A stretch of DNA of 64,000 nt, taken from IMG/VR virus record IMGVR_UViG_3300035520_000451. One strand, given 5' to 3'. Positions within the stretch are counted from its first letter, which is position 1. Each line of letters starts with the position of its first letter. This document shows positions 1 through 64,000 of this stretch, piece after piece. A program made the position numbers and the translations under genes. The notes under the pieces were generated by a model. The model was not told the DNA's origin. It saw nothing but the letters and a program-made list of their open reading frames with translations, and searched no databases. This stretch comes from a virus. Its lineage: Duplodnaviria > Heunggongvirae > Uroviricota > Caudoviricetes.

Positions 1-196
1 ATCTATACTGCGACCAACCTTCAATAAATTTTCTAAATTCTTCAGGAGTATTTGGCTTCTTTCGAGCTTCTTTATAACACTTTACTAAATATGGAATAAC
101 ATCATAAGGAATAAATTTACGAGCATTAAAGTCGTATAAAATAACATTAAAAGTTTTCATAATCAATTTTCTTTAAAGGACAATTATTACACTACA

Positions 197-1030
197 TTAT
201 TCTAACCTTTCAATATATCCTAATTTAACAAAATCTTCGTAGATTGGAGTTATTATTTCTAGCATCTGAGGATGAGGTTTTCCTGTTAAAGCTATTTTAG
301 TTCTCAATTTAAATAAATGTTGCCAATCATCTTCAAATCCTGTCATCCATACTTGAGCTTTTATTCCTTGAGGTATAAAAGTGGCAGCTTCTTGAGGCTT
401 CCAACCTTTATCAATCCATTTAAAATAAATAGCTTCAAGAGTTTCAAAATCTTTATATATTTCAGGAATTTCTTCTTCTATTGCCCAACAAGGTTCTATA
501 TATTTAATAGATTTGTTAAATTTATTAGTACTATAATTGCAGTATCTAGTACTTTCTATAGCAAAACTAAATGCTCTATGTCTAGTTAATTCTTTATATA
601 CCTGTAAAGAAGTATTCATACATACTGTGTATCTTTTACAATGTAATTCACTTGGGCATACTGCATAATCCAATACATCTTCCCACCAATTTTCATATAA
701 TACTCTTAAATTAGTGGTTATATAACAGTTTTTAGAATCCATAAATACTCTAGTATAAGGATTATTTATTAAAGAATTCCAAGTAGGATGTTCAACTATA
801 AAAATAGGTACTTCTAAATATATAGTTCCATGTTCTAACATTGCACCATGATTAGCTTCTGGGTTTTCATTTCTAAGAAGAACTCTACGGCACCACTCTT
901 CAGATGTTTCAGAATTGTCCCTACGCTCAGATTGATAACATGTTCTTGTAGCTGCCTCAATAATATCCCAAGAGTCTTTTACACTCTTGGGAATTTCCAT
1001 AATTTTATAGTCTTGATTAATTAATTTCAT
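197..1030 (-). CDS. thyX: FAD-dependent thymidylate synthase ThyX
   Basis: ThyX signature RHRxxSxxxESxRY present as LTRHRAFSFAIESTRY; length 277 aa typical. Confidence 0.8.
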   Translation of the reverse strand: MKLINQDYKIMEIPKSVKDSWDIIEAATRTCYQSERRDNSETSEEWCRRVLLRNENPEANHGAMLEHGTIYLEVPIFIVEHPTWNSLINNPYTRVFMDSKNCYITTNLRVLYENWWEDVLDYAVCPSELHCKRYTVCMNTSLQVYKELTRHRAFSFAIESTRYCNYSTNKFNKSIKYIEPCWAIEEEIPEIYKDFETLEAIYFKWIDKGWKPQEAATFIPQGIKAQVWMTGFEDDWQHLFKLRTKIALTGKPHPQMLEIITPIYEDFVKLGYIERLE

Positions 1031-1401
1031 ACATTATAGTCTTCTAATACACAACAAACATCATCAACAGTCCAATCTTTACAATCTTGTATTTTTGAGC
1101 GTTTTTCACGTTCAGTTAAATGATTATTTTCTAAATCCTTTGCTAATTCATGAGGTAGTTCTATTTGTTCCTGAACATATTCCTCTAAATTACAATTACT
1201 AAAGTCATAATATGTATGCACAGTATTATCGTCTGGATCCTCCTCTATACTAGTTTCATAATCATTTACCCATACTTTAACAGTTTTACTAATAGTTAAA
1301 GATACTGTAACCTCAAGTTCTATTTCAGGTTGCTCATGCCAATTATAAGGAGCATCTGGGTCATTCCACGCCCCTGCTGGATAATAATCAGATTCTTTCA
1401 T
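1027..1401 (-). CDS. hypothetical acidic protein
   Basis: ORF packed against thyX, 4-nt overlap, same strand. Confidence 0.4.
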   Translation of the reverse strand: MKESDYYPAGAWNDPDAPYNWHEQPEIELEVTVSLTISKTVKVWVNDYETSIEEDPDDNTVHTYYDFSNCNLEEYVQEQIELPHELAKDLENNHLTEREKRSKIQDCKDWTVDDVCCVLEDYNV

Positions 1402-1644
1402 ACTAAATTAAAAAGTTTCAAAATGTCCAAAATTAAACAAAATAACACCATAAATTCTAACCAATCGGCAGTTTTCTTTCTATAGTCGTCTATATTCACA
1501 TACCGAAAATATCGTAATGCAGCATAAACTACTGCCCAAAATATTATCATTACCAACCTTTAATTAAAAATATTATTACTACAATTAGTGGAAGTACCAC
1601 CATTCCAAATAAACATCCTAAAAGAAACAATACAGTATCCATTT

Positions 1645-1884
1645 TTATATAATAGCTCTTACTTCAAAAGAATATCCTTTATCATAAACTTCTGCGGTAT
1701 CAAACAAATACTCTGAATTTACAACTTCAAAATCAATATCTAATTTATACAAAGCCATTTCTAAATCATAAATAGTTTTACAATTTTCTGCAATCTTTTT
1801 AAGATCTTCAACTGAGCATTTTCCTATAATATTAATTTTGGTAGTATTCCAGATAGTTTCTTTTTGATCAACGCATATTTTCAT
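1645..1884 (-). CDS. hypothetical protein
   Basis: ORF in tight minus-strand gene array; small TM peptides also readable at 1408-1640. Confidence 0.4.
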   Translation of the reverse strand: MKICVDQKETIWNTTKINIIGKCSVEDLKKIAENCKTIYDLEMALYKLDIDFEVVNSEYLFDTAEVYDKGYSFEVRAII

Positions 1885-2141
1885 AAGTATTCTTTTAAAG
1901 AGTTCACAATGGTATCAATAATATTACAGTAATCATCATCCGATATATCATAATAATTCTCTATAATTTCAGCTAAATAAAAATCACCATTATTATCGAG
2001 TTCACTTATAATAGATTTTTTACTTATTTCTGTACCATTTTTGTTTAATTCTTTCGTTATTCTATCAACCAATTTAGCTAAATCAATACTTGCGGATGTA
2101 TAAACAAGGATAGAATAGTCAACTATAATTTCAGATTTCAT
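1881..2141 (-). CDS. hypothetical protein
   Basis: ORF, 4-nt overlap with downstream gene (translational coupling). Confidence 0.4.
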   Translation of the reverse strand: MKSEIIVDYSILVYTSASIDLAKLVDRITKELNKNGTEISKKSIISELDNNGDFYLAEIIENYYDISDDDYCNIIDTIVNSLKEYL

Positions 2142-2158
2142 AATAATTCAATTTTAAT

Positions 2159-2551
2159 TTATACCTCAAAATATTGTTCTTTCTGCCAATAACCATTTTT
2201 ATAGACATTACAGGCAAAGTAATCAAATCCAGGTTCTTCTGATAGACATCTAAAGTAAATATCCTTTATTCCATTAGGCATAATTTCTTTAAATACTTTA
2301 TCTGGAAAATCCCAAGGTGATTCAAATTCTGCTTCTATCCATCCATAAGGATTTTCTGTAGCTGAGATAAAGTCAACATCTATATTTTTAAATATTTCAG
2401 ACCATTTATTAAAGTCCTTTTGAGGGCACTCAAAGTACATTTTATTATAACATATATTAGCCATAGATGATAACTTTAAGACTGTCATAATACGCAGTAT
2501 CTTTCTGATACCTTTTTTCAGATATTTTTGCAACAGTAATCGTCCCGTCAT
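2159..2551 (-). CDS. hypothetical protein (start probably internal Met)
   Basis: ORF; the first ~30 codons overlap 2457..2675 in another frame, so the true start is likely at an internal Met. Confidence 0.4.
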   Translation of the reverse strand: MTGRLLLQKYLKKGIRKILRIMTVLKLSSMANICYNKMYFECPQKDFNKWSEIFKNIDVDFISATENPYGWIEAEFESPWDFPDKVFKEIMPNGIKDIYFRCLSEEPGFDYFACNVYKNGYWQKEQYFEV

Positions 2552-2675
2552 TTATATCATATTCGTTTACTAGTATATCCCAAAACTTTTCATCGTTTTT
2601 AATTTGATCTACAATATTATTTCCATAGGCTAGAATATGTAAATCATCATTAACTGTTATTAAAAATCTATTCAT
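2457..2675 (-). CDS. hypothetical protein
   Basis: ORF in operon-like array. Confidence 0.35.
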   Translation of the reverse strand: MNRFLITVNDDLHILAYGNNIVDQIKNDEKFWDILVNEYDINDGTITVAKISEKRYQKDTAYYDSLKVIIYG

Positions 2676-2899
2676 ACTACTTTATATTCTTGATTTTTAA
2701 CTTCCCATCCCTCTAAATCAGTTCCAGATATACTAATACCTCTAGATTGTAAAAATTTCATTAAAGTATTTATTACATTCTTAGGAGTTTGAATATCTTG
2801 TTTATATCTTTCTAAAAATTCTTCATCAGATTCTCCTTCGTTTTGCTCAAAATACAGAGTTCTAGACATAGTTAAATCTATTTGAATTCCTTTATACAT
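2672..2899 (-). CDS. hypothetical protein
   Basis: ORF. Confidence 0.4.
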   Translation of the reverse strand: MYKGIQIDLTMSRTLYFEQNEGESDEEFLERYKQDIQTPKNVINTLMKFLQSRGISISGTDLEGWEVKNQEYKVV

Positions 2900-2901
2900 A
2901 A

Positions 2902-3147
2902 TTAAAATTTAATTTCCATTTTACGTTGTGCTTCTATATCATCTCCGATACTTTGAGGTTTTACATCTTTAAGTAATTCTGGATCTATATTCCAATCTGG
3001 AATTTCTGTAGGTAATGGATAATCAGCATCCTGAATATCTATAATTAAATCAAGTGCTTCTAAAGCAGCCTCTTTGTATTCTTGATAAATAATAGTACTA
3101 ATTAAATCCCTAACCTTAGTGATTACTTCTTTTTTAGTAAATAACAT
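2902..3147 (-). CDS. hypothetical protein
   Basis: ORF. Confidence 0.4.
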   Translation of the reverse strand: MLFTKKEVITKVRDLISTIIYQEYKEAALEALDLIIDIQDADYPLPTEIPDWNIDPELLKDVKPQSIGDDIEAQRKMEIKF

Positions 3148-3149
3148 AA

Positions 3150-3332
3150 TTAAAATGAGTCTATATCAGTTATATCATAATCTTTGTCATCGTCCACAGA
3201 AGCTGTAGTGATAGCTCCTACTCCAGGTAGTAATTTGTCTGCCACAGTAATACCTTTATCAGGAAATTGTTTATGAAGCTTAATAATTGCATCCAATTGT
3301 GCTACCGTTAAATAAATTTTACTTTCCATCAA
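3150..3332 (-). CDS. hypothetical protein
   Basis: ORF. Confidence 0.35.
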   Translation of the reverse strand: MMESKIYLTVAQLDAIIKLHKQFPDKGITVADKLLPGVGAITTASVDDDKDYDITDIDSF

Positions 3333-3723
3333 TTAGTTCTGCTAATTTTTTACACATATAATTAAGCATAGATTCATCAGTAAGTTTATGGGTAGCACTG
3401 TCATTATCCACCACTTCTTGCAGCAAGTCTTCTATACCTTTAATTATTTCCTTTAACTTCGGTTCATCTACAAAAGATTCTTTGTAGTTAACCTTTTGGC
3501 TGAAATCATCAAGTATTCTTTTTATATCCGATATACCATCAATAGACCAGTGACCTCCTTCTGGCAAACTTATTCTTATAAAAGGAGATACTCCATTATT
3601 TTCAGTTTCTAATTGAATGGTTTGCCAATTATCATCATCTTCACAGCAATCTCCAGGTTGGGTATATTGAGCTATTACCTTTTCAACCTCTAAACCTTCA
3701 TATTTATTCTGAAAATCAATCAT
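3319..3723 (-). CDS. hypothetical acidic protein
   Basis: ORF. Confidence 0.4.
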   Translation of the reverse strand: MIDFQNKYEGLEVEKVIAQYTQPGDCCEDDDNWQTIQLETENNGVSPFIRISLPEGGHWSIDGISDIKRILDDFSQKVNYKESFVDEPKLKEIIKGIEDLLQEVVDNDSATHKLTDESMLNYMCKKLAELIDGK

Positions 3724-3958
3724 AATTTAAATTATTTTATGTTCTTGTAACCATGTAACTCTTGCAAAGTAAGCCTTATTACCATACTCGCTTTGTAATA
3801 TTGAACTATCCACAAAGAAACAATTCTCTAAGAAACCTTCTTTAGTCATTAATATTCCTTTTGGGTCATTAACAGGAACAAATAAATCACAATTATTTAA
3901 GTTCATTTTTATGTTTTGTTAAATTGTTGTAGTAGGTAAATAATATTCATTTAAAACC

Positions 3959-4612
3959 TTAAGATTTGCGCCAAGCCTCTAAGAAATCAAATTTAGATAT
4001 TCTTTCCATATGTCCCAGATAATCCCGTGCACTACACACATAATCTGGGGTGATTAATTCAAATTCTGGAGTAATAATTCTACATATTCGTTCATATTCT
4101 TTACCAGCATAATCAAACTTTTGAATATAAAGTCTATACTTTTCAACCTTTGGTAAATAGGGTAAAGTTATTGGAAAGTTTTTATTTAACCAATCCCTAA
4201 ATACTGAATTTATAGGTTCTTCTATTTCAGGATATGATATATTTACACAAATAGCTCTTTTAAAATCTTCGTATTCTATAGTACCATCCTCATACTCATA
4301 TTTAGTTACGGGATAATCTCTAATGCAGGGAGTTTCAAACTTTATACCATCTCTAGGAGATATAAATTTATCATCCTCACAAAAATCCGATTCTGTAATA
4401 GGGCTTAATGGTAAATGCAGTAATAGCCGCCGCAATATATTAACCATTCTAACTTTTGTAAAACTAGAAGGGCCGATTATAAAGCTATCGGTTATTTCTT
4501 CATATGCGTTTAAAACCATTTTATAAATATCTTCTGCATGTGCATCAGTTGATTTATTATATGTAATAGCTTTAATTACCTCTAATTCTGCCCATTGCTT
4601 ATTAGTAGCCAT
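3959..4612 (-). CDS. hypothetical protein
   Basis: 217-aa ORF. Confidence 0.45.
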   Translation of the reverse strand: MATNKQWAELEVIKAITYNKSTDAHAEDIYKMVLNAYEEITDSFIIGPSSFTKVRMVNILRRLLLHLPLSPITESDFCEDDKFISPRDGIKFETPCIRDYPVTKYEYEDGTIEYEDFKRAICVNISYPEIEEPINSVFRDWLNKNFPITLPYLPKVEKYRLYIQKFDYAGKEYERICRIITPEFELITPDYVCSARDYLGHMERISKFDFLEAWRKS

Positions 4613-5153
4613 TTTCAGTCTCTATATTTTTTACATTATTAAATATAATATCTTCTCTAGTCCAATATTTAGGAATTTTTTGAAGTCTTTCTACATTATA
4701 CCATAAATAGAGCATCTGACCCTCTCCAATTTCATTCCAAGCGGTTTCAACTTGCACCGAGTTAGATTCAGAATCTACTTTAGTAACTTTACCTATGTAA
4801 TCAAACGTATCACTACTATGTATAGGTTTTACAACTACTGTATCGCCAATTTTAATTTTAGTGCGATCTAGAATTTCATTTTCTAAGTATAATTCAAAAT
4901 CCTTATACCATTCCTGTAGGATAGCCTCATAAGGAGAATCCTTATATCCAAGTCTTTCTATAAAAGATAAAACACTGAATTTAAATCCAGAACGCTCTTC
5001 AAGGTAGAATACAGTAGGATGACTAATAAGTATGGATAAAATATTTCTACTAAAAAATAAACCATTCTTTATATAGGAGAAAAGTGAATTTCCCCAGCGT
5101 TTAAAATCTATTTCATAAGTATGATTATCAATTGTATATTTCATGTTAAGCAC
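4602..5153 (-). CDS. hypothetical protein
   Basis: 183-aa ORF; a ~50-aa TM peptide ORF is readable just upstream (about 5148-5297). Confidence 0.45.
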   Translation of the reverse strand: MLNMKYTIDNHTYEIDFKRWGNSLFSYIKNGLFFSRNILSILISHPTVFYLEERSGFKFSVLSFIERLGYKDSPYEAILQEWYKDFELYLENEILDRTKIKIGDTVVVKPIHSSDTFDYIGKVTKVDSESNSVQVETAWNEIGEGQMLYLWYNVERLQKIPKYWTREDIIFNNVKNIETENGY

Positions 5154-5388
5154 ATTAAAATTATTAAAATATATAAAACTAATATTGTAATGAAAGTTCC
5201 TATAGACTGAAGATATTCTCCTTTATATATACTATAAAGAAGATCTCCCGTTATAAGTAAAGCTACGATTATATACCCGGATAACAATCCTACCATATAT
5301 TACTGAAAATTATTATCAACCAAAATATTATACTACTTATAAATATAATAATAAAAAAGATAATTAAAAGATTTGCTAACATAAATTT

Positions 5389-6333
5389 TTAATGAATCCA
5401 GTGATCACTTATAGTTTTATCAGCTCCTAAAAATACATTCGGACAAAAAGGTTTTCCTCCTGCAATCATACATTTGACTAATATATCTCCAATATATTCT
5501 GCCATATCTTCTGGGCACTCTAGATTAAATTCATCATGTGCTACTACACATATTTTGACTACATTAAGTAAATTATTATCTTTTATCCAATTAAATAGTT
5601 TAATTGCAGATAATTTGAAAGCGCAGGCCCCACGATTTTGTATTCTGTAGTTTATGGATTGCTTTTCACAGTCTGATTTCCGACTAAGATAATGACTAAC
5701 ATTTCTAACAGTGTCACAATGTGGAGATTCTATTTTCATTTCTTGATAATATTGCCAATATTCAGGATCTTTACATTTCTCATGCATTTGTATAATCCAA
5801 TCTGCATCATAAATATGGGCTCTATGCTTTAGTATAGAGTTCATTAAGATATATCCTTTTTCCATTACATTTTGCCTACAATACTCTTGATATTGAGCTA
5901 CTCCTGGAAAACCCCTCATAAAATCAGAATATATCTTTTCTGCAGCTCGCAACGGAATACCTTTATTATTAGCTATAGTTTTAGCATCCCCGCCATAATT
6001 AACTGAAAACTCAATTCCTTTTGCATCCTGTCTTTGATCGTGATATAGTTCATTTATATCTTCTATTTTAGTGTCTCTGGGAATTATATTAGGATAAGAC
6101 ATATAGGCAACCAAACTATGAACATCTCCACATCCAGATTCAAATAATTCTACCATAGCTTTATCTTTAGAAACAGATGCAATAATTCTACTTTCTTGAC
6201 TTTGGTAATCACAAGAAATCCATTTATTACCTTTTTCTGAAGTAAAACATGCTCTAGTTATTTTATCATGTGGTAAATTCTGTTGGTTTAATTTATACTG
6301 ACCACCACCACTAGATACTCGCAACATTTCCAT
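5389..6333 (-). CDS. family-A DNA polymerase, C-terminal part (polymerase motifs A, B, C)
   Basis: Motif A DYQSQESRIIA (DYSQIELR-like), motif B RQDAKGIEFSVNYGG (RxxxKxxxFGxxYG), motif C VVAHDEF (HDE); start MEMLRVSS aligns to Pol I RLSSTDPNLQNIP. Confidence 0.8.
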   Translation of the reverse strand: MEMLRVSSGGGQYKLNQQNLPHDKITRACFTSEKGNKWISCDYQSQESRIIASVSKDKAMVELFESGCGDVHSLVAYMSYPNIIPRDTKIEDINELYHDQRQDAKGIEFSVNYGGDAKTIANNKGIPLRAAEKIYSDFMRGFPGVAQYQEYCRQNVMEKGYILMNSILKHRAHIYDADWIIQMHEKCKDPEYWQYYQEMKIESPHCDTVRNVSHYLSRKSDCEKQSINYRIQNRGACAFKLSAIKLFNWIKDNNLLNVVKICVVAHDEFNLECPEDMAEYIGDILVKCMIAGGKPFCPNVFLGADKTISDHWIH

Positions 6334-6368
6334 GCCGGACTATACCTCAACCTTATAACAATTACTTA

Positions 6369-7187
6369 TTACTTAGGTTCTCCGTTTCTAGTCTCTGCAC
6401 CTTCCTCAATATTAAGGCTTGGCTCAGTCTTCTGGTTTTCCCTCCCATTAACTGAATTTACGGAGTTACACTTAGCAAATTTCTCTACTAAGGGGCCGAA
6501 TTTTTCTTTCTTTCTAGACAGAAAGAAAGAGGAGTCTTTATATAAATTACAATATATTTTATATATATGTTCACCTTTAGTTACATATATATTATACCAA
6601 TGTCCACTATCTGTATTATATTCTTGTATATTTGGAGAGATATTCTCTTTTTCTAAAAACTTCTTAACTTGATTAATAAAATTAATACTTCCAGAAGTAA
6701 TAGTAAATTTAAAACAGCACTCATATCTTTTATCTTTAGTAATACTACCATCTCCATCAAAAATTCCTAATAATATATTCCAATTTATATATGGAAGCAT
6801 TAGTATGTTAGATTTTCTTGGCACTATACCATATTCAGATAAAAAGTTAACTATTTCTTTATTTTTATACTTAATATTATAATAGACATTGCCATTAACT
6901 TTAGATTTTCTTGAATTAATATTACATCGAAAACCTAAAAATTTATTATAATTTTCTATTAATTCTAAATCTTTAACTTCTAAAGCTGTACAAGTATCAA
7001 CAATACAACCATCCGAGGCTAGTATTCCAATAAAATAGTCAAATTCTGGACTGCCTATTTTATCTGTCCATGCTTGTAACGGAACAATAGCTTTCGATTT
7101 ATAAGTTCGATTAAGGGCAGTTTTTCTTAAAACAATCCCCTTATCTTTTAATTTATTTCTAATTTGATACTTAGAACAATTAAACAT
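6369..7187 (-). CDS. LAGLIDADG homing endonuclease (two-motif)
   Basis: Two LAGLIDADG-like motifs: FIGILASDGCI and LGIFDGDGSI; inserted between the two DNA polymerase parts. Confidence 0.8.
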   Translation of the reverse strand: MFNCSKYQIRNKLKDKGIVLRKTALNRTYKSKAIVPLQAWTDKIGSPEFDYFIGILASDGCIVDTCTALEVKDLELIENYNKFLGFRCNINSRKSKVNGNVYYNIKYKNKEIVNFLSEYGIVPRKSNILMLPYINWNILLGIFDGDGSITKDKRYECCFKFTITSGSINFINQVKKFLEKENISPNIQEYNTDSGHWYNIYVTKGEHIYKIYCNLYKDSSFFLSRKKEKFGPLVEKFAKCNSVNSVNGRENQKTEPSLNIEEGAETRNGEPK

Positions 7188-7377
7188 AACTGCTAATTCT
7201 CCAGTATCTTTACCTGAGTTATACTCAGATACTAAATTTTCTATTTCCTACTCAGTCCATTTTTTAATCATAATACATATATTTAATTTAAATTTATTAT
7301 ATGCAAATATAATAATTATTTAGGACAGATTAAAATAGTTAATACCTTAGAAATAAAATTAATAGAAAAATTGTAAT

Positions 7378-8682
7378 TTATGGAAATTTTTCACCTGTAT
7401 CTGTTCCAATAGAATGTAGATCAACATGAATTCTTCCAGTTACTGGATTAATAGCGTCTAACCAGTTTTGACCATAAGTAGATACAACTTTTGAGGCGGC
7501 TTGATACTTTAAAAATATAGCAAGAATAGGAAATTTATCAACTTGAGAACTAATTAACGTAGCATTAATGGACTTCTTTTCTTTTTTAGTCTTTTTATCA
7601 AAAGTTGTAACTTGTATCCCAAGAAGTTCAAATAATTTTATAACTTGAGTAGAACTACTCCAATTTATAGTGCATTGTGGCCCTATGTCATTACATTCTT
7701 CAAATAAGGATAATTGTAAATTTATAGATACAAATTTTCCTTTTATTTTATATCTGTAACACTCCATAGAATCATCTTTTTCGGGAAATCGAATAAATCC
7801 TAATGCTACTAATTTTTCTTTTTCTTTTTTATTTTTAGCATATCTATATAAATATTCTTTAGCATCTAAATCTATAACAAATTTATTTAATTGTGACTCA
7901 GCTTCTCTTAAAGAAGCTTGATCATTTTTCATTTTTTCTTTCCATTTAGAAATATCCAAATGAACTCCACAGAATTTTACATATGCTAAAAATTTAATAA
8001 ATTCACATTCAAATTCTGCAGCCTTTAAAAGATCTTGAGTAGATAATTCTTCTAGTTGCTTTTCTTTTATAGGCTCTAGCCACATTACATCCCCAGCAGC
8101 ATATACTACAACATCTTCTGTTAAACCTTCATTTATAATTTTTCCTCGAACAGTTTTGTCAATATCTACTCCAAGTCTTCTTTTTGCAGTAGCTCGTAAA
8201 GAATAAGATAATTCCCAATGTTCTTTAGTTTTTTCGTCGGGAGCAATATATTCATAACAAGAAGGTTTAATTCCATATGTCTGTACTATTTCGGTAGCTA
8301 ATACTCTAGGATACCCTAAATATATTAATTGTTCTACTACCATAGTATCATAAACATGATTGGGCCAAATATTTTGTTTATATAAAAAGGTTAAATCAAA
8401 CATTATATTATGCCCCAAGAACACTCTATCAGACTCTAGATATTCTTTTAAAATAGACTTTTCAGAAGGACTTATAGTTCTCCAATCAAATACAACTTGA
8501 TTTTCAGTACACCCTAATTGCAAAGTAAGTAATTCCTTCGTAAAACAATCTAATCCTTTAGTTTCTGTATCTAATTGTACCTCTTTTAAAGGATATAAAA
8601 TATCCATAGCCTCCTTAAAGTCTACTTCTCTATATCTTTCTGGAGAATATAGTTTTTTATCTTTACTTACTAAATAAATCAT
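7378..8682 (-). CDS. family-A DNA polymerase, N-terminal part (3'-5' exonuclease domain and thumb)
   Basis: Exo I motif LDTETKGLD; C-terminus NPVTGRIHVDLHSIGTDTG aligns to Pol I NPKTGRLHTSYHQAVTATG immediately before the motif-A region. Confidence 0.8.
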   Translation of the reverse strand: MIYLVSKDKKLYSPERYREVDFKEAMDILYPLKEVQLDTETKGLDCFTKELLTLQLGCTENQVVFDWRTISPSEKSILKEYLESDRVFLGHNIMFDLTFLYKQNIWPNHVYDTMVVEQLIYLGYPRVLATEIVQTYGIKPSCYEYIAPDEKTKEHWELSYSLRATAKRRLGVDIDKTVRGKIINEGLTEDVVVYAAGDVMWLEPIKEKQLEELSTQDLLKAAEFECEFIKFLAYVKFCGVHLDISKWKEKMKNDQASLREAESQLNKFVIDLDAKEYLYRYAKNKKEKEKLVALGFIRFPEKDDSMECYRYKIKGKFVSINLQLSLFEECNDIGPQCTINWSSSTQVIKLFELLGIQVTTFDKKTKKEKKSINATLISSQVDKFPILAIFLKYQAASKVVSTYGQNWLDAINPVTGRIHVDLHSIGTDTGEKFP

Positions 8683-8758
8683 TTTAATTGAAATACTTCT
8701 AAAGGTGCAGTTTCGATTTCTCTTCCTCGGGATTCTCGGAATGCTAATATAGTTTTAA

Positions 8759-9616
8759 TCATAATAATTCTTTTAATAAATCACTATATCTATCTCTAAT
8801 TTTTTTAATAGCTTCATGTTGAATTTGACGAACTCTTTCACATCCTATACCAAATCTACTAGCTATTTCTTCATGTTGCATAGCTTGCATACCTAAACCA
8901 TAAGACATTCTAAGAACATCTCGCTCTCTATAAGATAATTTAGATAAAACTACTTCCAATTCTTTAGATATTCCGTCTTTTATTAAAGAGGAATCTGTAG
9001 ATTCTGCATTTTCATTAGGAATAATATCTACTAGACTTCCTGCGTCTTCATCCATACTAAAAGGAGTATCTAATGATACAGACCTATTAAAAGATGCTGT
9101 TGCCAAATTAATATCATAAACAGGAATATCTAGCAAGTCCTCTAATTCTTCTGGAGAGGGTTTTCTAATATGCTCTTGTTCAAATTTAGCAGTTACTTTA
9201 TTTATTTTATTAACATTAGCAATTTGATTCATCGGAACACGTATTGTTCTACATTGATCCGATATAGCGTGCATAATAGATTGTCTTATCCACCAAACCG
9301 CATAAGAAATAAATCTAAATCCTCTAGTTTCATCATAACTTTGGGCTGCTTTTATTAAACCAATATTAGCCTCTTGTATTAAATCTACTAAAGGTAGTCC
9401 TTTATTTTGATATTGTTTGGCAACTGAAATTGCAAATCTTAAATTGGCATTTACTAATTCCTGTAAAGCCTCCTTATCTCCTTGCTTTATACGTTTGGCA
9501 AGACTTACTTCTTTATCTGCATTTATCATAGACTGCTTAGATACATCCTTGAAATATAATCCCAAGGATGCATCTTGTCTATCAGTTATTAATTGTGAAA
9601 TTTTAAAGCTCTTCAT
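8759..9616 (-). CDS. sigma-70 family RNA polymerase sigma factor
   Basis: Region 2 (LRFAISVAKQY, IQEANIGLIKAAQSYD, FISYAVWWIRQSI) and region 4 HTH (ERDVLRMSYGL...EIASRFGIGCERVRQIQHEAIKKI) recognisable. Confidence 0.8.
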   Translation of the reverse strand: MKSFKISQLITDRQDASLGLYFKDVSKQSMINADKEVSLAKRIKQGDKEALQELVNANLRFAISVAKQYQNKGLPLVDLIQEANIGLIKAAQSYDETRGFRFISYAVWWIRQSIMHAISDQCRTIRVPMNQIANVNKINKVTAKFEQEHIRKPSPEELEDLLDIPVYDINLATASFNRSVSLDTPFSMDEDAGSLVDIIPNENAESTDSSLIKDGISKELEVVLSKLSYRERDVLRMSYGLGMQAMQHEEIASRFGIGCERVRQIQHEAIKKIRDRYSDLLKELL

Positions 9617-9800
9617 TTTACCAGAAATTTAAATAAGTGAGTCTGGGTTTAATACGAAAGAACATTTTTCAATGAATATTGTGCCATAATAAAATCTAAA
9701 TTATTCATTATTGATTTTATCGAATTTACTTGTTTTCTTTTTAAATGTTTCTTAACTTGTCGATGCTTTTGTAATGTTACAAAATTCTTTTTCTTCATGT

Positions 9801-10319
9801 TTATCCAATATTAACTCTTATAAAAGTTAAGTTATCCAGATCGTAAGCACTTAAATGATCAAACCAAGTCATATAATCGCAATCCTCTAATTCTTGAGGA
9901 GTTAATTTGGTAACAATAATATCAACTCCGTAATCGTCATCTTCTAAATCTTCATACATTTCATATTCTTCATGAGAGTCTTCTAAAAATTCGTCTGGGT
10001 AAAGATTTAATTTATCAGTAAGTTCTTCTTCGGTCATTTCCGAATCCGAAAATCCGGCATAATGCAGACTAAATCGATCATCTCCATTCAATTTAGTAGT
10101 AATAAGAAATTTATTATCTTTCTCCAGATCCCATTCATAAGAAGATATGGCATCAATTTTAAAAGATTTTACTTTATATTCTAAATGTTTTTTATTATTA
10201 GGAATACACATAATATCTCCATCTGCTGTACGATAATATATTCTTTTAATATTATTTAAAGTCAGAGATACTCTATGACCCCATAAAAGATGGGTATAAG
10301 CTTGTGCAAAATCAAACAT
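9801..10319 (-). CDS. hypothetical protein
   Basis: 172-aa ORF with acidic C-terminal half. Confidence 0.4.
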   Translation of the reverse strand: MFDFAQAYTHLLWGHRVSLTLNNIKRIYYRTADGDIMCIPNNKKHLEYKVKSFKIDAISSYEWDLEKDNKFLITTKLNGDDRFSLHYAGFSDSEMTEEELTDKLNLYPDEFLEDSHEEYEMYEDLEDDDYGVDIIVTKLTPQELEDCDYMTWFDHLSAYDLDNLTFIRVNIG

Positions 10320-10614
10320 TTTCTTTGGTATTTAAAAATTCTAAAAATAATCCAGCATAAGATTGAGCTTCGCTTTCATCGTAGGAACCTCTTATATGAA
10401 ATTGAAAGCAATGCAGAAGTTCGTGAACGAATGTATGCTCTATTTGATATTGTTTAAGTTCTATCGCCTTAGTACCTTCAAGTACTTTAGTAGCAATTGT
10501 AATTTCCTCTAGAACTGAATTATAGCACCCAAATTCACCTGGGTCATCACAAAACTCTACTATATTTACAGTAACAGTGTGCCCATGTATAATAAATTTA
10601 CTAGGAATTATCAT
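10312..10614 (-). CDS. small HExxH-motif protein (putative metallopeptidase-like)
   Basis: HELLH motif in a 100-aa ORF. Confidence 0.35.
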   Translation of the reverse strand: MIIPSKFIIHGHTVTVNIVEFCDDPGEFGCYNSVLEEITIATKVLEGTKAIELKQYQIEHTFVHELLHCFQFHIRGSYDESEAQSYAGLFLEFLNTKENV

Positions 10615-10868
10615 TTAATACCTAAAATTAAATTCCATATATCAATTTCTTCATCGTAATCTAAAGAAATGACATATGAATTATCAAACTTTTTAATAAT
10701 AGTCTCTAACTGTTTAATATACAGTGTCCAAGTTCCTTTTCCGTGCAATCCTCCCATAATATTTAAAGTAATAATATTATTATTTTCAAGAGCACTTGCC
10801 AGAACTACTTTTTCTAAATTTAAATTGTCAATTAACTTTTCATATTTCTTTATTAAAATCTCATTCAT
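10611..10868 (-). CDS. hypothetical protein
   Basis: ORF. Confidence 0.4.
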   Translation of the reverse strand: MNEILIKKYEKLIDNLNLEKVVLASALENNNIITLNIMGGLHGKGTWTLYIKQLETIIKKFDNSYVISLDYDEEIDIWNLILGIK

Positions 10869-10884
10869 AGTCTCTAATGGCTAT

Positions 10885-11274
10885 TTAACAATTATTAATC
10901 TGTTCCATAAAGGTTTTATATTTTTTAGTACTTTTTACTTTTTCTAATTTTTCGGTGAGTAATTTTTCTGAAAAATCTGTTTCGTATATCCAAATGTAAC
11001 CATATAATTGAGCATCTCTACCTGAGGCAGCACTACTTACTGTAATTTTACCAAGTGCTTTTCCGGCTTCAGCACAACTAATATATTTAGATATAAAATT
11101 TCCGAGAAAATCGTATTGCAATACGGATTTATCATTTGATTTACATTTTGCCCTAGATTTATATTTTTGTAGGTACCCTTCATAATATAAATCTTTCTTA
11201 ACCCATATGTAACCTTTATAAGTATCTATTTTATTATTACAACATCTAGATATATTATTACTTTTATAATCCAT
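10885..11274 (-). CDS. hypothetical protein, possibly a detached DNA-binding module of the adjacent GIY-YIG endonuclease
   Basis: Its ATG directly abuts the stop codon of 11275..12003; SAASGRDAQLYGYIW motif resembles the N-terminus of 33605..34144. Confidence 0.35.
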   Translation of the reverse strand: MDYKSNNISRCCNNKIDTYKGYIWVKKDLYYEGYLQKYKSRAKCKSNDKSVLQYDFLGNFISKYISCAEAGKALGKITVSSAASGRDAQLYGYIWIYETDFSEKLLTEKLEKVKSTKKYKTFMEQINNC

Positions 11275-12003
11275 CTAACGCTCTATTTCTTTCATACTGT
11301 CCCATTCTTTAATTAAATTAAAATCAAGATCAAATTGTAAAATTGCGCAACCTCCATAATTATTTTTGCCATATTTCCAATGTTTTTCTCCAGAATGAGT
11401 TTCTGATAAAGTTTTTAGAGTTTTTTCTGAATGCTTATAGCCAACAATTCCATCACCTCCATTAGTTAAATTATAACCAAATTTATGATCAGAAGTTTTA
11501 TATTTATTAATATAATATATTTCTTTTTCGTTAACAATATCATTCAATAATTTTTTGTTCTCCGGCGTATTATCTAGAACGTCTGTTTGAAACAATATTA
11601 CTTTATCAAATTTATCCCAGCCATACTTTCTTATAGCTTTGTAAAAATAATTATTACCTTTTTCTGCTTTATTTCTATGCTCACTGAAACGTTCCTCATA
11701 ATTAGATTTTACTGTTTCTCCTATATATAATTTATTATTAATAGTATTTATAAAACAGTAAACTGTTCCTATAATTTTTTCTTTTAATACAATTATGGGA
11801 GATTCAATAATTAACATATCTGGTAAAGAATTTGTAACAATATTATTTAAATCACTTTTACTATTTCTCCCTTTTAAAAATCTAGCACAGGTAGGACATC
11901 CATATTTTCCATCTAAAAATGTTCTTGGGGTAGTTCTAAACTCACCATGATCTTTACAAACAATCGTAACATAATTTTTTTCCTGATTTGAAAAAGGCTC
12001 CAC
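11275..12003 (-). CDS. GIY-YIG homing endonuclease with N-terminal zinc finger and NUMOD3-like repeat
   Basis: GTVYCFIN...KLYIGET (GIY-YIG), RFSEHR, C-x2-C...CPTC zinc finger, HSEKTLKTLSETHSG NUMOD3-like. Confidence 0.7.
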   Translation of the reverse strand: MEPFSNQEKNYVTIVCKDHGEFRTTPRTFLDGKYGCPTCARFLKGRNSKSDLNNIVTNSLPDMLIIESPIIVLKEKIIGTVYCFINTINNKLYIGETVKSNYEERFSEHRNKAEKGNNYFYKAIRKYGWDKFDKVILFQTDVLDNTPENKKLLNDIVNEKEIYYINKYKTSDHKFGYNLTNGGDGIVGYKHSEKTLKTLSETHSGEKHWKYGKNNYGGCAILQFDLDFNLIKEWDSMKEIER

Positions 12004-12168
12004 TTTTGAATAATCAAATTGTGGAAACTTTTCATTAGCCTTCTACAAAAATTTAACTAATTTTTCTTCTTTATTCATAATATTTTATTTAATACATTAT
12101 TACTCTTCATGTGTAAAGATATTGAATTTTTAATTATCCATCAAATAAAATTTTTATAAATAATAATA

Positions 12169-13371
12169 TTAGTTTAAATCCCAACGAAATGCTATAAATT
12201 TAGGTTGCTGAGGAATACCGTATGGGGATATTTCAAAATATTTACAATCTCCTAATTGATTTTTATATTTTTCTTCAAAATTATCTACATATTCTTGTTT
12301 AATTTCTCTAGATCCCATTGGAGAAGCTTTAAAAGTTTTACCATCTTTCATTTCACAAATAAATACCATATCTTCAGAACCTCTAAGACCAAGTTCATAT
12401 CCTATAACTTTATAAGTATCATCAAAATAGCATTTTATTTTGATCCAATCATTTCCTCTGGCTCCTGGTTTATAAGTAGAAGAAGCTAATCGTATAACTA
12501 AGCCCTCCCATCCTTCTGCTACATAGGAATCATGTAATTTTTTCATATTATCATATCCTGTAATTTCTACTTGTGGTAAAAATTGGATATGCAGTATGTC
12601 CTCAGAATAATGCCTATATGGGTCAAATTCAGACAGCTGGAGCTCTTTTGACCACTCTTGCATAAGTTTGTACCTTTCAGTAAAAGGCTTCTCCAGATCG
12701 ACTATATCGTACCAATAAAACTCTAAATCTTTACCATCATTTACAGTAGATTGGCTTCTACATATACCACTAATTTTATTAAGAGTGTATCCCATTTTAA
12801 AGATTTCTCCATCTAAAATAGCTTCTGGATGATTTTTAAAGAATTCTTCTACCAAAGGATGCTGAATAATATGAATAATAGCTATATTATAATTTACAGC
12901 ACCTCTGGAAGCTGTTTGAATTTTACCATCTTTATAATAAATTAAACATCTAACTCCATTTACTTTTCGCGACCCATAATAGTCTTTATCAAAAGTTTTG
13001 GCAGACACTTTATCTGCTTGCTTGGCTAGCATAGGCTTAATTATACCATCTCCTCTAGTTTTAACATCTCCATATATTTCATTTAATTCTTCATCAGTAT
13101 ACTCGTTAGGATGTTTTTCTACTTCTTTATATCCTTTATCCAAGAATTTCTTTACTTCAGAATTAAATTGTAAAGTATATTGTTCTTTCCAATTTCTTTT
13201 CTGTTTAGTTTGAGAAACTACAATGGCTGGGGAAAGAGTATTCTTTCCCCGAACCTGACCATAGCTTCTTTGGATAACATATCCAGTATCTTCCCATTCC
13301 TCACTACATTCTACTACCGCATATCTGAATTTACCAGTAGAAGATTTTCCTAAAAGATATTTCTTAAGCAT
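12169..13371 (-). CDS. ATP-dependent polynucleotide ligase (DNA ligase-like nucleotidyltransferase)
   Basis: Motif I KVNGVR (KxDG/KxNG), motif III AILDGEIF, motif IV EGLVIR, motif V DWIKIK. Confidence 0.65.
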   Translation of the reverse strand: MLKKYLLGKSSTGKFRYAVVECSEEWEDTGYVIQRSYGQVRGKNTLSPAIVVSQTKQKRNWKEQYTLQFNSEVKKFLDKGYKEVEKHPNEYTDEELNEIYGDVKTRGDGIIKPMLAKQADKVSAKTFDKDYYGSRKVNGVRCLIYYKDGKIQTASRGAVNYNIAIIHIIQHPLVEEFFKNHPEAILDGEIFKMGYTLNKISGICRSQSTVNDGKDLEFYWYDIVDLEKPFTERYKLMQEWSKELQLSEFDPYRHYSEDILHIQFLPQVEITGYDNMKKLHDSYVAEGWEGLVIRLASSTYKPGARGNDWIKIKCYFDDTYKVIGYELGLRGSEDMVFICEMKDGKTFKASPMGSREIKQEYVDNFEEKYKNQLGDCKYFEISPYGIPQQPKFIAFRWDLN

Positions 13372-13677
13372 TTATTTACGACAGTCTTCTATTAATTCCC
13401 ATATATCATCTATAGTTTCTGTAGGTAATTCTTCTCCATCACACCACATTTTTAGATCTGGATTTTCTTTCTTTTCATAAAGCCACCAATATAAAGTATC
13501 TAAACCTTCATCATTAAATATTACTTTTAAGGCTTTATCAAATATTTTTAAAGCGGCATCTACTGCTTTATTCTCATATATACAGATATTAAGAGTATCA
13601 GAAATTTTATCCAATTCATTTACTAGTTCTGTATGTGTTTCTAGTAAACTTTTTAATTCTTCTTTAGTTATCACCAA
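13372..13677 (-). CDS. hypothetical protein
   Basis: ORF. Confidence 0.4.
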   Translation of the reverse strand: MVITKEELKSLLETHTELVNELDKISDTLNICIYENKAVDAALKIFDKALKVIFNDEGLDTLYWWLYEKKENPDLKMWCDGEELPTETIDDIWELIEDCRK

Positions 13678-13922
13678 TCGTAACTTTTAATATTTTTATT
13701 TACTTTATGATACTTAAAATTATGGTTAGCAATTATACATTCTAATAAATAATTTTCAACATCTTCATCTCTAAGATAAAAACTAATAGTATCAAGTATA
13801 TAATCTTTATCTTTAGAATTAAAATGTTGACCAGTAGAATGTATAAATTGGTAAAAGAAATCTTCTGCTGTCATATTACTTAGTTCCAGTATGTCCAAAA
13901 CCTCCTTTACGAGAAGTTTCAT
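13671..13922 (-). CDS. hypothetical protein
   Basis: ORF. Confidence 0.4.
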   Translation of the reverse strand: MKLLVKEVLDILELSNMTAEDFFYQFIHSTGQHFNSKDKDYILDTISFYLRDEDVENYLLECIIANHNFKYHKVNKNIKSYDW

Positions 13923-14385
13923 CTAGAGAATCTACTTGATTCCAATTAATTTGTTCTACTTTATTTAGTACAAATTGTGCTATTCTTTCACCGTCTTCAA
14001 TCCAAGCAGTTTCAGTACCTAGATTTATTAATATAACACCTATTTCGCTACGATAATCGCTGTCCACAGTCCCCACGCAGTTAGCACACGTGAGTCCTTC
14101 TTTTAAAGATAGCCCAGAACGAGGTCTTACTTGTATTTCATAACCTTCGGGAATAGCAGTAAATAAACCAGTTGGAATTAATGCTCTAGAACCAGGTTCT
14201 AGTCTTAACATAGTCATTTTATGCGCATCTCCTTTAAAAATTATCTCTCCCTCCCCATAAAGCTTAATAGGATTTTGAGGAGTTATTCTACTAAAATCAG
14301 CACGTACATCCATACCAGCTGATTGAGAAGTTTCATACTTAGGAAGATTATTATTTGAAATATTAATTACATTTACTGTTGTCAT
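13876..14385 (-). CDS. dut: dUTP diphosphatase (dUTPase)
   Basis: dUTPase motifs AGMDVRA, IPTGL, RPRSGLSLK, GVILINLG. Confidence 0.8.
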   Translation of the reverse strand: MTTVNVINISNNNLPKYETSQSAGMDVRADFSRITPQNPIKLYGEGEIIFKGDAHKMTMLRLEPGSRALIPTGLFTAIPEGYEIQVRPRSGLSLKEGLTCANCVGTVDSDYRSEIGVILINLGTETAWIEDGERIAQFVLNKVEQINWNQVDSLDETSRKGGFGHTGTK

Positions 14386-14387
14386 AA

Positions 14388-14798
14388 TTATAAAATACTT
14401 TTAGGAATAAATTTATTATTATCAATAACTAAATACTGTTTGTTTTCGAGACAATCACACGCATAAATTAATTGTCCATTATCTGCTACCATGCTTGTAA
14501 TTTCTTCTACAGGACTATGACCAATTACTTGATCATATCCATCTATATTACATGATATTAACTTAGTGGGTCGAATCCAAGTAATAGATTGTGTTACTGA
14601 TTCTCCACAGAAATCATAGCGATTATCAGGAATAAATCCAAATATTTCTGAAGGGGGTAATTTATTAACATCCTCTAGCTTAACTTTAGCACTTTGTTCT
14701 AACCAAACCTTAGAAACTCCAGCATGTGAAAAGATTATATTATTTTCAATATGTATCCATTGAGTATCTTCTAGAAATCTATCCTTCATAGCAGTCAT
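14388..14798 (-). CDS. calcineurin-like metallophosphoesterase, C-terminal part (interrupted gene)
   Basis: FSHAG and VIGHSPVE (GHxx) motifs; continues the N-terminal part at 15889..16113 across an HE-containing insertion. Confidence 0.55.
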   Translation of the reverse strand: MTAMKDRFLEDTQWIHIENNIIFSHAGVSKVWLEQSAKVKLEDVNKLPPSEIFGFIPDNRYDFCGESVTQSITWIRPTKLISCNIDGYDQVIGHSPVEEITSMVADNGQLIYACDCLENKQYLVIDNNKFIPKSIL

Positions 14799-14916
14799 AT
14801 GTTTAGCTACATATGAATCATATCCAGAACATTCACCCCAACTATATCCAAGTTCTTGATTATCCTTTTTGTTTAGATTAATTCGTTAAATTAATCCCAA
14901 TTTTAACGCTGCAACT

Positions 14917-15825
14917 TCATTTTGTTGCAGAACTGACTATATCTTCATCCTTCTCTTTTACAGAGTTAGGAGCCTCGCATTTCGAATCACTTGATTCTAC
15001 TCCCATTTCAGGGATAGTCGATGAACCTTCAACAGATATATTATCTGAAGCTTGGCTGCTGATTATCATCTCAGACGTTCCAGCAATTAACGAGGTGTCC
15101 TCTAAGGATTTCTCCTTAGACGCACAAAATATTTGTTCAAATTTTAATTTTTTTTCATTACACCAAATAGGTGATTTAGAATACATATATTCATACAAAT
15201 TTCGCATTTGTTTTCTACCAGAATATTCCATTGTGCAAACTTTATCACACGTAGGAGTGTTAGGATTCTTCGCTTTACTAAAATTTAATTTAGTTTTTTT
15301 AGAAACAATACCCTGTTGAATTAAAAAATCCTGTAAAGAACTTATAAATTCAGAATTGCCAGTAAAAGTAAATTTTACATTATGAACTATTCTATTTCTA
15401 TATTCTCCAGGCTTCTTTTCATTTTTTACAGTCATTACTTTACGTTTACCGTTCCAAACACAACCATCCCCGTCAAAATATCCTAAAATAAAAGAAGACA
15501 TTAATTCAATAGGAATAAAAGTTGGAAAAGTAAGAGTTAAAGATTTATTGCGGATTGCTCCTAGTTTTATCAAATCGGAACATAATTTTACACTATTAAA
15601 AGTAAGTCTATAAATATTGGGACTGTAACTCTTTATAGGATATTCGGAATTTAATGCTTTATTAATTTTTTCTAATATATCAATTCTTTCACCTAATTGA
15701 TCTAATTCTAGACAATCTTCTCGATTATACCCATCTGCATATATAAAGCCTAATATATATGCTTGTTCATGAGTTTTTAACTCATTAAAATAATTTTCAT
15801 TAAAATAGTATTTTCTAGTACTCAT
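14917..15825 (-). CDS. LAGLIDADG homing endonuclease
   Basis: ILGFIYADGY and ILGYFDGDGCV motifs. Confidence 0.8.
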   Translation of the reverse strand: MSTRKYYFNENYFNELKTHEQAYILGFIYADGYNREDCLELDQLGERIDILEKINKALNSEYPIKSYSPNIYRLTFNSVKLCSDLIKLGAIRNKSLTLTFPTFIPIELMSSFILGYFDGDGCVWNGKRKVMTVKNEKKPGEYRNRIVHNVKFTFTGNSEFISSLQDFLIQQGIVSKKTKLNFSKAKNPNTPTCDKVCTMEYSGRKQMRNLYEYMYSKSPIWCNEKKLKFEQIFCASKEKSLEDTSLIAGTSEMIISSQASDNISVEGSSTIPEMGVESSDSKCEAPNSVKEKDEDIVSSATK

Positions 15826-15888
15826 ATATATTTGAATTTTATTATTACAAATATAATATGATTACCTCAGATTGCCAATTAAAAATTT

Positions 15889-16113
15889 TTAAAATTTGTT
15901 AATTTTATGGTTTCCTCGTAGAAGTATTACTTTGTCAGGATTATTTTCTTTATATGTTAGGATCTCTTTTAAATTTTCTATTTGTGTTTCTGATGAAATA
16001 CCATAATGGGTAGTTACATAATCTCCAAGAAATATTACCTTATCTGGATGCTCTATTTCTAGAATTTTCTTCCATATAGTTCTGCCGTGTATGTCTCCTA
16101 AAACTACTATCAT
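15889..16113 (-). CDS. calcineurin-like metallophosphoesterase, N-terminal part (lambda-PPase-like motifs I-III)
   Basis: VVLGDIHGR (GDxHG), FLGDYV (GDxxD), LLRGNHK (GNH[DE]); ORF stops 4 codons after GNH. Confidence 0.6.
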   Translation of the reverse strand: MIVVLGDIHGRTIWKKILEIEHPDKVIFLGDYVTTHYGISSETQIENLKEILTYKENNPDKVILLRGNHKINKF

Positions 16114-16367
16114 TGATTTAAATAATTAATTAAAGATTTAATTACATCTTCCCCAGTTTCTGAATAAAACGCCTTAATGGGTTTATCATTCTCAAATATT
16201 GCTACAAATGGAGTTAATCTAGCTCCAAAACTACCTTTTAATTTCCAAGCTTCCTTCTTGCCATATCTAGTTTGATCATCTATAAAATGAAAGAAAGGAG
16301 ATACTTTAAAAGTACCGTCTATTCTCTTTATTGTAGATTCATCATTATAAACAATAAATATATCCAT
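16110..16367 (-). CDS. hypothetical small protein (paralog of 22111..22398)
   Basis: KLKGSFGARLTPFVAIFENDKPIKAFYSE versus KLKSEYGARLNPFILVMKDGNLNKLFYKE; no CxxC. Confidence 0.45.
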   Translation of the reverse strand: MDIFIVYNDESTIKRIDGTFKVSPFFHFIDDQTRYGKKEAWKLKGSFGARLTPFVAIFENDKPIKAFYSETGEDVIKSLINYLNQ

Positions 16368-16370
16368 ATA

Positions 16371-16883
16371 TTAATATTTCTTTAATACTAAATGATATTG
16401 TGCTAAAGATTCTTTAACATCTATAATTCTTTGATTGCTTGAACCTCTAAAAGGTAATGATACATCTCTATCTTCTAAATAAAATTCCCCATCTATTAAA
16501 ATATCTATATTACACAATACTGTATGCCAATTAAAGTTTTTAAGAATCTGTTCTATTGTATATCCTGTGTAAATCCAAATATCTTTAGTTGGAAATTTTT
16601 CTCTTATCTCAAGTATAAGATTTTCTAACTCTTGTGCATATTTAGAATTATCGAGTTTTATAGGTTCTCCACCAGAAAATGTTATACCTTTAATATAAGG
16701 TAATTCAAGAATTTTAAATAATTGCTTCTTAGTTTCTTCTGTAAAAGGTTTTCCATTATTTTCAATCCACGATTCTGGATTATGACACCCTATACAATGA
16801 TGCGGACACCCAGCAACCCAAAGAGTTACTCGACATCCGCATCCGTTATTAATATCAGGATAAGTTATTTTAAGATAGTTCAT
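16371..16883 (-). CDS. nrdG: anaerobic ribonucleotide reductase activating protein (radical SAM)
   Basis: GCGCRVTLWVAGCPHHCIGCHNPESW radical-SAM cysteine cluster, 170 aa. Confidence 0.85.
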   Translation of the reverse strand: MNYLKITYPDINNGCGCRVTLWVAGCPHHCIGCHNPESWIENNGKPFTEETKKQLFKILELPYIKGITFSGGEPIKLDNSKYAQELENLILEIREKFPTKDIWIYTGYTIEQILKNFNWHTVLCNIDILIDGEFYLEDRDVSLPFRGSSNQRIIDVKESLAQYHLVLKKY

Positions 16884-17051
16884 TCTCTTCTACATAATTT
16901 CGCATACCTTTTAGCACCGTTTCAGAACAAAATGAATGCCCCACCATTAAACCATGCAATCCTTGCAATATTTCTCCAACAGAACAATCATTACAATTTG
17001 TTTCCCAAGAAAAAATTGTATTTTCTACCTGTAAAGTAAGTTTAGTCATTT

Positions 17052-18065
17052 TTATAATTCTTTTATATGTTTAACTCGTTGTTCGACCTCCTGTTGCTTA
17101 CCAACGTTAAATGACGTCTTGTAGTCTCCGGTAAGGTAGCCTGTTACACGACGTAATCGTTTGATATTTTTACTACCGCACATAGGACAAGTATCATTCA
17201 ATTCATCAATATAACCACAGTCTTGACAAGAATCATTTGGTACATTAATGGCAAAGTATGGAATATCATGATCCATTGCATAATTAACAATCTCTTCAAT
17301 AGCTTCTGGATTATGCTTAGTAGAAGCAGGTAATTCAACATAAGTTATACAACCTGCACTACTGAAACCAGTAAGCTGTGATTCAATTTCAATTTTCTCA
17401 AATGGAGTGCATTCATGCCATACAGGTACGTGCATACTATTAGTAAAGAACTCACGTTCTGTAATTCCTGGAACTTCGCCAAATTGCTTCTTAAATTTCT
17501 GCATTGCTGTATAACACAGATTTTCAGCAGGAGTATAGTAAACACCAAAATTAAGTTTATAAGCTTCTTTGAATTCACTACATCTCTTCTTAAAGAGAGC
17601 TTCTAATTCTTTAGCTTTATCCATAATTTCTGAATCAGTGTGGTCTTTACCGAAAATAATTCTCAAAGCTTCTGATAATCCTAATTGACCAATAGCTAAA
17701 GTACCATGTTTTAATGCTGAACGGATACCTTCTTCAGGTTTATATCCATACATTACATTATTTTGATACATAAACTTAGCGGATGCAGCATCTTGACTAC
17801 ATATCCAATCAAATCGTTCAATTAGCATATCTTTTGCTTCATGAATCTTAGTATCCAACAATTCAATAAATTTATTCCATACTAAATCCTTGATATTTAC
17901 ATCTGCATTATCCATATTAGATATAGCTTGCAGTTTAGAATTCATTGCAAGTGTAGGAAGTATGATTGTAACAGGACAGATATTACCTCTACCATCTTTA
18001 AGTTGACCAAAACCATTAATATCCCAGCCATTCGCAGTTCTACACATTTTACCCAATGTCACCAT
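17052..18065 (-). CDS. nrdD: anaerobic ribonucleotide reductase NrdD, exon 2 (glycyl-radical domain)
   Basis: C-terminal Zn ribbon CQDCGYIDELNDTCPMCG and glycyl radical motif RVTGYL; MCRTANG aligns to E. coli NrdD MGCRSFLG. Confidence 0.85.
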   Translation of the reverse strand: MVTLGKMCRTANGWDINGFGQLKDGRGNICPVTIILPTLAMNSKLQAISNMDNADVNIKDLVWNKFIELLDTKIHEAKDMLIERFDWICSQDAASAKFMYQNNVMYGYKPEEGIRSALKHGTLAIGQLGLSEALRIIFGKDHTDSEIMDKAKELEALFKKRCSEFKEAYKLNFGVYYTPAENLCYTAMQKFKKQFGEVPGITEREFFTNSMHVPVWHECTPFEKIEIESQLTGFSSAGCITYVELPASTKHNPEAIEEIVNYAMDHDIPYFAINVPNDSCQDCGYIDELNDTCPMCGSKNIKRLRRVTGYLTGDYKTSFNVGKQQEVEQRVKHIKEL

Positions 18066-18331
18066 CGGAACTGACTATATGTTCATTCCTTGTTTCACAA
18101 CAAAGAGTTGTCTCTTGTTTGGAATCGGTGCTTATCTCCGATCCTACAGGGCTACACTCATCACCCTTAGTCGATACACATTCTGTACTAATATAACTAT
18201 AAGTACATTAGCACGGTCTCATCTTATTATTTACACTGCAATTATATAATAAGACCTAACCGTTAGCTTCTACGCTTAAATAGAAACACCCCTTAAGCAG
18301 GGTTAAAGAGATTTTAAATGGGCTGCAGTTT
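18066..18331 (-). other. ORF-less group-I-like intron interrupting nrdD (approximate bounds)
   Basis: 266-nt GC-richer, stem-rich segment with no ORF between two halves of one NrdD reading frame. Confidence 0.55.
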
Positions 18332-19549
18332 TCACTTACCCATTGTACTGAAATAAGTGCGAGGATCGTTTATATCATACCCTTCATTACCAGACCAATC
18401 TACATTGGCATAATTAGGGTATAACCTAAGACTCGTAACCTTAGTAGCTTCTTGGAATATATCATAATTCGGATCTCCAGGTTTTCGATTAACACCTTTC
18501 ATTAATTGAACGATACAGCACGGAAAAATCGGAGTGCTATGATGGCTACCAATACCATTCTTACTTACTTCAAGTAAAGCTAGACTAATAAGACGTCCTT
18601 CAGGTTGTGTACAAGTACCATAATTAATAGAAGTAAAAGGTAATTGATTACCACTTCTACTTTGTAGAGTATTTAAATTATGATACATACCTTCAACAGC
18701 TTGATGAATTTCTCGTTTAGTCATATCCAAAGCATATTCATAAGAATTAGGATGTTCTTTATACAAACTATCTTCTATAGACAAATCTGTTTGATCGTAT
18801 TTTTCATTACGAATGTGATCAATATACTTCAATCCAGTTCTATAATGCTTATTAAAAGATAGTCTTACATAGGGAACCATAGTCCAATCTAAATGAGTTG
18901 CAGATACACCACCAAATTGTTGTAAACTTTGTACTTGGAATATTACAGCTAATAATTGAAATGCTGTATTAATACTCTTAGCAGGTCTAACATCAGTTTG
19001 CTTTAGCTTAAACCCGTTAGCAAGTAAGTCATCTACTGGTATGCTCAAACAGTTGTGCATCCCTACAGCGTAAGAATCCAAATCATGAATGTATATTTCA
19101 TTATTTTCATGATTATGCTTAGCCATTTCAGACATACAATAATTAAGAGCATAATCTTTAGTTACAACTCTACCTGCTTCGCCAATACGTCCACCAAATG
19201 AATGCTCATCAATATTAGCATTTTGATTTTTTACATTAGAAGCTTCAAGTTTAGATTTAATACCTTTAATGAGTTTATCTTTTTCAGCACGGATCATCTT
19301 ACGTTCTTCTCTATAAAGAATATAAGCTTTAGCTACATCTGAATATCCATAATCCATTAAAAGTTCTTCAACTTGATCTTGTATATCTTCAATACTGATA
19401 TTATCCCAAATCTGGACTTCATCTACAATTTCCTCAATAGTTTTAGGGATACTTTCGTACCCACATTCTTTAAATGCTGCTGAAACTGCATTTACAATTT
19501 TACTTCTATTAAACTCAGCGGGCTCACCGTTTCTTTTTGTTACTTTCAT
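18332..19549 (-). CDS. nrdD: anaerobic ribonucleotide reductase NrdD, exon 1 (ATP-cone plus barrel)
   Basis: N-terminal ATP cone (VTKRNGEPAEFNRSKI); C-terminus ends FSTMGK, continuing into exon 2. Confidence 0.85.
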   Translation of the reverse strand: MKVTKRNGEPAEFNRSKIVNAVSAAFKECGYESIPKTIEEIVDEVQIWDNISIEDIQDQVEELLMDYGYSDVAKAYILYREERKMIRAEKDKLIKGIKSKLEASNVKNQNANIDEHSFGGRIGEAGRVVTKDYALNYCMSEMAKHNHENNEIYIHDLDSYAVGMHNCLSIPVDDLLANGFKLKQTDVRPAKSINTAFQLLAVIFQVQSLQQFGGVSATHLDWTMVPYVRLSFNKHYRTGLKYIDHIRNEKYDQTDLSIEDSLYKEHPNSYEYALDMTKREIHQAVEGMYHNLNTLQSRSGNQLPFTSINYGTCTQPEGRLISLALLEVSKNGIGSHHSTPIFPCCIVQLMKGVNRKPGDPNYDIFQEATKVTSLRLYPNYANVDWSGNEGYDINDPRTYFSTMGK

Positions 19550-19609
19550 TATTATTTATTTTAGGGTTAATTGATAAATATACACAATTATTCCCATATA
19601 ACAAAATGT

Positions 19610-20404
19610 TTATAGAGTAAGAATATTCTTCAACAGCAAGGTCTTTTCACATTTATTTAATATGTCTTTAGATCCCTCTCCTTTAGTTCCATCATTAGTT
19701 ATAAGCTCGGTAAAAGCATTATAAACATTAAACATATTTGTGGTTTCTCCAGGTTTTACATAATATGGAGAATCTTTTTTCTCATAAAGTAATTTGTAAG
19801 CATCTATTGCAGTACTAGCTGCTAATTTTACTTTACCAAATCCGGTATCATAAGAACAACTAAGAGATTTTCTAACCCACAATCCCAGATTTTCATTTAT
19901 GGATTCTTCATTATATTCTACTTCAGTATTAGTTAATTGATTTAACCAATCTGTTATATCAGAAGTATATTCCAATAAACTATTTAGTACATTATAATTA
20001 ATAGTCTTCTCAGGTTCAATTTCTTGAACATTTAAAAATATTGGATCAAATACGCATAAATTTAAGCAAGCCATATTTAAAGCACCTCGATATATTTTAA
20101 ATACTGGTTTTCTAGTATCTAATCCATATACCATCCCAATTACTTCTTGATGATTGTGAAAAGAATATTCCTCTGGAAGAACAGCTTGAACCCATACTCT
20201 ATTAAATACAGTATCTTCAAGATTCATGTCGTCATCTTTTGTAAGACTTATTTGACTTGGAAGTTTAGCCTGTACTCTAAAATCACTAGTTAATTTAGAC
20301 ATTCTTTCTAAAAATGGAGTTACAAATGCTTCAGTACTCAAATATTCCTTATCCTTAATGATAGTGGCTTTACCTTTTAATAGTTCGTTTACAGTTAAAA
20401 TCAT
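19610..20404 (-). CDS. hypothetical protein
   Basis: 264-aa ORF. Confidence 0.45.
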   Translation of the reverse strand: MILTVNELLKGKATIIKDKEYLSTEAFVTPFLERMSKLTSDFRVQAKLPSQISLTKDDDMNLEDTVFNRVWVQAVLPEEYSFHNHQEVIGMVYGLDTRKPVFKIYRGALNMACLNLCVFDPIFLNVQEIEPEKTINYNVLNSLLEYTSDITDWLNQLTNTEVEYNEESINENLGLWVRKSLSCSYDTGFGKVKLAASTAIDAYKLLYEKKDSPYYVKPGETTNMFNVYNAFTELITNDGTKGEGSKDILNKCEKTLLLKNILTL

Positions 20405-20410
20405 TATTTT

Positions 20411-20445
20411 ATAAAATTAAAAAGAGGGAGTTATTAGCTCCCTCT
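20411..20445 (-). terminator. rho-independent terminator (minus strand)
   Basis: AGAGGGAG/CTCCCTCT 8-bp stem with 7-nt loop followed by a U-run on the minus strand; sits after an unlisted 56-aa ORF (about 20460-20630). Confidence 0.6.
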
Positions 20446-20648
20446 AAAATTAATTACGCATTTTTAAGATACTCGTCCAATTCTTTTCTGGTTATTCCTT
20501 CAAGAGCCATACATTGTGCTTTGGAAAGGTACTCTGTCCCTTTATAAGTAACAGCTTTAGCATTCTTGTTGGGTTTATAATTTTTAAACCAATACTTCTC
20601 GTTAGATTTTGTTTCTTTCATAATTACTAAAATTTATTTATTATTGAA

Positions 20649-20864
20649 TTAAATATCTTCACAATACCAATCATAATTATAAAAAACTGTTGTATCGTCT
20701 TCTGCTTCTCTTTCAAAAATATCTATAATTGGTTTATCTGCAGAATTACTAAGATAATTTTTATTTACTTGTTCTATTTCTTTCTCAGCGAGTTCTTTAT
20801 CTGTAGTAACAAGAAGAGGAGTCCAATCCCCTTGAAATATAATTTGAACTGTGTATAATGTCAT
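20649..20864 (-). CDS. hypothetical protein
   Basis: ORF. Confidence 0.4.
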   Translation of the reverse strand: MTLYTVQIIFQGDWTPLLVTTDKELAEKEIEQVNKNYLSNSADKPIIDIFEREAEDDTTVFYNYDWYCEDI

Positions 20865-20887
20865 AATTTATTATTTTTAAAAATATT

Positions 20888-21136
20888 TTAGTAAAGCCAA
20901 GCATAAATTCCACACATAAAGGGAATACATAATAATACTAGTATTCCTACTTTAACTAATATAACATAAGATTGCGCTATTTTAGGATTATCTTTTAGAA
21001 ATTTAAGCAAATATTCTGCATCCTCGTCTTTACTTTTAAATTCCATAAAATCCTCTAATGTCATATTAGCAGTATTTAGCATACAATAAAGAGTATATAT
21101 TACTAAACAGATTCCGCATATTTTTATTAAAATCAT
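20888..21136 (-). CDS. hypothetical membrane protein
   Basis: Two hydrophobic segments. Confidence 0.4.
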   Translation of the reverse strand: MILIKICGICLVIYTLYCMLNTANMTLEDFMEFKSKDEDAEYLLKFLKDNPKIAQSYVILVKVGILVLLCIPFMCGIYAWLY

Positions 21137-21405
21137 TTATTTCTATAATAATTAATTATATCATAAACTAACGATTCCGCATCTGAAGCAACATAAACAG
21201 TTGTATATTTATCACTTACATCACAAGCTAAACCAACTAATGGAGCGTAGTTTTCTTCGTAATCATCAACACGCTCTTCAAAGAAGTCTTCATCTATAAA
21301 ATACGGTTCTTGAGTACATTCAAGCACTTCACCAATATTTTTAGTTTGTGTATACTGTGCATCATACACAACTTCTACACCATTTAAACTCTTAAAATTA
21401 ATCAT
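21133..21405 (-). CDS. hypothetical protein
   Basis: ORF. Confidence 0.4.
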   Translation of the reverse strand: MINFKSLNGVEVVYDAQYTQTKNIGEVLECTQEPYFIDEDFFEERVDDYEENYAPLVGLACDVSDKYTTVYVASDAESLVYDIINYYRNK

Positions 21406-21683
21406 AGAAAACCAACATTTAAATTAGAAATTTCTGTAGTTTTAGATGCTTCATGATTATTTCTGTAATAATCAATCACATCTCTTAATGGATTGTAATA
21501 ATCACTAATATACAGTAATGAATAATGTTGTGCATCACCTGCCCAGAAAATACCACTTTGCCATTCCTCACCTTTTTCCTGTTCAAAAATATCTACGTTA
21601 CCGTATATATGATTTCTAATCCACTTTTTATTCACAGCAAACATGGTTATAGCTCCTTTAATATTTCTGAAGTTATTTTCCAT
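21402..21683 (-). CDS. hypothetical protein
   Basis: ORF. Confidence 0.4.
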   Translation of the reverse strand: MENNFRNIKGAITMFAVNKKWIRNHIYGNVDIFEQEKGEEWQSGIFWAGDAQHYSLLYISDYYNPLRDVIDYYRNNHEASKTTEISNLNVGFL

Positions 21684-21731
21684 TTAGGTTTTACTTTTTG
21701 CAACTCTTTACAGAATTGCTCTTCAAGTTCT

Positions 21732-22124
21732 TCATAAGTCATTTTGCACTTCGATTGAGGCTTTAGCCCATTCATCTAAGTCAATATGCAAACAATTATC
21801 CAATTTAAAGTAATATTTAGAATTCTGAGTAGTAAAATACTCAGAATTCCAATTAATAGACTCTATATTAGAAGTTCTATACCATTCACTTCCGGCATCT
21901 ATGTAAAGAGATACACCTTCAGCAAAGATAGCACACCAACCTTCAAATCTAAAACCATCATCTTTCCATATAACTATATAACCACAAGAGCTATGCTGAA
22001 TATTATAGATTTGTTCTGTAGACAAACCCTTCTCAGCTAATTCTATGGAATTACAATGCCATAAATTATTAAGAGGTATTAAATTAGATATTGCTATTAA
22101 ATCCGTAAATTTAAGTTCTCGCAT
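21732..22124 (-). CDS. hypothetical protein
   Basis: ORF. Confidence 0.4.
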   Translation of the reverse strand: MRELKFTDLIAISNLIPLNNLWHCNSIELAEKGLSTEQIYNIQHSSCGYIVIWKDDGFRFEGWCAIFAEGVSLYIDAGSEWYRTSNIESINWNSEYFTTQNSKYYFKLDNCLHIDLDEWAKASIEVQNDL

Positions 22125-22398
22125 CCTTTAAGTAATTAATTAAATCTTCTATAGGGTCTTCGCAAGCTTCTTTGTAAAAGAGTTTATTTAAATTCCCATC
22201 TTTCATAACTAGAATAAATGGATTTAATCTAGCACCATATTCACTTTTTAATTTATAAGCACGGTTTTTATCCGAGTGATATTCCGTATTTAAAATAGTG
22301 AAATAAATAGACTCCTTTTCTTTATTTACAGGTATGATAGCATCTGTAAACTTTTTAGATTCTTTAGAATTATTGACTACTATAGTTATGTTTAACAT
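22111..22398 (-). CDS. hypothetical small protein (paralog of 16110..16367)
   Basis: Shared GARL-PF motif block with 16110..16367. Confidence 0.45.
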   Translation of the reverse strand: MLNITIVVNNSKESKKFTDAIIPVNKEKESIYFTILNTEYHSDKNRAYKLKSEYGARLNPFILVMKDGNLNKLFYKEACEDPIEDLINYLKDART

Positions 22399-22399
22399 T

Positions 22400-22825
22400 T
22401 TAATCCAAAGGTGTTAAATAGAAATGTTTATAATCTATATTTAAATGATAAGCACCATCAAGAACATGATCCAGTTCAAAGTCACTAAAATAGCTAGCCC
22501 AATCAACCTTAATATAAGGTCTTAAACTAGCAGGTTCTATAGCCTCTTCATACTCTTCTTTAAGTTGCTGAATACAGTTAAATACTACTTCATCAGCATC
22601 TTTACTATCAAGAACTTGAAAGCTTCTAGTTAAGTGCCCGTCATTTATAGTTACCATATTAGGAAGAATTTCCTCTGTAACTTTTAAAGCGTCAAGATTT
22701 TCAGTATCTGCTTCTATAAATAACAAAGCAGCTACTACTTTATTGGGCTTCTCAAATTCTTGCTTTTTAGCAAAATCTTTATAAATTTTAGCTACGGTCT
22801 CATCAACAAAATAGTCTGTAATCAT
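22400..22825 (-). CDS. hypothetical protein, paralog family member 1
   Basis: Similar to 23795..24271 and 24216..24644 (ALLFIEADTENLDA block). Confidence 0.45.
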   Translation of the reverse strand: MITDYFVDETVAKIYKDFAKKQEFEKPNKVVAALLFIEADTENLDALKVTEEILPNMVTINDGHLTRSFQVLDSKDADEVVFNCIQQLKEEYEEAIEPASLRPYIKVDWASYFSDFELDHVLDGAYHLNIDYKHFYLTPLD

Positions 22826-23079
22826 TTTTCAAAATATTTAAATTTGTTCATTTGATCATTAATATTTTCTAATTCTTTTTCATAGAAATTTAAACGTCTT
22901 TTTAAATATCTAGTCCAGTCTTTTTTATCATATTCGGCAAGATATAACATAGAATGTTTATATTCTTCCTTAATATCTGGATCCCAAAAATCAGGATGGT
23001 CTAGTAACCATTCTAATTCTTTAATTAAAAGTTGGCATTGACCATCTTTAATTAAAAGTTTTTTTAATCTATCGTCCAT
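22822..23079 (-). CDS. hypothetical protein
   Basis: ORF. Confidence 0.4.
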   Translation of the reverse strand: MDDRLKKLLIKDGQCQLLIKELEWLLDHPDFWDPDIKEEYKHSMLYLAEYDKKDWTRYLKRRLNFYEKELENINDQMNKFKYFEK

Positions 23080-23689
23080 TTTCTATCCATTCATAATTAT
23101 CATATTGTCCATATACAGCGTCAAAGATTTCCTTAGCGAAATACCTACCTATATGCTTTGCTATCTCTAGTGATTCACACCTTAGTAACCCTAAATTAGC
23201 ATCTATAGCACCAAATCTGCCATAAAAACTACCTAAACCTACCGAACTTACAATATAATCACCCCCAACTAAATAGTAAGAAGTGCCCTCAAGCTTAACC
23301 TTGCCACAGATCTCCAAGTCACTATTTTTTATTACATCCTGGATATCGTCGTAGTCCTTACATAACCTAACCCAAGGGTAATAAATTTTATCATCAATCA
23401 ATGAAGGTTTATAGCCTTTATTTAATGCTTGTCTAATGATGTCAAGCTTGTAGAGAGCTGAAAGATGCTTTCTGAAACAATACTTAGATATTGCACCACC
23501 TAACAAAAATGAACTATCAACATTCAAGGTATTGCAAGCATCTTCAAAGGTTTTGATATTTTTCCAGTCTTTTGTTATAAGCTCTTGTTTATTAAAGGCT
23601 CGTAATGCTACCTCCTTGAGTGTTGCATTACCACTATTATACCACTCTTTAGCCTTCTCAAGAGTTAGTGAAATATATCTTGTTTCCAT
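23069..23689 (-). CDS. hypothetical protein
   Basis: 206-aa ORF. Confidence 0.4.
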   Translation of the reverse strand: METRYISLTLEKAKEWYNSGNATLKEVALRAFNKQELITKDWKNIKTFEDACNTLNVDSSFLLGGAISKYCFRKHLSALYKLDIIRQALNKGYKPSLIDDKIYYPWVRLCKDYDDIQDVIKNSDLEICGKVKLEGTSYYLVGGDYIVSSVGLGSFYGRFGAIDANLGLLRCESLEIAKHIGRYFAKEIFDAVYGQYDNYEWIENGR

Positions 23690-23794
23690 TTTTTAATTTA
23701 ATATTTTATTCGTGGGCCTCTTTTTAAACCCATTTCTAAAAAGATTTCTTTTAACCATTTTAATAAAATAGAATTAGTTATATTATCAATTTTC

Positions 23795-24271
23795 TTATCC
23801 ATTACGGGGAAGTATATAATAATTCTGGCAATCAACAATTACTCTATAAAACCCATCTAAAACATCTTCTAATTGTCCAAAATCCGCATCCTTCCAAAAA
23901 TCTCCCCAATTTACAGTTATATAATTAGAAAGAAAATCTGGAGTGATTTGTACTGTACAAGTATTTTCAAATTCACTTTGATAATTATAAACAGCACTTT
24001 TAGCTTCTTGCTCATCTAGTACTCGATAACTGCGAATAAAGAAATGATCCTTAACAGTAATTAAATTTGTTAATAAAGATTCTGAAATATCATAAGCATT
24101 AAGATCCTCAATATCAGCACTAATAAATAAAAGTACTGCAATAATTTTTTCAGACATTAGAAAATTATGTTTTGAAACCCATTCTTTAATGACTTTTTCA
24201 TTACTTCCAATACAATCAACGATCATTATCAATATTTTTAATATACAAAGTTTCGTAGAAATCCTCATCAA
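23795..24271 (-). CDS. hypothetical protein, paralog family member 2
   Basis: VLLFISADIEDLNAYDISESLLTNLITVKD aligns with 22400..22825. Confidence 0.45.
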   Translation of the reverse strand: MMRISTKLCILKILIMIVDCIGSNEKVIKEWVSKHNFLMSEKIIAVLLFISADIEDLNAYDISESLLTNLITVKDHFFIRSYRVLDEQEAKSAVYNYQSEFENTCTVQITPDFLSNYITVNWGDFWKDADFGQLEDVLDGFYRVIVDCQNYYILPRNG

Positions 24272-24644
24272 CTGCTACATAAACAGCACAGAATTCATAA
24301 ATATCTGGATAATGAGTATCCCAATAATCATCCCAATCAATATAAGAATGCATTTCTACAGGAATTCGCACCAGCCAATTCTTTTCAGTTTCTCTTTGAT
24401 ACGAAGTTATCATATTATCAAGCTCATCATTATCAAATACTTTATAAATATGATTATCATATTTAATTTCCGCTAAACTTTTAGTTGATTTTAGAATTTT
24501 AAAATTATCATTTTTAGTATAATCAAAATCATAAGCTAAAATTAACGCAGCTACAAATTTATTATAACCGTGTTCATCGCACCAATTAAGAACTTCTTTA
24601 TTATGCTTCTTTTCTGCTTCTAAATCAATAAGTTCACCAATCAT
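24216..24644 (-). CDS. hypothetical protein, paralog family member 3
   Basis: VAALILAYDFDYTKNDNFKILK block similar to family; overlaps the previous ORF start. Confidence 0.4.
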   Translation of the reverse strand: MIGELIDLEAEKKHNKEVLNWCDEHGYNKFVAALILAYDFDYTKNDNFKILKSTKSLAEIKYDNHIYKVFDNDELDNMITSYQRETEKNWLVRIPVEMHSYIDWDDYWDTHYPDIYEFCAVYVAVDEDFYETLYIKNIDNDR

Positions 24645-24952
24645 AAGCTAAGTATTATATTAGTTAAATATTCTCTAGTTCCTTGGACACAAGCTTCTTC
24701 TAATTCATTAATCAAGAGTTTTATACGTAAACCATCTTCTTTAAGAATAATCATATTCATAGATTGAAGGTGCTCCGGTTCAATAATTAAAATAAAATCA
24801 TCTATCGGCATCCTTTCTAAAGTTATTTTTACATGAATAGGATAATTAAATTCAACGCATTTAGAATTCGAGGCTACATTTCTAACTCTTGTCCAATATT
24901 TAGTAGGATTCTTAGTAAGCTTTTTAATAATAGTTTCTACTGTCTGTATCAT
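24641..24952 (-). CDS. hypothetical protein
   Basis: ORF. Confidence 0.4.
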   Translation of the reverse strand: MIQTVETIIKKLTKNPTKYWTRVRNVASNSKCVEFNYPIHVKITLERMPIDDFILIIEPEHLQSMNMIILKEDGLRIKLLINELEEACVQGTREYLTNIILSL

Positions 24953-24963
24953 ATCTTTTAAGA

Positions 24964-25152
24964 TTATGGTAAGAGTTTCACAAAATAACGTCCTCTATAG
25001 CTTTCAGAAATATCATCTGTGTCAAAATCATACACATCGGATAAATCGGGTAGATTATTGTCTGCCAAATAATCATCCCAATTTATATAAGCAAAGAATT
25101 TATCGGGAATTTCTTTTGCTGCTTGCTCTCTTATTTGCTCTATGCCTTCCAT
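24964..25152 (-). CDS. hypothetical protein
   Basis: ORF. Confidence 0.35.
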   Translation of the reverse strand: MEGIEQIREQAAKEIPDKFFAYINWDDYLADNNLPDLSDVYDFDTDDISESYRGRYFVKLLP

Positions 25153-25357
25153 CCATATTGTTTCCCAAACAACTTCATCAACGACTATGTAGGTCTTTAA
25201 ATTAATAATGACTTTCCAGCGATGAAAATTTATTTTTTTTTCTACATGTATATCAGCTTGCTTGTAGTTTTCGATATTATAATACTTTATAATATCAGCT
25301 ACAAATTCAGGATATCCCTAGATTTGCAAAATTTAATAAGTTTTTTATCATTCATAA

Positions 25358-26722
25358 CTACTGATAAATTAGAACATTCTTTTTAGTTCTAGATAAAGCT
25401 ACATATTGGAGTTGCCTTCTTACCGCTTCATCTCTACAACTGTTTATATTACGAATATCGACAAATACACTGTCATAAGTACTACCTTGAGCTTTATGTG
25501 TGCTTATAGCATAGCTATAGTCAAAAGATTTCTTTCTAATCAATCGGCCGTCAACGTATAAATCTATTGGAGTAGTAAAACTTTCGACCATTTCAAAATA
25601 TCTTCTCCAATATTTATTTGCCTGAGCTTTATTCCCGGCTTGTTTACTTGAAATTGCACTTTGCCTAAATTCCTCGATTTTGTATGCTAACATATCTAAA
25701 TAATCTTTAGAAATATCTTTTGACAACATAGCAATATTTCCACTACTTTTAGTTAGAGAATCATAAAGTTCTAATCTAATAGCTGGCAATATTCCAAAGT
25801 TAGGAATGCCTAAGTCTATTTTCTCTGGCTCATTTATAATAACATAATCCATAGAATTATAGAACTTAAAATTATTAAACTCTAGATTTTCACAACCTAT
25901 AAGAAATTCATTTTTATGATACTGACAATCTTCTCCAAATAATGCCTTATGAAAGCCTGCATTATACGCCTGCACTCTTTCATTAGTATAACATAAAATT
26001 TTAGTTTTTAGCACATCTGACTCCTTTAAAGCTTTCTCAATCTCAATTTTTGCTTCTTTTAAAAATTCAGACATATTAGACGTTACAAGAAGACTTCCAT
26101 CTTCACCTATAGAATTATCGAAACGTAGTATGGAATGCTTTCTGAGAGTCTGTAATACATCGAGAAGTCCACTCTTGTCCGATTGTCTATATATTTTTTG
26201 TAATTCAATACTAGGTTTAGTATGAATAATTTTAGTTAAAGAATCTTGTTTTACAGGTTGAAGTTGACAAAAATCTCCCGTAAAGATAATCTGAGATTTA
26301 AATTCTTGCGCTTTAGTTAATAAAACTTCATATAAATCATCATTTATCATTGAAGATTCATCACAAATTATAACACCCTTGTAAGGCATACTTCCATTAG
26401 TATTGCCGCATTTAAACATAAGATTGCGAAAATCCAACATAAAAATGTCAAGATTAGGAGAAAGCGCGAGTAATTTATGTAGTGTAATTGCTTCTCTATT
26501 TGTGTATCTAGAGATAACCAACGCTGCCTTATGCGTTGGCGCACATAATGTATATTCAATATCTTGTTGTTCACACCACTTAATAATATAATTTACTAAT
26601 ATACTTTTACCTGTACCAGCACTACCATAATATAAACAAGCTATATCTTTATGATCATTAACAAAGTCTTTAACCATATTAAAAGCTTTTTCTTGATCTT
26701 CTCCTAGTATTATATTTTTCAT
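25358..26722 (-). CDS. SF1 DNA helicase, Dda/RecD-like
   Basis: Walker A YYGSAGTGKS, motif II IICDESSM, FTGDFCQLQPV, motif VI-like ISTHKAQGSTYDSVFV. Confidence 0.75.
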   Translation of the reverse strand: MKNIILGEDQEKAFNMVKDFVNDHKDIACLYYGSAGTGKSILVNYIIKWCEQQDIEYTLCAPTHKAALVISRYTNREAITLHKLLALSPNLDIFMLDFRNLMFKCGNTNGSMPYKGVIICDESSMINDDLYEVLLTKAQEFKSQIIFTGDFCQLQPVKQDSLTKIIHTKPSIELQKIYRQSDKSGLLDVLQTLRKHSILRFDNSIGEDGSLLVTSNMSEFLKEAKIEIEKALKESDVLKTKILCYTNERVQAYNAGFHKALFGEDCQYHKNEFLIGCENLEFNNFKFYNSMDYVIINEPEKIDLGIPNFGILPAIRLELYDSLTKSSGNIAMLSKDISKDYLDMLAYKIEEFRQSAISSKQAGNKAQANKYWRRYFEMVESFTTPIDLYVDGRLIRKKSFDYSYAISTHKAQGSTYDSVFVDIRNINSCRDEAVRRQLQYVALSRTKKNVLIYQ

Positions 26723-26846
26723 TTATATTGTACAAATTGGTACTTTCATTATTAATGCCATAATAGGAAGAGACAGTATCATGCCTATGATTATTCCCAA
26801 TAACATTATTTGTAAAGTATTTCTAAATATTTTTAATATCTGCATT

Positions 26847-27287
26847 TTAATAATTATAATAAACAAACCATTTTAAAGGAGTACTTATATTTAACAACCT
26901 AGTTAAGTAAGATTTATCAATAATATCTGAAGGCTGTTCCATATGTTTAACATTACTTAAATAAGAAAATAAATTATTTAGTTGTACTATATAACTATTA
27001 AGCTCATAATCATATCTTATAATATTATATTCCGAAATATCAGAATTAGTAAATTCAAAAGAATCTATATCATATAATTGAGCCATTATAATAGGCAAAT
27101 ATTCACACCCAACTAATCCTATTAACCATTTACGTAAATCATAAGTGTAGGGTAATTGTCTAAATTCAAAATGTTTTTCAATTAAATCCAGTTCTGCAGA
27201 AGATAAGTTATTAACAAATCTTTGAATATTTCTATAATCTGGATAATATGAATTTAATAAGTCTTCAAAAGCTTCAATATGAGTCAT
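26847..27287 (-). CDS. hypothetical protein
   Basis: ORF. Confidence 0.4.
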   Translation of the reverse strand: MTHIEAFEDLLNSYYPDYRNIQRFVNNLSSAELDLIEKHFEFRQLPYTYDLRKWLIGLVGCEYLPIIMAQLYDIDSFEFTNSDISEYNIIRYDYELNSYIVQLNNLFSYLSNVKHMEQPSDIIDKSYLTRLLNISTPLKWFVYYNY

Positions 27288-27472
27288 TCTACAATAAATT
27301 TAAAATCATTAGTTTGATTAAGATGATCTGCTAATAGATATTTAGTATAATAATAAGAACAAATCGGACCTTTTACTAGTTTCTCCAAATCTTCTTTATA
27401 ATATTCAAGAAGCTCATTTATATAAGATATAAGGGAGTCAAGTGATACTTTATAAGTGTTAGCTTTATACAA
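27284..27472 (-). CDS. hypothetical protein
   Basis: ORF. Confidence 0.35.
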   Translation of the reverse strand: MYKANTYKVSLDSLISYINELLEYYKEDLEKLVKGPICSYYYTKYLLADHLNQTNDFKFIVE

Positions 27473-27763
27473 ATCTTCTACAAAATCTCGACCAGGATAT
27501 TCATAAAAAACTCCTCTTTCTTCTAGAATATCCCATACAGGGCCACTATTATCCTTAAAGAAATATTCAAAAGCAAAATATAATACATCACCACTTACTT
27601 CTCTAATTATAAAATTTGTGAAATCTTCGAAATTATCAGGAATTTCTCCCCCAACATTTATTTGAAATATAATCTAATTGTAAATCAGATAAACTATCAA
27701 CATAATTGAGTACCTTATCATAATCCTCGCAATATCTACTAATTAATTCTTCTTTATCCATTT

Positions 27764-28000
27764 TTAAATATTTTCAAAAGTTCCACTAATTAAATTATCA
27801 TTAATTATCAAATCATAAGAAAGTCCATAAGAATTTCTAGAGAAATTATAATTTGAATAATCAGATGCTCCAAATAAACTTAACACATTACGATAAGTAA
27901 ATTTCTTGCAAGAATTCATATTATTAGAATGCAAATCACCTTTAACAATATGAATATTATCACCTGTAATCCCTCTAGAATCTAGCCATTCATATAACAA
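27764..28000 (-). CDS. metallophosphoesterase, 3' exon (interrupted gene)
   Basis: KGDLHS (GDxH-type motif) continuing the phosphoesterase that stops at 29353. Confidence 0.5.
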   Translation of the reverse strand: MLYEWLDSRGITGDNIHIVKGDLHSNNMNSCKKFTYRNVLSLFGASDYSNYNFSRNSYGLSYDLIINDNLISGTFENI

Positions 28001-29352
28001 TACCTTAGACTTTTCATCTAAGTTGAGAGGAAGTCCCTTTTTACAGAACTGGTCGTCTTTCAGTTATGTTATCGCCAAGTTTTTTATCTTGACTTCTATA
28101 GTTTCCTATTCACTATAGCTCAGCGTACCTTTTCATCCACTTATTTCAGTTGGGATGGAAACCACTCTTGGGACTATTTTATTCTTTTACAAGTTTCAAG
28201 TCCTACGCGTTACGGTGTTACAGACTTTTTAATTTCTGTAATTACCTCGGGATTAACATCTCAGTATTCCCCGATTTTGGTTTCTAATTATCTATATGAT
28301 TCCTCATATAGACGGCAATATTCTAAAAATTTTTCATATTTTCTCGATAAATATATTGTAGAATTTTTATAAAGTTTGCACATACTTTCATAGGCGTCCT
28401 TTCCAGTTAAATTAAAATATTTAATAATACTTTGTTGTTCTGGGTGATTAATATGTAAAGTAGGTGTTTTAGAACAAATAAATTTAATAATAGAATTTAA
28501 TATTTCATCTGTTCCTAAGACAGAAACTTCTGGGCGAGTATGCTCTTTATCATTCCAAGTTAAACAGCCGTCCCCATCCCAATATCCTCTAATAAAATGA
28601 TATATCAATTCTTTAGATTTAAATAATTCAATTCTAGGAAATTTCAAAGTTAATGATTTCTTAGGAGTACAGCCATTAACATTTAAAATATTCCATAAAT
28701 GTTTAGAATATACACTTAATCTACACCTAATTTCATCTTTATATAAAGATTGCTTATATTCTAAAAATTTAGCAAACTTTTCAAGATGTTCCAAGTCTTT
28801 GATAGATAAAGATAATTCAATTTGATATTGAGTTTTAACTTCTTTTCTTAAAGGTGAAGAACTAATAGTTCCATCAGCAAATAAAAATCCTAGCCAATAC
28901 GCTTTTTCTTCAGTATCAATTGAATCAAATATATATTCATTAAAATTCGCTTTTCCTAAAATTTTTATATCAGGATAATAAGTAGAAATATAGTCAGATA
29001 GTTCATTAGCACTAATTTTAAATTCTGACGCTAATTCTTTAATATTTGTATTAGGAAAACCTCCCAATTCAACATATTTATCAGCTGCATATTTATATTT
29101 AGCACAGGAAACTATATTCTTTCCTTTTTCTATTTTATAAAATCCTAATTCCTTAAATCTATTTATAATTATTTGTTCTGTATCTTTATAATTTCTAGTT
29201 ACTTCTGAAAGAGTTTTTTCACCTCTTAAAAGTAAGTTAATAAGATCATCAAGATTTAAATTTTTATAAAATTTCATATTTCTATATATTAATTACTATT
29301 TCCATATAAATATACGAAATATGTTTTATAAAACAAAATTAATTTTTAGATT
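28001..29352 (-). mobile_element. group-I-like intron carrying a LAGLIDADG homing endonuclease gene
   Basis: GC-richer, stem-rich 290-nt non-coding core (28001-28287) plus HE ORF, located between two halves of one phosphoesterase frame. Confidence 0.55.
28288..29277 (-). CDS. LAGLIDADG homing endonuclease
   Basis: YWLGFLFADGTI and IRGYWDGDGCL motifs. Confidence 0.8.
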   Translation of the reverse strand: MKFYKNLNLDDLINLLLRGEKTLSEVTRNYKDTEQIIINRFKELGFYKIEKGKNIVSCAKYKYAADKYVELGGFPNTNIKELASEFKISANELSDYISTYYPDIKILGKANFNEYIFDSIDTEEKAYWLGFLFADGTISSSPLRKEVKTQYQIELSLSIKDLEHLEKFAKFLEYKQSLYKDEIRCRLSVYSKHLWNILNVNGCTPKKSLTLKFPRIELFKSKELIYHFIRGYWDGDGCLTWNDKEHTRPEVSVLGTDEILNSIIKFICSKTPTLHINHPEQQSIIKYFNLTGKDAYESMCKLYKNSTIYLSRKYEKFLEYCRLYEESYR

Positions 29353-30657
29353 TTAATTACCATGGGCACAGACAAAGGTATGACCACTTTGTTTAAATAC
29401 TCCGTAGAATTCTTCCCACATAGTAGTTTTAGCATCTGGAAATTTAGCATTTATACTTGCCATTAATGCCTTATTGCACATATACTCAAAATTTCCTCCA
29501 TGATTTCCGCATGGAACTGAATATATATTTATATTAGAACCTATTTTGGAAACATACAAAGATTCCACAAACCACATAATAAGTTTAATAAAACTATTAG
29601 CTTGCTCACGAGGATCCATATTTTCTGGCATATCGTGATCTAATCTGGCAGTTTTGCCAAAGAATCCAGGACAATCAACATTATCTCCTAAAAGTACTAC
29701 ATTTATGGTATCAAATAATGATTCAAAACATTCTAATTTATGCAAGATAGTAACTAGACGACGTTTAGCTTCATTATACCCATAATTTATATTTTCTTGA
29801 TACAATGCTCCACTATTTATTTTAGCACCTAGATGAATATCAGATAAATATAAATTTAAGTTCAATCCCGTAGAGGGAGAACTCTCTGTAAAATGTAAAG
29901 GCTCTAAATCTTTAGGAATTGAAATTGAAAATTCTGTATATTTTTCTATTTTCTTTTTCAGTTCTATATTTTCTTGAGCATACTTTTTAAGAAGTTTCTC
30001 CGTATTTCTAATATTGTCTTCTTCAGCTTTTCTAAGGAAACTGTTTTCCTTTTCACGAAGCTGTATTTCTCTTAGCTCCTCCTCGGATTTTTCTTCAAAC
30101 ATATGGGGAGCGAAAGGAGAGGAAGCTTTAGTAATATTAAATGCACGAAGAATTCTCTTAAAGTCTATTAGAGATAATTCTACAAAATATCTAGAAATAA
30201 CTCTTTGAGTTAAAGAATCTCCATAATATGAATACAATCTATAAATAGTATCCATTTCTTCTCTGGACAATCTTCCACACAATGGAGTTTTGTTTTTTCT
30301 AAATATTTGATACCTATAATTCTGAATATGTCCATTCTCATCTCTATCACAAGATGTCTCAGCTACTGCATCTGTTTCAATTTCACAATTAGTAATTGTC
30401 TGTGTTTGTTTAGTCACCTGACTATAAAGTGTCAAAATATCTGAAACTATTTTAGATTCTTCTTCATGTAATTCTCTAATTTTAGATATTGTTTGCACTA
30501 TTGATTTATAAGACATATCAGAATGTGCATCACAATATTGTTTTAGAGTTTTACCACTTTTCTTTACACTCTTTAAAATACCCAGATATTTCTTTAATGT
30601 TGTTTGTTTCATATATATACAAAAATAGGGTGATACCCGAAGATACCACCCTGTCAA
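29353..30657 (-). CDS. metallophosphoesterase (Mre11/SbcD-like fold) with N-terminal extension, 5' exon
   Basis: YLSDIHLG (DxH), LLGDNVD (GDxxD), CGNHGGN (GNH), VCAHGN; probable real start at MKQTTLKKYLG. Confidence 0.55.
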   Translation of the reverse strand: MTGWYLRVSPYFCIYMKQTTLKKYLGILKSVKKSGKTLKQYCDAHSDMSYKSIVQTISKIRELHEEESKIVSDILTLYSQVTKQTQTITNCEIETDAVAETSCDRDENGHIQNYRYQIFRKNKTPLCGRLSREEMDTIYRLYSYYGDSLTQRVISRYFVELSLIDFKRILRAFNITKASSPFAPHMFEEKSEEELREIQLREKENSFLRKAEEDNIRNTEKLLKKYAQENIELKKKIEKYTEFSISIPKDLEPLHFTESSPSTGLNLNLYLSDIHLGAKINSGALYQENINYGYNEAKRRLVTILHKLECFESLFDTINVVLLGDNVDCPGFFGKTARLDHDMPENMDPREQANSFIKLIMWFVESLYVSKIGSNINIYSVPCGNHGGNFEYMCNKALMASINAKFPDAKTTMWEEFYGVFKQSGHTFVCAHGN

Positions 30658-30699
30658 GCAATTATCAATTTTAAATTAAATCACTAATTTTATTTTAAA

Positions 30700-31257
30700 T
30701 TAGTCTCTTTCAATACCAAATACAATGTATGTGCCCATTTGTGAACTCTTTGAAGGAGTATAATCTACTGTAAATGCAGTAGGTTCACCGTCAACAACCT
30801 GCTTAGTATAAGTACAAACCAAATTACCCTTATACGGATTCTCTGCATTTGTATAAAGAGCTTTAGCAAGTTCCTTAGCCTTAGCCTTGGTTTCATTAGT
30901 TTCAGCGAGAACAGCACCAGTAGCTGCATCCTTAATTTGATAAACAGTCTTATAATGACGAGTACCCTTCTCATTCTTTACATCATTAATACGATAAGGA
31001 CGCTCACGAGTGTCAGCTACAGCTGACTCTACTACAATATAAAAACCAACATTAGCACAATTCTTAGACTTATTTGCAAGATAATCAAGCATAAACTGCT
31101 TCTTATCAGACTCAGTAATACCGTTTACTTGCTTCTTACGCCATAGCTTATATGCCGGAGTTGCATTACCCATAATATCAAAAGGTGCCTTTGCCAATGC
31201 CTCTTCCTTTGTTGCACCATTTACTTCAAGCTTCTTAAAATTCAAAATTTTGTCCAT
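30700..31257 (-). CDS. hypothetical protein (GC-richer codon usage, likely abundant)
   Basis: 185-aa ORF with markedly higher GC than its neighbours. Confidence 0.5.
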   Translation of the reverse strand: MDKILNFKKLEVNGATKEEALAKAPFDIMGNATPAYKLWRKKQVNGITESDKKQFMLDYLANKSKNCANVGFYIVVESAVADTRERPYRINDVKNEKGTRHYKTVYQIKDAATGAVLAETNETKAKAKELAKALYTNAENPYKGNLVCTYTKQVVDGEPTAFTVDYTPSKSSQMGTYIVFGIERD

Positions 31258-31526
31258 AATTCAATAAATATTTTTAAACATTAGTTCGTATTATCATCTC
31301 CATTCTAACTATATACAAATTTACTACTTTTTATCGAATTATCAAAAGAATAAATTGTAAAATAATCTAAAATTTCTCATTTTTATCTCTACCCCTCTAA
31401 GCAATCGGAGTACTTGCAAATATAATATTATTATCAAATACTCAAAAATAAAATCAATATTTTAATTGTTAAAAGGTGTTAATAGATTGTATCTATACGA
31501 ACTGTAAAGCCTATGTAACATAGACT

Positions 31527-31868
31527 TTAAAATGGAAGATAAGAATCCAATAACTCTTTTATTTTAGCTGGAATTTTCTTATCCTCTATTCCAAAAGTTG
31601 GAAATGAAGTGCATCCATATGCGAAATCAGAACATATTACTGCCAAACCTTTTAAAAAATCTTCTGGAACAGATCCTTTATTTATACTATATAAAGTTTT
31701 CCAATGTGTCCAATCAGGTTTCTTTTCTTTTAATTTTTCAGTAATATAACAAACTAGACTTATTAATGCAAATTTACTATTAATATCTTTTCCTAAATAT
31801 TTAAGAGAAAAATATGTATTATAAAGTCTTTGCATTGTTTCATACGGAGGTGTGGTTATTATATCCAT
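31527..31868 (-). CDS. hypothetical protein
   Basis: ORF. Confidence 0.4.
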   Translation of the reverse strand: MDIITTPPYETMQRLYNTYFSLKYLGKDINSKFALISLVCYITEKLKEKKPDWTHWKTLYSINKGSVPEDFLKGLAVICSDFAYGCTSFPTFGIEDKKIPAKIKELLDSYLPF

Positions 31869-32878
31869 ATTCCAAAATCATGATGTGTTTCGGACACTGT
31901 TTGTGCTACTAATTTTAGTAATTTTACAAATTCCGACCATCCTTCTTTATACATTTGCTTGGTCATAGGAACTACTTTAGTATAATTTTTAGGAAGAGTA
32001 GAAACTACTAAATAATTTCCTTTTATAGTAGGATTATCTAGATTATAGAATTTTTTAGCACATAAACTTAAAAGCCAACTATACATAGCAATTTCTCTAT
32101 TATAATGGAATTTAGATATATTATTTCCCATTTCAGAAACTACTTTACCAATTGTCTTTACGTCATTCACAGTAATGATATTAGATTCACAATCAATTGA
32201 ATAGTGATCTAATTTAGACTTTAATCTCAATTTAAATTTAGGGCAATTTTCTATTTCAATTTCAACATCTAATAGAATTGCTTGTTCTGTTTCAGATACT
32301 GGAGTCGTTAACAATCCTGTAGGATGAAGTAATTGTTGTATTCGCATATTCTTAGCCAATGCATCTACACAATCCTTTACAATACTTCTACTTCTAGGAT
32401 CAAAAAATAATAATTCCTTAGTACCTTTATATTGAGATTCACATTGTTGTCGATCTTTCCAATATTGTTCACATTTATCTTTTACTTTTTGTATTCCAGA
32501 CTCAGATAGTTGTCCTCCATAATAATCTATAATAGTAGCTTGTTCTAGTATATCTTGATCTGTAAGATTTCCATCTTTAAAAATCGGATATAATCTATCT
32601 GCTAATGCTCCCATTTTAGCTGTAGGTTTATCTGCATCCCAGCATACTTCAAAGAGATTTTCTTGTAATGTAAGTTCATGCACCCCACTACCTAAATCGA
32701 ATGCTGCACTATACATAGGTTTAAATCCTTCAAAGAACTTTTCAACAGAACCATCTTGTTCTGGATTTATTAATCCTAATCTAGAATTACTAATATAATT
32801 ACTATACTTTTCAGAAAAGTATTCTGCATCACTAATTTTCTCTAGTCTTAAAGTATCTAATAATGGAGTTATTTTCAT
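31859..32878 (-). CDS. hypothetical protein (possible recombination-associated nuclease)
   Basis: 339-aa ORF in the SSB/primase neighbourhood; weak D...E.K pattern only. Confidence 0.3.
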   Translation of the reverse strand: MKITPLLDTLRLEKISDAEYFSEKYSNYISNSRLGLINPEQDGSVEKFFEGFKPMYSAAFDLGSGVHELTLQENLFEVCWDADKPTAKMGALADRLYPIFKDGNLTDQDILEQATIIDYYGGQLSESGIQKVKDKCEQYWKDRQQCESQYKGTKELLFFDPRSRSIVKDCVDALAKNMRIQQLLHPTGLLTTPVSETEQAILLDVEIEIENCPKFKLRLKSKLDHYSIDCESNIITVNDVKTIGKVVSEMGNNISKFHYNREIAMYSWLLSLCAKKFYNLDNPTIKGNYLVVSTLPKNYTKVVPMTKQMYKEGWSEFVKLLKLVAQTVSETHHDFGIWI

Positions 32879-33396
32879 AGAAGTTCTTTAAAATAGGGAA
32901 ATAAAGTTTGTTTAAATAACCAATATGAATCTTCTATTTCATCAGCATCCAATGAATAAATTCTACCTATAGGCCCCCAATTTTGATTAGTAGGACTATC
33001 TAGCAATAAACATGGAATTCCTTTTGAATTTAAGTCTTTAAATACAGAAAGGCTATCATCTATATGCAGATGACAGCCCCCCATTTTAATTTTAGCATAT
33101 TTACTTAAACCATATCCATAAACCTGATAGATTGGTGCTTTAGGAAATTGTTTGTTATCCAAATACTCTCTAGTCCAACTCTTATGTATAATTCGAGCAG
33201 TAGTATATTGTCTTGGAATCCAATTTAATGTATTTAGTACTGGAAGATTCATCCAGAACTCTTTATCTTTAATTAGTATTGTTGTAACGTTTTTTGTTAT
33301 TGCGGAGTCTTTAGATGCTTTTCCGAACCTAGAGAAATAGGCACCATAAAAGTCACATAGACAGCCATCAAGATCCATAGATACTTTTAAATTCAT
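32875..33396 (-). CDS. HAD-superfamily 5'(3')-deoxyribonucleotidase-like hydrolase
   Basis: N-terminal SMDLDGCLCDF (DxDG) resembles the NT5C-family MDGVLADF motif. Confidence 0.5.
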   Translation of the reverse strand: MNLKVSMDLDGCLCDFYGAYFSRFGKASKDSAITKNVTTILIKDKEFWMNLPVLNTLNWIPRQYTTARIIHKSWTREYLDNKQFPKAPIYQVYGYGLSKYAKIKMGGCHLHIDDSLSVFKDLNSKGIPCLLLDSPTNQNWGPIGRIYSLDADEIEDSYWLFKQTLFPYFKELL

Positions 33397-33608
33397 AGTT
33401 CTTCTATATCTTTTATATCTCCTATAAGGATATTATATTTAGAATCTGCAACTTGTACAAATTCTCTATAATTATTACATTCTTCTATATCATACCTGTC
33501 TGTTAAATTTTCTATAATTTTATCTTGACAAGCAGATGTAGAGCGTGCCATTATAGTAAGAATCCATACTTCTTCAAGATCACAAATAGGAATTATATAT
33601 TTATTCAT
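33393..33608 (-). CDS. hypothetical protein
   Basis: ORF. Confidence 0.35.
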   Translation of the reverse strand: MNKYIIPICDLEEVWILTIMARSTSACQDKIIENLTDRYDIEECNNYREFVQVADSKYNILIGDIKDIEEL

Positions 33609-34144
33609 TTGTTTTTATGATAAGTCTCTAATAATTTGTAAAATAAATCAACGTCCATTACAGCTAGTGTGCCTTTACTTATAGAACCAGCTTCAGCACT
33701 TTTCTTCCATATCATTACTAATTCTCTAGGATCAGTACAGCTAGAACGAATATTAAAATAATTAGGAAAATTAGCATAGTGTTTAGCTTGAATTGCTACT
33801 TCTAATTCATTGTTAGTATCTGCAATATCCACTTTATTATTATCTAAAGCCTTACTTTCGCCTGCTGATCTACAAACTCCAGAATATCCTATAGATTTTA
33901 ATCGTTCTACGATCTCATATTCTAAATCTTTTCCTTTAGATTTAGATTTTTTAGCTCTATAATGCGCTGCAGTTTTTGGATCTAACCATTCAAATACAGT
34001 TTTATCCTTTCCTCCAGTTCCAGGTTTATTACACCGTATTTTAATAGATGCTATACTAATACCTGTTTCTAAACTAGCTTCTTCAATAGAAGAATATTCT
34101 TTACTAGTCCCACTTTTAAAAGTTGCTTTACACGATGTATTCAA
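33605..34144 (-). CDS. putative PD-(D/E)XK nuclease, Hjc-like Holliday junction resolvase with N-terminal HTH-like module
   Basis: GYSGVCRSAGES ... VDIAD ... ELEVAIQAKH resembles Hjc GxxxxRxxGS...DxxA...ExK. Confidence 0.4.
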   Translation of the reverse strand: MNTSCKATFKSGTSKEYSSIEEASLETGISIASIKIRCNKPGTGGKDKTVFEWLDPKTAAHYRAKKSKSKGKDLEYEIVERLKSIGYSGVCRSAGESKALDNNKVDIADTNNELEVAIQAKHYANFPNYFNIRSSCTDPRELVMIWKKSAEAGSISKGTLAVMDVDLFYKLLETYHKNK

Positions 34145-35151
34145 TTCTTTCTATGATTTCTTAGCCATAATACAAAACTCTTTATTAAATTTAATGTTTT
34201 ACTTCTTCCATTTTCTTTATAATAATCACTAATATCTTTTGCTCCACTTTTTCTGGGCAACCAAGTATAAATTAATTCTGGATGCTTCTTTTTTATTTTA
34301 GACATAAATGAAATTCCGGTATAATCATTATCAAATAATACTACAATATATTTAAATCTTTGTTTTAGATTTTCCAATACTGTATCTGATATAAATTGGG
34401 TTTCAGAATTAGGAGCAATAGCTGTAATGCCCATAGAATATAAGCACATACAGTCTTTCATGGATTTTGTGATTACTAATAATTTTCCTTCTTTAGGAAG
34501 TTGGTCAAATCCTTGTATTTTCTTACTGGGCCAATTTGTTATAAATCTAAAAGAAGTTCTTTTTGGAAAATAACATCTCCAAAGTTCCATACCTTGATAT
34601 TTCTTACCATAATATCCAAATATAGGACAATGTTGTTGGGATTTAGCAAAAACTTGATCATTAAGAAATATATATTTACAAGAATAAACATCAAATCTTT
34701 TTAAAATATCCAAAGTTATACCATACTTCTTCCACCATTTTAATTCTAATTCAGTGAAATCTTGTACTTCAACTTGGATTTTAGACATCTCTTTATCTTT
34801 AATTGTTACTGGATTTTCATTAATCTTTCCAGGATTCCGAGTAATAGAACTATTCTTTACAATTCCTAAATCATTTGCTATTATACGTAAAGCCTCATAG
34901 TAGGAACAACCAAACATACTTTGAACTATGCCAAATATATTTAAATGTTGTCCAGTTGCAAAATCTTTAAAAATTAATTCTCCTGATTTGTTTCTATAAA
35001 AACTACAAGTTGGTTGTTTATCTCTTCTTAAGGGAGATCTAAACAATCCATGCTTTACAGGGACTCGTAAATAATATTCCATTATTTGTTCCTCGGAAAA
35101 CCTAGAAAGTATTAATTCCTTGGTTACCTTAGTTTCAAACTGGAAATTCAT
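34141..35151 (-). CDS. DNA primase (TOPRIM domain)
   Basis: TOPRIM signatures LVITKSMKDCMCLYS (Exx) and VVLFDNDYTG (DxD). Confidence 0.6.
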   Translation of the reverse strand: MNFQFETKVTKELILSRFSEEQIMEYYLRVPVKHGLFRSPLRRDKQPTCSFYRNKSGELIFKDFATGQHLNIFGIVQSMFGCSYYEALRIIANDLGIVKNSSITRNPGKINENPVTIKDKEMSKIQVEVQDFTELELKWWKKYGITLDILKRFDVYSCKYIFLNDQVFAKSQQHCPIFGYYGKKYQGMELWRCYFPKRTSFRFITNWPSKKIQGFDQLPKEGKLLVITKSMKDCMCLYSMGITAIAPNSETQFISDTVLENLKQRFKYIVVLFDNDYTGISFMSKIKKKHPELIYTWLPRKSGAKDISDYYKENGRSKTLNLIKSFVLWLRNHRKN

Positions 35152-35225
35152 AAACTATATTATATTTTAATGCAAATTTATATAATTTCTAGCAAAAACC
35201 AAAGTTTCCAAAATTCAACTAATCA

Positions 35226-35921
35226 TTAGAGAAGGGATGAGAAATCAATGTCTTCGGAACCAGCATTATCAATCTCTAGATTTTCGGCAGGCTTAGAAGG
35301 CATTGCAGTTGGTTTTGCATTTTCATATTCTGCTTTCTTAGATTCCTCATATGCAGAAAAGAACAATTTATCCCCAATAAAATTATCACAAGTAAATTTA
35401 TTTCCTTGCTTATCAATAGCTACAAACTTAGGAAGAACTGCTTGAACTTGATTATCTTTGGTTTTACCTACAAGTTTAAGTTTAGTCTCCTTACCTTTAA
35501 CTTTATCAAGGATTGCAATAAAAGCTTTTGCAACATCATCAAAACTCTTAAAACGTACACTTGCTGCTTGCAATTTCTTCCAACCTTCTGGATTAAGAAC
35601 TTCACTTACTTGTGCAATAAAAGTCATAGTACGATCAAATGAAGATGCTCCCGGATACTCATGACCATCCTTACTAGTGTACATAGGACGTTGGTCATCT
35701 CCTTCTTTAGGGAAGAAAATAGACTCTTCATAATATCCATCTTCACCGTCAAATCTTACTTTAAGAATATTATAGGTTGCATTAGGGTCTTTCTTGCCCT
35801 GAATAACGTCAATACGAGCACCTGTAAACTTTACATTATAAATATTCCAAGGTTTAAGACGTTGTTGAACATTAGAAACTGCCTGAGTGTTTGCGAGTGA
35901 ACCAAAATTAAATTCTGCCAT
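35226..35921 (-). CDS. putative single-stranded DNA-binding protein (acidic C-terminal tail)
   Basis: Acidic tail ending GSEDIDFSSLL; high-expression-like GC-richer codon usage; replication-module context. Confidence 0.35.
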   Translation of the reverse strand: MAEFNFGSLANTQAVSNVQQRLKPWNIYNVKFTGARIDVIQGKKDPNATYNILKVRFDGEDGYYEESIFFPKEGDDQRPMYTSKDGHEYPGASSFDRTMTFIAQVSEVLNPEGWKKLQAASVRFKSFDDVAKAFIAILDKVKGKETKLKLVGKTKDNQVQAVLPKFVAIDKQGNKFTCDNFIGDKLFFSAYEESKKAEYENAKPTAMPSKPAENLEIDNAGSEDIDFSSLL

Positions 35922-35938
35922 AATTATATTACTTTTTA

Positions 35939-36499
35939 TTATAAATTAAATGAAAAATCGGATGAGTTTATGTCTTCTTCTAAATCTAAACTAGATAAAT
36001 CAACAGGAAGTTCTTCATCGAGATCCTCTATTGAAATATTTTCATCTCCTTTAGATATTTCTTCAGGTTGAGAATCTCCATGTAAAACAAATAGATTCTC
36101 TTTACTTTCATGCGTGGTAATAGTAAAAATAGAACCATACTTAGAAAGTTCATCATTTTTACTGCCCCTACATGCTACAGTGTTACTTTTAGTAAGGCGA
36201 TTGCCTCCTTTTGTTCCAAAGGCTTCATCAGTTCCTATAATAGGAACCATGTTAGAACCTCTTTTTTCATACTTAATATCAACTTTATCATCTGGAGAAA
36301 GCCCCATTAAATCAATAGCTGCACTATTAAGTTTGTACTTGTTATCCTCCAAGATTAATTGTGGATTTTCATCCTCATTATTCTTTTTGGTTTTTGGTTT
36401 GTCTATTGTACGACTGATACATTTTGTAGTCATCTCTCCAGTATCACTATTTATTGATACTTGATACTTAAGAGTCAATGTGAATTCTTCAACTATCAT
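35939..36499 (-). CDS. hypothetical acidic protein
   Basis: 186-aa ORF with acidic DF-containing C-terminus. Confidence 0.4.
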   Translation of the reverse strand: MIVEEFTLTLKYQVSINSDTGEMTTKCISRTIDKPKTKKNNEDENPQLILEDNKYKLNSAAIDLMGLSPDDKVDIKYEKRGSNMVPIIGTDEAFGTKGGNRLTKSNTVACRGSKNDELSKYGSIFTITTHESKENLFVLHGDSQPEEISKGDENISIEDLDEELPVDLSSLDLEEDINSSDFSFNL

Positions 36500-36918
36500 T
36501 ATTCTCCTTCGTTATATGCGTCTATAATCTTAATAATCTCTGCAACATCATTATCTATTAGTTGTTCTTCAAACATTCCTAGAGGAGTTTTAGCGACATG
36601 CTCACCATCTGTATTAGTAAGAAATTTATATTCCATTTTATTATCTCCTGGTATAGCCATCGCGTAGAAAACATAAGTAAACAAACCTTCTGGAGTAATC
36701 TTTTCATTAACCATTTTGCCAATTGTTTTCAAACTCCAGTGTGGGTTCATAGCATCTCCGACATTCTCACTGTGTCCTGTGAAGATAAGTTTAATATCAT
36801 CTCTAATAATATCTGCAACTCTTAAAAGATCAGTAAAGTCTCCACCAATATCAGAAAACTTAGTAAATCCAGTTTCAGACCTACGATCCATGTATTCGAA
36901 AGACATGGTATATTGCAA
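36499..36918 (-). CDS. hypothetical protein
   Basis: ORF. Confidence 0.4.
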   Translation of the reverse strand: MQYTMSFEYMDRRSETGFTKFSDIGGDFTDLLRVADIIRDDIKLIFTGHSENVGDAMNPHWSLKTIGKMVNEKITPEGLFTYVFYAMAIPGDNKMEYKFLTNTDGEHVAKTPLGMFEEQLIDNDVAEIIKIIDAYNEGE

Positions 36919-36966
36919 ATCCGTGCAACCTTATATTTTTCAATATAAGACCGACTATATCTTAAT

Positions 36967-37893
36967 TTAGATTGTATCAACAATATAATTATTACATGAA
37001 AACGATCCGTTATATTTCTTTAACCACTGATTAACAGCAGATTTAGATATACATAAATACTCAGCAACTTCTTTTTGTTCTATTAATTGAATTACTTCCT
37101 CTCCATTTTTAGTAATCTTATATTTAAATGGAGATACATACTCGGAAATATTTATTTTATCAGTTAATGCCCAAAAGAACCTTTTATATTCAGTTTTATT
37201 TTTTATGGCTTTATCCAACGCGTGGTGGCTATTTTTATTAAGGAATTGAATTACACACTTTTTACTTTCAAATTCTCTTAATAAATTTCCATATAAATCA
37301 AACTGATATATTTTAATTCCAATAGATTCTTTTTTATAAGAATCTATTTTTTCTTCTTCTGTTTTATATTTCCATATAAAACCACAAGCTGATTTAGAAT
37401 TACCATTTAATACACTATCTATATTAGTTATTGATCCGTTTAATTCAGCTGCTGCTTCAGTAATAGAATCAAAATCTTTATATTTAGTGCCATCTAAATT
37501 AAATGCTGTTATCGGTTTTTTATGGGCATTTCCTGCTCTTGTAAGAGAATCAATACTTCTTTTTTCTTTAGTTATTACACCTTTTCCTCCTTTGTCAATA
37601 TTCATTAATTTATGTCCAAGGTTTTTATAATAACTAATCCAGTATTGCTCTCTAGCTTCCCAAGCTTCTTCTGAGCATTCGTCTATTTTCTCTATAATAA
37701 CTGAGCCCCCATTTTTATATACAGAGTATATCCATTTATGAACAGGTAATCCTCTTTTTTCTGGATGGTTAGCACAGTATTTATGTTGAGAAAATCTTCT
37801 ATCTAATTTTTGAGTAGTTACTCCTACATAACGAATTTCGTCTGGCGATATGTCCGATTTAAGAACATAAAATGAATAATTATTTTGTTGCAT
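36967..37893 (-). CDS. free-standing GIY-YIG homing endonuclease (Seg-like)
   Basis: FYVLKS...IRYVGVT (GIY-YIG), RFSQH, EQYWISYY; C-terminal NUMOD/IENR-like repeats (ITAFNLDGTKYKDFDSITEAA, CGFIWKY). Confidence 0.75.
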   Translation of the reverse strand: MQQNNYSFYVLKSDISPDEIRYVGVTTQKLDRRFSQHKYCANHPEKRGLPVHKWIYSVYKNGGSVIIEKIDECSEEAWEAREQYWISYYKNLGHKLMNIDKGGKGVITKEKRSIDSLTRAGNAHKKPITAFNLDGTKYKDFDSITEAAAELNGSITNIDSVLNGNSKSACGFIWKYKTEEEKIDSYKKESIGIKIYQFDLYGNLLREFESKKCVIQFLNKNSHHALDKAIKNKTEYKRFFWALTDKINISEYVSPFKYKITKNGEEVIQLIEQKEVAEYLCISKSAVNQWLKKYNGSFSCNNYIVDTI

Positions 37894-38166
37894 ATTTTGA
37901 AATAAATTTATTATTAATAATTTACTTCAAATATACTCTAAATTTCCCGCTTTTCAAAATTAAAAAGCAAATATTTGTTTTTCAATTTTTACTCCATAAA
38001 GGATAGTCTGTGAACCTTATTCTATTTCGCCATATAGAATCTTGGCTGCTGATTGTCCAATCTTTATAATTTTTAAACATTCACGTTCATTATTACTAAT
38101 CATCGTTGTAGTTTATAAAGCTCTAAGGATGTCCCAGCAATTAACGGGATTTAAAGTCGACAATTT

Positions 38167-38439
38167 TTACTTATCGACTACGATATTCTTTATCTCCGGT
38201 CTCTTAGAGTTAACATATTTAACAATAGTAATTATATTAGAAGATTTAGAAGTTTGATACCAATTACCCTCTGGACTAGTTTTAGGATCCCATTTCTTAA
38301 AGTGCTTTTTCCAACCTCTCCAAGGAAGAGGTTTAGAAGTAGTAGAAATAATAAATGTTTCTTCCGCATTTAAATTTCTTAAACTAGAACTTTTACCTTG
38401 TCCACTTTCACCTAAAATTAATATTGTCTGCGCTGCCAT
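38167..38439 (-). CDS. small P-loop protein
   Basis: GESGQGKSS Walker A; ATG overlaps the stop codon of the helicase exon 2. Confidence 0.4.
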   Translation of the reverse strand: MAAQTILILGESGQGKSSSLRNLNAEETFIISTTSKPLPWRGWKKHFKKWDPKTSPEGNWYQTSKSSNIITIVKYVNSKRPEIKNIVVDK

Positions 38440-38753
38440 TATAATACAAAATTGTGTTTTGATTGTTTTTCTTCTGTATCTTCTTTACTATTAGCTAAAA
38501 GCCATTCGGAACTTTTATACTTTGCATAATCATAAATTTCATCTGGTTTTGGAAGTTCTGAAAATATTGAAACTGCACCATAAAAGGCACATCCTACTTC
38601 TACATCAGATTCTCCATATCTATTCTTTAAAACTGTTATACTTCTAAAATTAGCACCTAACTGTTTTATGTCATATCCTCTATAACTAGCTAATTTTTCT
38701 CTATGAGGATTAAAAATAGATATAATTATTTCCGAATCCTGGGCTGCATAATG
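38438..38753 (-). CDS. DnaB-like replicative helicase, exon 2 (not in ORF track; no Met start)
   Basis: Open frame HYAAQDSEIIISIFNP...VLKNRYGESD continues the DnaB H3/H4 region; ends at TAA overlapping the next ATG. Confidence 0.55.
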
Positions 38754-38999
38754 TTATCGTATAAGTTCTTTATCTTATACTTCTATATATTACTATATAG
38801 TTCAGACTATCTCTTTAACTTACAAATGTAAGCAGTGCCCCGCTTTCGTGGAAGATTTTATAGCTACAGCTCTACCTGTTTAGCATCACTTCTAGTCGTT
38901 AGGCGTTTTCCTTTATTTCTAAAGGATTTAGCACGGGATTGTCCTATTTAGGAGTTTCCCCGTTTAACGGAGTTTTAGGTGCGTCTAGCCCTAATTTGG
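38754..38999 (-). other. ORF-less group-I-like intron in the dnaB-like helicase gene (approximate bounds)
   Basis: About 245-nt GC-richer, hairpin-rich non-coding segment (e.g. GGTGCGTCTAGCCCTAATTTGGCGCACC) between two in-frame halves of one helicase. Confidence 0.55.
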
Positions 39000-39770
39000 C
39001 GCACCAGTATCTTTGGTATCATCAATTCTTAAGTTATTTAATCCTTCTTTTCTTCTATCCATAGAAGTAGAATTTCGATTTGCTTGCATAATTACAAGCG
39101 GACTAATTTTACATATATTTCTTAATGTTACCAAATAGGAGGATATTAAATCCATTTCTTCTTTTAGAGTACGTCCATTAGACCTTCTTACTAAACTTAA
39201 ATGGTCTATAACTACTAAATGAGTAAGTTCTTCATTACTAGGATGATATATTTTTCTACCATCTGTTTCTTCAAACTTGCCATCTTTTTCTAGTTGAGCC
39301 ATTAAGATTGTATATAAACTACTAGCATTTAATGCTTTATCATAAATAACTAAAATCTTTTCAACCTTCTGTAACCAAGGTAAACATTCTTGAGTTATTT
39401 TATAATAATCATCAGATAATTTATAATTACGTTTTCTAGAAAGAAGTTCTCCAGTAGACAACTCTATTCCATAAGTTTCAAAGATATACATACTTAATAT
39501 CTTAGCATAGATCATTTCGGCGCTCATCTCTAATGAAAAATAACTAACTTTAAAATTACCATCATCAAGATGTTCCATTAATGGTCTATATACATAAGAA
39601 TATAAAGCAAGTGAACTCTTACCACTACCAGTAGGACTAAATACTAAAGTATAAATTCCTCTAGATACTCCATCTATTATCTCTTCTAATTTTGGGAGAC
39701 CCATTGAGTATCCCCACTGCTTACCTAATCTACCTACTTCAATCTGATGAAGTAATGATTCTGCAATCAT
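38991..39770 (-). CDS. DnaB-like replicative helicase, exon 1 (RecA-like core: H1, H1a, H2)
   Basis: GLPKLEEIIDGVSRGIYTLVFSPTGSGKSS (DnaB loader-facing motif plus Walker A), Walker B VVIDHLSLV, ending DTKDTGA. Confidence 0.65.
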   Translation of the reverse strand: MIAESLLHQIEVGRLGKQWGYSMGLPKLEEIIDGVSRGIYTLVFSPTGSGKSSLALYSYVYRPLMEHLDDGNFKVSYFSLEMSAEMIYAKILSMYIFETYGIELSTGELLSRKRNYKLSDDYYKITQECLPWLQKVEKILVIYDKALNASSLYTILMAQLEKDGKFEETDGRKIYHPSNEELTHLVVIDHLSLVRRSNGRTLKEEMDLISSYLVTLRNICKISPLVIMQANRNSTSMDRRKEGLNNLRIDDTKDTGAPN

Positions 39771-40387
39771 AAAATTCTAACTGCATCATAATTAATATTT
39801 GCCACATCTTTACCATTTCTGAGAGCCTCTAAATCGTGCCACCCTTCATTAACTATAAATGAAGCTAAAGAACAATTTAAGATATTATTGTCTTTTGCCC
39901 ATTTAACTAATTCTATAATTTTCTCATGCTTTTCTGGATTAAATCCAATTGCTCTACCATATTTAAGATAAGCTTGTTCTAATGAATCAAACTTCTTAGC
40001 AACAGTACGTAGGGGTACTACACAACCGTTAATAGTAGCGAACTGAGGATAATTATCAAATAATTCTTTACCTATTTCAAAAGAACATTTATAAAAATGC
40101 TTTACAAAATTCTTATTAATAGGAATAGCAAAAGGATCAAATTTAGTTCCTTCAGATGGTACTTTATATGTTTTTAAAATTACACCCTTCTCTTGTAAAC
40201 TAATAAGAATATCTCGCAATGCAAGCCCAATATGTTTTATAGTTGTTATTAAATTATAAAACAATTCTTCTTCTTCATTATCTTGCAATAATAGAAGAAC
40301 TTTAACTATTAGGAATTCATTAGGAGTTAAATTATATTTGTCCAAGAGATTTATTTCCTCTTCTAAACTTAGAGTTAAATGTTTCAA
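39767..40387 (-). CDS. hypothetical protein (possibly helicase N-terminal domain or loader, separate ORF)
   Basis: 206-aa ORF, 4-nt overlap with the helicase start. Confidence 0.35.
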   Translation of the reverse strand: MKHLTLSLEEEINLLDKYNLTPNEFLIVKVLLLLQDNEEEELFYNLITTIKHIGLALRDILISLQEKGVILKTYKVPSEGTKFDPFAIPINKNFVKHFYKCSFEIGKELFDNYPQFATINGCVVPLRTVAKKFDSLEQAYLKYGRAIGFNPEKHEKIIELVKWAKDNNILNCSLASFIVNEGWHDLEALRNGKDVANINYDAVRIL

Positions 40388-40477
40388 ATTTCTAGTTTAA
40401 AGATATTTACTTAAAAAGTTGCAATCTCTAAACTGTAAAATGTTTATTCTCCTTTCGGAGCGGAATCACTACATACG

Positions 40478-41755
40478 TTAATATCTAAATGTAAAATCTT
40501 TTATTTTCTTTACATATGGTTCTGGTTCTTTACCATCTAATACATTATCAAGACCTTTTTCGTCTATAGTAACATATTCTGTAGTCTGGTGAGAATTAGA
40601 AAACCATTTTGTTTCTACTGTTTGGTCAATTACCAAATTAAATATCTCTGCTATCTTATCGCCTTCCTTTCTAACGACCCTACCTCTTCTTTGAACAGAT
40701 TTAGTTTCAGAGGAATCTCGTCCAAGAACAATAGCAACTGACAAACCTTTTATATCTGCACCTTCGTTGAGTTTGGCGCACGAATTTATTACACCAAAGG
40801 GCATTTCATTGAATTCTTCCAATGTTATACGACCTTTTTTCTTGCTATCTTTACCTGTGTAGACCATTCCGAGACCTATAGCCTCAGCCATTGCTACATT
40901 ATTTGAAAAAGTAATTATTTTTGCAGTTGGTCGTGCATTAATAATCTTTCTAGCAAGTTCCAGCTTCTTAGGATGATTATTTATGAAAGCTTTTCGTTTT
41001 TGAATAGTTCTCATAAAAGCAGTAGCGTGATAAGTAATGTTCTTGAATACTTGTTTACGTTGCTCTTCTGTGCCAGTTGGACACATCATATCTCTAAGTT
41101 TAGCTCTATTAATAAATCCTTTCGGGCCAATACAAGACATAGCTAGATTAAAATCAAATCCAAAAAACTCATAATGTTCTGTAAACTCTCTGTTGTATTG
41201 TTTATATACATCAATATCGTCTACATCTATTAATACTTGATATTCCTTGAATTCTGAAATCCAACCATTAGCTAAAGCTTCCTCAGTAGTAATTTTATCA
41301 ATAACAGGACAATACTTTTCCATTATTGCATGTTTATCATCTAAACGTTCAAATGTTGCTGTAAGTCCTAAAATATATCGATATCTTACTTTATGGAAGA
41401 TTTCTTTAAAGGTATCCGAGTTATAGCGATGGCATTCATCTAATACCAATATGTCAGCTTGCCAATTTCGTTTAACAACAGTGTTTATAATTTGAACCTC
41501 AGAATTATAACCCAATCCCCAGGTATCTAATTGAGGAATCCACTGTGATTTTAAATTATCTGTAGGAACAACTACTAAAATTCTTAATTCTGGGTACTTA
41601 TCTAAGACAGAACTCAAACATTTAAGAGCAGTTCTTGTTTTACCTACCCCAGTTGGAAATTCTAAGGTTCCTCTACATTTATTTTTAATCCATTTTACTC
41701 TTCCTTGTTCTTGTCGCTCGTCCCTACTTATATTAGTAAAAAGAGACTCCTGCAT
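40478..41755 (-). CDS. SF2 DEAH-type helicase (UvsW-like or type III res-like)
   Basis: Motif I FPTGVGKT, II VLDECHRY, III LTATF, VI QRRGRVVR. Confidence 0.7.
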   Translation of the reverse strand: MQESLFTNISRDERQEQGRVKWIKNKCRGTLEFPTGVGKTRTALKCLSSVLDKYPELRILVVVPTDNLKSQWIPQLDTWGLGYNSEVQIINTVVKRNWQADILVLDECHRYNSDTFKEIFHKVRYRYILGLTATFERLDDKHAIMEKYCPVIDKITTEEALANGWISEFKEYQVLIDVDDIDVYKQYNREFTEHYEFFGFDFNLAMSCIGPKGFINRAKLRDMMCPTGTEEQRKQVFKNITYHATAFMRTIQKRKAFINNHPKKLELARKIINARPTAKIITFSNNVAMAEAIGLGMVYTGKDSKKKGRITLEEFNEMPFGVINSCAKLNEGADIKGLSVAIVLGRDSSETKSVQRRGRVVRKEGDKIAEIFNLVIDQTVETKWFSNSHQTTEYVTIDEKGLDNVLDGKEPEPYVKKIKDFTFRY

Positions 41756-41831
41756 AATTGTCTATAACATATATTAAAGCTGCATAATTTTCTATAGGTA
41801 TATTATGACAGTATAAGATAAGTGTAAACAT

Positions 41832-42698
41832 TTACTCTAGAACAACACCCTTTACTTTTGCTACTTTTTCAAGTTCGTCTATTTTCTTTTCCCATTGAGA
41901 AACATGGAAAGTAACTTCATTTTCAAGTCTAAACAATACTTTATTTCTAAGCACTGTAAGTTGCTCTGTAGTAAGTTCAGAATATTTCTTAGTACGAAGA
42001 TTAACCATAGCTCTCAATTCGCTGAAGTTTAGTCCTCCAGGTTTTACTGTAAGCTTAACGGAATCCTTAATATTAAGACGTTCCTTAATTAAAGCTAGTT
42101 TACTCTTAGCATTACCTTCACTATCCTTTTCATTGAATTCTTTCATTTCTTCTGGGGTAAGATATACACCCATATTTAAAATGAAGCTAAATGTAATGTG
42201 TTTATTATTAAATAATCCTAGTTGGTCCAAACAAGCATTCATTACAGAATCAATAGAGATATTCTCAAATTCTCTAGGAAGCTTTCCAGTAAAAATACTA
42301 ATAGGAGAAGATGCAAAATCATGCTCTGCAAAATAGTCTGCATTCTTCTTCTTAAAGTCCAAAATATTCTGTAAATACATAAACTTAGGATAGCCTTTAC
42401 CATCTGCACTTATACTACCCAATTCCATCTTACGCATGAATAATTCAATATTGCATTTATCACGTTGCTCTTTAATAATATCCAATAATACATAACGCCC
42501 TGGATTATTTTTATCAGTACTATACAACATTGAGTTACAATGTGCGTAGAATGTTTTCAACTGTTCTGGAGTTGCATCCATTAACTTAATCTCTGGTTGT
42601 GTACCATCAGACTTGCGAGCAAATTTCCACACAAAAGACTTTACATCATTATTCTTTGCGTTAATAGCTTCGGTTAGTTTTTCTTTCATCACTGTCAT
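41832..42698 (-). CDS. hypothetical protein
   Basis: 288-aa ORF. Confidence 0.4.
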   Translation of the reverse strand: MTVMKEKLTEAINAKNNDVKSFVWKFARKSDGTQPEIKLMDATPEQLKTFYAHCNSMLYSTDKNNPGRYVLLDIIKEQRDKCNIELFMRKMELGSISADGKGYPKFMYLQNILDFKKKNADYFAEHDFASSPISIFTGKLPREFENISIDSVMNACLDQLGLFNNKHITFSFILNMGVYLTPEEMKEFNEKDSEGNAKSKLALIKERLNIKDSVKLTVKPGGLNFSELRAMVNLRTKKYSELTTEQLTVLRNKVLFRLENEVTFHVSQWEKKIDELEKVAKVKGVVLE

Positions 42699-42736
42699 AA
42701 TTCAAATTTTCATAATATTTATACTTCTCTGTTATC

Positions 42737-43042
42737 TTACATAACATATTCCACATCTAATTTCTTTGGTTTTTCAATAAACTTTTCAAATCTAATAGCA
42801 TCATATTTATAAGGTATATTTTTAGAACCATCAAACCAAGTATCTTTTCCAGCTATTACTTCTATAAAGAATAGAAATCCAACTTCTCCAAGTTTCAAAG
42901 GTCTGTGATTCCAATTAGGGTACCTAACACACATGATGTATTTGCTTTCTTTGGCTACATCTTCTTCTAAATTCTCAAATACATAAGTTATGTATCCTCC
43001 ATTGTCAGTATACGTTGCTAATAATTGTGCTAAAACCGTCAT
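42737..43042 (-). CDS. hypothetical protein
   Basis: ORF. Confidence 0.4.
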   Translation of the reverse strand: MTVLAQLLATYTDNGGYITYVFENLEEDVAKESKYIMCVRYPNWNHRPLKLGEVGFLFFIEVIAGKDTWFDGSKNIPYKYDAIRFEKFIEKPKKLDVEYVM

Positions 43043-43205
43043 AATTCAATTAAAGGTTCAGAATAATATATACAACCATATTTAGCAAAATCACTAGAAC
43101 ACTTATCTATCCCAGTAAAACATGGATACTTTCTACAAGTAGCACATGTTCTATCAGGATATTTAAGTTTTACTCCGAATTTGTCTTTCTTAACTTTTAA
43201 TGGAT

Positions 43206-43610
43206 TCACTTTAAAAGTAATAATAATAGTAACCCAGCACTAACAGTAATTCCTCCAATCTTCCATCCTGTAACAGTTTTCTTTTGTTTCAGAATTTTCT
43301 TATTTAAATCTTCTACTTGTTTAGCATAACTTTCATTAATATCTTTATAAGAATTAATTTGAAGTAGTCTTAAAGAATCAGTTTTTTCTAGAAATTTAGA
43401 TTTATAAATATAATTCTGCACTTGTATATTTAATAAATCATTTTCTTTTAATAACTTATCATGCTCTACAAATATTAAATTTGCATATTTAAGCTGTTCA
43501 GAGGTTATTGATACTGTCGAGTCTCGACTTGTTAGCTTGAATGTAGTCGAGGAAAAACACATAGTCTTCGCTAGTACTATTATTGATAATAGTGTTACGA
43601 TCTTTTTCAT
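43206..43610 (-). CDS. hypothetical secreted/membrane coiled-coil protein
   Basis: N-terminal signal-like segment and C-terminal poly-Leu TM; its first 113 nt overlap 43498..43818 in another frame. Confidence 0.35.
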   Translation of the reverse strand: MKKIVTLLSIIVLAKTMCFSSTTFKLTSRDSTVSITSEQLKYANLIFVEHDKLLKENDLLNIQVQNYIYKSKFLEKTDSLRLLQINSYKDINESYAKQVEDLNKKILKQKKTVTGWKIGGITVSAGLLLLLLLK

Positions 43611-43818
43611 ATTGGATATGAGTTTTTTCTATTGTTATTGTTATTGTATCAATTCGCTCATCTATACTGTCTCTCTTAGTTGCTAATTTACTAATTTCAG
43701 TTTCTAAAGAATCTATAACTTTTGTATTGTCAATAAAAGTATTGTCCCTCTTGTGAAGGACAATACAAATTATAATTACTATACCAACAAATATTATTAC
43801 AATTTCTCTGCGGGACAC
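43498..43818 (-). CDS. hypothetical N-terminal TM, coiled-coil protein
   Basis: TM IVIIFVGIVIIICIVL followed by coiled-coil-like sequence. Confidence 0.35.
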   Translation of the reverse strand: MSRREIVIIFVGIVIIICIVLHKRDNTFIDNTKVIDSLETEISKLATKRDSIDERIDTITITIEKTHIQYEKDRNTIINNSTSEDYVFFLDYIQANKSRLDSINNL

Positions 43819-44414
43819 TTATTTCCACCTTTTATTTGATTTTCTTTCCATGTTAAGTACTTCTTAACATTATCAAAAATCTTTGGATTCACTTGTAAGG
43901 CTGCAAGCACTTCTTTTTCAAGCTTGTTAAAATTATCTTTTAACTCTAGCATTTCTTCACGTAGTTCAAGTCTTCTTTTCCTTTCCGTATATCCTGGAAT
44001 TAATAGTTCGGGATTCTTTTTAAGGTATTCAGCTTCCTGAATTAATAGTGCCTTAACTACTCGATTATTAATGACTCCAGCACTACTAGCATAAAGAATA
44101 GGAGTATTAATACGAGCACGAGCAACTGCTTTTAGCTTGCCAGTCTGAAAATCGAAGTCATCCTCTGGATTACATACCGAAAAGCCAACACGAAGTACTT
44201 TTACAATTGTACTTAAACAATCATTACAGCCATAATCTTCAATGTATTCATTTACTTCATAAGTTAATTCCTCACCTTGATCAGTGTATTTAGGAAGAAC
44301 CTGGCTAATTGCAGCCACAACAAAACGATGTTCTTTACCTGAAAAATCAACAAAGGAACTTTCAATAGCGTCAATATATTCTTTCATATTATTTAAAATT
44401 ATTTTACTCCCCAA
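43797..44414 (-). CDS. hypothetical protein
   Basis: 205-aa ORF. Confidence 0.4.
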   Translation of the reverse strand: MGSKIILNNMKEYIDAIESSFVDFSGKEHRFVVAAISQVLPKYTDQGEELTYEVNEYIEDYGCNDCLSTIVKVLRVGFSVCNPEDDFDFQTGKLKAVARARINTPILYASSAGVINNRVVKALLIQEAEYLKKNPELLIPGYTERKRRLELREEMLELKDNFNKLEKEVLAALQVNPKIFDNVKKYLTWKENQIKGGNKCPAEKL

Positions 44415-44833
44415 TAAGGAAATTCATTACTATTATAAGTTTTACCATTCCAGCTATATTTCATTACAACATTTTTAAAAGAATCTTTACTTCTAACTGT
44501 GTATGAAGAAATAATATTTGGAATATCATGTTGCCAACATTTAGTTGAGTATGTAGATTTACTAAATTTATTATTCTTAAACAAATAAATTATTAGCTTA
44601 CCCCATACTGGAATATGCTTTTGTGGAATATTATGAAAATGCCCATTAATATGCTTAAATTGGCGTCTTAGCTTTTTTAAGAGTTTAGTCTCTTGAGATG
44701 TTTTTGTCCAGACACTTTTATCTCTAGGCTCTCTATCCTTAGGTCTAATTCCCAATTCTACCATAAGTGCATCATTGTGCACATCAACCCAGCGATCGTC
44801 TTCGCGCTTGTTTGTCTTTTTGTTATTGTTCAT
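44399..44833 (-). CDS. hypothetical basic protein (possible HNH-like)
   Basis: HINGHFHNIPQKH histidine-rich segment; weak. Confidence 0.3.
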   Translation of the reverse strand: MNNNKKTNKREDDRWVDVHNDALMVELGIRPKDREPRDKSVWTKTSQETKLLKKLRRQFKHINGHFHNIPQKHIPVWGKLIIYLFKNNKFSKSTYSTKCWQHDIPNIISSYTVRSKDSFKNVVMKYSWNGKTYNSNEFPYWGVK

Positions 44834-45290
44834 ATTCTTTAAAAAAATGTTTTAGTATATTATCAACAGTTTTATTATGTTTTACATCATAAATTTGATT
44901 CCAAGAACCAGTTTTATAAATCCAACATATATTTTTAGAGTTTATTCCTTTAATGTCGTATTTAAAAAGACAATAATCACTATTAGCATTTATCATTCCA
45001 ATCCCATCTACCTGCAAGCAATAATGTATACAAGTATTTCTCCCTGTAATAGAATCTGGAGAACAAGTATTGGAACGAAAATTAGTAATTTCTTCAGTAA
45101 TACTTTGTTGATTCTTAGTGGAATCATTAAAGACAACTAAATCATACTTTATACCTATTTTATCAAAATGTTTAGCTAGCACATAAGCTAAAAAACAGCA
45201 GCCTCCACAATTTATATCATAACTAGAATTCAGACAATCGCAGAACAAATTTAAGGAGTCTACTAATTTTCGAAGGTTCATCCCACGCAT
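44823..45290 (-). CDS. hypothetical Cys-rich protein
   Basis: CDCLNSSYDINCGGCC cluster. Confidence 0.35.
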   Translation of the reverse strand: MRGMNLRKLVDSLNLFCDCLNSSYDINCGGCCFLAYVLAKHFDKIGIKYDLVVFNDSTKNQQSITEEITNFRSNTCSPDSITGRNTCIHYCLQVDGIGMINANSDYCLFKYDIKGINSKNICWIYKTGSWNQIYDVKHNKTVDNILKHFFKEYEQ

Positions 45291-45550
45291 AATTTTGTTA
45301 TTTCTGCTAGAATAATTCGATACTCTTTTAGATAGGTTTTCAAATCTATAATATCAGGGCATTTATTAGTAATCCTAAAATTAGCAATTTTACGAATGGC
45401 AGAGTCTAATCTAATTCCGTAAGCAGCATTTTTAAATTCCTGCTTTTCATTGCTTTTACCTTTATTTACAATATAAAGAAGTTCTAGATTAAATTTGTCA
45501 CTACATTCGTTAACTGGTATTAATTTAAAATCCTTTTCTTCAATAATCAT
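45278..45550 (-). CDS. hypothetical protein
   Basis: ORF. Confidence 0.35.
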   Translation of the reverse strand: MIIEEKDFKLIPVNECSDKFNLELLYIVNKGKSNEKQEFKNAAYGIRLDSAIRKIANFRITNKCPDIIDLKTYLKEYRIILAEITKLCVG

Positions 45551-45701
45551 CGACTTCCTGTTATAATACGTTGTTTAACACTACCTGGACGCTTAGTCGC
45601 AGATTTAACTTTCTCGGGCAACTTATCCCACCAGGATTGCGCCAACTTCAAGTTTTCTACTTTTTTACGATACTTCATATATTTTAAAATTTAAAATGTT
45701 A

Positions 45702-46115
45702 TTAAATCTCTTGACTTGCTTTTACTGCTAATTTATCTACTAATTCATTATATTTATCACCTGCATGTCCTTTTACATGAATAAAAGAAATATTAAAGCA
45801 AAGTTTAGAAACTCTTTCATATTGTAAATCAAATTCTTTCCATAGTGTCAAGTTCTTTTTACGTTTCCATCCTTTAATTGCACATCCTATACAGTATTGA
45901 GAATCGGAATAAATAGTTAAAGAATCAATTGGTTTATGAATCATTCTAAATGCTAGTATAATGGCTCCTAATTCCATTTTATTATTACTAGTATTTCTAT
46001 ACATATGAGAATATTCTAATATTTTTTTATCACCCCTAAGAATGACAATGCCTATTCCCCCTTGATTTCTAGAAGAGGAATAGGCACCATCCGTATAAAT
46101 ATTATAGTTAAGCAT
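45702..46115 (-). CDS. rnh: ribonuclease H
   Basis: IYTDGA (DG), E in MELGAIILA, IYSDSQYCIGC, GHAGDKYNELVDKLA: DEDD(H) RNase H arrangement. Confidence 0.75.
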   Translation of the reverse strand: MLNYNIYTDGAYSSSRNQGGIGIVILRGDKKILEYSHMYRNTSNNKMELGAIILAFRMIHKPIDSLTIYSDSQYCIGCAIKGWKRKKNLTLWKEFDLQYERVSKLCFNISFIHVKGHAGDKYNELVDKLAVKASQEI

Positions 46116-46353
46116 CTTCTAAATATTTAGCTATATTATAAAATTTAGAAGAATCTTCTTTCTTTAGTATAATTTCATCAAAGTGCCCATTAGAACGATA
46201 ATTAAATATATATAATATAGCTATCCAAATTCTTTTTAAAATATTCTTTTCAGGTTTTAAATAAATTTGCATAAATACCATATTGTCTATATAACTAAAT
46301 AATATTTGATGTTCCACATTTTCACATTGACAAATTACTATTTCATATTGCAT
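46108..46353 (-). CDS. hypothetical protein
   Basis: ORF. Confidence 0.35.
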   Translation of the reverse strand: MQYEIVICQCENVEHQILFSYIDNMVFMQIYLKPEKNILKRIWIAILYIFNYRSNGHFDEIILKKEDSSKFYNIAKYLEDA

Positions 46354-46772
46354 TAATTATATTTCTTAATAAACACTTTATAAAATCTACTTCTTTTTGC
46401 TGCTTTTTTAGTTTTAAAATAATTTCCAGATTTCCATCTAAGAGTATCTAATAAATCATTTGAATCAGTTTCTCCTGTAATTATACCAGTAGATTCTACA
46501 TAATAATAAAATTCTAGATCCTCTGCAGCTCTCCATCTAGGAAGTTTAAATTTATCCCAAGATTGTATTTCTTTAGAAGGAAATAACATACATAAGGTCT
46601 CATCTAATCCTACAATAGTCCCCTCTTTAGTAAAAGAGTATTCTTTTCCAGATAATGTTTGAACTATTATAGTTGAGGAATTTTGTATGCTTTTAAATAA
46701 AACATCCCCGAATAATGGGGAATACAATAATAAATCACTTTTTGCATCTTTTAAAATTTTTGTCAAATCCAT
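46353..46772 (-). CDS. hypothetical protein
   Basis: ORF. Confidence 0.4.
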   Translation of the reverse strand: MDLTKILKDAKSDLLLYSPLFGDVLFKSIQNSSTIIVQTLSGKEYSFTKEGTIVGLDETLCMLFPSKEIQSWDKFKLPRWRAAEDLEFYYYVESTGIITGETDSNDLLDTLRWKSGNYFKTKKAAKRSRFYKVFIKKYN

Positions 46773-46786
46773 CTTATTTTAAATTA

Positions 46787-47383
46787 TTATAAAAAATCTA
46801 CAAATACATAAGAATTCTCCTTAAAATTATGGTTTCCATAAAATTTATTCCATAACCAAGGGATAGGTAAATAAGTATGCCAAGAAGAACCATCTAAATT
46901 TTTATATCCTTGTTCATATTTAGGACAATATTCTCCTTGCCATATCGAATGCCATTCTGGTTTCTTTACATTAATAGAAGTTAGATTAAATGTTCCAAAA
47001 ACATATCCATCATAACTACTGATATAACTATCTACGAAATTTTTTATATCTTCTATAAACACAGATTCCGTAATAAATTCAGGAAGTTTACCTTCATAAG
47101 TCACCATTAAATTTACATTATCAGAACCACCTAAAGCGTATAAAATACTATTTAAAGCATCTGAAAAAGTACATTTAGACTTCCATAATCCGTGACATAC
47201 CCTAAATCTACCAATATCCATATACCCATCATATTTAATTCTTATATCAAAATAGGTACATCCAGATAATACTTGGTCTCTCAATGTTTTAGATTGAGTT
47301 CTGGCAAATGGAATTAATAAGCTATATAGAATATTCTTAGAAGATTCTCCAGTACCTGAATTGTGAGTTGCTATTAAATTCAT
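46787..47383 (-). CDS. putative PI-PLC X-domain-like phosphodiesterase
   Basis: LIATHNSGTGE resembles the bacterial PI-PLC IPGTHDSGT active-site motif. Confidence 0.35.
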   Translation of the reverse strand: MNLIATHNSGTGESSKNILYSLLIPFARTQSKTLRDQVLSGCTYFDIRIKYDGYMDIGRFRVCHGLWKSKCTFSDALNSILYALGGSDNVNLMVTYEGKLPEFITESVFIEDIKNFVDSYISSYDGYVFGTFNLTSINVKKPEWHSIWQGEYCPKYEQGYKNLDGSSWHTYLPIPWLWNKFYGNHNFKENSYVFVDFL

Positions 47384-47408
47384 TTTTTATTTAATTTAAA
47401 TTATATTG

Positions 47409-47494
47409 TAGCGAAAGCGGGACTCGAACCCGCAAGATCATAATGATCGGGGGATTTTAAGTCCCCTATGTTTACCAACTTTCATCATTTCGCC
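47409..47494 (-). tRNA. tRNA-Leu (anticodon TAA), type II with long variable arm
   Basis: Hand-folded: acceptor GGCGAAA/TTTCGCT (1-72 G-U), D loop with GG, anticodon stem GGGGA/TCCCC, loop CTTAAAA, variable hairpin GATCATTATGATC, T arm GCGGGTTCGAGTCCCGC. Confidence 0.7.
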
Positions 47495-47538
47495 CCTTTC
47501 GTATTGCAATACTACGAAAAATTTATTTATTCCCCAAG

Positions 47539-47940
47539 TTAAAAAGTGTTAAAGATATATACTAATCTCTTTAAGTTTGGCTCAAAAATTTGATAAAAAT
47601 CTTCTCTAATTCTAGCAGTAGGAAATTTCAACCACGCATAATTAAACAAAGGATCGTATCTATCAATTTTGCATACTTCACAAGCATGATTTTTAGTAAT
47701 AGCACATGTTAAAATATCAAATTTATCATACTTTGACCAAATTTCTTTCCATGCTTGATAGATACCTAGAATTTCTTTAAAAAGTCTAATACTTTTTTCG
47801 TCGGTTGCAGAAATTGAAACTTTACTAATATCTCTTGGAAATTCCTGTTTTAAATCAGTGATAATATATTGGGGATTTCCATTTACTTCGTTATATTCTA
47901 ATTGAAGATTTTCTCCTTTAATCGTATATTCTTTATTCAT
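47539..47940 (-). CDS. hypothetical protein
   Basis: 133-aa ORF. Confidence 0.4.
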   Translation of the reverse strand: MNKEYTIKGENLQLEYNEVNGNPQYIITDLKQEFPRDISKVSISATDEKSIRLFKEILGIYQAWKEIWSKYDKFDILTCAITKNHACEVCKIDRYDPLFNYAWLKFPTARIREDFYQIFEPNLKRLVYIFNTF

Positions 47941-47985
47941 ATTTTAAACAAAAATGGAGGAACTATAAAAGTCCCTCCAGTATAA

Positions 47986-49914
47986 TTATTTAGTACTTCC
48001 AAACACTTTCTTAACAGTATCTGCAATAGGCAAATTACCAAGAATATCCATTGCAGGACTGAGATTCTTAGCCATATTAGACATAAAGTTACCAGCAGTA
48101 TTTTCACCACCATAAACAGTAACTTGACCAAGCTGAATATGCTCATATATCTTAGCTTGTGCTGTAGCAATATCTGCTAATTGATCTACTGTTTTATAAT
48201 TTACAACAAGTTCAGGAGTCAATCCAGCTTCAATCATTTGCTTAACAGCAAGCGCAGGAGCCATCTCAATAGCTTGTACCTTATCTGCCTCAGCCATTAA
48301 AGAAGCTCTTTTACCCTCTGCTTCTGCTAAAAGTTTCTTTTTAGTACCCTCTGCTTCTGCTTCTAACTTAGTTTGAGTAGCATTTGCTTCAGCATAAGCT
48401 TTAGTTCGAATAGCTTCTGCTTCTGCCTGTGCTTCTAGAATAGCTTTTTGTTTAATCGCTTCAGCTTCAATACGAATTTTCTCCTTCTCAGTTTCAGCTG
48501 GAACAATAACTTCAGCATTCAATTTAGCTTGTTCTGCTAAAGCTTTAGCTTCGTTTACTTCTATTTGTTTCTCTTGTTCAATTTTAGCAATTGACATTTG
48601 AGCCTCTACTTTAGAAGTACCAGCAACTTTTATTGCTTCTGCTTCTGCTTTGGCTGCTTCTCCTTTAGCTTGTGCTACTTCAATAGTTGCGCGTTGCTCT
48701 GCTACTCCAGCTTTCTTATTAGCTTCTGCTGCTTTCTGTCTCTTAGTAGATTCATACTCTGCAACTTTAGCTTGCTGGTCATTAATTGCTTTTTGAGTTT
48801 CAGCTTCTTTTTCTTGCTGTGCTTTAGCAATTCTAATTTGTTTCTGAGCTTCTGCTTCTGCTTTTGCAGATTCTGCTTCTGAATTAGACTTGGCTACTGA
48901 CGCAATAGCTTCTGCTTTTCTAGCTGCTTTAGCTGATTCAGCTTCAGATTCTGCTTTAGCAACATTAGCTTCTTTAATCGCATCTGCTTCTGCTTGTGCA
49001 GTTATTGCTTTAGTTTTAGCATTAGCTACATTAGCAGCCTGTTCAGCTTGTTGTTCTGCGACTCCAGTAGTCTTAATCTTTTCAGCTTCTGCCAATTTAA
49101 TTTGCTTATCCTGATTAATTTCAGCTACTCTTACTTCCTGCTCTTGCTGAGTCTGAGCTACTTGAGTAGCACGCTCTTTTTCAGCACTAGCAACAGCAAT
49201 TTCCCTTTCCTTGTTAGTTTCGGCAATTTGAATTTGACCCTTCTTTTCTTCTTCTGCAATATCTGCTTCTGCTTGAGCTTGAGCTTTAGTGGCTGCTTTC
49301 TTACCTAAATTCTTAATATAATTTGCATCATCAGAAATATCTGCATTATTAATATTAATAATAGTGAAACCTACTTTATTAATTTCAGTTTCAATGTTCT
49401 CTTTTGCTTTACCTAAGAATTTACCGCGATCAGCATTAATTTCTTCAATGGTCATAGTAGCCATAAGACTACGCATTTCACCAATAAGAATATCCTTAAT
49501 TTGATTAGCAATTTCTTCTAATTCAGCATTTAAGAAACGACTAGCAGCATTTTGCATAAGCTCCTGAGTAGTACCAATACCAGTAGTTAATGTTACAGGA
49601 ATAGTTACTTTAATCATTTGGCTAGATACTCCAACTACAGAAGTTTGAATCTGTATAGGAGTTAAAGACATTTTTTGCCAATCTTGAATAATCGGAAATA
49701 CAAATGTACCTCCGCCATGAATAATTTTAGAAGGCAAAACAACTGTTTCGCTCTTGCCAGTTTCTGGATTAATCTGGGTTTTCTTTCCAGCTTTACCAAA
49801 TACTACAAGAATTTCATCACTTGCGCATCTACGATAACGCGACATTAGACCAATTACGGTCAACACTACAAGAACTACAAGAATTCCTGCAACAATAAAA
49901 CTAGTTTGTAACAT
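47986..49914 (-). CDS. SPFH/band-7 flotillin-like membrane protein with long Ala/Glu/Lys-rich coiled coil
   Basis: N-terminal TM, SPFH-like core, then about 300 aa of AKAEAEA-type repeats (flotillin YqiK/FloT-like architecture). Confidence 0.65.
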   Translation of the reverse strand: MLQTSFIVAGILVVLVVLTVIGLMSRYRRCASDEILVVFGKAGKKTQINPETGKSETVVLPSKIIHGGGTFVFPIIQDWQKMSLTPIQIQTSVVGVSSQMIKVTIPVTLTTGIGTTQELMQNAASRFLNAELEEIANQIKDILIGEMRSLMATMTIEEINADRGKFLGKAKENIETEINKVGFTIININNADISDDANYIKNLGKKAATKAQAQAEADIAEEEKKGQIQIAETNKEREIAVASAEKERATQVAQTQQEQEVRVAEINQDKQIKLAEAEKIKTTGVAEQQAEQAANVANAKTKAITAQAEADAIKEANVAKAESEAESAKAARKAEAIASVAKSNSEAESAKAEAEAQKQIRIAKAQQEKEAETQKAINDQQAKVAEYESTKRQKAAEANKKAGVAEQRATIEVAQAKGEAAKAEAEAIKVAGTSKVEAQMSIAKIEQEKQIEVNEAKALAEQAKLNAEVIVPAETEKEKIRIEAEAIKQKAILEAQAEAEAIRTKAYAEANATQTKLEAEAEGTKKKLLAEAEGKRASLMAEADKVQAIEMAPALAVKQMIEAGLTPELVVNYKTVDQLADIATAQAKIYEHIQLGQVTVYGGENTAGNFMSNMAKNLSPAMDILGNLPIADTVKKVFGSTK

Positions 49915-49925
49915 TTAAAAGTTTT

Positions 49926-50447
49926 TTAGATAAAATAAATACCATCCCTATAATTAAGAATAGTTCTGATGTCTCCGGCACTAACGGGATCTCGTGATAT
50001 ACAATTTATTTCACAAGAGCCATTTACGATACAAATACATTTATAAGGATCTGCCATTGTTAAATAAACGGTTACCTTAGTACCTATCAAGTCTTTTCCC
50101 GATTTAGAAACAGGTTCATAGTTTAATTTTAAAATAAATCTATAAATGTAATATAAAATAACTACAAATATTAAACCTATTGCAATAGCTATAATATTAT
50201 TAAGTAATGTAGTAGAATTTGTTAAAATAATCCACCCAGAATAACCCATTAAGAAATGAATTAGTCCTTTAAATGAACACAAATCACTTACATTAAAATC
50301 TATATTACCATCAAGATCAATATCAAGATCAATATCTCCTAGAGCTAAGGCAGCAATAAATTGTATTATAAAAGTACAATAGGAAAATATTCCTATTATG
50401 TAATATATGTCCATATTATTTTGTGTTAAAACAATATCCAAAACCAA
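49926..50447 (-). CDS. NfeD-like membrane protein (SPFH partner)
   Basis: N-terminal TM helices plus C-terminal beta-rich soluble domain (GTKVTVYL...), encoded immediately upstream of the flotillin-like gene as in nfeD-floT operons. Confidence 0.5.
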   Translation of the reverse strand: MVLDIVLTQNNMDIYYIIGIFSYCTFIIQFIAALALGDIDLDIDLDGNIDFNVSDLCSFKGLIHFLMGYSGWIILTNSTTLLNNIIAIAIGLIFVVILYYIYRFILKLNYEPVSKSGKDLIGTKVTVYLTMADPYKCICIVNGSCEINCISRDPVSAGDIRTILNYRDGIYFI

Positions 50448-50727
50448 GTCTAGTTGTTATATTGGAACTATACTCTTTTATCTTCTTCCGCAGTCTAGAA
50501 ATTGTAGTATCTACTGTTCTTAAAGATGTGGGGCTTTTCCAAATTTCTTTAATCAAAGTTCCCCTAGAATGTACATAATTTGGATGTTCTAATAAAAAAG
50601 TTAATAATTCATATTCCTTTTTAGAGAGGGGAATTTCTTCTTCATCAATTAAACATAACTTTCTATCAGAATCTATTGTTAATGTTTTGTATTGCATGGT
50701 AATTATAAATAATATTTCTAATTCCAC
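50416..50727 (-). CDS. stand-alone OmpR/PhoB-type winged-helix DNA-binding protein
   Basis: LSKKEYELLTFLLEHPNYVHSRGTLIKEIW...LRTVDTTISRLRKKI...TRLGFGYCF matches the trans_reg_C domain pattern; no receiver domain. Confidence 0.6.
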   Translation of the reverse strand: MELEILFIITMQYKTLTIDSDRKLCLIDEEEIPLSKKEYELLTFLLEHPNYVHSRGTLIKEIWKSPTSLRTVDTTISRLRKKIKEYSSNITTRLGFGYCFNTK

Positions 50728-51011
50728 ATCTGTTCTCGTATATAATCTTTTACTTTATGATGCGAACCTTCTTTTAAAAGTTCTTTAATTACATCTTGGC
50801 CTACCATAATATTAAAATAGCATTGAATTTCAGTTGCTAAATCATAATATGTTAAATCATTATACTTCCTAAGTGGACATCTAACAAGATGTAAATTTCT
50901 TAATACTCTTTCATAAATAGTATCGACACTATCCACTGTAAACTCAAATTCTTCATATTTATATAAACTTTTATCTTTTAAATCTAAAATCCTTAAGGTC
51001 GGATAAACCAC
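50718..51011 (-). CDS. hypothetical protein
   Basis: ORF. Confidence 0.4.
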   Translation of the reverse strand: MVYPTLRILDLKDKSLYKYEEFEFTVDSVDTIYERVLRNLHLVRCPLRKYNDLTYYDLATEIQCYFNIMVGQDVIKELLKEGSHHKVKDYIREQMWN

Positions 51012-51069
51012 ACATTAAGCTGATTTTTTAAGGTGGGACGCTCTAATTTGTTTTTCAAACCCACTGTAT

Positions 51070-52665
51070 TTATATTGTTAACCTATTAAGAAGTTCTTGA
51101 TCCATAGCAGATTCAAACAATTCTAATGCGTTTTTAGGAGTACTTTTCTTCTTAGTTCCTAATATAAATGATATAATAGAAGGATCATATCCAGACAAAT
51201 GATAAAAATTGGGAGCATCTGCAAAATCTTCAAACTTAGGTTTAGAAGATGTCCAAGTTGGAATATCCCATAGTATAATTTTAAAATTATCTATATATTC
51301 TTTATCAAATCCAGCTCTTCTAAGTCTATCAATTGCCTTATTAAAATTAGAAACAGTACCACAACTATCAAATTGCCCGTCTGAAATGCAAAGAATACCT
51401 TCTGGAAAAGATGTACAACCAAGCATTTTCATGTTAATAAACAAATCAATAACACTTTGAAAATTAGTATTTCCAATGCTATAGTGCGTGTCATTTAAAT
51501 ATTTATCAACGGGAGTTAAACCTTTCCATTTGTGTAAAACACAAGTATCATTAAATTCGGCATAAGTATCTTTAAATTTACCTGTTAAAGCAGTTGAAAA
51601 ATATAATGCAAGAGCTTTAGCAATGGTAAATGCAGTTACTTTACAACCAGGAACCATACTCATCATAGAACCTGAAGTATCTCTAACAACTAATAATTTA
51701 GAAGGAGATTCTTGCAATAAATTCTTGAATTGTGCATTAATAGTGTACTTTACATATTCTGGAACTTGGGTAACATTTTCACAAGGTTTAAAGAGTTCAA
51801 ATACATATCCAGTATATTTAGCTATAGGTTGATTTTTAATCCATTCTAAGTATTTGTTAGAAAGATTTTGATTTTCTAAAAATTTAGAATTAACTAAAAG
51901 GGATAAAGCACGCCCAGAAACGGAATTAAAATCTATTTTATCAAATAATCGTTTAGATATTAATTGCTGCCATTTATGAGCAGAACCTTTACTTTTAAGT
52001 TTTCTATATTCTTTAAAAGATTCTTTAGAATTAAATAAACTTTTAGCTATCCATCTGCCTATTATAGTATCTGCTTGTGATTTTATTGTAGTTGCTTTAG
52101 AATTAGTCTTTATAGTAGGAAGATATTTTCTAACAAGATTAGTACAATTTTTATTACTTAATCCAGCTTGAATAACTCCTAGCATAAAATTCCAATCTAA
52201 AACACGATTATTCCAACCATGATATTGTAAATCTAAATTTAGCATTGTGAAAATATCTTTCCAAGAACCCGCTAATATAAATATAGAAATATTAGATTTA
52301 AAAGTATTAGGATGATTAATTGCAATCCAGATTATTCTTAGAATGCCCTCATTTTTCAATCCTTGTCCTTTTTGTACTTCTAATATTTCATCATCATTTT
52401 TAGTAGCTCTTGTAATCATTCGGATATAAACTGCTAATTTAAGACACTTTAAAGGATCTACATTCCATAAAAGTTCCATGTCATTAGCTACTTCAGAATA
52501 TGCTCTAGGATCTCTAAAAGAACCAATACTAGCAAAATTATCTATAAAAGCATTTCCAGAAGTTGAATATTTTACAGCTCCGTTTTCTGAAACTGTTTCA
52601 TATTGATTTTTTACATCAATAGACTCATCAAAGAGATTTGTTAATTTTTTGTCAAACATAATCAT
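51070..52665 (-). CDS. vWA-domain protein (MIDAS DxSGS), possible Ro60/TROVE-like architecture
   Basis: VVRDTSGSMMS (MIDAS) and ILCISDGQFD vWA motifs in the C-terminal third; about 330-aa N-terminal domain of unknown type; total 531 aa. Confidence 0.4.
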   Translation of the reverse strand: MIMFDKKLTNLFDESIDVKNQYETVSENGAVKYSTSGNAFIDNFASIGSFRDPRAYSEVANDMELLWNVDPLKCLKLAVYIRMITRATKNDDEILEVQKGQGLKNEGILRIIWIAINHPNTFKSNISIFILAGSWKDIFTMLNLDLQYHGWNNRVLDWNFMLGVIQAGLSNKNCTNLVRKYLPTIKTNSKATTIKSQADTIIGRWIAKSLFNSKESFKEYRKLKSKGSAHKWQQLISKRLFDKIDFNSVSGRALSLLVNSKFLENQNLSNKYLEWIKNQPIAKYTGYVFELFKPCENVTQVPEYVKYTINAQFKNLLQESPSKLLVVRDTSGSMMSMVPGCKVTAFTIAKALALYFSTALTGKFKDTYAEFNDTCVLHKWKGLTPVDKYLNDTHYSIGNTNFQSVIDLFINMKMLGCTSFPEGILCISDGQFDSCGTVSNFNKAIDRLRRAGFDKEYIDNFKIILWDIPTWTSSKPKFEDFADAPNFYHLSGYDPSIISFILGTKKKSTPKNALELFESAMDQELLNRLTI

Positions 52666-52814
52666 TTAATTTTTACAGCTCAAAAAAGTATTAATGACGA
52701 TTGTCACTAATACTGTAAGGAATAAAACCAGATGGCATCATAGCATAAGGTGCATTCTCGAAATACCACTTAACGAATTTTTTGAGTCTTTTCATAATCT
52801 TTAATTTTAAAATG

Positions 52815-53324
52815 TTAATTATAGATGCCATTACGCATCAATTTATATTCTCTGTTTCTTCTTAACTTATGTCCTTTTGTTGGACATCTTAAGGATTTCA
52901 CTGCTGCTAATGTAAATTCAAAATCTTGGATATTAAAAGTGCCATTAGAAACTCTACAATTTGATAATCTACGATAGAATTCTGAACTTGCTACCCCATA
53001 TTCACCGCAATTATAAATTAAACTTCCTAAACCGTCAATAAAACCTTGAGTATATTTAACTTTAGGAAGTTCTTTTAAGAGCCTACTAATAGCATTATTA
53101 ACTTCTGTAATATCTTGAACAAATAATTGCTCTGCTTTAGCTTTAGTTATTCTTTTATATGATTCACCTTTTTTATTAAGATGTCCATATCCAATTTGAT
53201 TTCTTGCATCAACAGTAAGAATTAATCCTTCATGCTCTTTGATAAATTCATGTCCTTTAACAGACACTTGTTGAGCATACCCATTTAATGTAAAAAATAC
53301 TAAAATCTGTAAAATCTTCTTCAT
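52815..53324 (-). CDS. GH24 (T4-type) lysozyme with N-terminal signal or SAR segment
   Basis: EHEGLILTVDARNQIGYGHL resembles T4 lysozyme [22 protein letters not shown]; N-terminal hydrophobic MKKILQILVFFTLNGYA. Confidence 0.65.
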   Translation of the reverse strand: MKKILQILVFFTLNGYAQQVSVKGHEFIKEHEGLILTVDARNQIGYGHLNKKGESYKRITKAKAEQLFVQDITEVNNAISRLLKELPKVKYTQGFIDGLGSLIYNCGEYGVASSEFYRRLSNCRVSNGTFNIQDFEFTLAAVKSLRCPTKGHKLRRNREYKLMRNGIYN

Positions 53325-53341
53325 AATCTAAAATATTATTG

Positions 53342-53410
53342 TTTCCTTATTGGGATTCGAACCCAAAACTCAATACTATATTGCGCTTTATCCAGTTAAG
53401 CTATAAGGAA
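53342..53410 (-). tRNA. tRNA-like gene with aberrant anticodon arm (possible pseudo-tRNA)
   Basis: Acceptor TTCCTTA/TAAGGAA, D arm GCTT-AACTGGATA-AAGC, T arm TTGGGTTCGAATCCCAA all canonical, but the 18-nt anticodon region GCAATATAGTATTGAGTT cannot form a 5-7-5 arm; 69 nt total. Confidence 0.4.
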
Positions 53411-53633
53411 TTAAGAGATCTTATTCTACATATCGGAAACCTCACCAATACAATAAAACCTCTTTTACCAATAGACATTGGTCAGTTCACTTTTAGGTTG
53501 TGCTAAACCCTAGTTTTCTTGTTGAAAATTCGAAAAGTCACTAGTTTACAGATTACTAGAAACTGAGGTTTTAAAAAGATAGCTTATTACAGCTATTAAG
53601 GCAATGCCTAAAATATTTAAGCATAACGTAAAA

Positions 53634-53825
53634 TCAATCAAAATTTCCACTTATTATTGATATTATACATTTTCCTAATATGTGATTTATAGTAGCTGCC
53701 ATTTTCATAGCATCTCCTATTTTTTCATACTGGTTAGCTCTTGTATAATCATAAGTAAAAATAATTTCTTTTCCACTTTCTATAATCACAAAAGCTTTCT
53801 GATTTGTAGTTCCTAGAATATACAT
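53634..53825 (-). CDS. hypothetical protein
   Basis: 63-aa ORF. Confidence 0.3.
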   Translation of the reverse strand: MYILGTTNQKAFVIIESGKEIIFTYDYTRANQYEKIGDAMKMAATINHILGKCIISIISGNFD

Positions 53826-54180
53826 AAAGGATTGAGTTTAATAGATATGGGAACACTTAACACTAACATATTAATAAACGTAATGTTCGTTGATGGCTAA
53901 ACATTAACATAGGCATCAAAAGGACTAACCATTTGAGTGTTTCATTACGACCTCACCTTACAAACCTTAATATTTACAAGTCAGATTTAGAAGGTGGTTA
54001 GGAACAGGACTAAATGACTTGGGCGTACTCTACCCTTTTTATTTGCCGTTTTAAAAAGCGCATTTTCAGAAATAGGCAATCTAGCATTTTCTGAAAAACT
54101 TTACTTAATACCTAAAAGTAGTGAGTAACGTTACCCATCATGGGTAACTAAAGGATTAAACTAGAATACTATCCTTTTTG

Positions 54181-54223
54181 CACTCTAAGCGAGAATCGAA
54201 CTCGCTAAATTGCCATTTAGAGT
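54181..54223 (-). ncRNA. tRNA-like minihelix 1 (acceptor stem plus T-arm, no D or anticodon arm)
   Basis: Minus-strand RNA ACTCTAA-ATGGCAATTTA-GCGAG-TTCGATT-CTCGC-TTAGAGT-G: perfect 7-bp acceptor, canonical T arm. Confidence 0.5.
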
Positions 54224-54357
54224 TGAACAGTTGAATCAACTGCTACAGAATCAACAACAACGGAATCTGTTGAATCAGTACTAGATTCTGTAGAAGAACC
54301 ATTACAGCAAGCACTCATAAGAAGCGCAACACCAAAAACTAACAATAACTTTTTCAT
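54217..54357 (-). CDS. small putative lipoprotein (46 aa, not in ORF track)
   Basis: MKKLLLVFGVALLMSAC CNGSS...: signal peptide with lipobox-like MSAC; its stop codon lies inside minihelix 1. Confidence 0.35.
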   Translation of the reverse strand: MKKLLLVFGVALLMSACCNGSSTESSTDSTDSVVVDSVAVDSTVQL

Positions 54358-54395
54358 AATTTAAAAAATTAAAATTAATATTTTTAATCTAATGT

Positions 54396-54466
54396 TGGGA
54401 TATTTGGATTCAAACCAAATCTGAAACATCCAAAATGTCTAGTGCTAATCGTTACACCATATCCCA
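54396..54466 (-). tRNA. tRNA-Gln (anticodon TTG)
   Basis: Hand-folded: acceptor TGGGATA/TATCCCA, D arm with GG loop, anticodon stem AGACA/TGTTT, loop TTTTGGA, T arm TTTGG-TTTGAAT-CCAAA. Confidence 0.7.
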
Positions 54467-54901
54467 ATTTAATATTTTTATAATAAGAGAATTTTTAGGT
54501 TTTGAATCTATCTCCTAACACCATTTTAATAACTATTCCATACTTTTTAAAATTAAAACTATTGGATCTTCACAGAGGCAATAGTAAAAAACTTAAACAC
54601 ATGAAGAGTATATTTAGGTGGCACTGCCCCACACTCACTAATTGTAATATTCCAAATTAATGCGAGTTTCTAATTACTCCTAAATACCTTTAACAGTAAA
54701 ATACAAGTTTCCTCGGAACTATTTAAAGTTTGTTTCAAACATTAAGTGTATTTTTACTGTATAGCTAAATTTGAAATTTTAATCGGGTTAACAAAATTAG
54801 CAAACAAACCCATCGCCTTTAACAGTAAGCGACCTAACTTCCATACTCTCTGGCGGATGGCGATCCCTCCAATTTTTAATAGCTGGAGAAACTATGAGGA
54901 G

Positions 54902-54946
54902 TGGGAAGAGTAAGATTCGAACTTACAAAATAACCAATATCTTCCC
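54902..54946 (-). ncRNA. tRNA-like minihelix 2
   Basis: GGGAAGA-TATTGGTTATTTT-GTAAG-TTCGAAT-CTTAC-TCTTCCC-A: perfect 7-bp acceptor directly joined to a canonical T arm. Confidence 0.5.
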
Positions 54947-55220
54947 AAACATAATTACATATTTTCACAAACCTGTAACTACGAAAATAACAAAAGTATA
55001 TATAACACTTGAAGTATAATCTTTTAAAAGAGGAAAGTAATAATACTCTCCTCTTAAATCTCTGCCTTTCTGTCTAGTACTTCGTACTATCCTAATACCT
55101 ATCATATTGCGCAATGCACCTTTAGTATTAGTAAAGGAATCCCCACGATTTAAAGCTTATTACGTAGTTTACCTTCCCTACAAGGCTGGTATGGTGCTAC
55201 TCGGCGACAAAGATTTTTTG

Positions 55221-55271
55221 TAGCAAGGTAGGAATCGAACCTACTTTTAAAATACCACCACAAATGCTAAC
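55221..55271 (-). ncRNA. T-arm-containing tRNA-like element (weaker minihelix candidate)
   Basis: GTAGG-TTCGATT-CCTAC T arm; flanks TAGCA...CTTGCTA give only a 5-bp acceptor-like pairing; linker contains TGGTGG. Confidence 0.3.
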
Positions 55272-55459
55272 ATTGCCATAATTAACATGTAAGCACTTAA
55301 TACAATTTCTTGCTTTTTCATAAATATAAAATTATTTGATGCCCTTATACCCTCGTGTAGGCTAACACCTCTAAGCAGTTACGTCTTAGAACAAGACTTT
55401 AACATCTAAAAGATGTTCTTGTAGTTACGATTTCTTCATTCGAAGAACCATCATAAGTC

Positions 55460-55503
55460 CTATTTAAAAATACGGGAATAGACTAAAAATATAATCTATT
55501 CCC
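55460..55503 (-). terminator. rho-independent terminator (minus strand)
   Basis: GGGAATAGA/TCTATTCCC 9-bp stem followed by UAUUUUUAAAUA on the minus strand. Confidence 0.55.
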
Positions 55504-55550
55504 TAATTCTATATTCTCACGAACCTAAAACTTATCTTCAAAATACAGTG

Positions 55551-55592
55551 TGGAACTAGAAGGAATCGAACCTTCATATACCATTTAGTTCC
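55551..55592 (-). ncRNA. tRNA-like minihelix 3
   Basis: GGAACTA-AATGGTATAT-GAAGG-TTCGATT-CCTTC-TAGTTCC-A: perfect 7-bp acceptor, perfect 5-bp T stem, canonical T loop; 42 nt. Confidence 0.55.
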
Positions 55593-55721
55593 TTAAAACT
55601 TCACGATATTCACATAGGGTGAAGAACTTTTAATTAAATAATTCACAAATAATGAAATAATAGAATCAGCGATATTCACATAGGGCTGACTTCAATATAA
55701 CATCATAAACAAAAACATAGT

Positions 55722-55793
55722 AGCGGAAGCTAGGATTCGAACCTGCGATCTCTTGGTTATGAGCCAAGCGAGATACCACTTCTCCATTCCGCG
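55722..55793 (-). tRNA. tRNA-Met-like (anticodon CAT) with imperfect T stem and acceptor
   Basis: D arm GAGA-AGTGGTA-TCTC, anticodon stem CTTGG/CCAAG with loop CTCATAA (CAT), T loop TTCGAAT; T stem only 3 bp and the acceptor register is ambiguous when folded by hand. Confidence 0.5.
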
Positions 55794-55862
55794 ATAAAAG
55801 TTCTAACGATATTCACATAGAGTTAGAACAGTGTTAACAATGTTTCGCCAATTTAAAAAATT

Positions 55863-55904
55863 AGGGGAGAGTGTGAGAATCGAACTCACTTTAACCTTTC
55901 TCCC
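55863..55904 (-). ncRNA. tRNA-like minihelix 4
   Basis: GGGAGA(A)-AGGTTAAA-(A)GTGAG-TTCGATT-CTCAC(T)-CTCTCCC: 6-7-bp acceptor plus canonical T arm. Confidence 0.45.
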
Positions 55905-55969
55905 TATTACTCTATATATCACATACCGAGTAATATAAAATGGATCTTTGACAAAAAACAAACAAATTA

Positions 55970-56037
55970 GAGGGGTTGTCGAGAGTCGAACTCGACTAGT
56001 AGTAGAACCGAAGAAATTAATAATACCGATAACCCCT
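55970..56037 (-). tRNA. tRNA-like gene (68 nt; arms other than acceptor and T not resolvable by eye)
   Basis: Acceptor AGGGGTT/AACCCCT and T arm TCGAG-TTCGACT-CTCGA are clear; the central 33 nt do not give obvious D and anticodon arms. Confidence 0.4.
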
Positions 56038-56040
56038 TTG

Positions 56041-56113
56041 TACAGCGTTAGAGATTTGAACTCTAGTTTCCAGAATGAAAATCTGACGTCCTAACCAACT
56101 AGACGAATGCTGC
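56041..56113 (-). tRNA. tRNA-Glu (anticodon TTC)
   Basis: Hand-folded: acceptor GCAGCAT/ACGCTGT (one mismatch), D arm GTCT-AGTTGGTTA-GGAC, anticodon stem TCAGA/TCTGG, loop TTTTCAT, T arm TAGAG-TTCAAAT-CTCTA. Confidence 0.7.
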
Positions 56114-56149
56114 AACTTACAGAATACTTTATATAGATATTTAATTTTA

Positions 56150-56178
56150 ATATTAATTGCTGTAAGTATTCTTGTAAA
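56150..56178 (-). promoter_or_regulatory. sigma-70-type promoter reading into the tRNA/minihelix cluster
   Basis: Minus strand TTTACA-17 nt-TAATAT about 35 nt upstream of tRNA-Glu. Confidence 0.5.
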
Positions 56179-56369
56179 CAGGTGGCAAAATAATCCTTAA
56201 TTTCAAGTTAAGTTTTTATAATTTGCTGTGTGCCACCTTATATTTTATTTCTCTGAGTAAGTAATGCAAAGATACCACTATTTGAGCACAATTCCAAATT
56301 TTTGATGTTAAAAATTGTAAACAAGTGGTATCTTCGCAAACCAACTAAAAACTAAAAAATGAACTCCAT

Positions 56370-56825
56370 TTATAATTTTTTGTAGAAAATCGCAACCTCA
56401 GGCTTATATATTATATAGCCTAGCTCTTTCAGAAGTTTGACTGCATTTTCTTCAGTAAGTTCATGTACAGGTTCTAGTTGAACATGAGCTTCTACAGGTT
56501 TCTCAACTTCTTTTGAGGAATGCTTTTCTCTGTAAGTCTTGCTATAATCACAGACTATCTTACGATAGTCTTTGTGAATTTTAGCCAGCACACTAATATG
56601 TATTGGCTTATCGTTCTTGAATATGTAACAGCCTCTGCTCAGCTGTTGTACAATACCGCTACGTTTCACTGCCATCCAAAAAACATCATTGTCCGGCAGA
56701 CCAATTCCTTTGAGTCCACTTATAAACAGACTTCTACTAAAAGGTCTGTTTAAACACATTAGATTTCTTTTCAGGTTGTTCAAATCAGCGATATGCTCTT
56801 CAGGTTTGAAATCTTTACTTCTCAT
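56370..56825 (-). CDS. hypothetical protein
   Basis: 151-aa ORF. Confidence 0.45.
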   Translation of the reverse strand: MRSKDFKPEEHIADLNNLKRNLMCLNRPFSRSLFISGLKGIGLPDNDVFWMAVKRSGIVQQLSRGCYIFKNDKPIHISVLAKIHKDYRKIVCDYSKTYREKHSSKEVEKPVEAHVQLEPVHELTEENAVKLLKELGYIIYKPEVAIFYKKL

Positions 56826-57036
56826 TTTCTACTGACTTTAAAGTGTTATACATATCTTCTACTAACTCACCAAGAACTCTAGTATCAGTAATCTGACGTC
56901 CGTAGTACTTAGAGAAAATCTCTGGAATTCTCGGCTCTATGTCGATAATTCCATAATTTTTATTTGCTTGGATAGTAATCTTTCCTAAGCCTATAACTTC
57001 AAACTCTTCAAAAATTGAATGCTTACCTAATTGCAT
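56815..57036 (-). CDS. hypothetical protein
   Basis: 73-aa ORF. Confidence 0.4.
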   Translation of the reverse strand: MQLGKHSIFEEFEVIGLGKITIQANKNYGIIDIEPRIPEIFSKYYGRQITDTRVLGELVEDMYNTLKSVENEK

Positions 57037-57188
57037 AGATTTTACTCCGTTAGCTAGAGATTCATTTTAATGCCAACATTATATTCAAGATCTTGCTTGC
57101 CATAGTAGATTTTTAACCGAGAGCTACTATACTTCACTCTACTCAAACCTACAAAAAGGATTATACACATTCTGTTAAAAGCCTTCAT

Positions 57189-57250
57189 ACCTCGTCAAGG
57201 TAGTGTATATTATGAAGGATTTTGAGACCTAAGTCTCGGGAATTTCAACC
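57189..57250 (-). promoter_or_regulatory. repeat element copy A (conserved flanks, variable hairpin)
   Basis: Plus-strand ACCTCGTCAAGGTA...GAAGGATTTT-hairpin(GAGACCTAAGTCTC)-GGGAATTTCAACC; upstream of 56815..57036 on the minus strand. Confidence 0.5.
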
Positions 57251-57260
57251 CTCTGAGGAT

Positions 57261-57500
57261 TTAATCCTCTGGACGACAATATGCTTCTCCTTCGATTTCC
57301 TCGAAGTCTGACATAATATCGTCTATTTGAACCGTAGTCCAAGCACCTTTAAAAGGTATATCATCAATATCAATACTACCACGATTATACTCAGGTAGTT
57401 CAATATCGACTTTATACTTTCTTGTGTGACGAAATGGTTCCCAATGCCCCATTACACCTAATTCGGTATAACCATCGAGCTTAATTGTCTTCTGTATCAT
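57261..57500 (-). CDS. hypothetical protein
   Basis: 79-aa ORF. Confidence 0.4.
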   Translation of the reverse strand: MIQKTIKLDGYTELGVMGHWEPFRHTRKYKVDIELPEYNRGSIDIDDIPFKGAWTTVQIDDIMSDFEEIEGEAYCRPED

Positions 57501-57808
57501 GCCTCTTTAACTATATAAATTCCTTCGTCTATGAATATATGATAAATCGCTTTAACAATTTGAAGATTGTCTGCAATATCATCTTCAAACCAATGATAAG
57601 CTCCTAAATCCCTAACAAATACATGTTGGTACAACTGACCAACAACACCTGCCCAATTAAAGGGCATGTTATATTGTGATAGATTTTCAGCAGCAAGCAT
57701 AATACAATCTACCATGTAACCTGCATTATCATATCCATGCTCTTCGAGAATGTTAATTAGTTCTGGAGCAGTAAAAGAATGTTTCTTATTTTTGAATCTT
57801 ATTTTCAT
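57497..57808 (-). CDS. hypothetical protein, WAGVVGQLY family paralog 1
   Basis: Shares NWAGVVGQLY and LQIVKAIYHIFIDE blocks with 57975..58277 and 59692..60195. Confidence 0.5.
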   Translation of the reverse strand: MKIRFKNKKHSFTAPELINILEEHGYDNAGYMVDCIMLAAENLSQYNMPFNWAGVVGQLYQHVFVRDLGAYHWFEDDIADNLQIVKAIYHIFIDEGIYIVKEA

Positions 57809-57974
57809 TGCTTTCTTCTTTTAAAACCCCCCAATAGACAAATTGTCTAAAGGAGGGAAACACATGAAACTTACTCACTGTAATAAACTGCAAGAGCTTC
57901 CTCTTGAGTTAATGTAGGATGGGCTTCTCTATCTAAAGAGTAAACCTCTGCTGGTACTTTAATATCTTCTTTCT

Positions 57975-58277
57975 TCATGGCTCTTCTTCTAATTTGAATC
58001 CCAATCTCTCGAGATCCATGATTGCAAATACTACTTGAAGGAGAATTGCAGCATTACCTGCATATTCGTTTGGAGTTGCGGTTTCTTTATAGATGGTTTT
58101 ATACAATTGACCAACTACTCCTGCCCAAGAAAGTGGTTCAATATCCATACAAAATCTTTCGGACGCACCAATAATGATGTGCACAATTCTGTCAGATCCA
58201 ATGTATCCTAAATCTTTTAAGACATCAGATACTTTTGATTCGAAGATGATTTCTTTGTCTTTTGTAAATTGTATCAT
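57975..58277 (-). CDS. hypothetical protein, WAGVVGQLY family paralog 2
   Basis: SWAGVVGQLY and AILLQVVFAIMDLE blocks. Confidence 0.5.
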   Translation of the reverse strand: MIQFTKDKEIIFESKVSDVLKDLGYIGSDRIVHIIIGASERFCMDIEPLSWAGVVGQLYKTIYKETATPNEYAGNAAILLQVVFAIMDLERLGFKLEEEP

Positions 58278-58338
58278 TTTTATTGTTTTTAAGTTGATAT
58301 TCTTGTTATTTTATGAGTGTTAGTTAATAAGCCTTCTA

Positions 58339-58408
58339 ACCACGTCAAGGTACTCATATAAGAAGGATTTTAGGGATATTGTGCGCACGATCCCAGGGAA
58401 TTTCAACC
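58339..58408 (-). promoter_or_regulatory. repeat element copy B
   Basis: ACCACGTCAAGGTA...GAAGGATTTT-hairpin(GGGATATTGTGCGCACGATCCC)-AGGGAATTTCAACC; about 60 nt upstream of 57975..58277. Confidence 0.5.
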
Positions 58409-58867
58409 CAGTTTATTTTTAGGTGGAGCTAAAGGGTAAACCAACCTACAGGTTTTGCACAGTAATACAACTTTCCCACTTTGTATACTGCGCTTTGATA
58501 GTGAATGAGAGCCTGCATCATCACAAATAGTTACCAGCTTAATCCTAAAGAGGAGCTAGTATAAAATCCCAGTATAACTTAATTAAGTTACGGCGGGAAT
58601 AAATGATCACAACTTCTAAGAAGTATAACTTAATTAAATAAGTTACTGTGATCCTAACATAATATTTACACCAGAACTCGCGTTAAATAACAGAGTTTGA
58701 ATCTGATGTATTTGAAATTAATAGCTGAGAAGAACTTAATATAGGACTCTTCTCGTATCCTTATTTCCCACCCATAAATGCACGGATAATTATAATAATT
58801 CCCGTGATAAAATAGATGAAAAAAATTATTGTAAAAATAACCGTCAATACAGATTCTATAAATTCCA

Positions 58868-59182
58868 TTATAAACCAGTTTGAGACTTTATTTGATCTTG
58901 TGTCGCTTTAGGCAGATAATACTTATACTCTTTACCAGTCTTTTTACTAATTCTCTTTACATATAAAGAACCAGTTTTAGACTTATAAATTGGATATTTA
59001 TTACCTTCTTTATCTTGCCAAAAATATGCTGTTTTAGTATCAGCAGTAGTAGTTTGAGTAGTAGTAAATGTATTACCAGTACGCACTACTTCTGCATTAA
59101 TATTACAAACCCCCAACAACATTAACACTAAACTAAAAATAATCTTCTTCATAATCTTCTTTATTAAAACTTCCTCAAGCAT
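58868..59182 (-). CDS. small secreted protein
   Basis: Internal start MKKIIFSLVLMLLGVCNINA is a signal peptide; Thr-rich mature part. Confidence 0.45.
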   Translation of the reverse strand: MLEEVLIKKIMKKIIFSLVLMLLGVCNINAEVVRTGNTFTTTQTTTADTKTAYFWQDKEGNKYPIYKSKTGSLYVKRISKKTGKEYKYYLPKATQDQIKSQTGL

Positions 59183-59211
59183 ACGCTCGAGGAGGAAAAC
59201 AATTATAACCC

Positions 59212-59508
59212 TTACGATGCCACGAAAATATAATAGCCATGTTCACGCATCCAAAAAATGAACGCAATGAGATCATCTGTGGCTATTAAATCCACAAAAT
59301 CTTCAAAGCTGTGACTATTAGTGTAACTTTTAAGAATCTCCTGCAAACAATCTGCCCACCGATCAGTGGAATATTTTTGCAGGGAATTCCCAACATAGAG
59401 ACAAAGGCGGAAGATAGTACTCTCATCATAATTTAATTTATCAGAAAGTTCTCTTACCTCTTCCATCTCTAGACATACGTTATTCTTGTTAACGATATAC
59501 CATTTCAT
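59212..59508 (-). CDS. hypothetical protein
   Basis: ORF. Confidence 0.4.
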   Translation of the reverse strand: MKWYIVNKNNVCLEMEEVRELSDKLNYDESTIFRLCLYVGNSLQKYSTDRWADCLQEILKSYTNSHSFEDFVDLIATDDLIAFIFWMREHGYYIFVAS

Positions 59509-59509
59509 A

Positions 59510-59695
59510 TCACCATAATATATATACTATCATGCCTCCAAGGAATAAAAATGCCCAAGAGAACAGGACTAGATTAGTAAAAAAATGATTAAATTTCTCC
59601 AAATCTTCACCAAACAATTTTGTTCCGTAAAGAGACACTAACAACTGGAATGCAAAGATTCCAGCTGCCAGTGTCAAATACCATACAAGTATCAT
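59510..59695 (-). CDS. small two-TM membrane protein
   Basis: Two hydrophobic helices in 61 aa. Confidence 0.4.
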   Translation of the reverse strand: MILVWYLTLAAGIFAFQLLVSLYGTKLFGEDLEKFNHFFTNLVLFSWAFLFLGGMIVYILW

Positions 59696-60195
59696 TTGTT
59701 TCGAAGTAATTCGTCCATTAATATTGATACCAATTCGTCTTTAAAACGTACTGGTTCATCGTATACAGCGATAGCCTTTACTGCCTGAATCAGAATAGCT
59801 GAATCACGGAGAAAATCGTCATAGCGATCCTCGCGAAGGTAGTCAATTCCTCTCTGCATTGCTTCATACGCAGGGAGAGAAAAATGCTTTACAGCATTAT
59901 TACTCTCCAACTTGTAGGCAATAACCAATCCGTCATTGGACAGAATATTGCCTATGTTGTCCTGCAGCTTTTTAGCGCAGTTCATTGCTCGCTTGTTCAG
60001 TGCCTCCATAAGCACTCCTGCATGAGCACGTACTACTGCATCTGAATATGCAGCGTAGTCGAAGTAAGTGTACTGGCTATCCTTTTCTGGAATAATCATC
60101 TCTATGGAAACTGAGTTGTTATTCTCAGTTCTCTTTATATTAGGAAGAGTATTCAGGTTTGGTTTGGTTCTTAGTCCAGCCATAGTATTTCCCAT
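59692..60195 (-). CDS. hypothetical protein, divergent member of the WAGVVGQLY family (GC-richer)
   Basis: C-terminal DSAILIQAVKAIAVYDE aligns with paralog C-terminal blocks; about 42% GC against about 30% background. Confidence 0.45.
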   Translation of the reverse strand: MGNTMAGLRTKPNLNTLPNIKRTENNNSVSIEMIIPEKDSQYTYFDYAAYSDAVVRAHAGVLMEALNKRAMNCAKKLQDNIGNILSNDGLVIAYKLESNNAVKHFSLPAYEAMQRGIDYLREDRYDDFLRDSAILIQAVKAIAVYDEPVRFKDELVSILMDELLRNK

Positions 60196-60537
60196 GCCAT
60201 TGGGTTATCTTTAATGAGGCAAATGTGCAAGATAAATGCTCACACGCATACACCCATATTGGATGCCGTCACAACTCCTATTACCAATTCAGGAGTAAGC
60301 CTACATATTATTCAGCTTTTACGAAAAGTTCTCTGTCTATTCCAGAGTGCCACTTAAGAAATTCTTCTTAAGATACTCTTAATCTGCATAATAAATAGCT
60401 AAAGCTTCTTCATTACTTAGTTTAGAGTGATCTACTCTATCTTCAAAGTAGACTTTACTGATTTTGATATTACTTTTATCCATAATCATAAATTTTTTTT
60501 TCATTATACAAAGGTGCTTTCAGTTTAAAGCCTCTCT

Positions 60538-60597
60538 ACCACGTCAAGGTAGCACCAATCAGAAAGGATTTCGGGCTTATGCCCAGGAATTTCAACC
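60538..60597 (-). promoter_or_regulatory. repeat element copy C
   Basis: ACCACGTCAAGGTA...GAAAGGATTT-hairpin(CGGGCTTATGCCC)-AGGAATTTCAACC; upstream of a 37-aa ORF plus 59692..60195. Confidence 0.5.
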
Positions 60598-60809
60598 TAA
60601 TTCTTTTCACAAATCATAATCATCCCATGCCCTGCACCAATTATTTTAAATATGCAGGTATCTAAATCCAGAAACTTAATATCCTTAATGTTTACACAGT
60701 TACTAAGTTTTTCTACGTGATCTTTTACAAAATCATGTGCTTCTGCATAGGAATCGAAAGCATTTTCAAAATATGCCATCGGATTTACTGTTTTTACAAT
60801 ATATTTCAT
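60597..60809 (-). CDS. hypothetical protein
   Basis: 70-aa ORF. Confidence 0.4.
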   Translation of the reverse strand: MKYIVKTVNPMAYFENAFDSYAEAHDFVKDHVEKLSNCVNIKDIKFLDLDTCIFKIIGAGHGMIMICEKN

Positions 60810-60979
60810 ATTTTTAGTTATTTAGTTTTCAGAAATTAATTTTTTTTACTTATTTAAAAATTACTTTTTAGAACAAAGATAGTTTTTGTAAAATAGTATA
60901 AACTAGATTACAAAATGAAAAATGAAGGAATATGGAAAATAGAGAAAAACGGGCACAGAAAAGTGTACCCGTTCTCTTA

Positions 60980-61282
60980 TCATCTAAAGGAACCTCTCCA
61001 ATCTTCTTTGTGAGATGCTAACCATTCATCAAATGCATATTTAGGTTTCTTTGCGGGCAACACTCTAATAATTTCCCACTCATTACCCTTTTTCATAAGA
61101 GTAAAGAATCCTAATAATACACATCTTCCGTACCAATTTGGGTATATTTTGTATTTTTTGGTTTTGGTAAATATATCCAGATGGTCAAGTCGACCAAATA
61201 CTGTGTGATAAATCATACAAAAAATATACAAAATAAAAAAGGGGAAAGACACTCCTAATGGAGTGTCCACCCTTTTACTCAA
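60980..61282 (-). CDS. hypothetical protein
   Basis: 100-aa ORF. Confidence 0.4.
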   Translation of the reverse strand: MSKRVDTPLGVSFPFFILYIFCMIYHTVFGRLDHLDIFTKTKKYKIYPNWYGRCVLLGFFTLMKKGNEWEIIRVLPAKKPKYAFDEWLASHKEDWRGSFR

Positions 61283-61814
61283 TTACCTTAAATAGGTACC
61301 AGTAGGTTTTCCCATATGAGGCAACACGTTCCGCGCGTGCCACAATTTGCAGCGTGTAGGTCTTGCCTGCATGGTCTTTCTCCCATCCCTTCTTAAGGAG
61401 CATCAACTCCTTTGCAGCATCCGCTACAGTACGCTCATTTAAGTAGAAATAATCTTCCTTGTTGAACGCTTCCGGAACGACGTCATCCAACCACTCAGCC
61501 CCCTCAGTGAAAACTTTCTGGGGCTTAGCAGTCCCGATGAGTCGGGAGATGGAAACGGTGCCTCGGCTGCCGGAGGTTAGGACGTTCATGAAGAACGCTT
61601 TATCTCCGTCGTCAGTGTCGAACGAAGATACGTCCGAAGCCATACCCTTGATATGTAGGATATCTCCTACTGCCAGCTCCTCGTTATTCAAGGAACGGTT
61701 GTCCATAGTTACGACCATACCAACAGCAGCCTCTTCGGTGATACCGACAGCCATGAGCTCGTCAATTTTCTTAGACTGAGCAGGAGTCAAAGACTCAACA
61801 TCATTCTTTTTCAT
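61275..61814 (-). CDS. hypothetical protein with strongly atypical (about 50% GC) composition
   Basis: 179-aa ORF; local GC far above genome background; last minus-strand gene before the strand switch. Confidence 0.5.
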   Translation of the reverse strand: MKKNDVESLTPAQSKKIDELMAVGITEEAAVGMVVTMDNRSLNNEELAVGDILHIKGMASDVSSFDTDDGDKAFFMNVLTSGSRGTVSISRLIGTAKPQKVFTEGAEWLDDVVPEAFNKEDYFYLNERTVADAAKELMLLKKGWEKDHAGKTYTLQIVARAERVASYGKTYWYLFKVIE

Positions 61815-62596
61815 AATCTCTATAATTTAGTAATTAATAAATAAGTTTATTTGTTATTCGAAGCTGGTGGGGGGACTAGGTGCTCAGTATACTCTCTCCC
61901 TCATAATTTCCAAAAATTTTATTTATTGCATAATTTTTATAAATTTTTTCCTTCCCAATTTCAGTCTTAATTTTAATTCTCGGGAATTGGAGAATAGGGG
62001 GGGGGATTAAATTTAAGTACCTAATTATTTTGTGCATATAGATAAAATGGTTATATTTAAATATGCCAACACAAAATAATTATTCGGATTAGGGCATTCA
62101 CTTAATTGACTAGGATACTTTAGAATAGGACTAGTTGTGGGATGCAGATTAGGTAAAGTATTATTAGAATTTATAGAACTTCTACAACAATAATTACTTT
62201 GGATATGGGTTAGTTGGAAATCAAACTCATTTTAATCCTAGAACGTAGTAGAATTAGATTTAGTCCAGTTTTGATTATACTAAAGAGAATGCGAAGTAGC
62301 ATATATTAGTACCATTACTTACATTAGGTGGTGAATAGTTATTGCGATGGGGATTTACACCTGTAGAAATTGGAAGTGGTGCAGAAGCAATAGTAAGCAG
62401 TGCTCCATTATCTTCTACAGTTACTAAAGTAACTACAATTCCTAGAGCAGAAATGCACATTAGAAATATGATTCCAGGAGCTGTAAAGTCTACTTTCGTA
62501 AAAAGAGTTAATAATCTTAATACTTATACTTAGAATAAAGTAAGAATTTTATCTAAGGATTAGTTATAGAAAGCTCTTCAATCTCTAGAAAAGATT

Positions 62597-62800
62597 ATGA
62601 ATAAGAAAGGTTGGACAAAAGTAACTCATCCTAATTTAGATGGAATAGGATTTACAAATGGACGTTTTGTAGTAAGTGATTTAGGTGAAGGAAATGTTGG
62701 AAGAGATATTTTCGGACGAACTAGATTAACCGACTTCACTGTAGAGACAGTTCCAGAATTTAAAGCAGCTATGGAACGTAAAGGAGGTATTTTAAAATAA
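62597..62800 (+). CDS. hypothetical protein
   Basis: 67-aa plus-strand ORF after the strand switch. Confidence 0.35.
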   Translation: MNKKGWTKVTHPNLDGIGFTNGRFVVSDLGEGNVGRDIFGRTRLTDFTVETVPEFKAAMERKGGILK

Positions 62801-62867
62801 TTTAACATAATTCAGTAGCATACTTAAATTTAAAGTATTATATTTGCTTATAAAATGAAATGAAAAT

Positions 62868-63155
62868 ATGGAAGAGTTATTTAAATTATTAGAAGAATTA
62901 TACGGTAATGATCCCGTAGCTGAATTCAAAAAGAATTTGGATGAATTAGATGATGACATCTTCTTAAAAGTAGCAGAAGAGTTATCAGAAAAGAAAGTAG
63001 ATTTACACTTGTTAGACAAAGTTTTAGAAAAAGAAAAGAGAACTGAATCGGAAGATTTGTATCTTGAATATATGATGACTCTTATTAATACAATAGTAAG
63101 AAAGCATCTTAAAAATAGAATTAGCGAGTTAACCAGAATGTTAGATAAATTTTAA
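62868..63155 (+). CDS. hypothetical protein
   Basis: 95-aa ORF with AGGAG-like SD. Confidence 0.45.
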   Translation: MEELFKLLEELYGNDPVAEFKKNLDELDDDIFLKVAEELSEKKVDLHLLDKVLEKEKRTESEDLYLEYMMTLINTIVRKHLKNRISELTRMLDKF

Positions 63156-63173
63156 TAGCTTCGGCTATTAAAC

Positions 63174-63467
63174 TCTCCGATGGTGTAATGGCAGCACAGG
63201 ACACTCTTGAATTAAATAGGAGCTTTATATAGAAATATATAAATGAAAACTTCCCTAATAAACAGAAACCTCGATATTGGAAACTTTATCTTTGGCGATG
63301 GCTTACTAAATTCAGCTTGTCTGATAAATGGCGTAGAGACTATATAGGAAGCACCTTTAAAATGGTGAAGAAATAGTCCAGACTACAATACCTTTAAAAT
63401 GGTAGCTTGTGTAAAAGCAAGTGTGGTACGAAATGTTTTAGTCTAGGTTCGAGTCCTAGTCGGAGGA
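63174..63467 (+). tRNA. candidate intron-containing (split) tRNA; anticodon region CTCTT(G)A, putative Lys-CTT, ambiguous
   Basis: 5' half TCTCCGA-TG-GTGT-AATGGCA-GCAC-A-GGACA-CTCTTGA at 63174-63212; 3' half TGTTT-TAGT-CTAGG-TTCGAGT-CCTAG-TCGGAGG-A at 63434-63467; acceptor strands complementary (one G-U); about 220 nt intervening. Confidence 0.4.
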
Positions 63468-63469
63468 CT

Positions 63470-63787
63470 ATGGGAACAATATTTAAATATAATAATCAAT
63501 TGTATCAATGCAACTCTTTAGAAAAGAAATTAAAGAGGATGAAGATTACCCAAGACGATATAGAGGTAATAATGGATTGTGAAGATGCTGAGAAATGGTT
63601 TAATACACTAGTAAATACTCAAGAAAAAGAATCTGAGGAAGATAATATTTACAAATACTACTTTGTCAATGATAAAGGTGAATCTATTACTTCTATTTAC
63701 AATGAAGTACCAGAAGGTTATAAACCAACAACTTATAAACAATTATTAGAATTATGGAACAAACATGTGAAAGAGTTATTGACTTAG
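63470..63787 (+). CDS. hypothetical protein (start likely at MGTIFKY, not the listed upstream Met)
   Basis: GGAGGA precedes the ATG at 63470; the listed start at 63407 would overlap the tRNA 3' half. Confidence 0.4.
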   Translation: MGTIFKYNNQLYQCNSLEKKLKRMKITQDDIEVIMDCEDAEKWFNTLVNTQEKESEEDNIYKYYFVNDKGESITSIYNEVPEGYKPTTYKQLLELWNKHVKELLT

Positions 63788-64000
63788 TAAAAGAGATATG
63801 GAATAATATTGAGAAGGCTGGGATGCAGGATGCCCAGTTTGCAATTAATTTCCTTGACGAACTTAATAAATTGAGCGTTATTCATTAAATGGGATCTTAT
63901 ACTGACTATGGAGAACTACTTGCCGAGTACAGAAGAGTATAGACAAGACATGTTAAAGAAATTAGAGATGAAATAAAAAGACTTCGCTAGGATTTAGGAG

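Follow-up and report, generated by a model that had tools for sequence, protein, structure and literature searches.

The window, as we call the 64,000-nt stretch of Caudoviricetes DNA analysed here, carries at 63174-63467 on the plus strand a tRNA gene whose anticodon loop is split by a 223-nt group I intron (Table 1). An initial annotation of the sequence had already proposed that a tRNA gene is interrupted in its anticodon loop by a group I intron of ∼220 nt, and this is borne out by a group I core and by the canonical tRNA that remains once the insert is removed. Its outer coordinates were exact and each of the tRNA elements it listed was found again on reading the sequence, but the intron bounds (63213-63433) were a few nucleotides off, the true ones being 63208-63430. 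Without this segment, the gene forms four stems and a 7-nt anticodon loop with U33. U8, A14, the D-loop GG and the T-loop TTCGA are all present, and CCA is absent from the encoded 3′ exon. The predicted ligated exons comprise 71 nt and read ...GGACACUCUAAAUGUUU... across the junction. Given the spliced sequence, ARAGORN drew a 72-nt cloverleaf, including one base 3′ of the discriminator, with the anticodon CUA. On the genomic sequence its default mode called no tRNA at the locus, and its intron mode found a split gene at 63174-63468, with a placement of the intron that yields a meaningless anticodon (acg). All four tRNA stems covary and are 95-100% paired across 11 homologues.

Table 1. Elements of the split tRNA gene and its intron (window coordinates)
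Feature	Position	Strand	Description and basis
tRNA 5′ exon	63174-63207	+	direct reading; cloverleaf once spliced; stem covariation; exact match to L100 11902-11943
Acceptor 5′ strand	63174-63180	+	TCTCCGA, then TG
D arm	63183-63197	+	GTGT-AATGGCA-GCAC, then A
Anticodon stem 5′ strand	63199-63203	+	GGACA
Loop nucleotides C32 U33 C34 U35	63204-63207	+	CTCT
Group I intron	63208-63430	+	223 nt, ORF-less, between tRNA positions 35 and 36; RF00028 alignment; covariation; segment absent from L100
P1	63204-63222	+	exon CUCU + intron UG with internal guide UAGGAG (63217-63222)
P2 hairpin	63224-63243	+	UUUAUAUA-GAAA-UAUAUAAA; 7/8 pairs compensatory
P3 5′ strand	63250-63257	+	CUUCC(C)UA; partner UAGGAAG 63345-63351; pseudoknot with P7
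P4 / J4-5 / P5 / P5a domain	63263-63300	+	P4 and P5a covariation
P6 region	63301-63332	+	GCU 63301-63303 with GGC 63330-63332; RNAalifold and helix test
P6a hairpin	63312-63324	+	UCAG-CUUGU-CUGA; RNAalifold; L006 and L015 without P6a
P7	63336-63342, 63374-63379	+	G(A)GACUA with UAGUCC; invariant in homologue set; R and S consensus positions align (Rfam)
P8 hairpin	63352-63367	+	CACC-UUUAAAAU-GGUG; covaries (CACC/GGUG, UAUC/GAUA, CAUCU/AGAUG)
P9 region	63382-63430	+	helix ACUAC (63382-63386) with GUGGU (63423-63427), enclosing two hairpins
P9 hairpin	63389-63404	+	UACC-UUUAAAAU-GGUA; compensatory changes
P9 hairpin	63406-63421	+	CUUGU-GUAAAA-GCAAG; compensatory changes
tRNA 3′ exon	63431-63467	+	direct reading, ARAGORN; exact match to L100 from 11944
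A36 A37 A38	63431-63433	+	AAA
Anticodon stem 3′ strand	63434-63438	+	TGTTT
Variable loop	63439-63442	+	TAGT
T arm	63443-63459	+	CTAGG-TTCGAGT-CCTAG
Acceptor 3′ strand	63460-63466	+	TCGGAGG
Discriminator	63467	+	A

The 5′ splice site is marked by a U.G wobble in P1 between U35 (63207) and G63219. This pair is found in 11 of 11 homologues, and the P1 pairs C-G, U-A, C-G and U.G are invariant or almost so. In P3, compensatory changes affect four of the seven pairs, with 88% of cells paired. P4 is made up of a C:G and an A:U pair (63263-63264 with 63299-63300) and covaries, the pair being A:U in five homologues, C:G in five and G:C in one; next to it lie what appear to be tandem G.A/A.G mismatches. 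P5 combines an A.C wobble with CC/GG, and P5a (63273-63290), capped by a GAAA tetraloop, shows compensatory changes in six of seven pairs. The 5′ strand of P7 sits in GTAGAGACTATA (63333-63344), and the consensus elements AGACUA and AUAGUC both occur in P7, as sequence matches within an invariant helix. Beside the bulged A of P7, G63338:C63378 is the pair expected to bind guanosine. Of two R/S-like blocks picked out in the initial annotation, ATAGTCC is indeed the 3′ strand of P7 (63374-63379), while CAGACTACA was wrongly taken for an R element and is the 5′ strand of the helix enclosing the P9 hairpins. J8/7 reads AAGAAA, and the three helices of the P9 region are fully (100%) paired in all 11 homologues. 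The intron ends in A-C-G, the terminal G (omega-G) being nucleotide 63430. Introns of relatives terminate in GUAGUA-N-G, and the last nucleotide is G in nine of the 11 CUA-type homologues and A in two (L006 and L015).

Infernal, suggested earlier as the way to check the intron, aligned RF00028 to its full length with E = 1.1e-5 (local permissive search, 461 nt), but the score stayed below the gathering threshold (29.3 versus 50 bits). Whole-window Rfam scans reported no intron, either at the gathering threshold or in a permissive pass. A homologous tRNA intron in contig L038 reached 56.0 bits, above the curated RF00028 cut-off (50). Covariation was assessed on 11 distinct homologues using a hand-drawn structure that comprises the tRNA stems and P1-P9 with the P3/P7 pseudoknot. 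Across this set, the structure was 93.8% paired, compared with 39-45% when the partners were slid, and 46 of 84 pairs showed compensatory change. The covariation score was 0.459 versus 0.07-0.09 in controls, and none of 500 shuffles reached the observed values. The homologues were collected with an exact 19-mer of the P7 region as seed, and no variation occurs among them in P7, P6 or most of P1, so these helices yield no covariation evidence. Single-sequence folding gave a stability no better than that of shuffled sequence (z = -0.19). The core elements P3-P7 and the G-binding site, on whose presence the initial annotation had made its reading depend, are there. By analogy with known group I introns, the intron would be expected to catalyse its own splicing. 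It resembles the tRNA-Leu type, a placement based on its shared family with the introns at position 34/35 of tRNA-Leu(UAA) and on features of IC3 introns. An archaeal or eukaryal bulge-helix-bulge intron, spliced by an endonuclease at 37/38, was ruled out by the insertion site (35/36) and the group I core.

The choice between CTT (Lys) and CTA (amber), left open in the initial annotation, falls on CUA and against CUU when P1, the terminal G, the loop length and an intron-less allele are taken together. The anticodon is settled as CUA, that of an amber suppressor, with C34 at 63206, U35 at 63207 and A36 at 63431. A syntenic related phage (L100) carries an uninterrupted tRNA gene identical at 71 of 71 positions to the predicted spliced product. 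In the blastn alignment it joins window position 63207 straight to 63431, with exactly 63208-63430 missing. Precise excision in silico thus restores the exon sequence, the L100 allele being the same as the predicted ligated exons. Uninterrupted versions occur in 65 viral contigs, one identical to the spliced product, and the intron-less match in contig L018 extends over 72 of 72 positions. If splicing took place one nucleotide later, after U36, the gene would encode tRNA-Lys(CUU). The DNA at the exon-intron boundary does read CTCTT, and ARAGORN would give CUU for a product that also lacked one A of the 3′ exon. However, this would require either A as the last base of the intron or a loop of 8 nt, as only the CUCU/AAA junction gives a 7-nt loop (CUCUAAA), and the invariable P1 U.G at U35 and the CUCUAAA of the L100 allele, identical to the CUA product, also speak against it. 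CUU is not conserved, as homologues have U, A or C directly after CUCU. We therefore consider the lysine reading, refuted in silico by the junction, P1 and the L100 allele, to be extremely improbable.

Inside the 64-kb window we found no gene with convincing TAG read-through, and the evidence for recoding comes from an adjoining contig. This contig (L042) represents the same phage (99.99% identity over 11,133 nt) and extends past the window end. Beyond that point, ORFs of 158, 1053, 500 and 153 aa open when TAG is read as sense, with 3, 28, 17 and 3 in-frame TAGs (51 in all), respectively; they begin ∼0.8 kb downstream of the split tRNA. With the standard code, the longest ORF in the same stretch is 107 aa. 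Generally, loci with a split CUA tRNA gain ORF content when TAG is read as sense, whereas loci with a split sense tRNA do not (Mann-Whitney p = 4e-5). The recoded 1053-aa protein had no tblastn hit in phages and hence offered no way to tell which amino acid TAG encodes; we turned to the recoded endolysin instead. Its Peptidase_M15_3 match spans two TAG positions, and three of its three TAG positions align with conserved Gln in homologues. Among 185 distinct intact phage tRNAs, the four nearest to the split tRNA are all tRNA-Gln(UUG) (identity 0.68-0.71), and its D arm and anticodon stem nearly match those of the window's own tRNA-Gln (54394-54466). The assignment of Gln is based on this similarity and the three aligned positions, and some close homologues of the endolysin may be code-15 translations. 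In the early and recoded blocks, the usage of Gln codons fits TAG = Gln but does not single it out, since E, I, C, L and K show the same depletion. Judged from sequence, this gut phage reads TAG as glutamine in the genes adjoining the split-tRNA locus. We infer the aminoacylation of the suppressor tRNA with Gln, as well as the timing of its expression, by analogy. A tRNA match at 53342-53410 on the minus strand was rejected as an intact suppressor because its anticodon arm has only 13 nt.

The exact split gene recurs in five independent metagenome contigs. Samples containing this phage are JGI 3300043025, 3300035522, 3300035501, 3300043109 and 3300043108. A megablast search with 24 kb of the window found no match among GenBank phages, so this phage is absent from that collection. 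In cr115_1, a complete crAss-like genome of the Suoliviridae, a split gene is the only CUA tRNA found by ARAGORN; it lies directly upstream of TerL, within a block of TAG-recoded structural genes, and the late genes of this phage contain 7-80 in-frame TAGs. At least 13 distinct suppressor tRNA sequences, among them ones from Lak megaphages and crAss-like phages, have a version of the intron that lacks an endonuclease ORF, and Lak-B1 carries a homologue of the split CUA gene. The same intron family splits Leu, Arg, Lys and Ile tRNAs in phages. At position 34/35 of tRNA-Leu(UAA), it was found in 48 Bacteroidales genome stretches and also in phage tRNA-Leu genes. The phage intron has the guide GGAG instead of GAGU, which places the reactive U.G one nucleotide further on and fits the CUCU of the CUA loop. 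Some members of the family carry HNH endonuclease ORFs. In one contig (L032), an endonuclease-like ORF inside the suppressor's intron contains TAG codons, and its translation would therefore depend on the very tRNA that it interrupts. Around the gene in the window, scans for sigma-70 promoters and terminators and for the Bacteroidetes -33/-7 pattern were uninformative.

The group I intron of bacterial and plastid tRNA-Leu(UAA), as in cyanobacteria and chloroplast trnL, belongs to subgroup IC3. Like the intron described here, this ribozyme is small, has no ORF and lies in the anticodon loop; the two have the overall P1-P9 architecture in common, including J4/5, the shortness of P6 and the bulged A of P7. 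It differs in its host gene (tRNA-Leu rather than a CUA suppressor), in its site (34/35 versus 35/36) and in its guide pairing (GAGU with ACUU versus GGAG with CUCU). As for the tRNA itself, E. coli supE is a tRNA-Gln(CUA). Intron-less suppressor tRNAs with a CUA anticodon have been described in TAG-recoded crAss-like and Lak phages (Yutin 2021, PMC7886860; Devoto 2019, PMC6784885; Borges preprint). The spliced tRNA shares with these and with supE its anticodon, its Gln-like body (U1, D arm GUGU/GCAC) and the presumed decoding of TAG as Gln in late genes. Unlike in the phage suppressors, the gene here is interrupted and default ARAGORN is blind to it, and RNA splicing is therefore needed before the tRNA can work. 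Insertion at 35/36 has been validated experimentally in Patescibacteria, where introns reported as subgroup IA in bacterial sense tRNAs were demonstrated to self-splice in vitro (PMC13011429). Compared by their description, these introns share the same unusual site, follow a U, end in G and leave a 7-nt loop, and their tRNA genes likewise escape standard annotation; they are of subgroup IA and in sense tRNAs, whereas ours is of the tRNA-Leu type, in a phage and in a stop-codon suppressor. ‘Enigmatic’ tRNA introns were also noted in Lak megaphages, including Phe, Gly and Thr tRNAs, using the eukaryote mode of tRNAscan-SE (Devoto 2019, PMC6784885). They resemble ours in lying in phage tRNA genes of recoded gut megaphages; ‘Group I’ is absent from that paper, its preprint and its supplements. 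The Lak ‘tRNA Tyr(GTA)’ examined from Table S6 has an intron of ∼93 nt; it is a different gene, and we rejected it as the same locus. The Lak-B1 locus at 412,036-412,345 is likewise distinct.

Taken together, we propose that the locus encodes a glutamine-type amber suppressor tRNA (CUA) interrupted between positions 35 and 36 by a 223-nt group I ribozyme intron, a reading to which we assign a probability of about 0.85. The mechanism, in every step from transcription to decoding, is modelled on characterised group I tRNA introns. The pre-tRNA would be transcribed from a short plus-strand gene island, and its intron would fold into the P1-P9 core. From the G:C site in P7, a bound free guanosine or GTP would then attack the phosphodiester after U35 (63207), selected by the P1 U.G, whereupon the terminal G63430 would take the same P7 site and attack of the 5′ exon on the 3′ splice site would join CUCU to AAA. 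The ligated 71-nt tRNA would gain CCA, because none is encoded, and be charged with Gln, probably by the host GlnRS. It could then read UAG as Gln in the recoded genes ∼0.8 kb downstream, the endolysin included. The intron itself is most likely a tolerated selfish element, as a close relative manages without it.

Several other explanations could account for parts of these data. A chance combination of tRNA-like halves and an AT-rich stretch bearing motifs that resemble group I introns would fit the silence of the default tRNA and Rfam scans at the locus, but is refuted by the dozens of homologous split tRNAs with covariation and by the exact intron-less allele in L100, and is at odds with the RF00028 E value; we regard it as next to impossible. 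The locus could also be a decaying relic, in which the intron no longer splices or the tRNA is unused, while TAG is read by a different suppressor, supplied by the host or encoded in the unseen part of the genome. The sub-threshold RF00028 score, the lack of a thermodynamic signal in the fold and the terminal A in L006 and L015 are all in line with decay, and a genome that is visible only in part leaves room for a second suppressor. On the other hand, the window copy keeps all core helices and both splice-site determinants, its exact sequence has been maintained in the five independent contigs, and in cr115_1 no CUA tRNA other than the split gene was found. Moreover, the compensatory changes in 46 of the 84 pairs point to selection on both the tRNA and the ribozyme. 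We consider a relic improbable.

The intron might, alternatively, act as a functional gate, such that suppressor activity, and thus the switch to TAG = Gln for late and lysis genes, depends on splicing. GTP level, Mg2+ or a phage factor might adjust how readily it splices, or else the anticodon loop might be protected by the intron against host anticodon nucleases. If this were true, UAG would stay a stop until excision and the late and lysis genes would be untranslatable, making the intron a timer or safety catch on lysis. In favour of such a role, the intron has been kept without an endonuclease ORF in the suppressor tRNAs listed above, the cr115_1 gene adjoins TerL in a recoded block, and recoding has been proposed to time the translation of lytic genes (Borges et al. 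preprint, 10.1101/2021.08.26.457843). However, the intron is dispensable, because L100 and 65 other contigs use intron-less alleles. The occurrence of the family in ordinary sense tRNAs and in bacterial tRNA-Leu is what one would expect of a selfish element, and no regulation-specific sequence feature was found at the locus. We therefore view a gating function as unlikely.

In the literature, we found no earlier report of an amber suppressor tRNA split by an intron in this way. Several papers describe TAG-recoded gut phages that clearly read TAG as sense without a detectable suppressor tRNA. The causes put forward are a suppressor of the host or a phage suppressor too divergent for current methods to detect (Yutin et al. 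2021, PMC7886860), and incomplete assembly (Crassvirales preprint, August 2026, 10.64898/2026.08.21.746148). Split suppressors, sub-threshold for Rfam and missed by tRNA finders, may account for some of these seemingly suppressor-less phages. Scans for split tRNAs should hence be included in pipelines for code prediction and annotation of gut viromes, and phage tRNA inventories are likely undercounted. With the split gene, insertion at 35/36, a site described only recently, is now also seen in a phage and for an intron of the tRNA-Leu type, and the gene shows a simple route by which an intron can be retargeted, namely by shifting its guide pairing by one nucleotide. With such a gene at hand, RNA splicing as a gate on a genetic-code switch becomes a testable idea.

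Reading the window from 62700 to 64000, we found a tRNA gene in two parts that between them hold the acceptor stem, D arm, anticodon stem and T arm. Neither default ARAGORN nor Rfam at gathering thresholds gave a match at the locus. In intron mode, ARAGORN called a split tRNA at 63174–63468, and with 63208–63430 deleted it called a clean cloverleaf of 72 nt whose anticodon is CUA (a call that takes in one base 3′ of the discriminator). A hairpin (AATAGC-TTCG-GCTATT; 63154–63169, plus strand) lies between the stop codon of ORF 62868–63155 and the tRNA 5′ end and may serve as a signal for processing or termination; in several homologues, too, a GC-rich hairpin lies just 5′ of the split tRNA.

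Parts of the split tRNA gene (window positions) and elements of the intron core, the latter laid out by hand
Feature	Position	Strand	Description
tRNA 5′ part	63174–63207	+	TCTCCGA-TG-GTGT-AATGGCA-GCAC-A-GGACA-CTCT: acceptor strand, D arm, 5′ anticodon-stem strand, 4 loop nt
tRNA 3′ part	63431–63467	+	AAA-TGTTT-TAGT-CTAGG-TTCGAGT-CCTAG-TCGGAGG-A: 3 loop nt, 3′ anticodon-stem strand, 4-nt variable loop, T arm, complementary acceptor strand, discriminator
P1			exon CUCU + UG with UAGGAG
P2			loop GAAA
P3			CUUCC(C)UA with UAGGAAG
P4			short; followed by apparent, sequence-predicted tandem G·A mismatches
P5 and P5a			P5a cap GAAA
P6			GCU/GGC, plus P6a
P7			G(A)GACUA with UAGUCC; bulged A adjoins predicted guanosine-binding G:C pair
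P8			hairpin
P9 region			helix ACUAC/GUGGU around two P9 hairpins
Intron 3′ end			A-C-G after P9 region

As the initial annotation had proposed, the interrupting sequence is, judged from its sequence, a group I intron, presumably a self-splicing one. RF00028 aligned to it end to end in a local permissive Rfam search (29.3 bits, E = 1.1e-5; curated threshold, 50 bits); among family members, only the one in IMG/VR contig L038 exceeds the Rfam threshold, with 56.0 bits. A blastn search of GenBank phages gave homologues from Lak megaphages and from the crAss-like phage cr115_1 alone, all of them split tRNAs with the same junction as in the window (CUCU, intron, A) and with stems that differ yet are complementary. 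An exact 19-mer from J8/7–P7 is carried by 39 IMG/VR contigs, and all of these loci with enough sequence are split tRNAs. From an alignment of 11 distinct CUA-type pre-tRNAs, RNAalifold recovered the four tRNA stems and the P1, P2, P4, P5, P5a, P6, P7 and P9 helices, to which the full hand-drawn structure adds the P3/P7 pseudoknot and P8. In this full structure, 93.8% of cells were paired, compared with 39–45% when partners were slid by 1–3 columns, compensatory changes occurred in 46 of the 84 pairs, and the covariation score was 0.459 versus 0.07–0.09 in the slid controls; none of 500 shuffles attained the observed values. P7, P6 and most of P1 provide no covariation evidence in the 11-sequence set, being invariant there, in part because P7 served as its seed. 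The single-sequence fold was not unusually stable (z = −0.19).

Group I chemistry requires two features, a U·G pair at the 5′ splice site and a G as the last intron base. The final U of CUCU (tRNA U35, window 63207) supplies the U of this wobble pair in each of the 11 sequences, the following base being U, A or C among homologues, and the last base of the window intron is G63430. Joining CUCU to AAA gives a 7-nt loop, C-U-CUA-A-A. At the sequence level, the decisive test of this junction was to look for alleles without the intron. Gln-like tRNAs that read through CUCUAAA without interruption were retrieved from 65 viral contigs by a degenerate pattern, and the tRNA in one of them, L100, is identical to the predicted spliced product (71/71). 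L100 is syntenic with the window phage (92% identity over 1.7 kb); by blastn its positions 11902–11943 align to window 63166–63207 and 11944–12093 to 63431–63580, so that at the locus the two differ solely in that L100 lacks 63208–63430. A junction placed one nucleotide earlier or later would not reproduce the L100 sequence. The initial annotation had left the anticodon between CUU (Lys) and CUA (amber); the wobble position in P1, the loop length and the intron-less allele rule out CUU, and the predicted anticodon is therefore CUA. The proposal of an intron-split tRNA thus described a real feature and interpreted it correctly. Insertion at 35/36 is unusual, with a precedent in Patescibacteria validated by in vitro splicing (PMC13011429). 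In two IMG/VR contigs, L006 and L015, both apparently TAG-recoded at these loci, different CUA tRNA bodies hold nearly the same intron, in which P6a is missing and the last base is A rather than a terminal G (...GTAGTACA, then AAC), the P7 G:C pair being unchanged.

The large ORFs of the window are all on the minus strand, at positions up to 61.8 kb, use the standard code and form a replication and nucleotide-metabolism module; the tRNA lies within a short plus-strand island. Exact-protein look-up identified a contig of the same phage, L042 (99.99% identity over 11,133 nt), that reaches 6 kb further. Standard-code gene calls in this extension are fragments of ≤107 aa, while with TAG read as sense the ORFs are 158, 1053, 500 and >153 aa long and have 3, 28, 17 and 3 in-frame TAGs, respectively, all terminating at TAA or TGA. 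The recoded block contains lysis genes: the 158-aa ORF encodes an endolysin (Peptidase_M15_3) whose domain match spans two TAGs, and all three of its TAGs fall on conserved Gln positions in an alignment with 24 homologues, including the FDQIIIE motif. The four nearest of 185 intact phage tRNAs to the mature tRNA are all tRNA-Gln(UUG), and the tRNA-Gln encoded in the window is nearly the same in D arm and anticodon stem. The gene is most simply read as a putative supE-type tRNA-Gln(CUA) that would translate TAG in the recoded block as Gln; we infer that this tRNA is spliced, charged and active as a suppressor in vivo. ORF 63539–63787, just downstream of the tRNA, has a TAG stop directly followed by TAA (63785–63790, plus strand); an active amber suppressor would extend it by one Gln to the true stop.

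Across the family, ORF gain with TAG as sense was far higher at split-CUA loci than at split-sense-tRNA loci (p = 4e-5). The complete genome of cr115_1 (Suoliviridae; 99.8 kb) has 7–80 in-frame TAGs in TerL, portal and virion genes and none in the early genes checked. Default ARAGORN output for it is limited to two Leu tRNAs, one Arg tRNA and the call of a permuted tmRNA, and the sole CUA tRNA that ARAGORN finds is the split gene, which immediately precedes TerL. Positions 42525–42886 of this genome (NC_055898.1), called a permuted tmRNA by ARAGORN, are annotated as a 362-nt 'tmRNA'. The CUA tRNAs of L032 and L038, with their long variable arm and discriminator G, look Ser-like, not Gln-like. 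The L032 intron contains HNH-like ORF fragments with in-frame TAGs, and translation of the endonuclease would therefore need the interrupted tRNA. Four contigs with split Leu, Lys or Arg tRNAs (L004, L005, L014, L041) show large ORF gain with TGA, not TAG, as sense, which suggests that the intron family is present in TGA-recoded phages as well. Contig L017 has a RAGATH-1 hammerhead ribozyme (RF03152, 73.3 bits) at 1110–1213 (minus strand), ∼3.5 kb from a split CUA tRNA.

In phages, the family also splits tRNA-Leu(UAA), tRNA-Arg(UCU), tRNA-Lys(UUU) and tRNA-Ile(UAU), with sense-tRNA insertions always at 34/35, after CUU; some members carry HNH endonuclease ORFs (L007, 44 bits on HNH_3). A search of 185,579 species-representative genomes found the 19-mer in 84 stretches, most of them from Bacteroidales MAGs; classifiable copies interrupt tRNA-Leu(UAA) at 34/35 (n = 48) or tRNA-Lys(UUU) (n = 2), and no classifiable copy has a CUA tRNA host. 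These MAG contigs (L115–L194) include chromosome-sized ones, and some may be mis-binned phage. The Leu-type guide pairs GAGU with ACUU, whereas the suppressor type pairs GGAG with CUCU, so that the reactive U·G pair is displaced by a single nucleotide. The intron found in suppressors thus appears to derive from the tRNA-Leu intron of Bacteroidales by a retargeting specific to phages.

Elsewhere in the window, a second group I intron at 38783–39040 (minus strand; RF00028, 70.3 bits, above the gathering threshold), which the permissive Rfam run on the whole window did not list, overlaps ORF 38991–39770 (minus strand) at its 3′ end and so probably interrupts a protein-coding gene. Two minus-strand ORFs, 17052–18065 and 18332–19549, encode the anaerobic ribonucleotide reductase NrdD, matching the C- and N-terminal halves of its PHROG profile, respectively; the ∼266-nt gap between them (18066–18331) may be another intron and had no Rfam match at E ≤ 0.01. 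A tRNA-like element at 53342–53410 (minus strand; RF00005, 50.9 bits), missed by ARAGORN and by the gathering-threshold run, has good acceptor, D and T arms and a 13-nt anticodon arm (CAAUA-UAG-UAUUG), and so no 7-nt loop.

Group I introns in tRNA anticodon loops have long been known (tRNA-Leu 34/35, fMet 33/34, Arg 36/37; PMC13011429). Devoto et al. 2019 (PMC6784885) termed Lak tRNA introns 'enigmatic'; an example in their Table S6 is ∼93 nt long, in a tRNA-Tyr at a different locus, from eukaryote-mode tRNAscan-SE, and 'group I' is absent from the text, preprint and supplements. Suppressor tRNAs and recoding often mismatch, and suppressors escaping detection have been proposed (Yutin et al. 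2021, PMC7886860); an August 2026 preprint describes a TAG-recoded Crassvirales genome without a CUA tRNA and cites an equal gap in a Suoliviridae phage (10.64898/2026.08.21.746148). Our full-text literature search, of non-exhaustive coverage, turned up no description of a phage suppressor tRNA with a group I intron. The locus is a tRNA-Leu-type group I intron, shifted to 35/36, inside a predicted phage glutamine amber suppressor. The intron might also gate the code switch; because a close relative lacks it, we favour the reading that it is only a tolerated selfish element.
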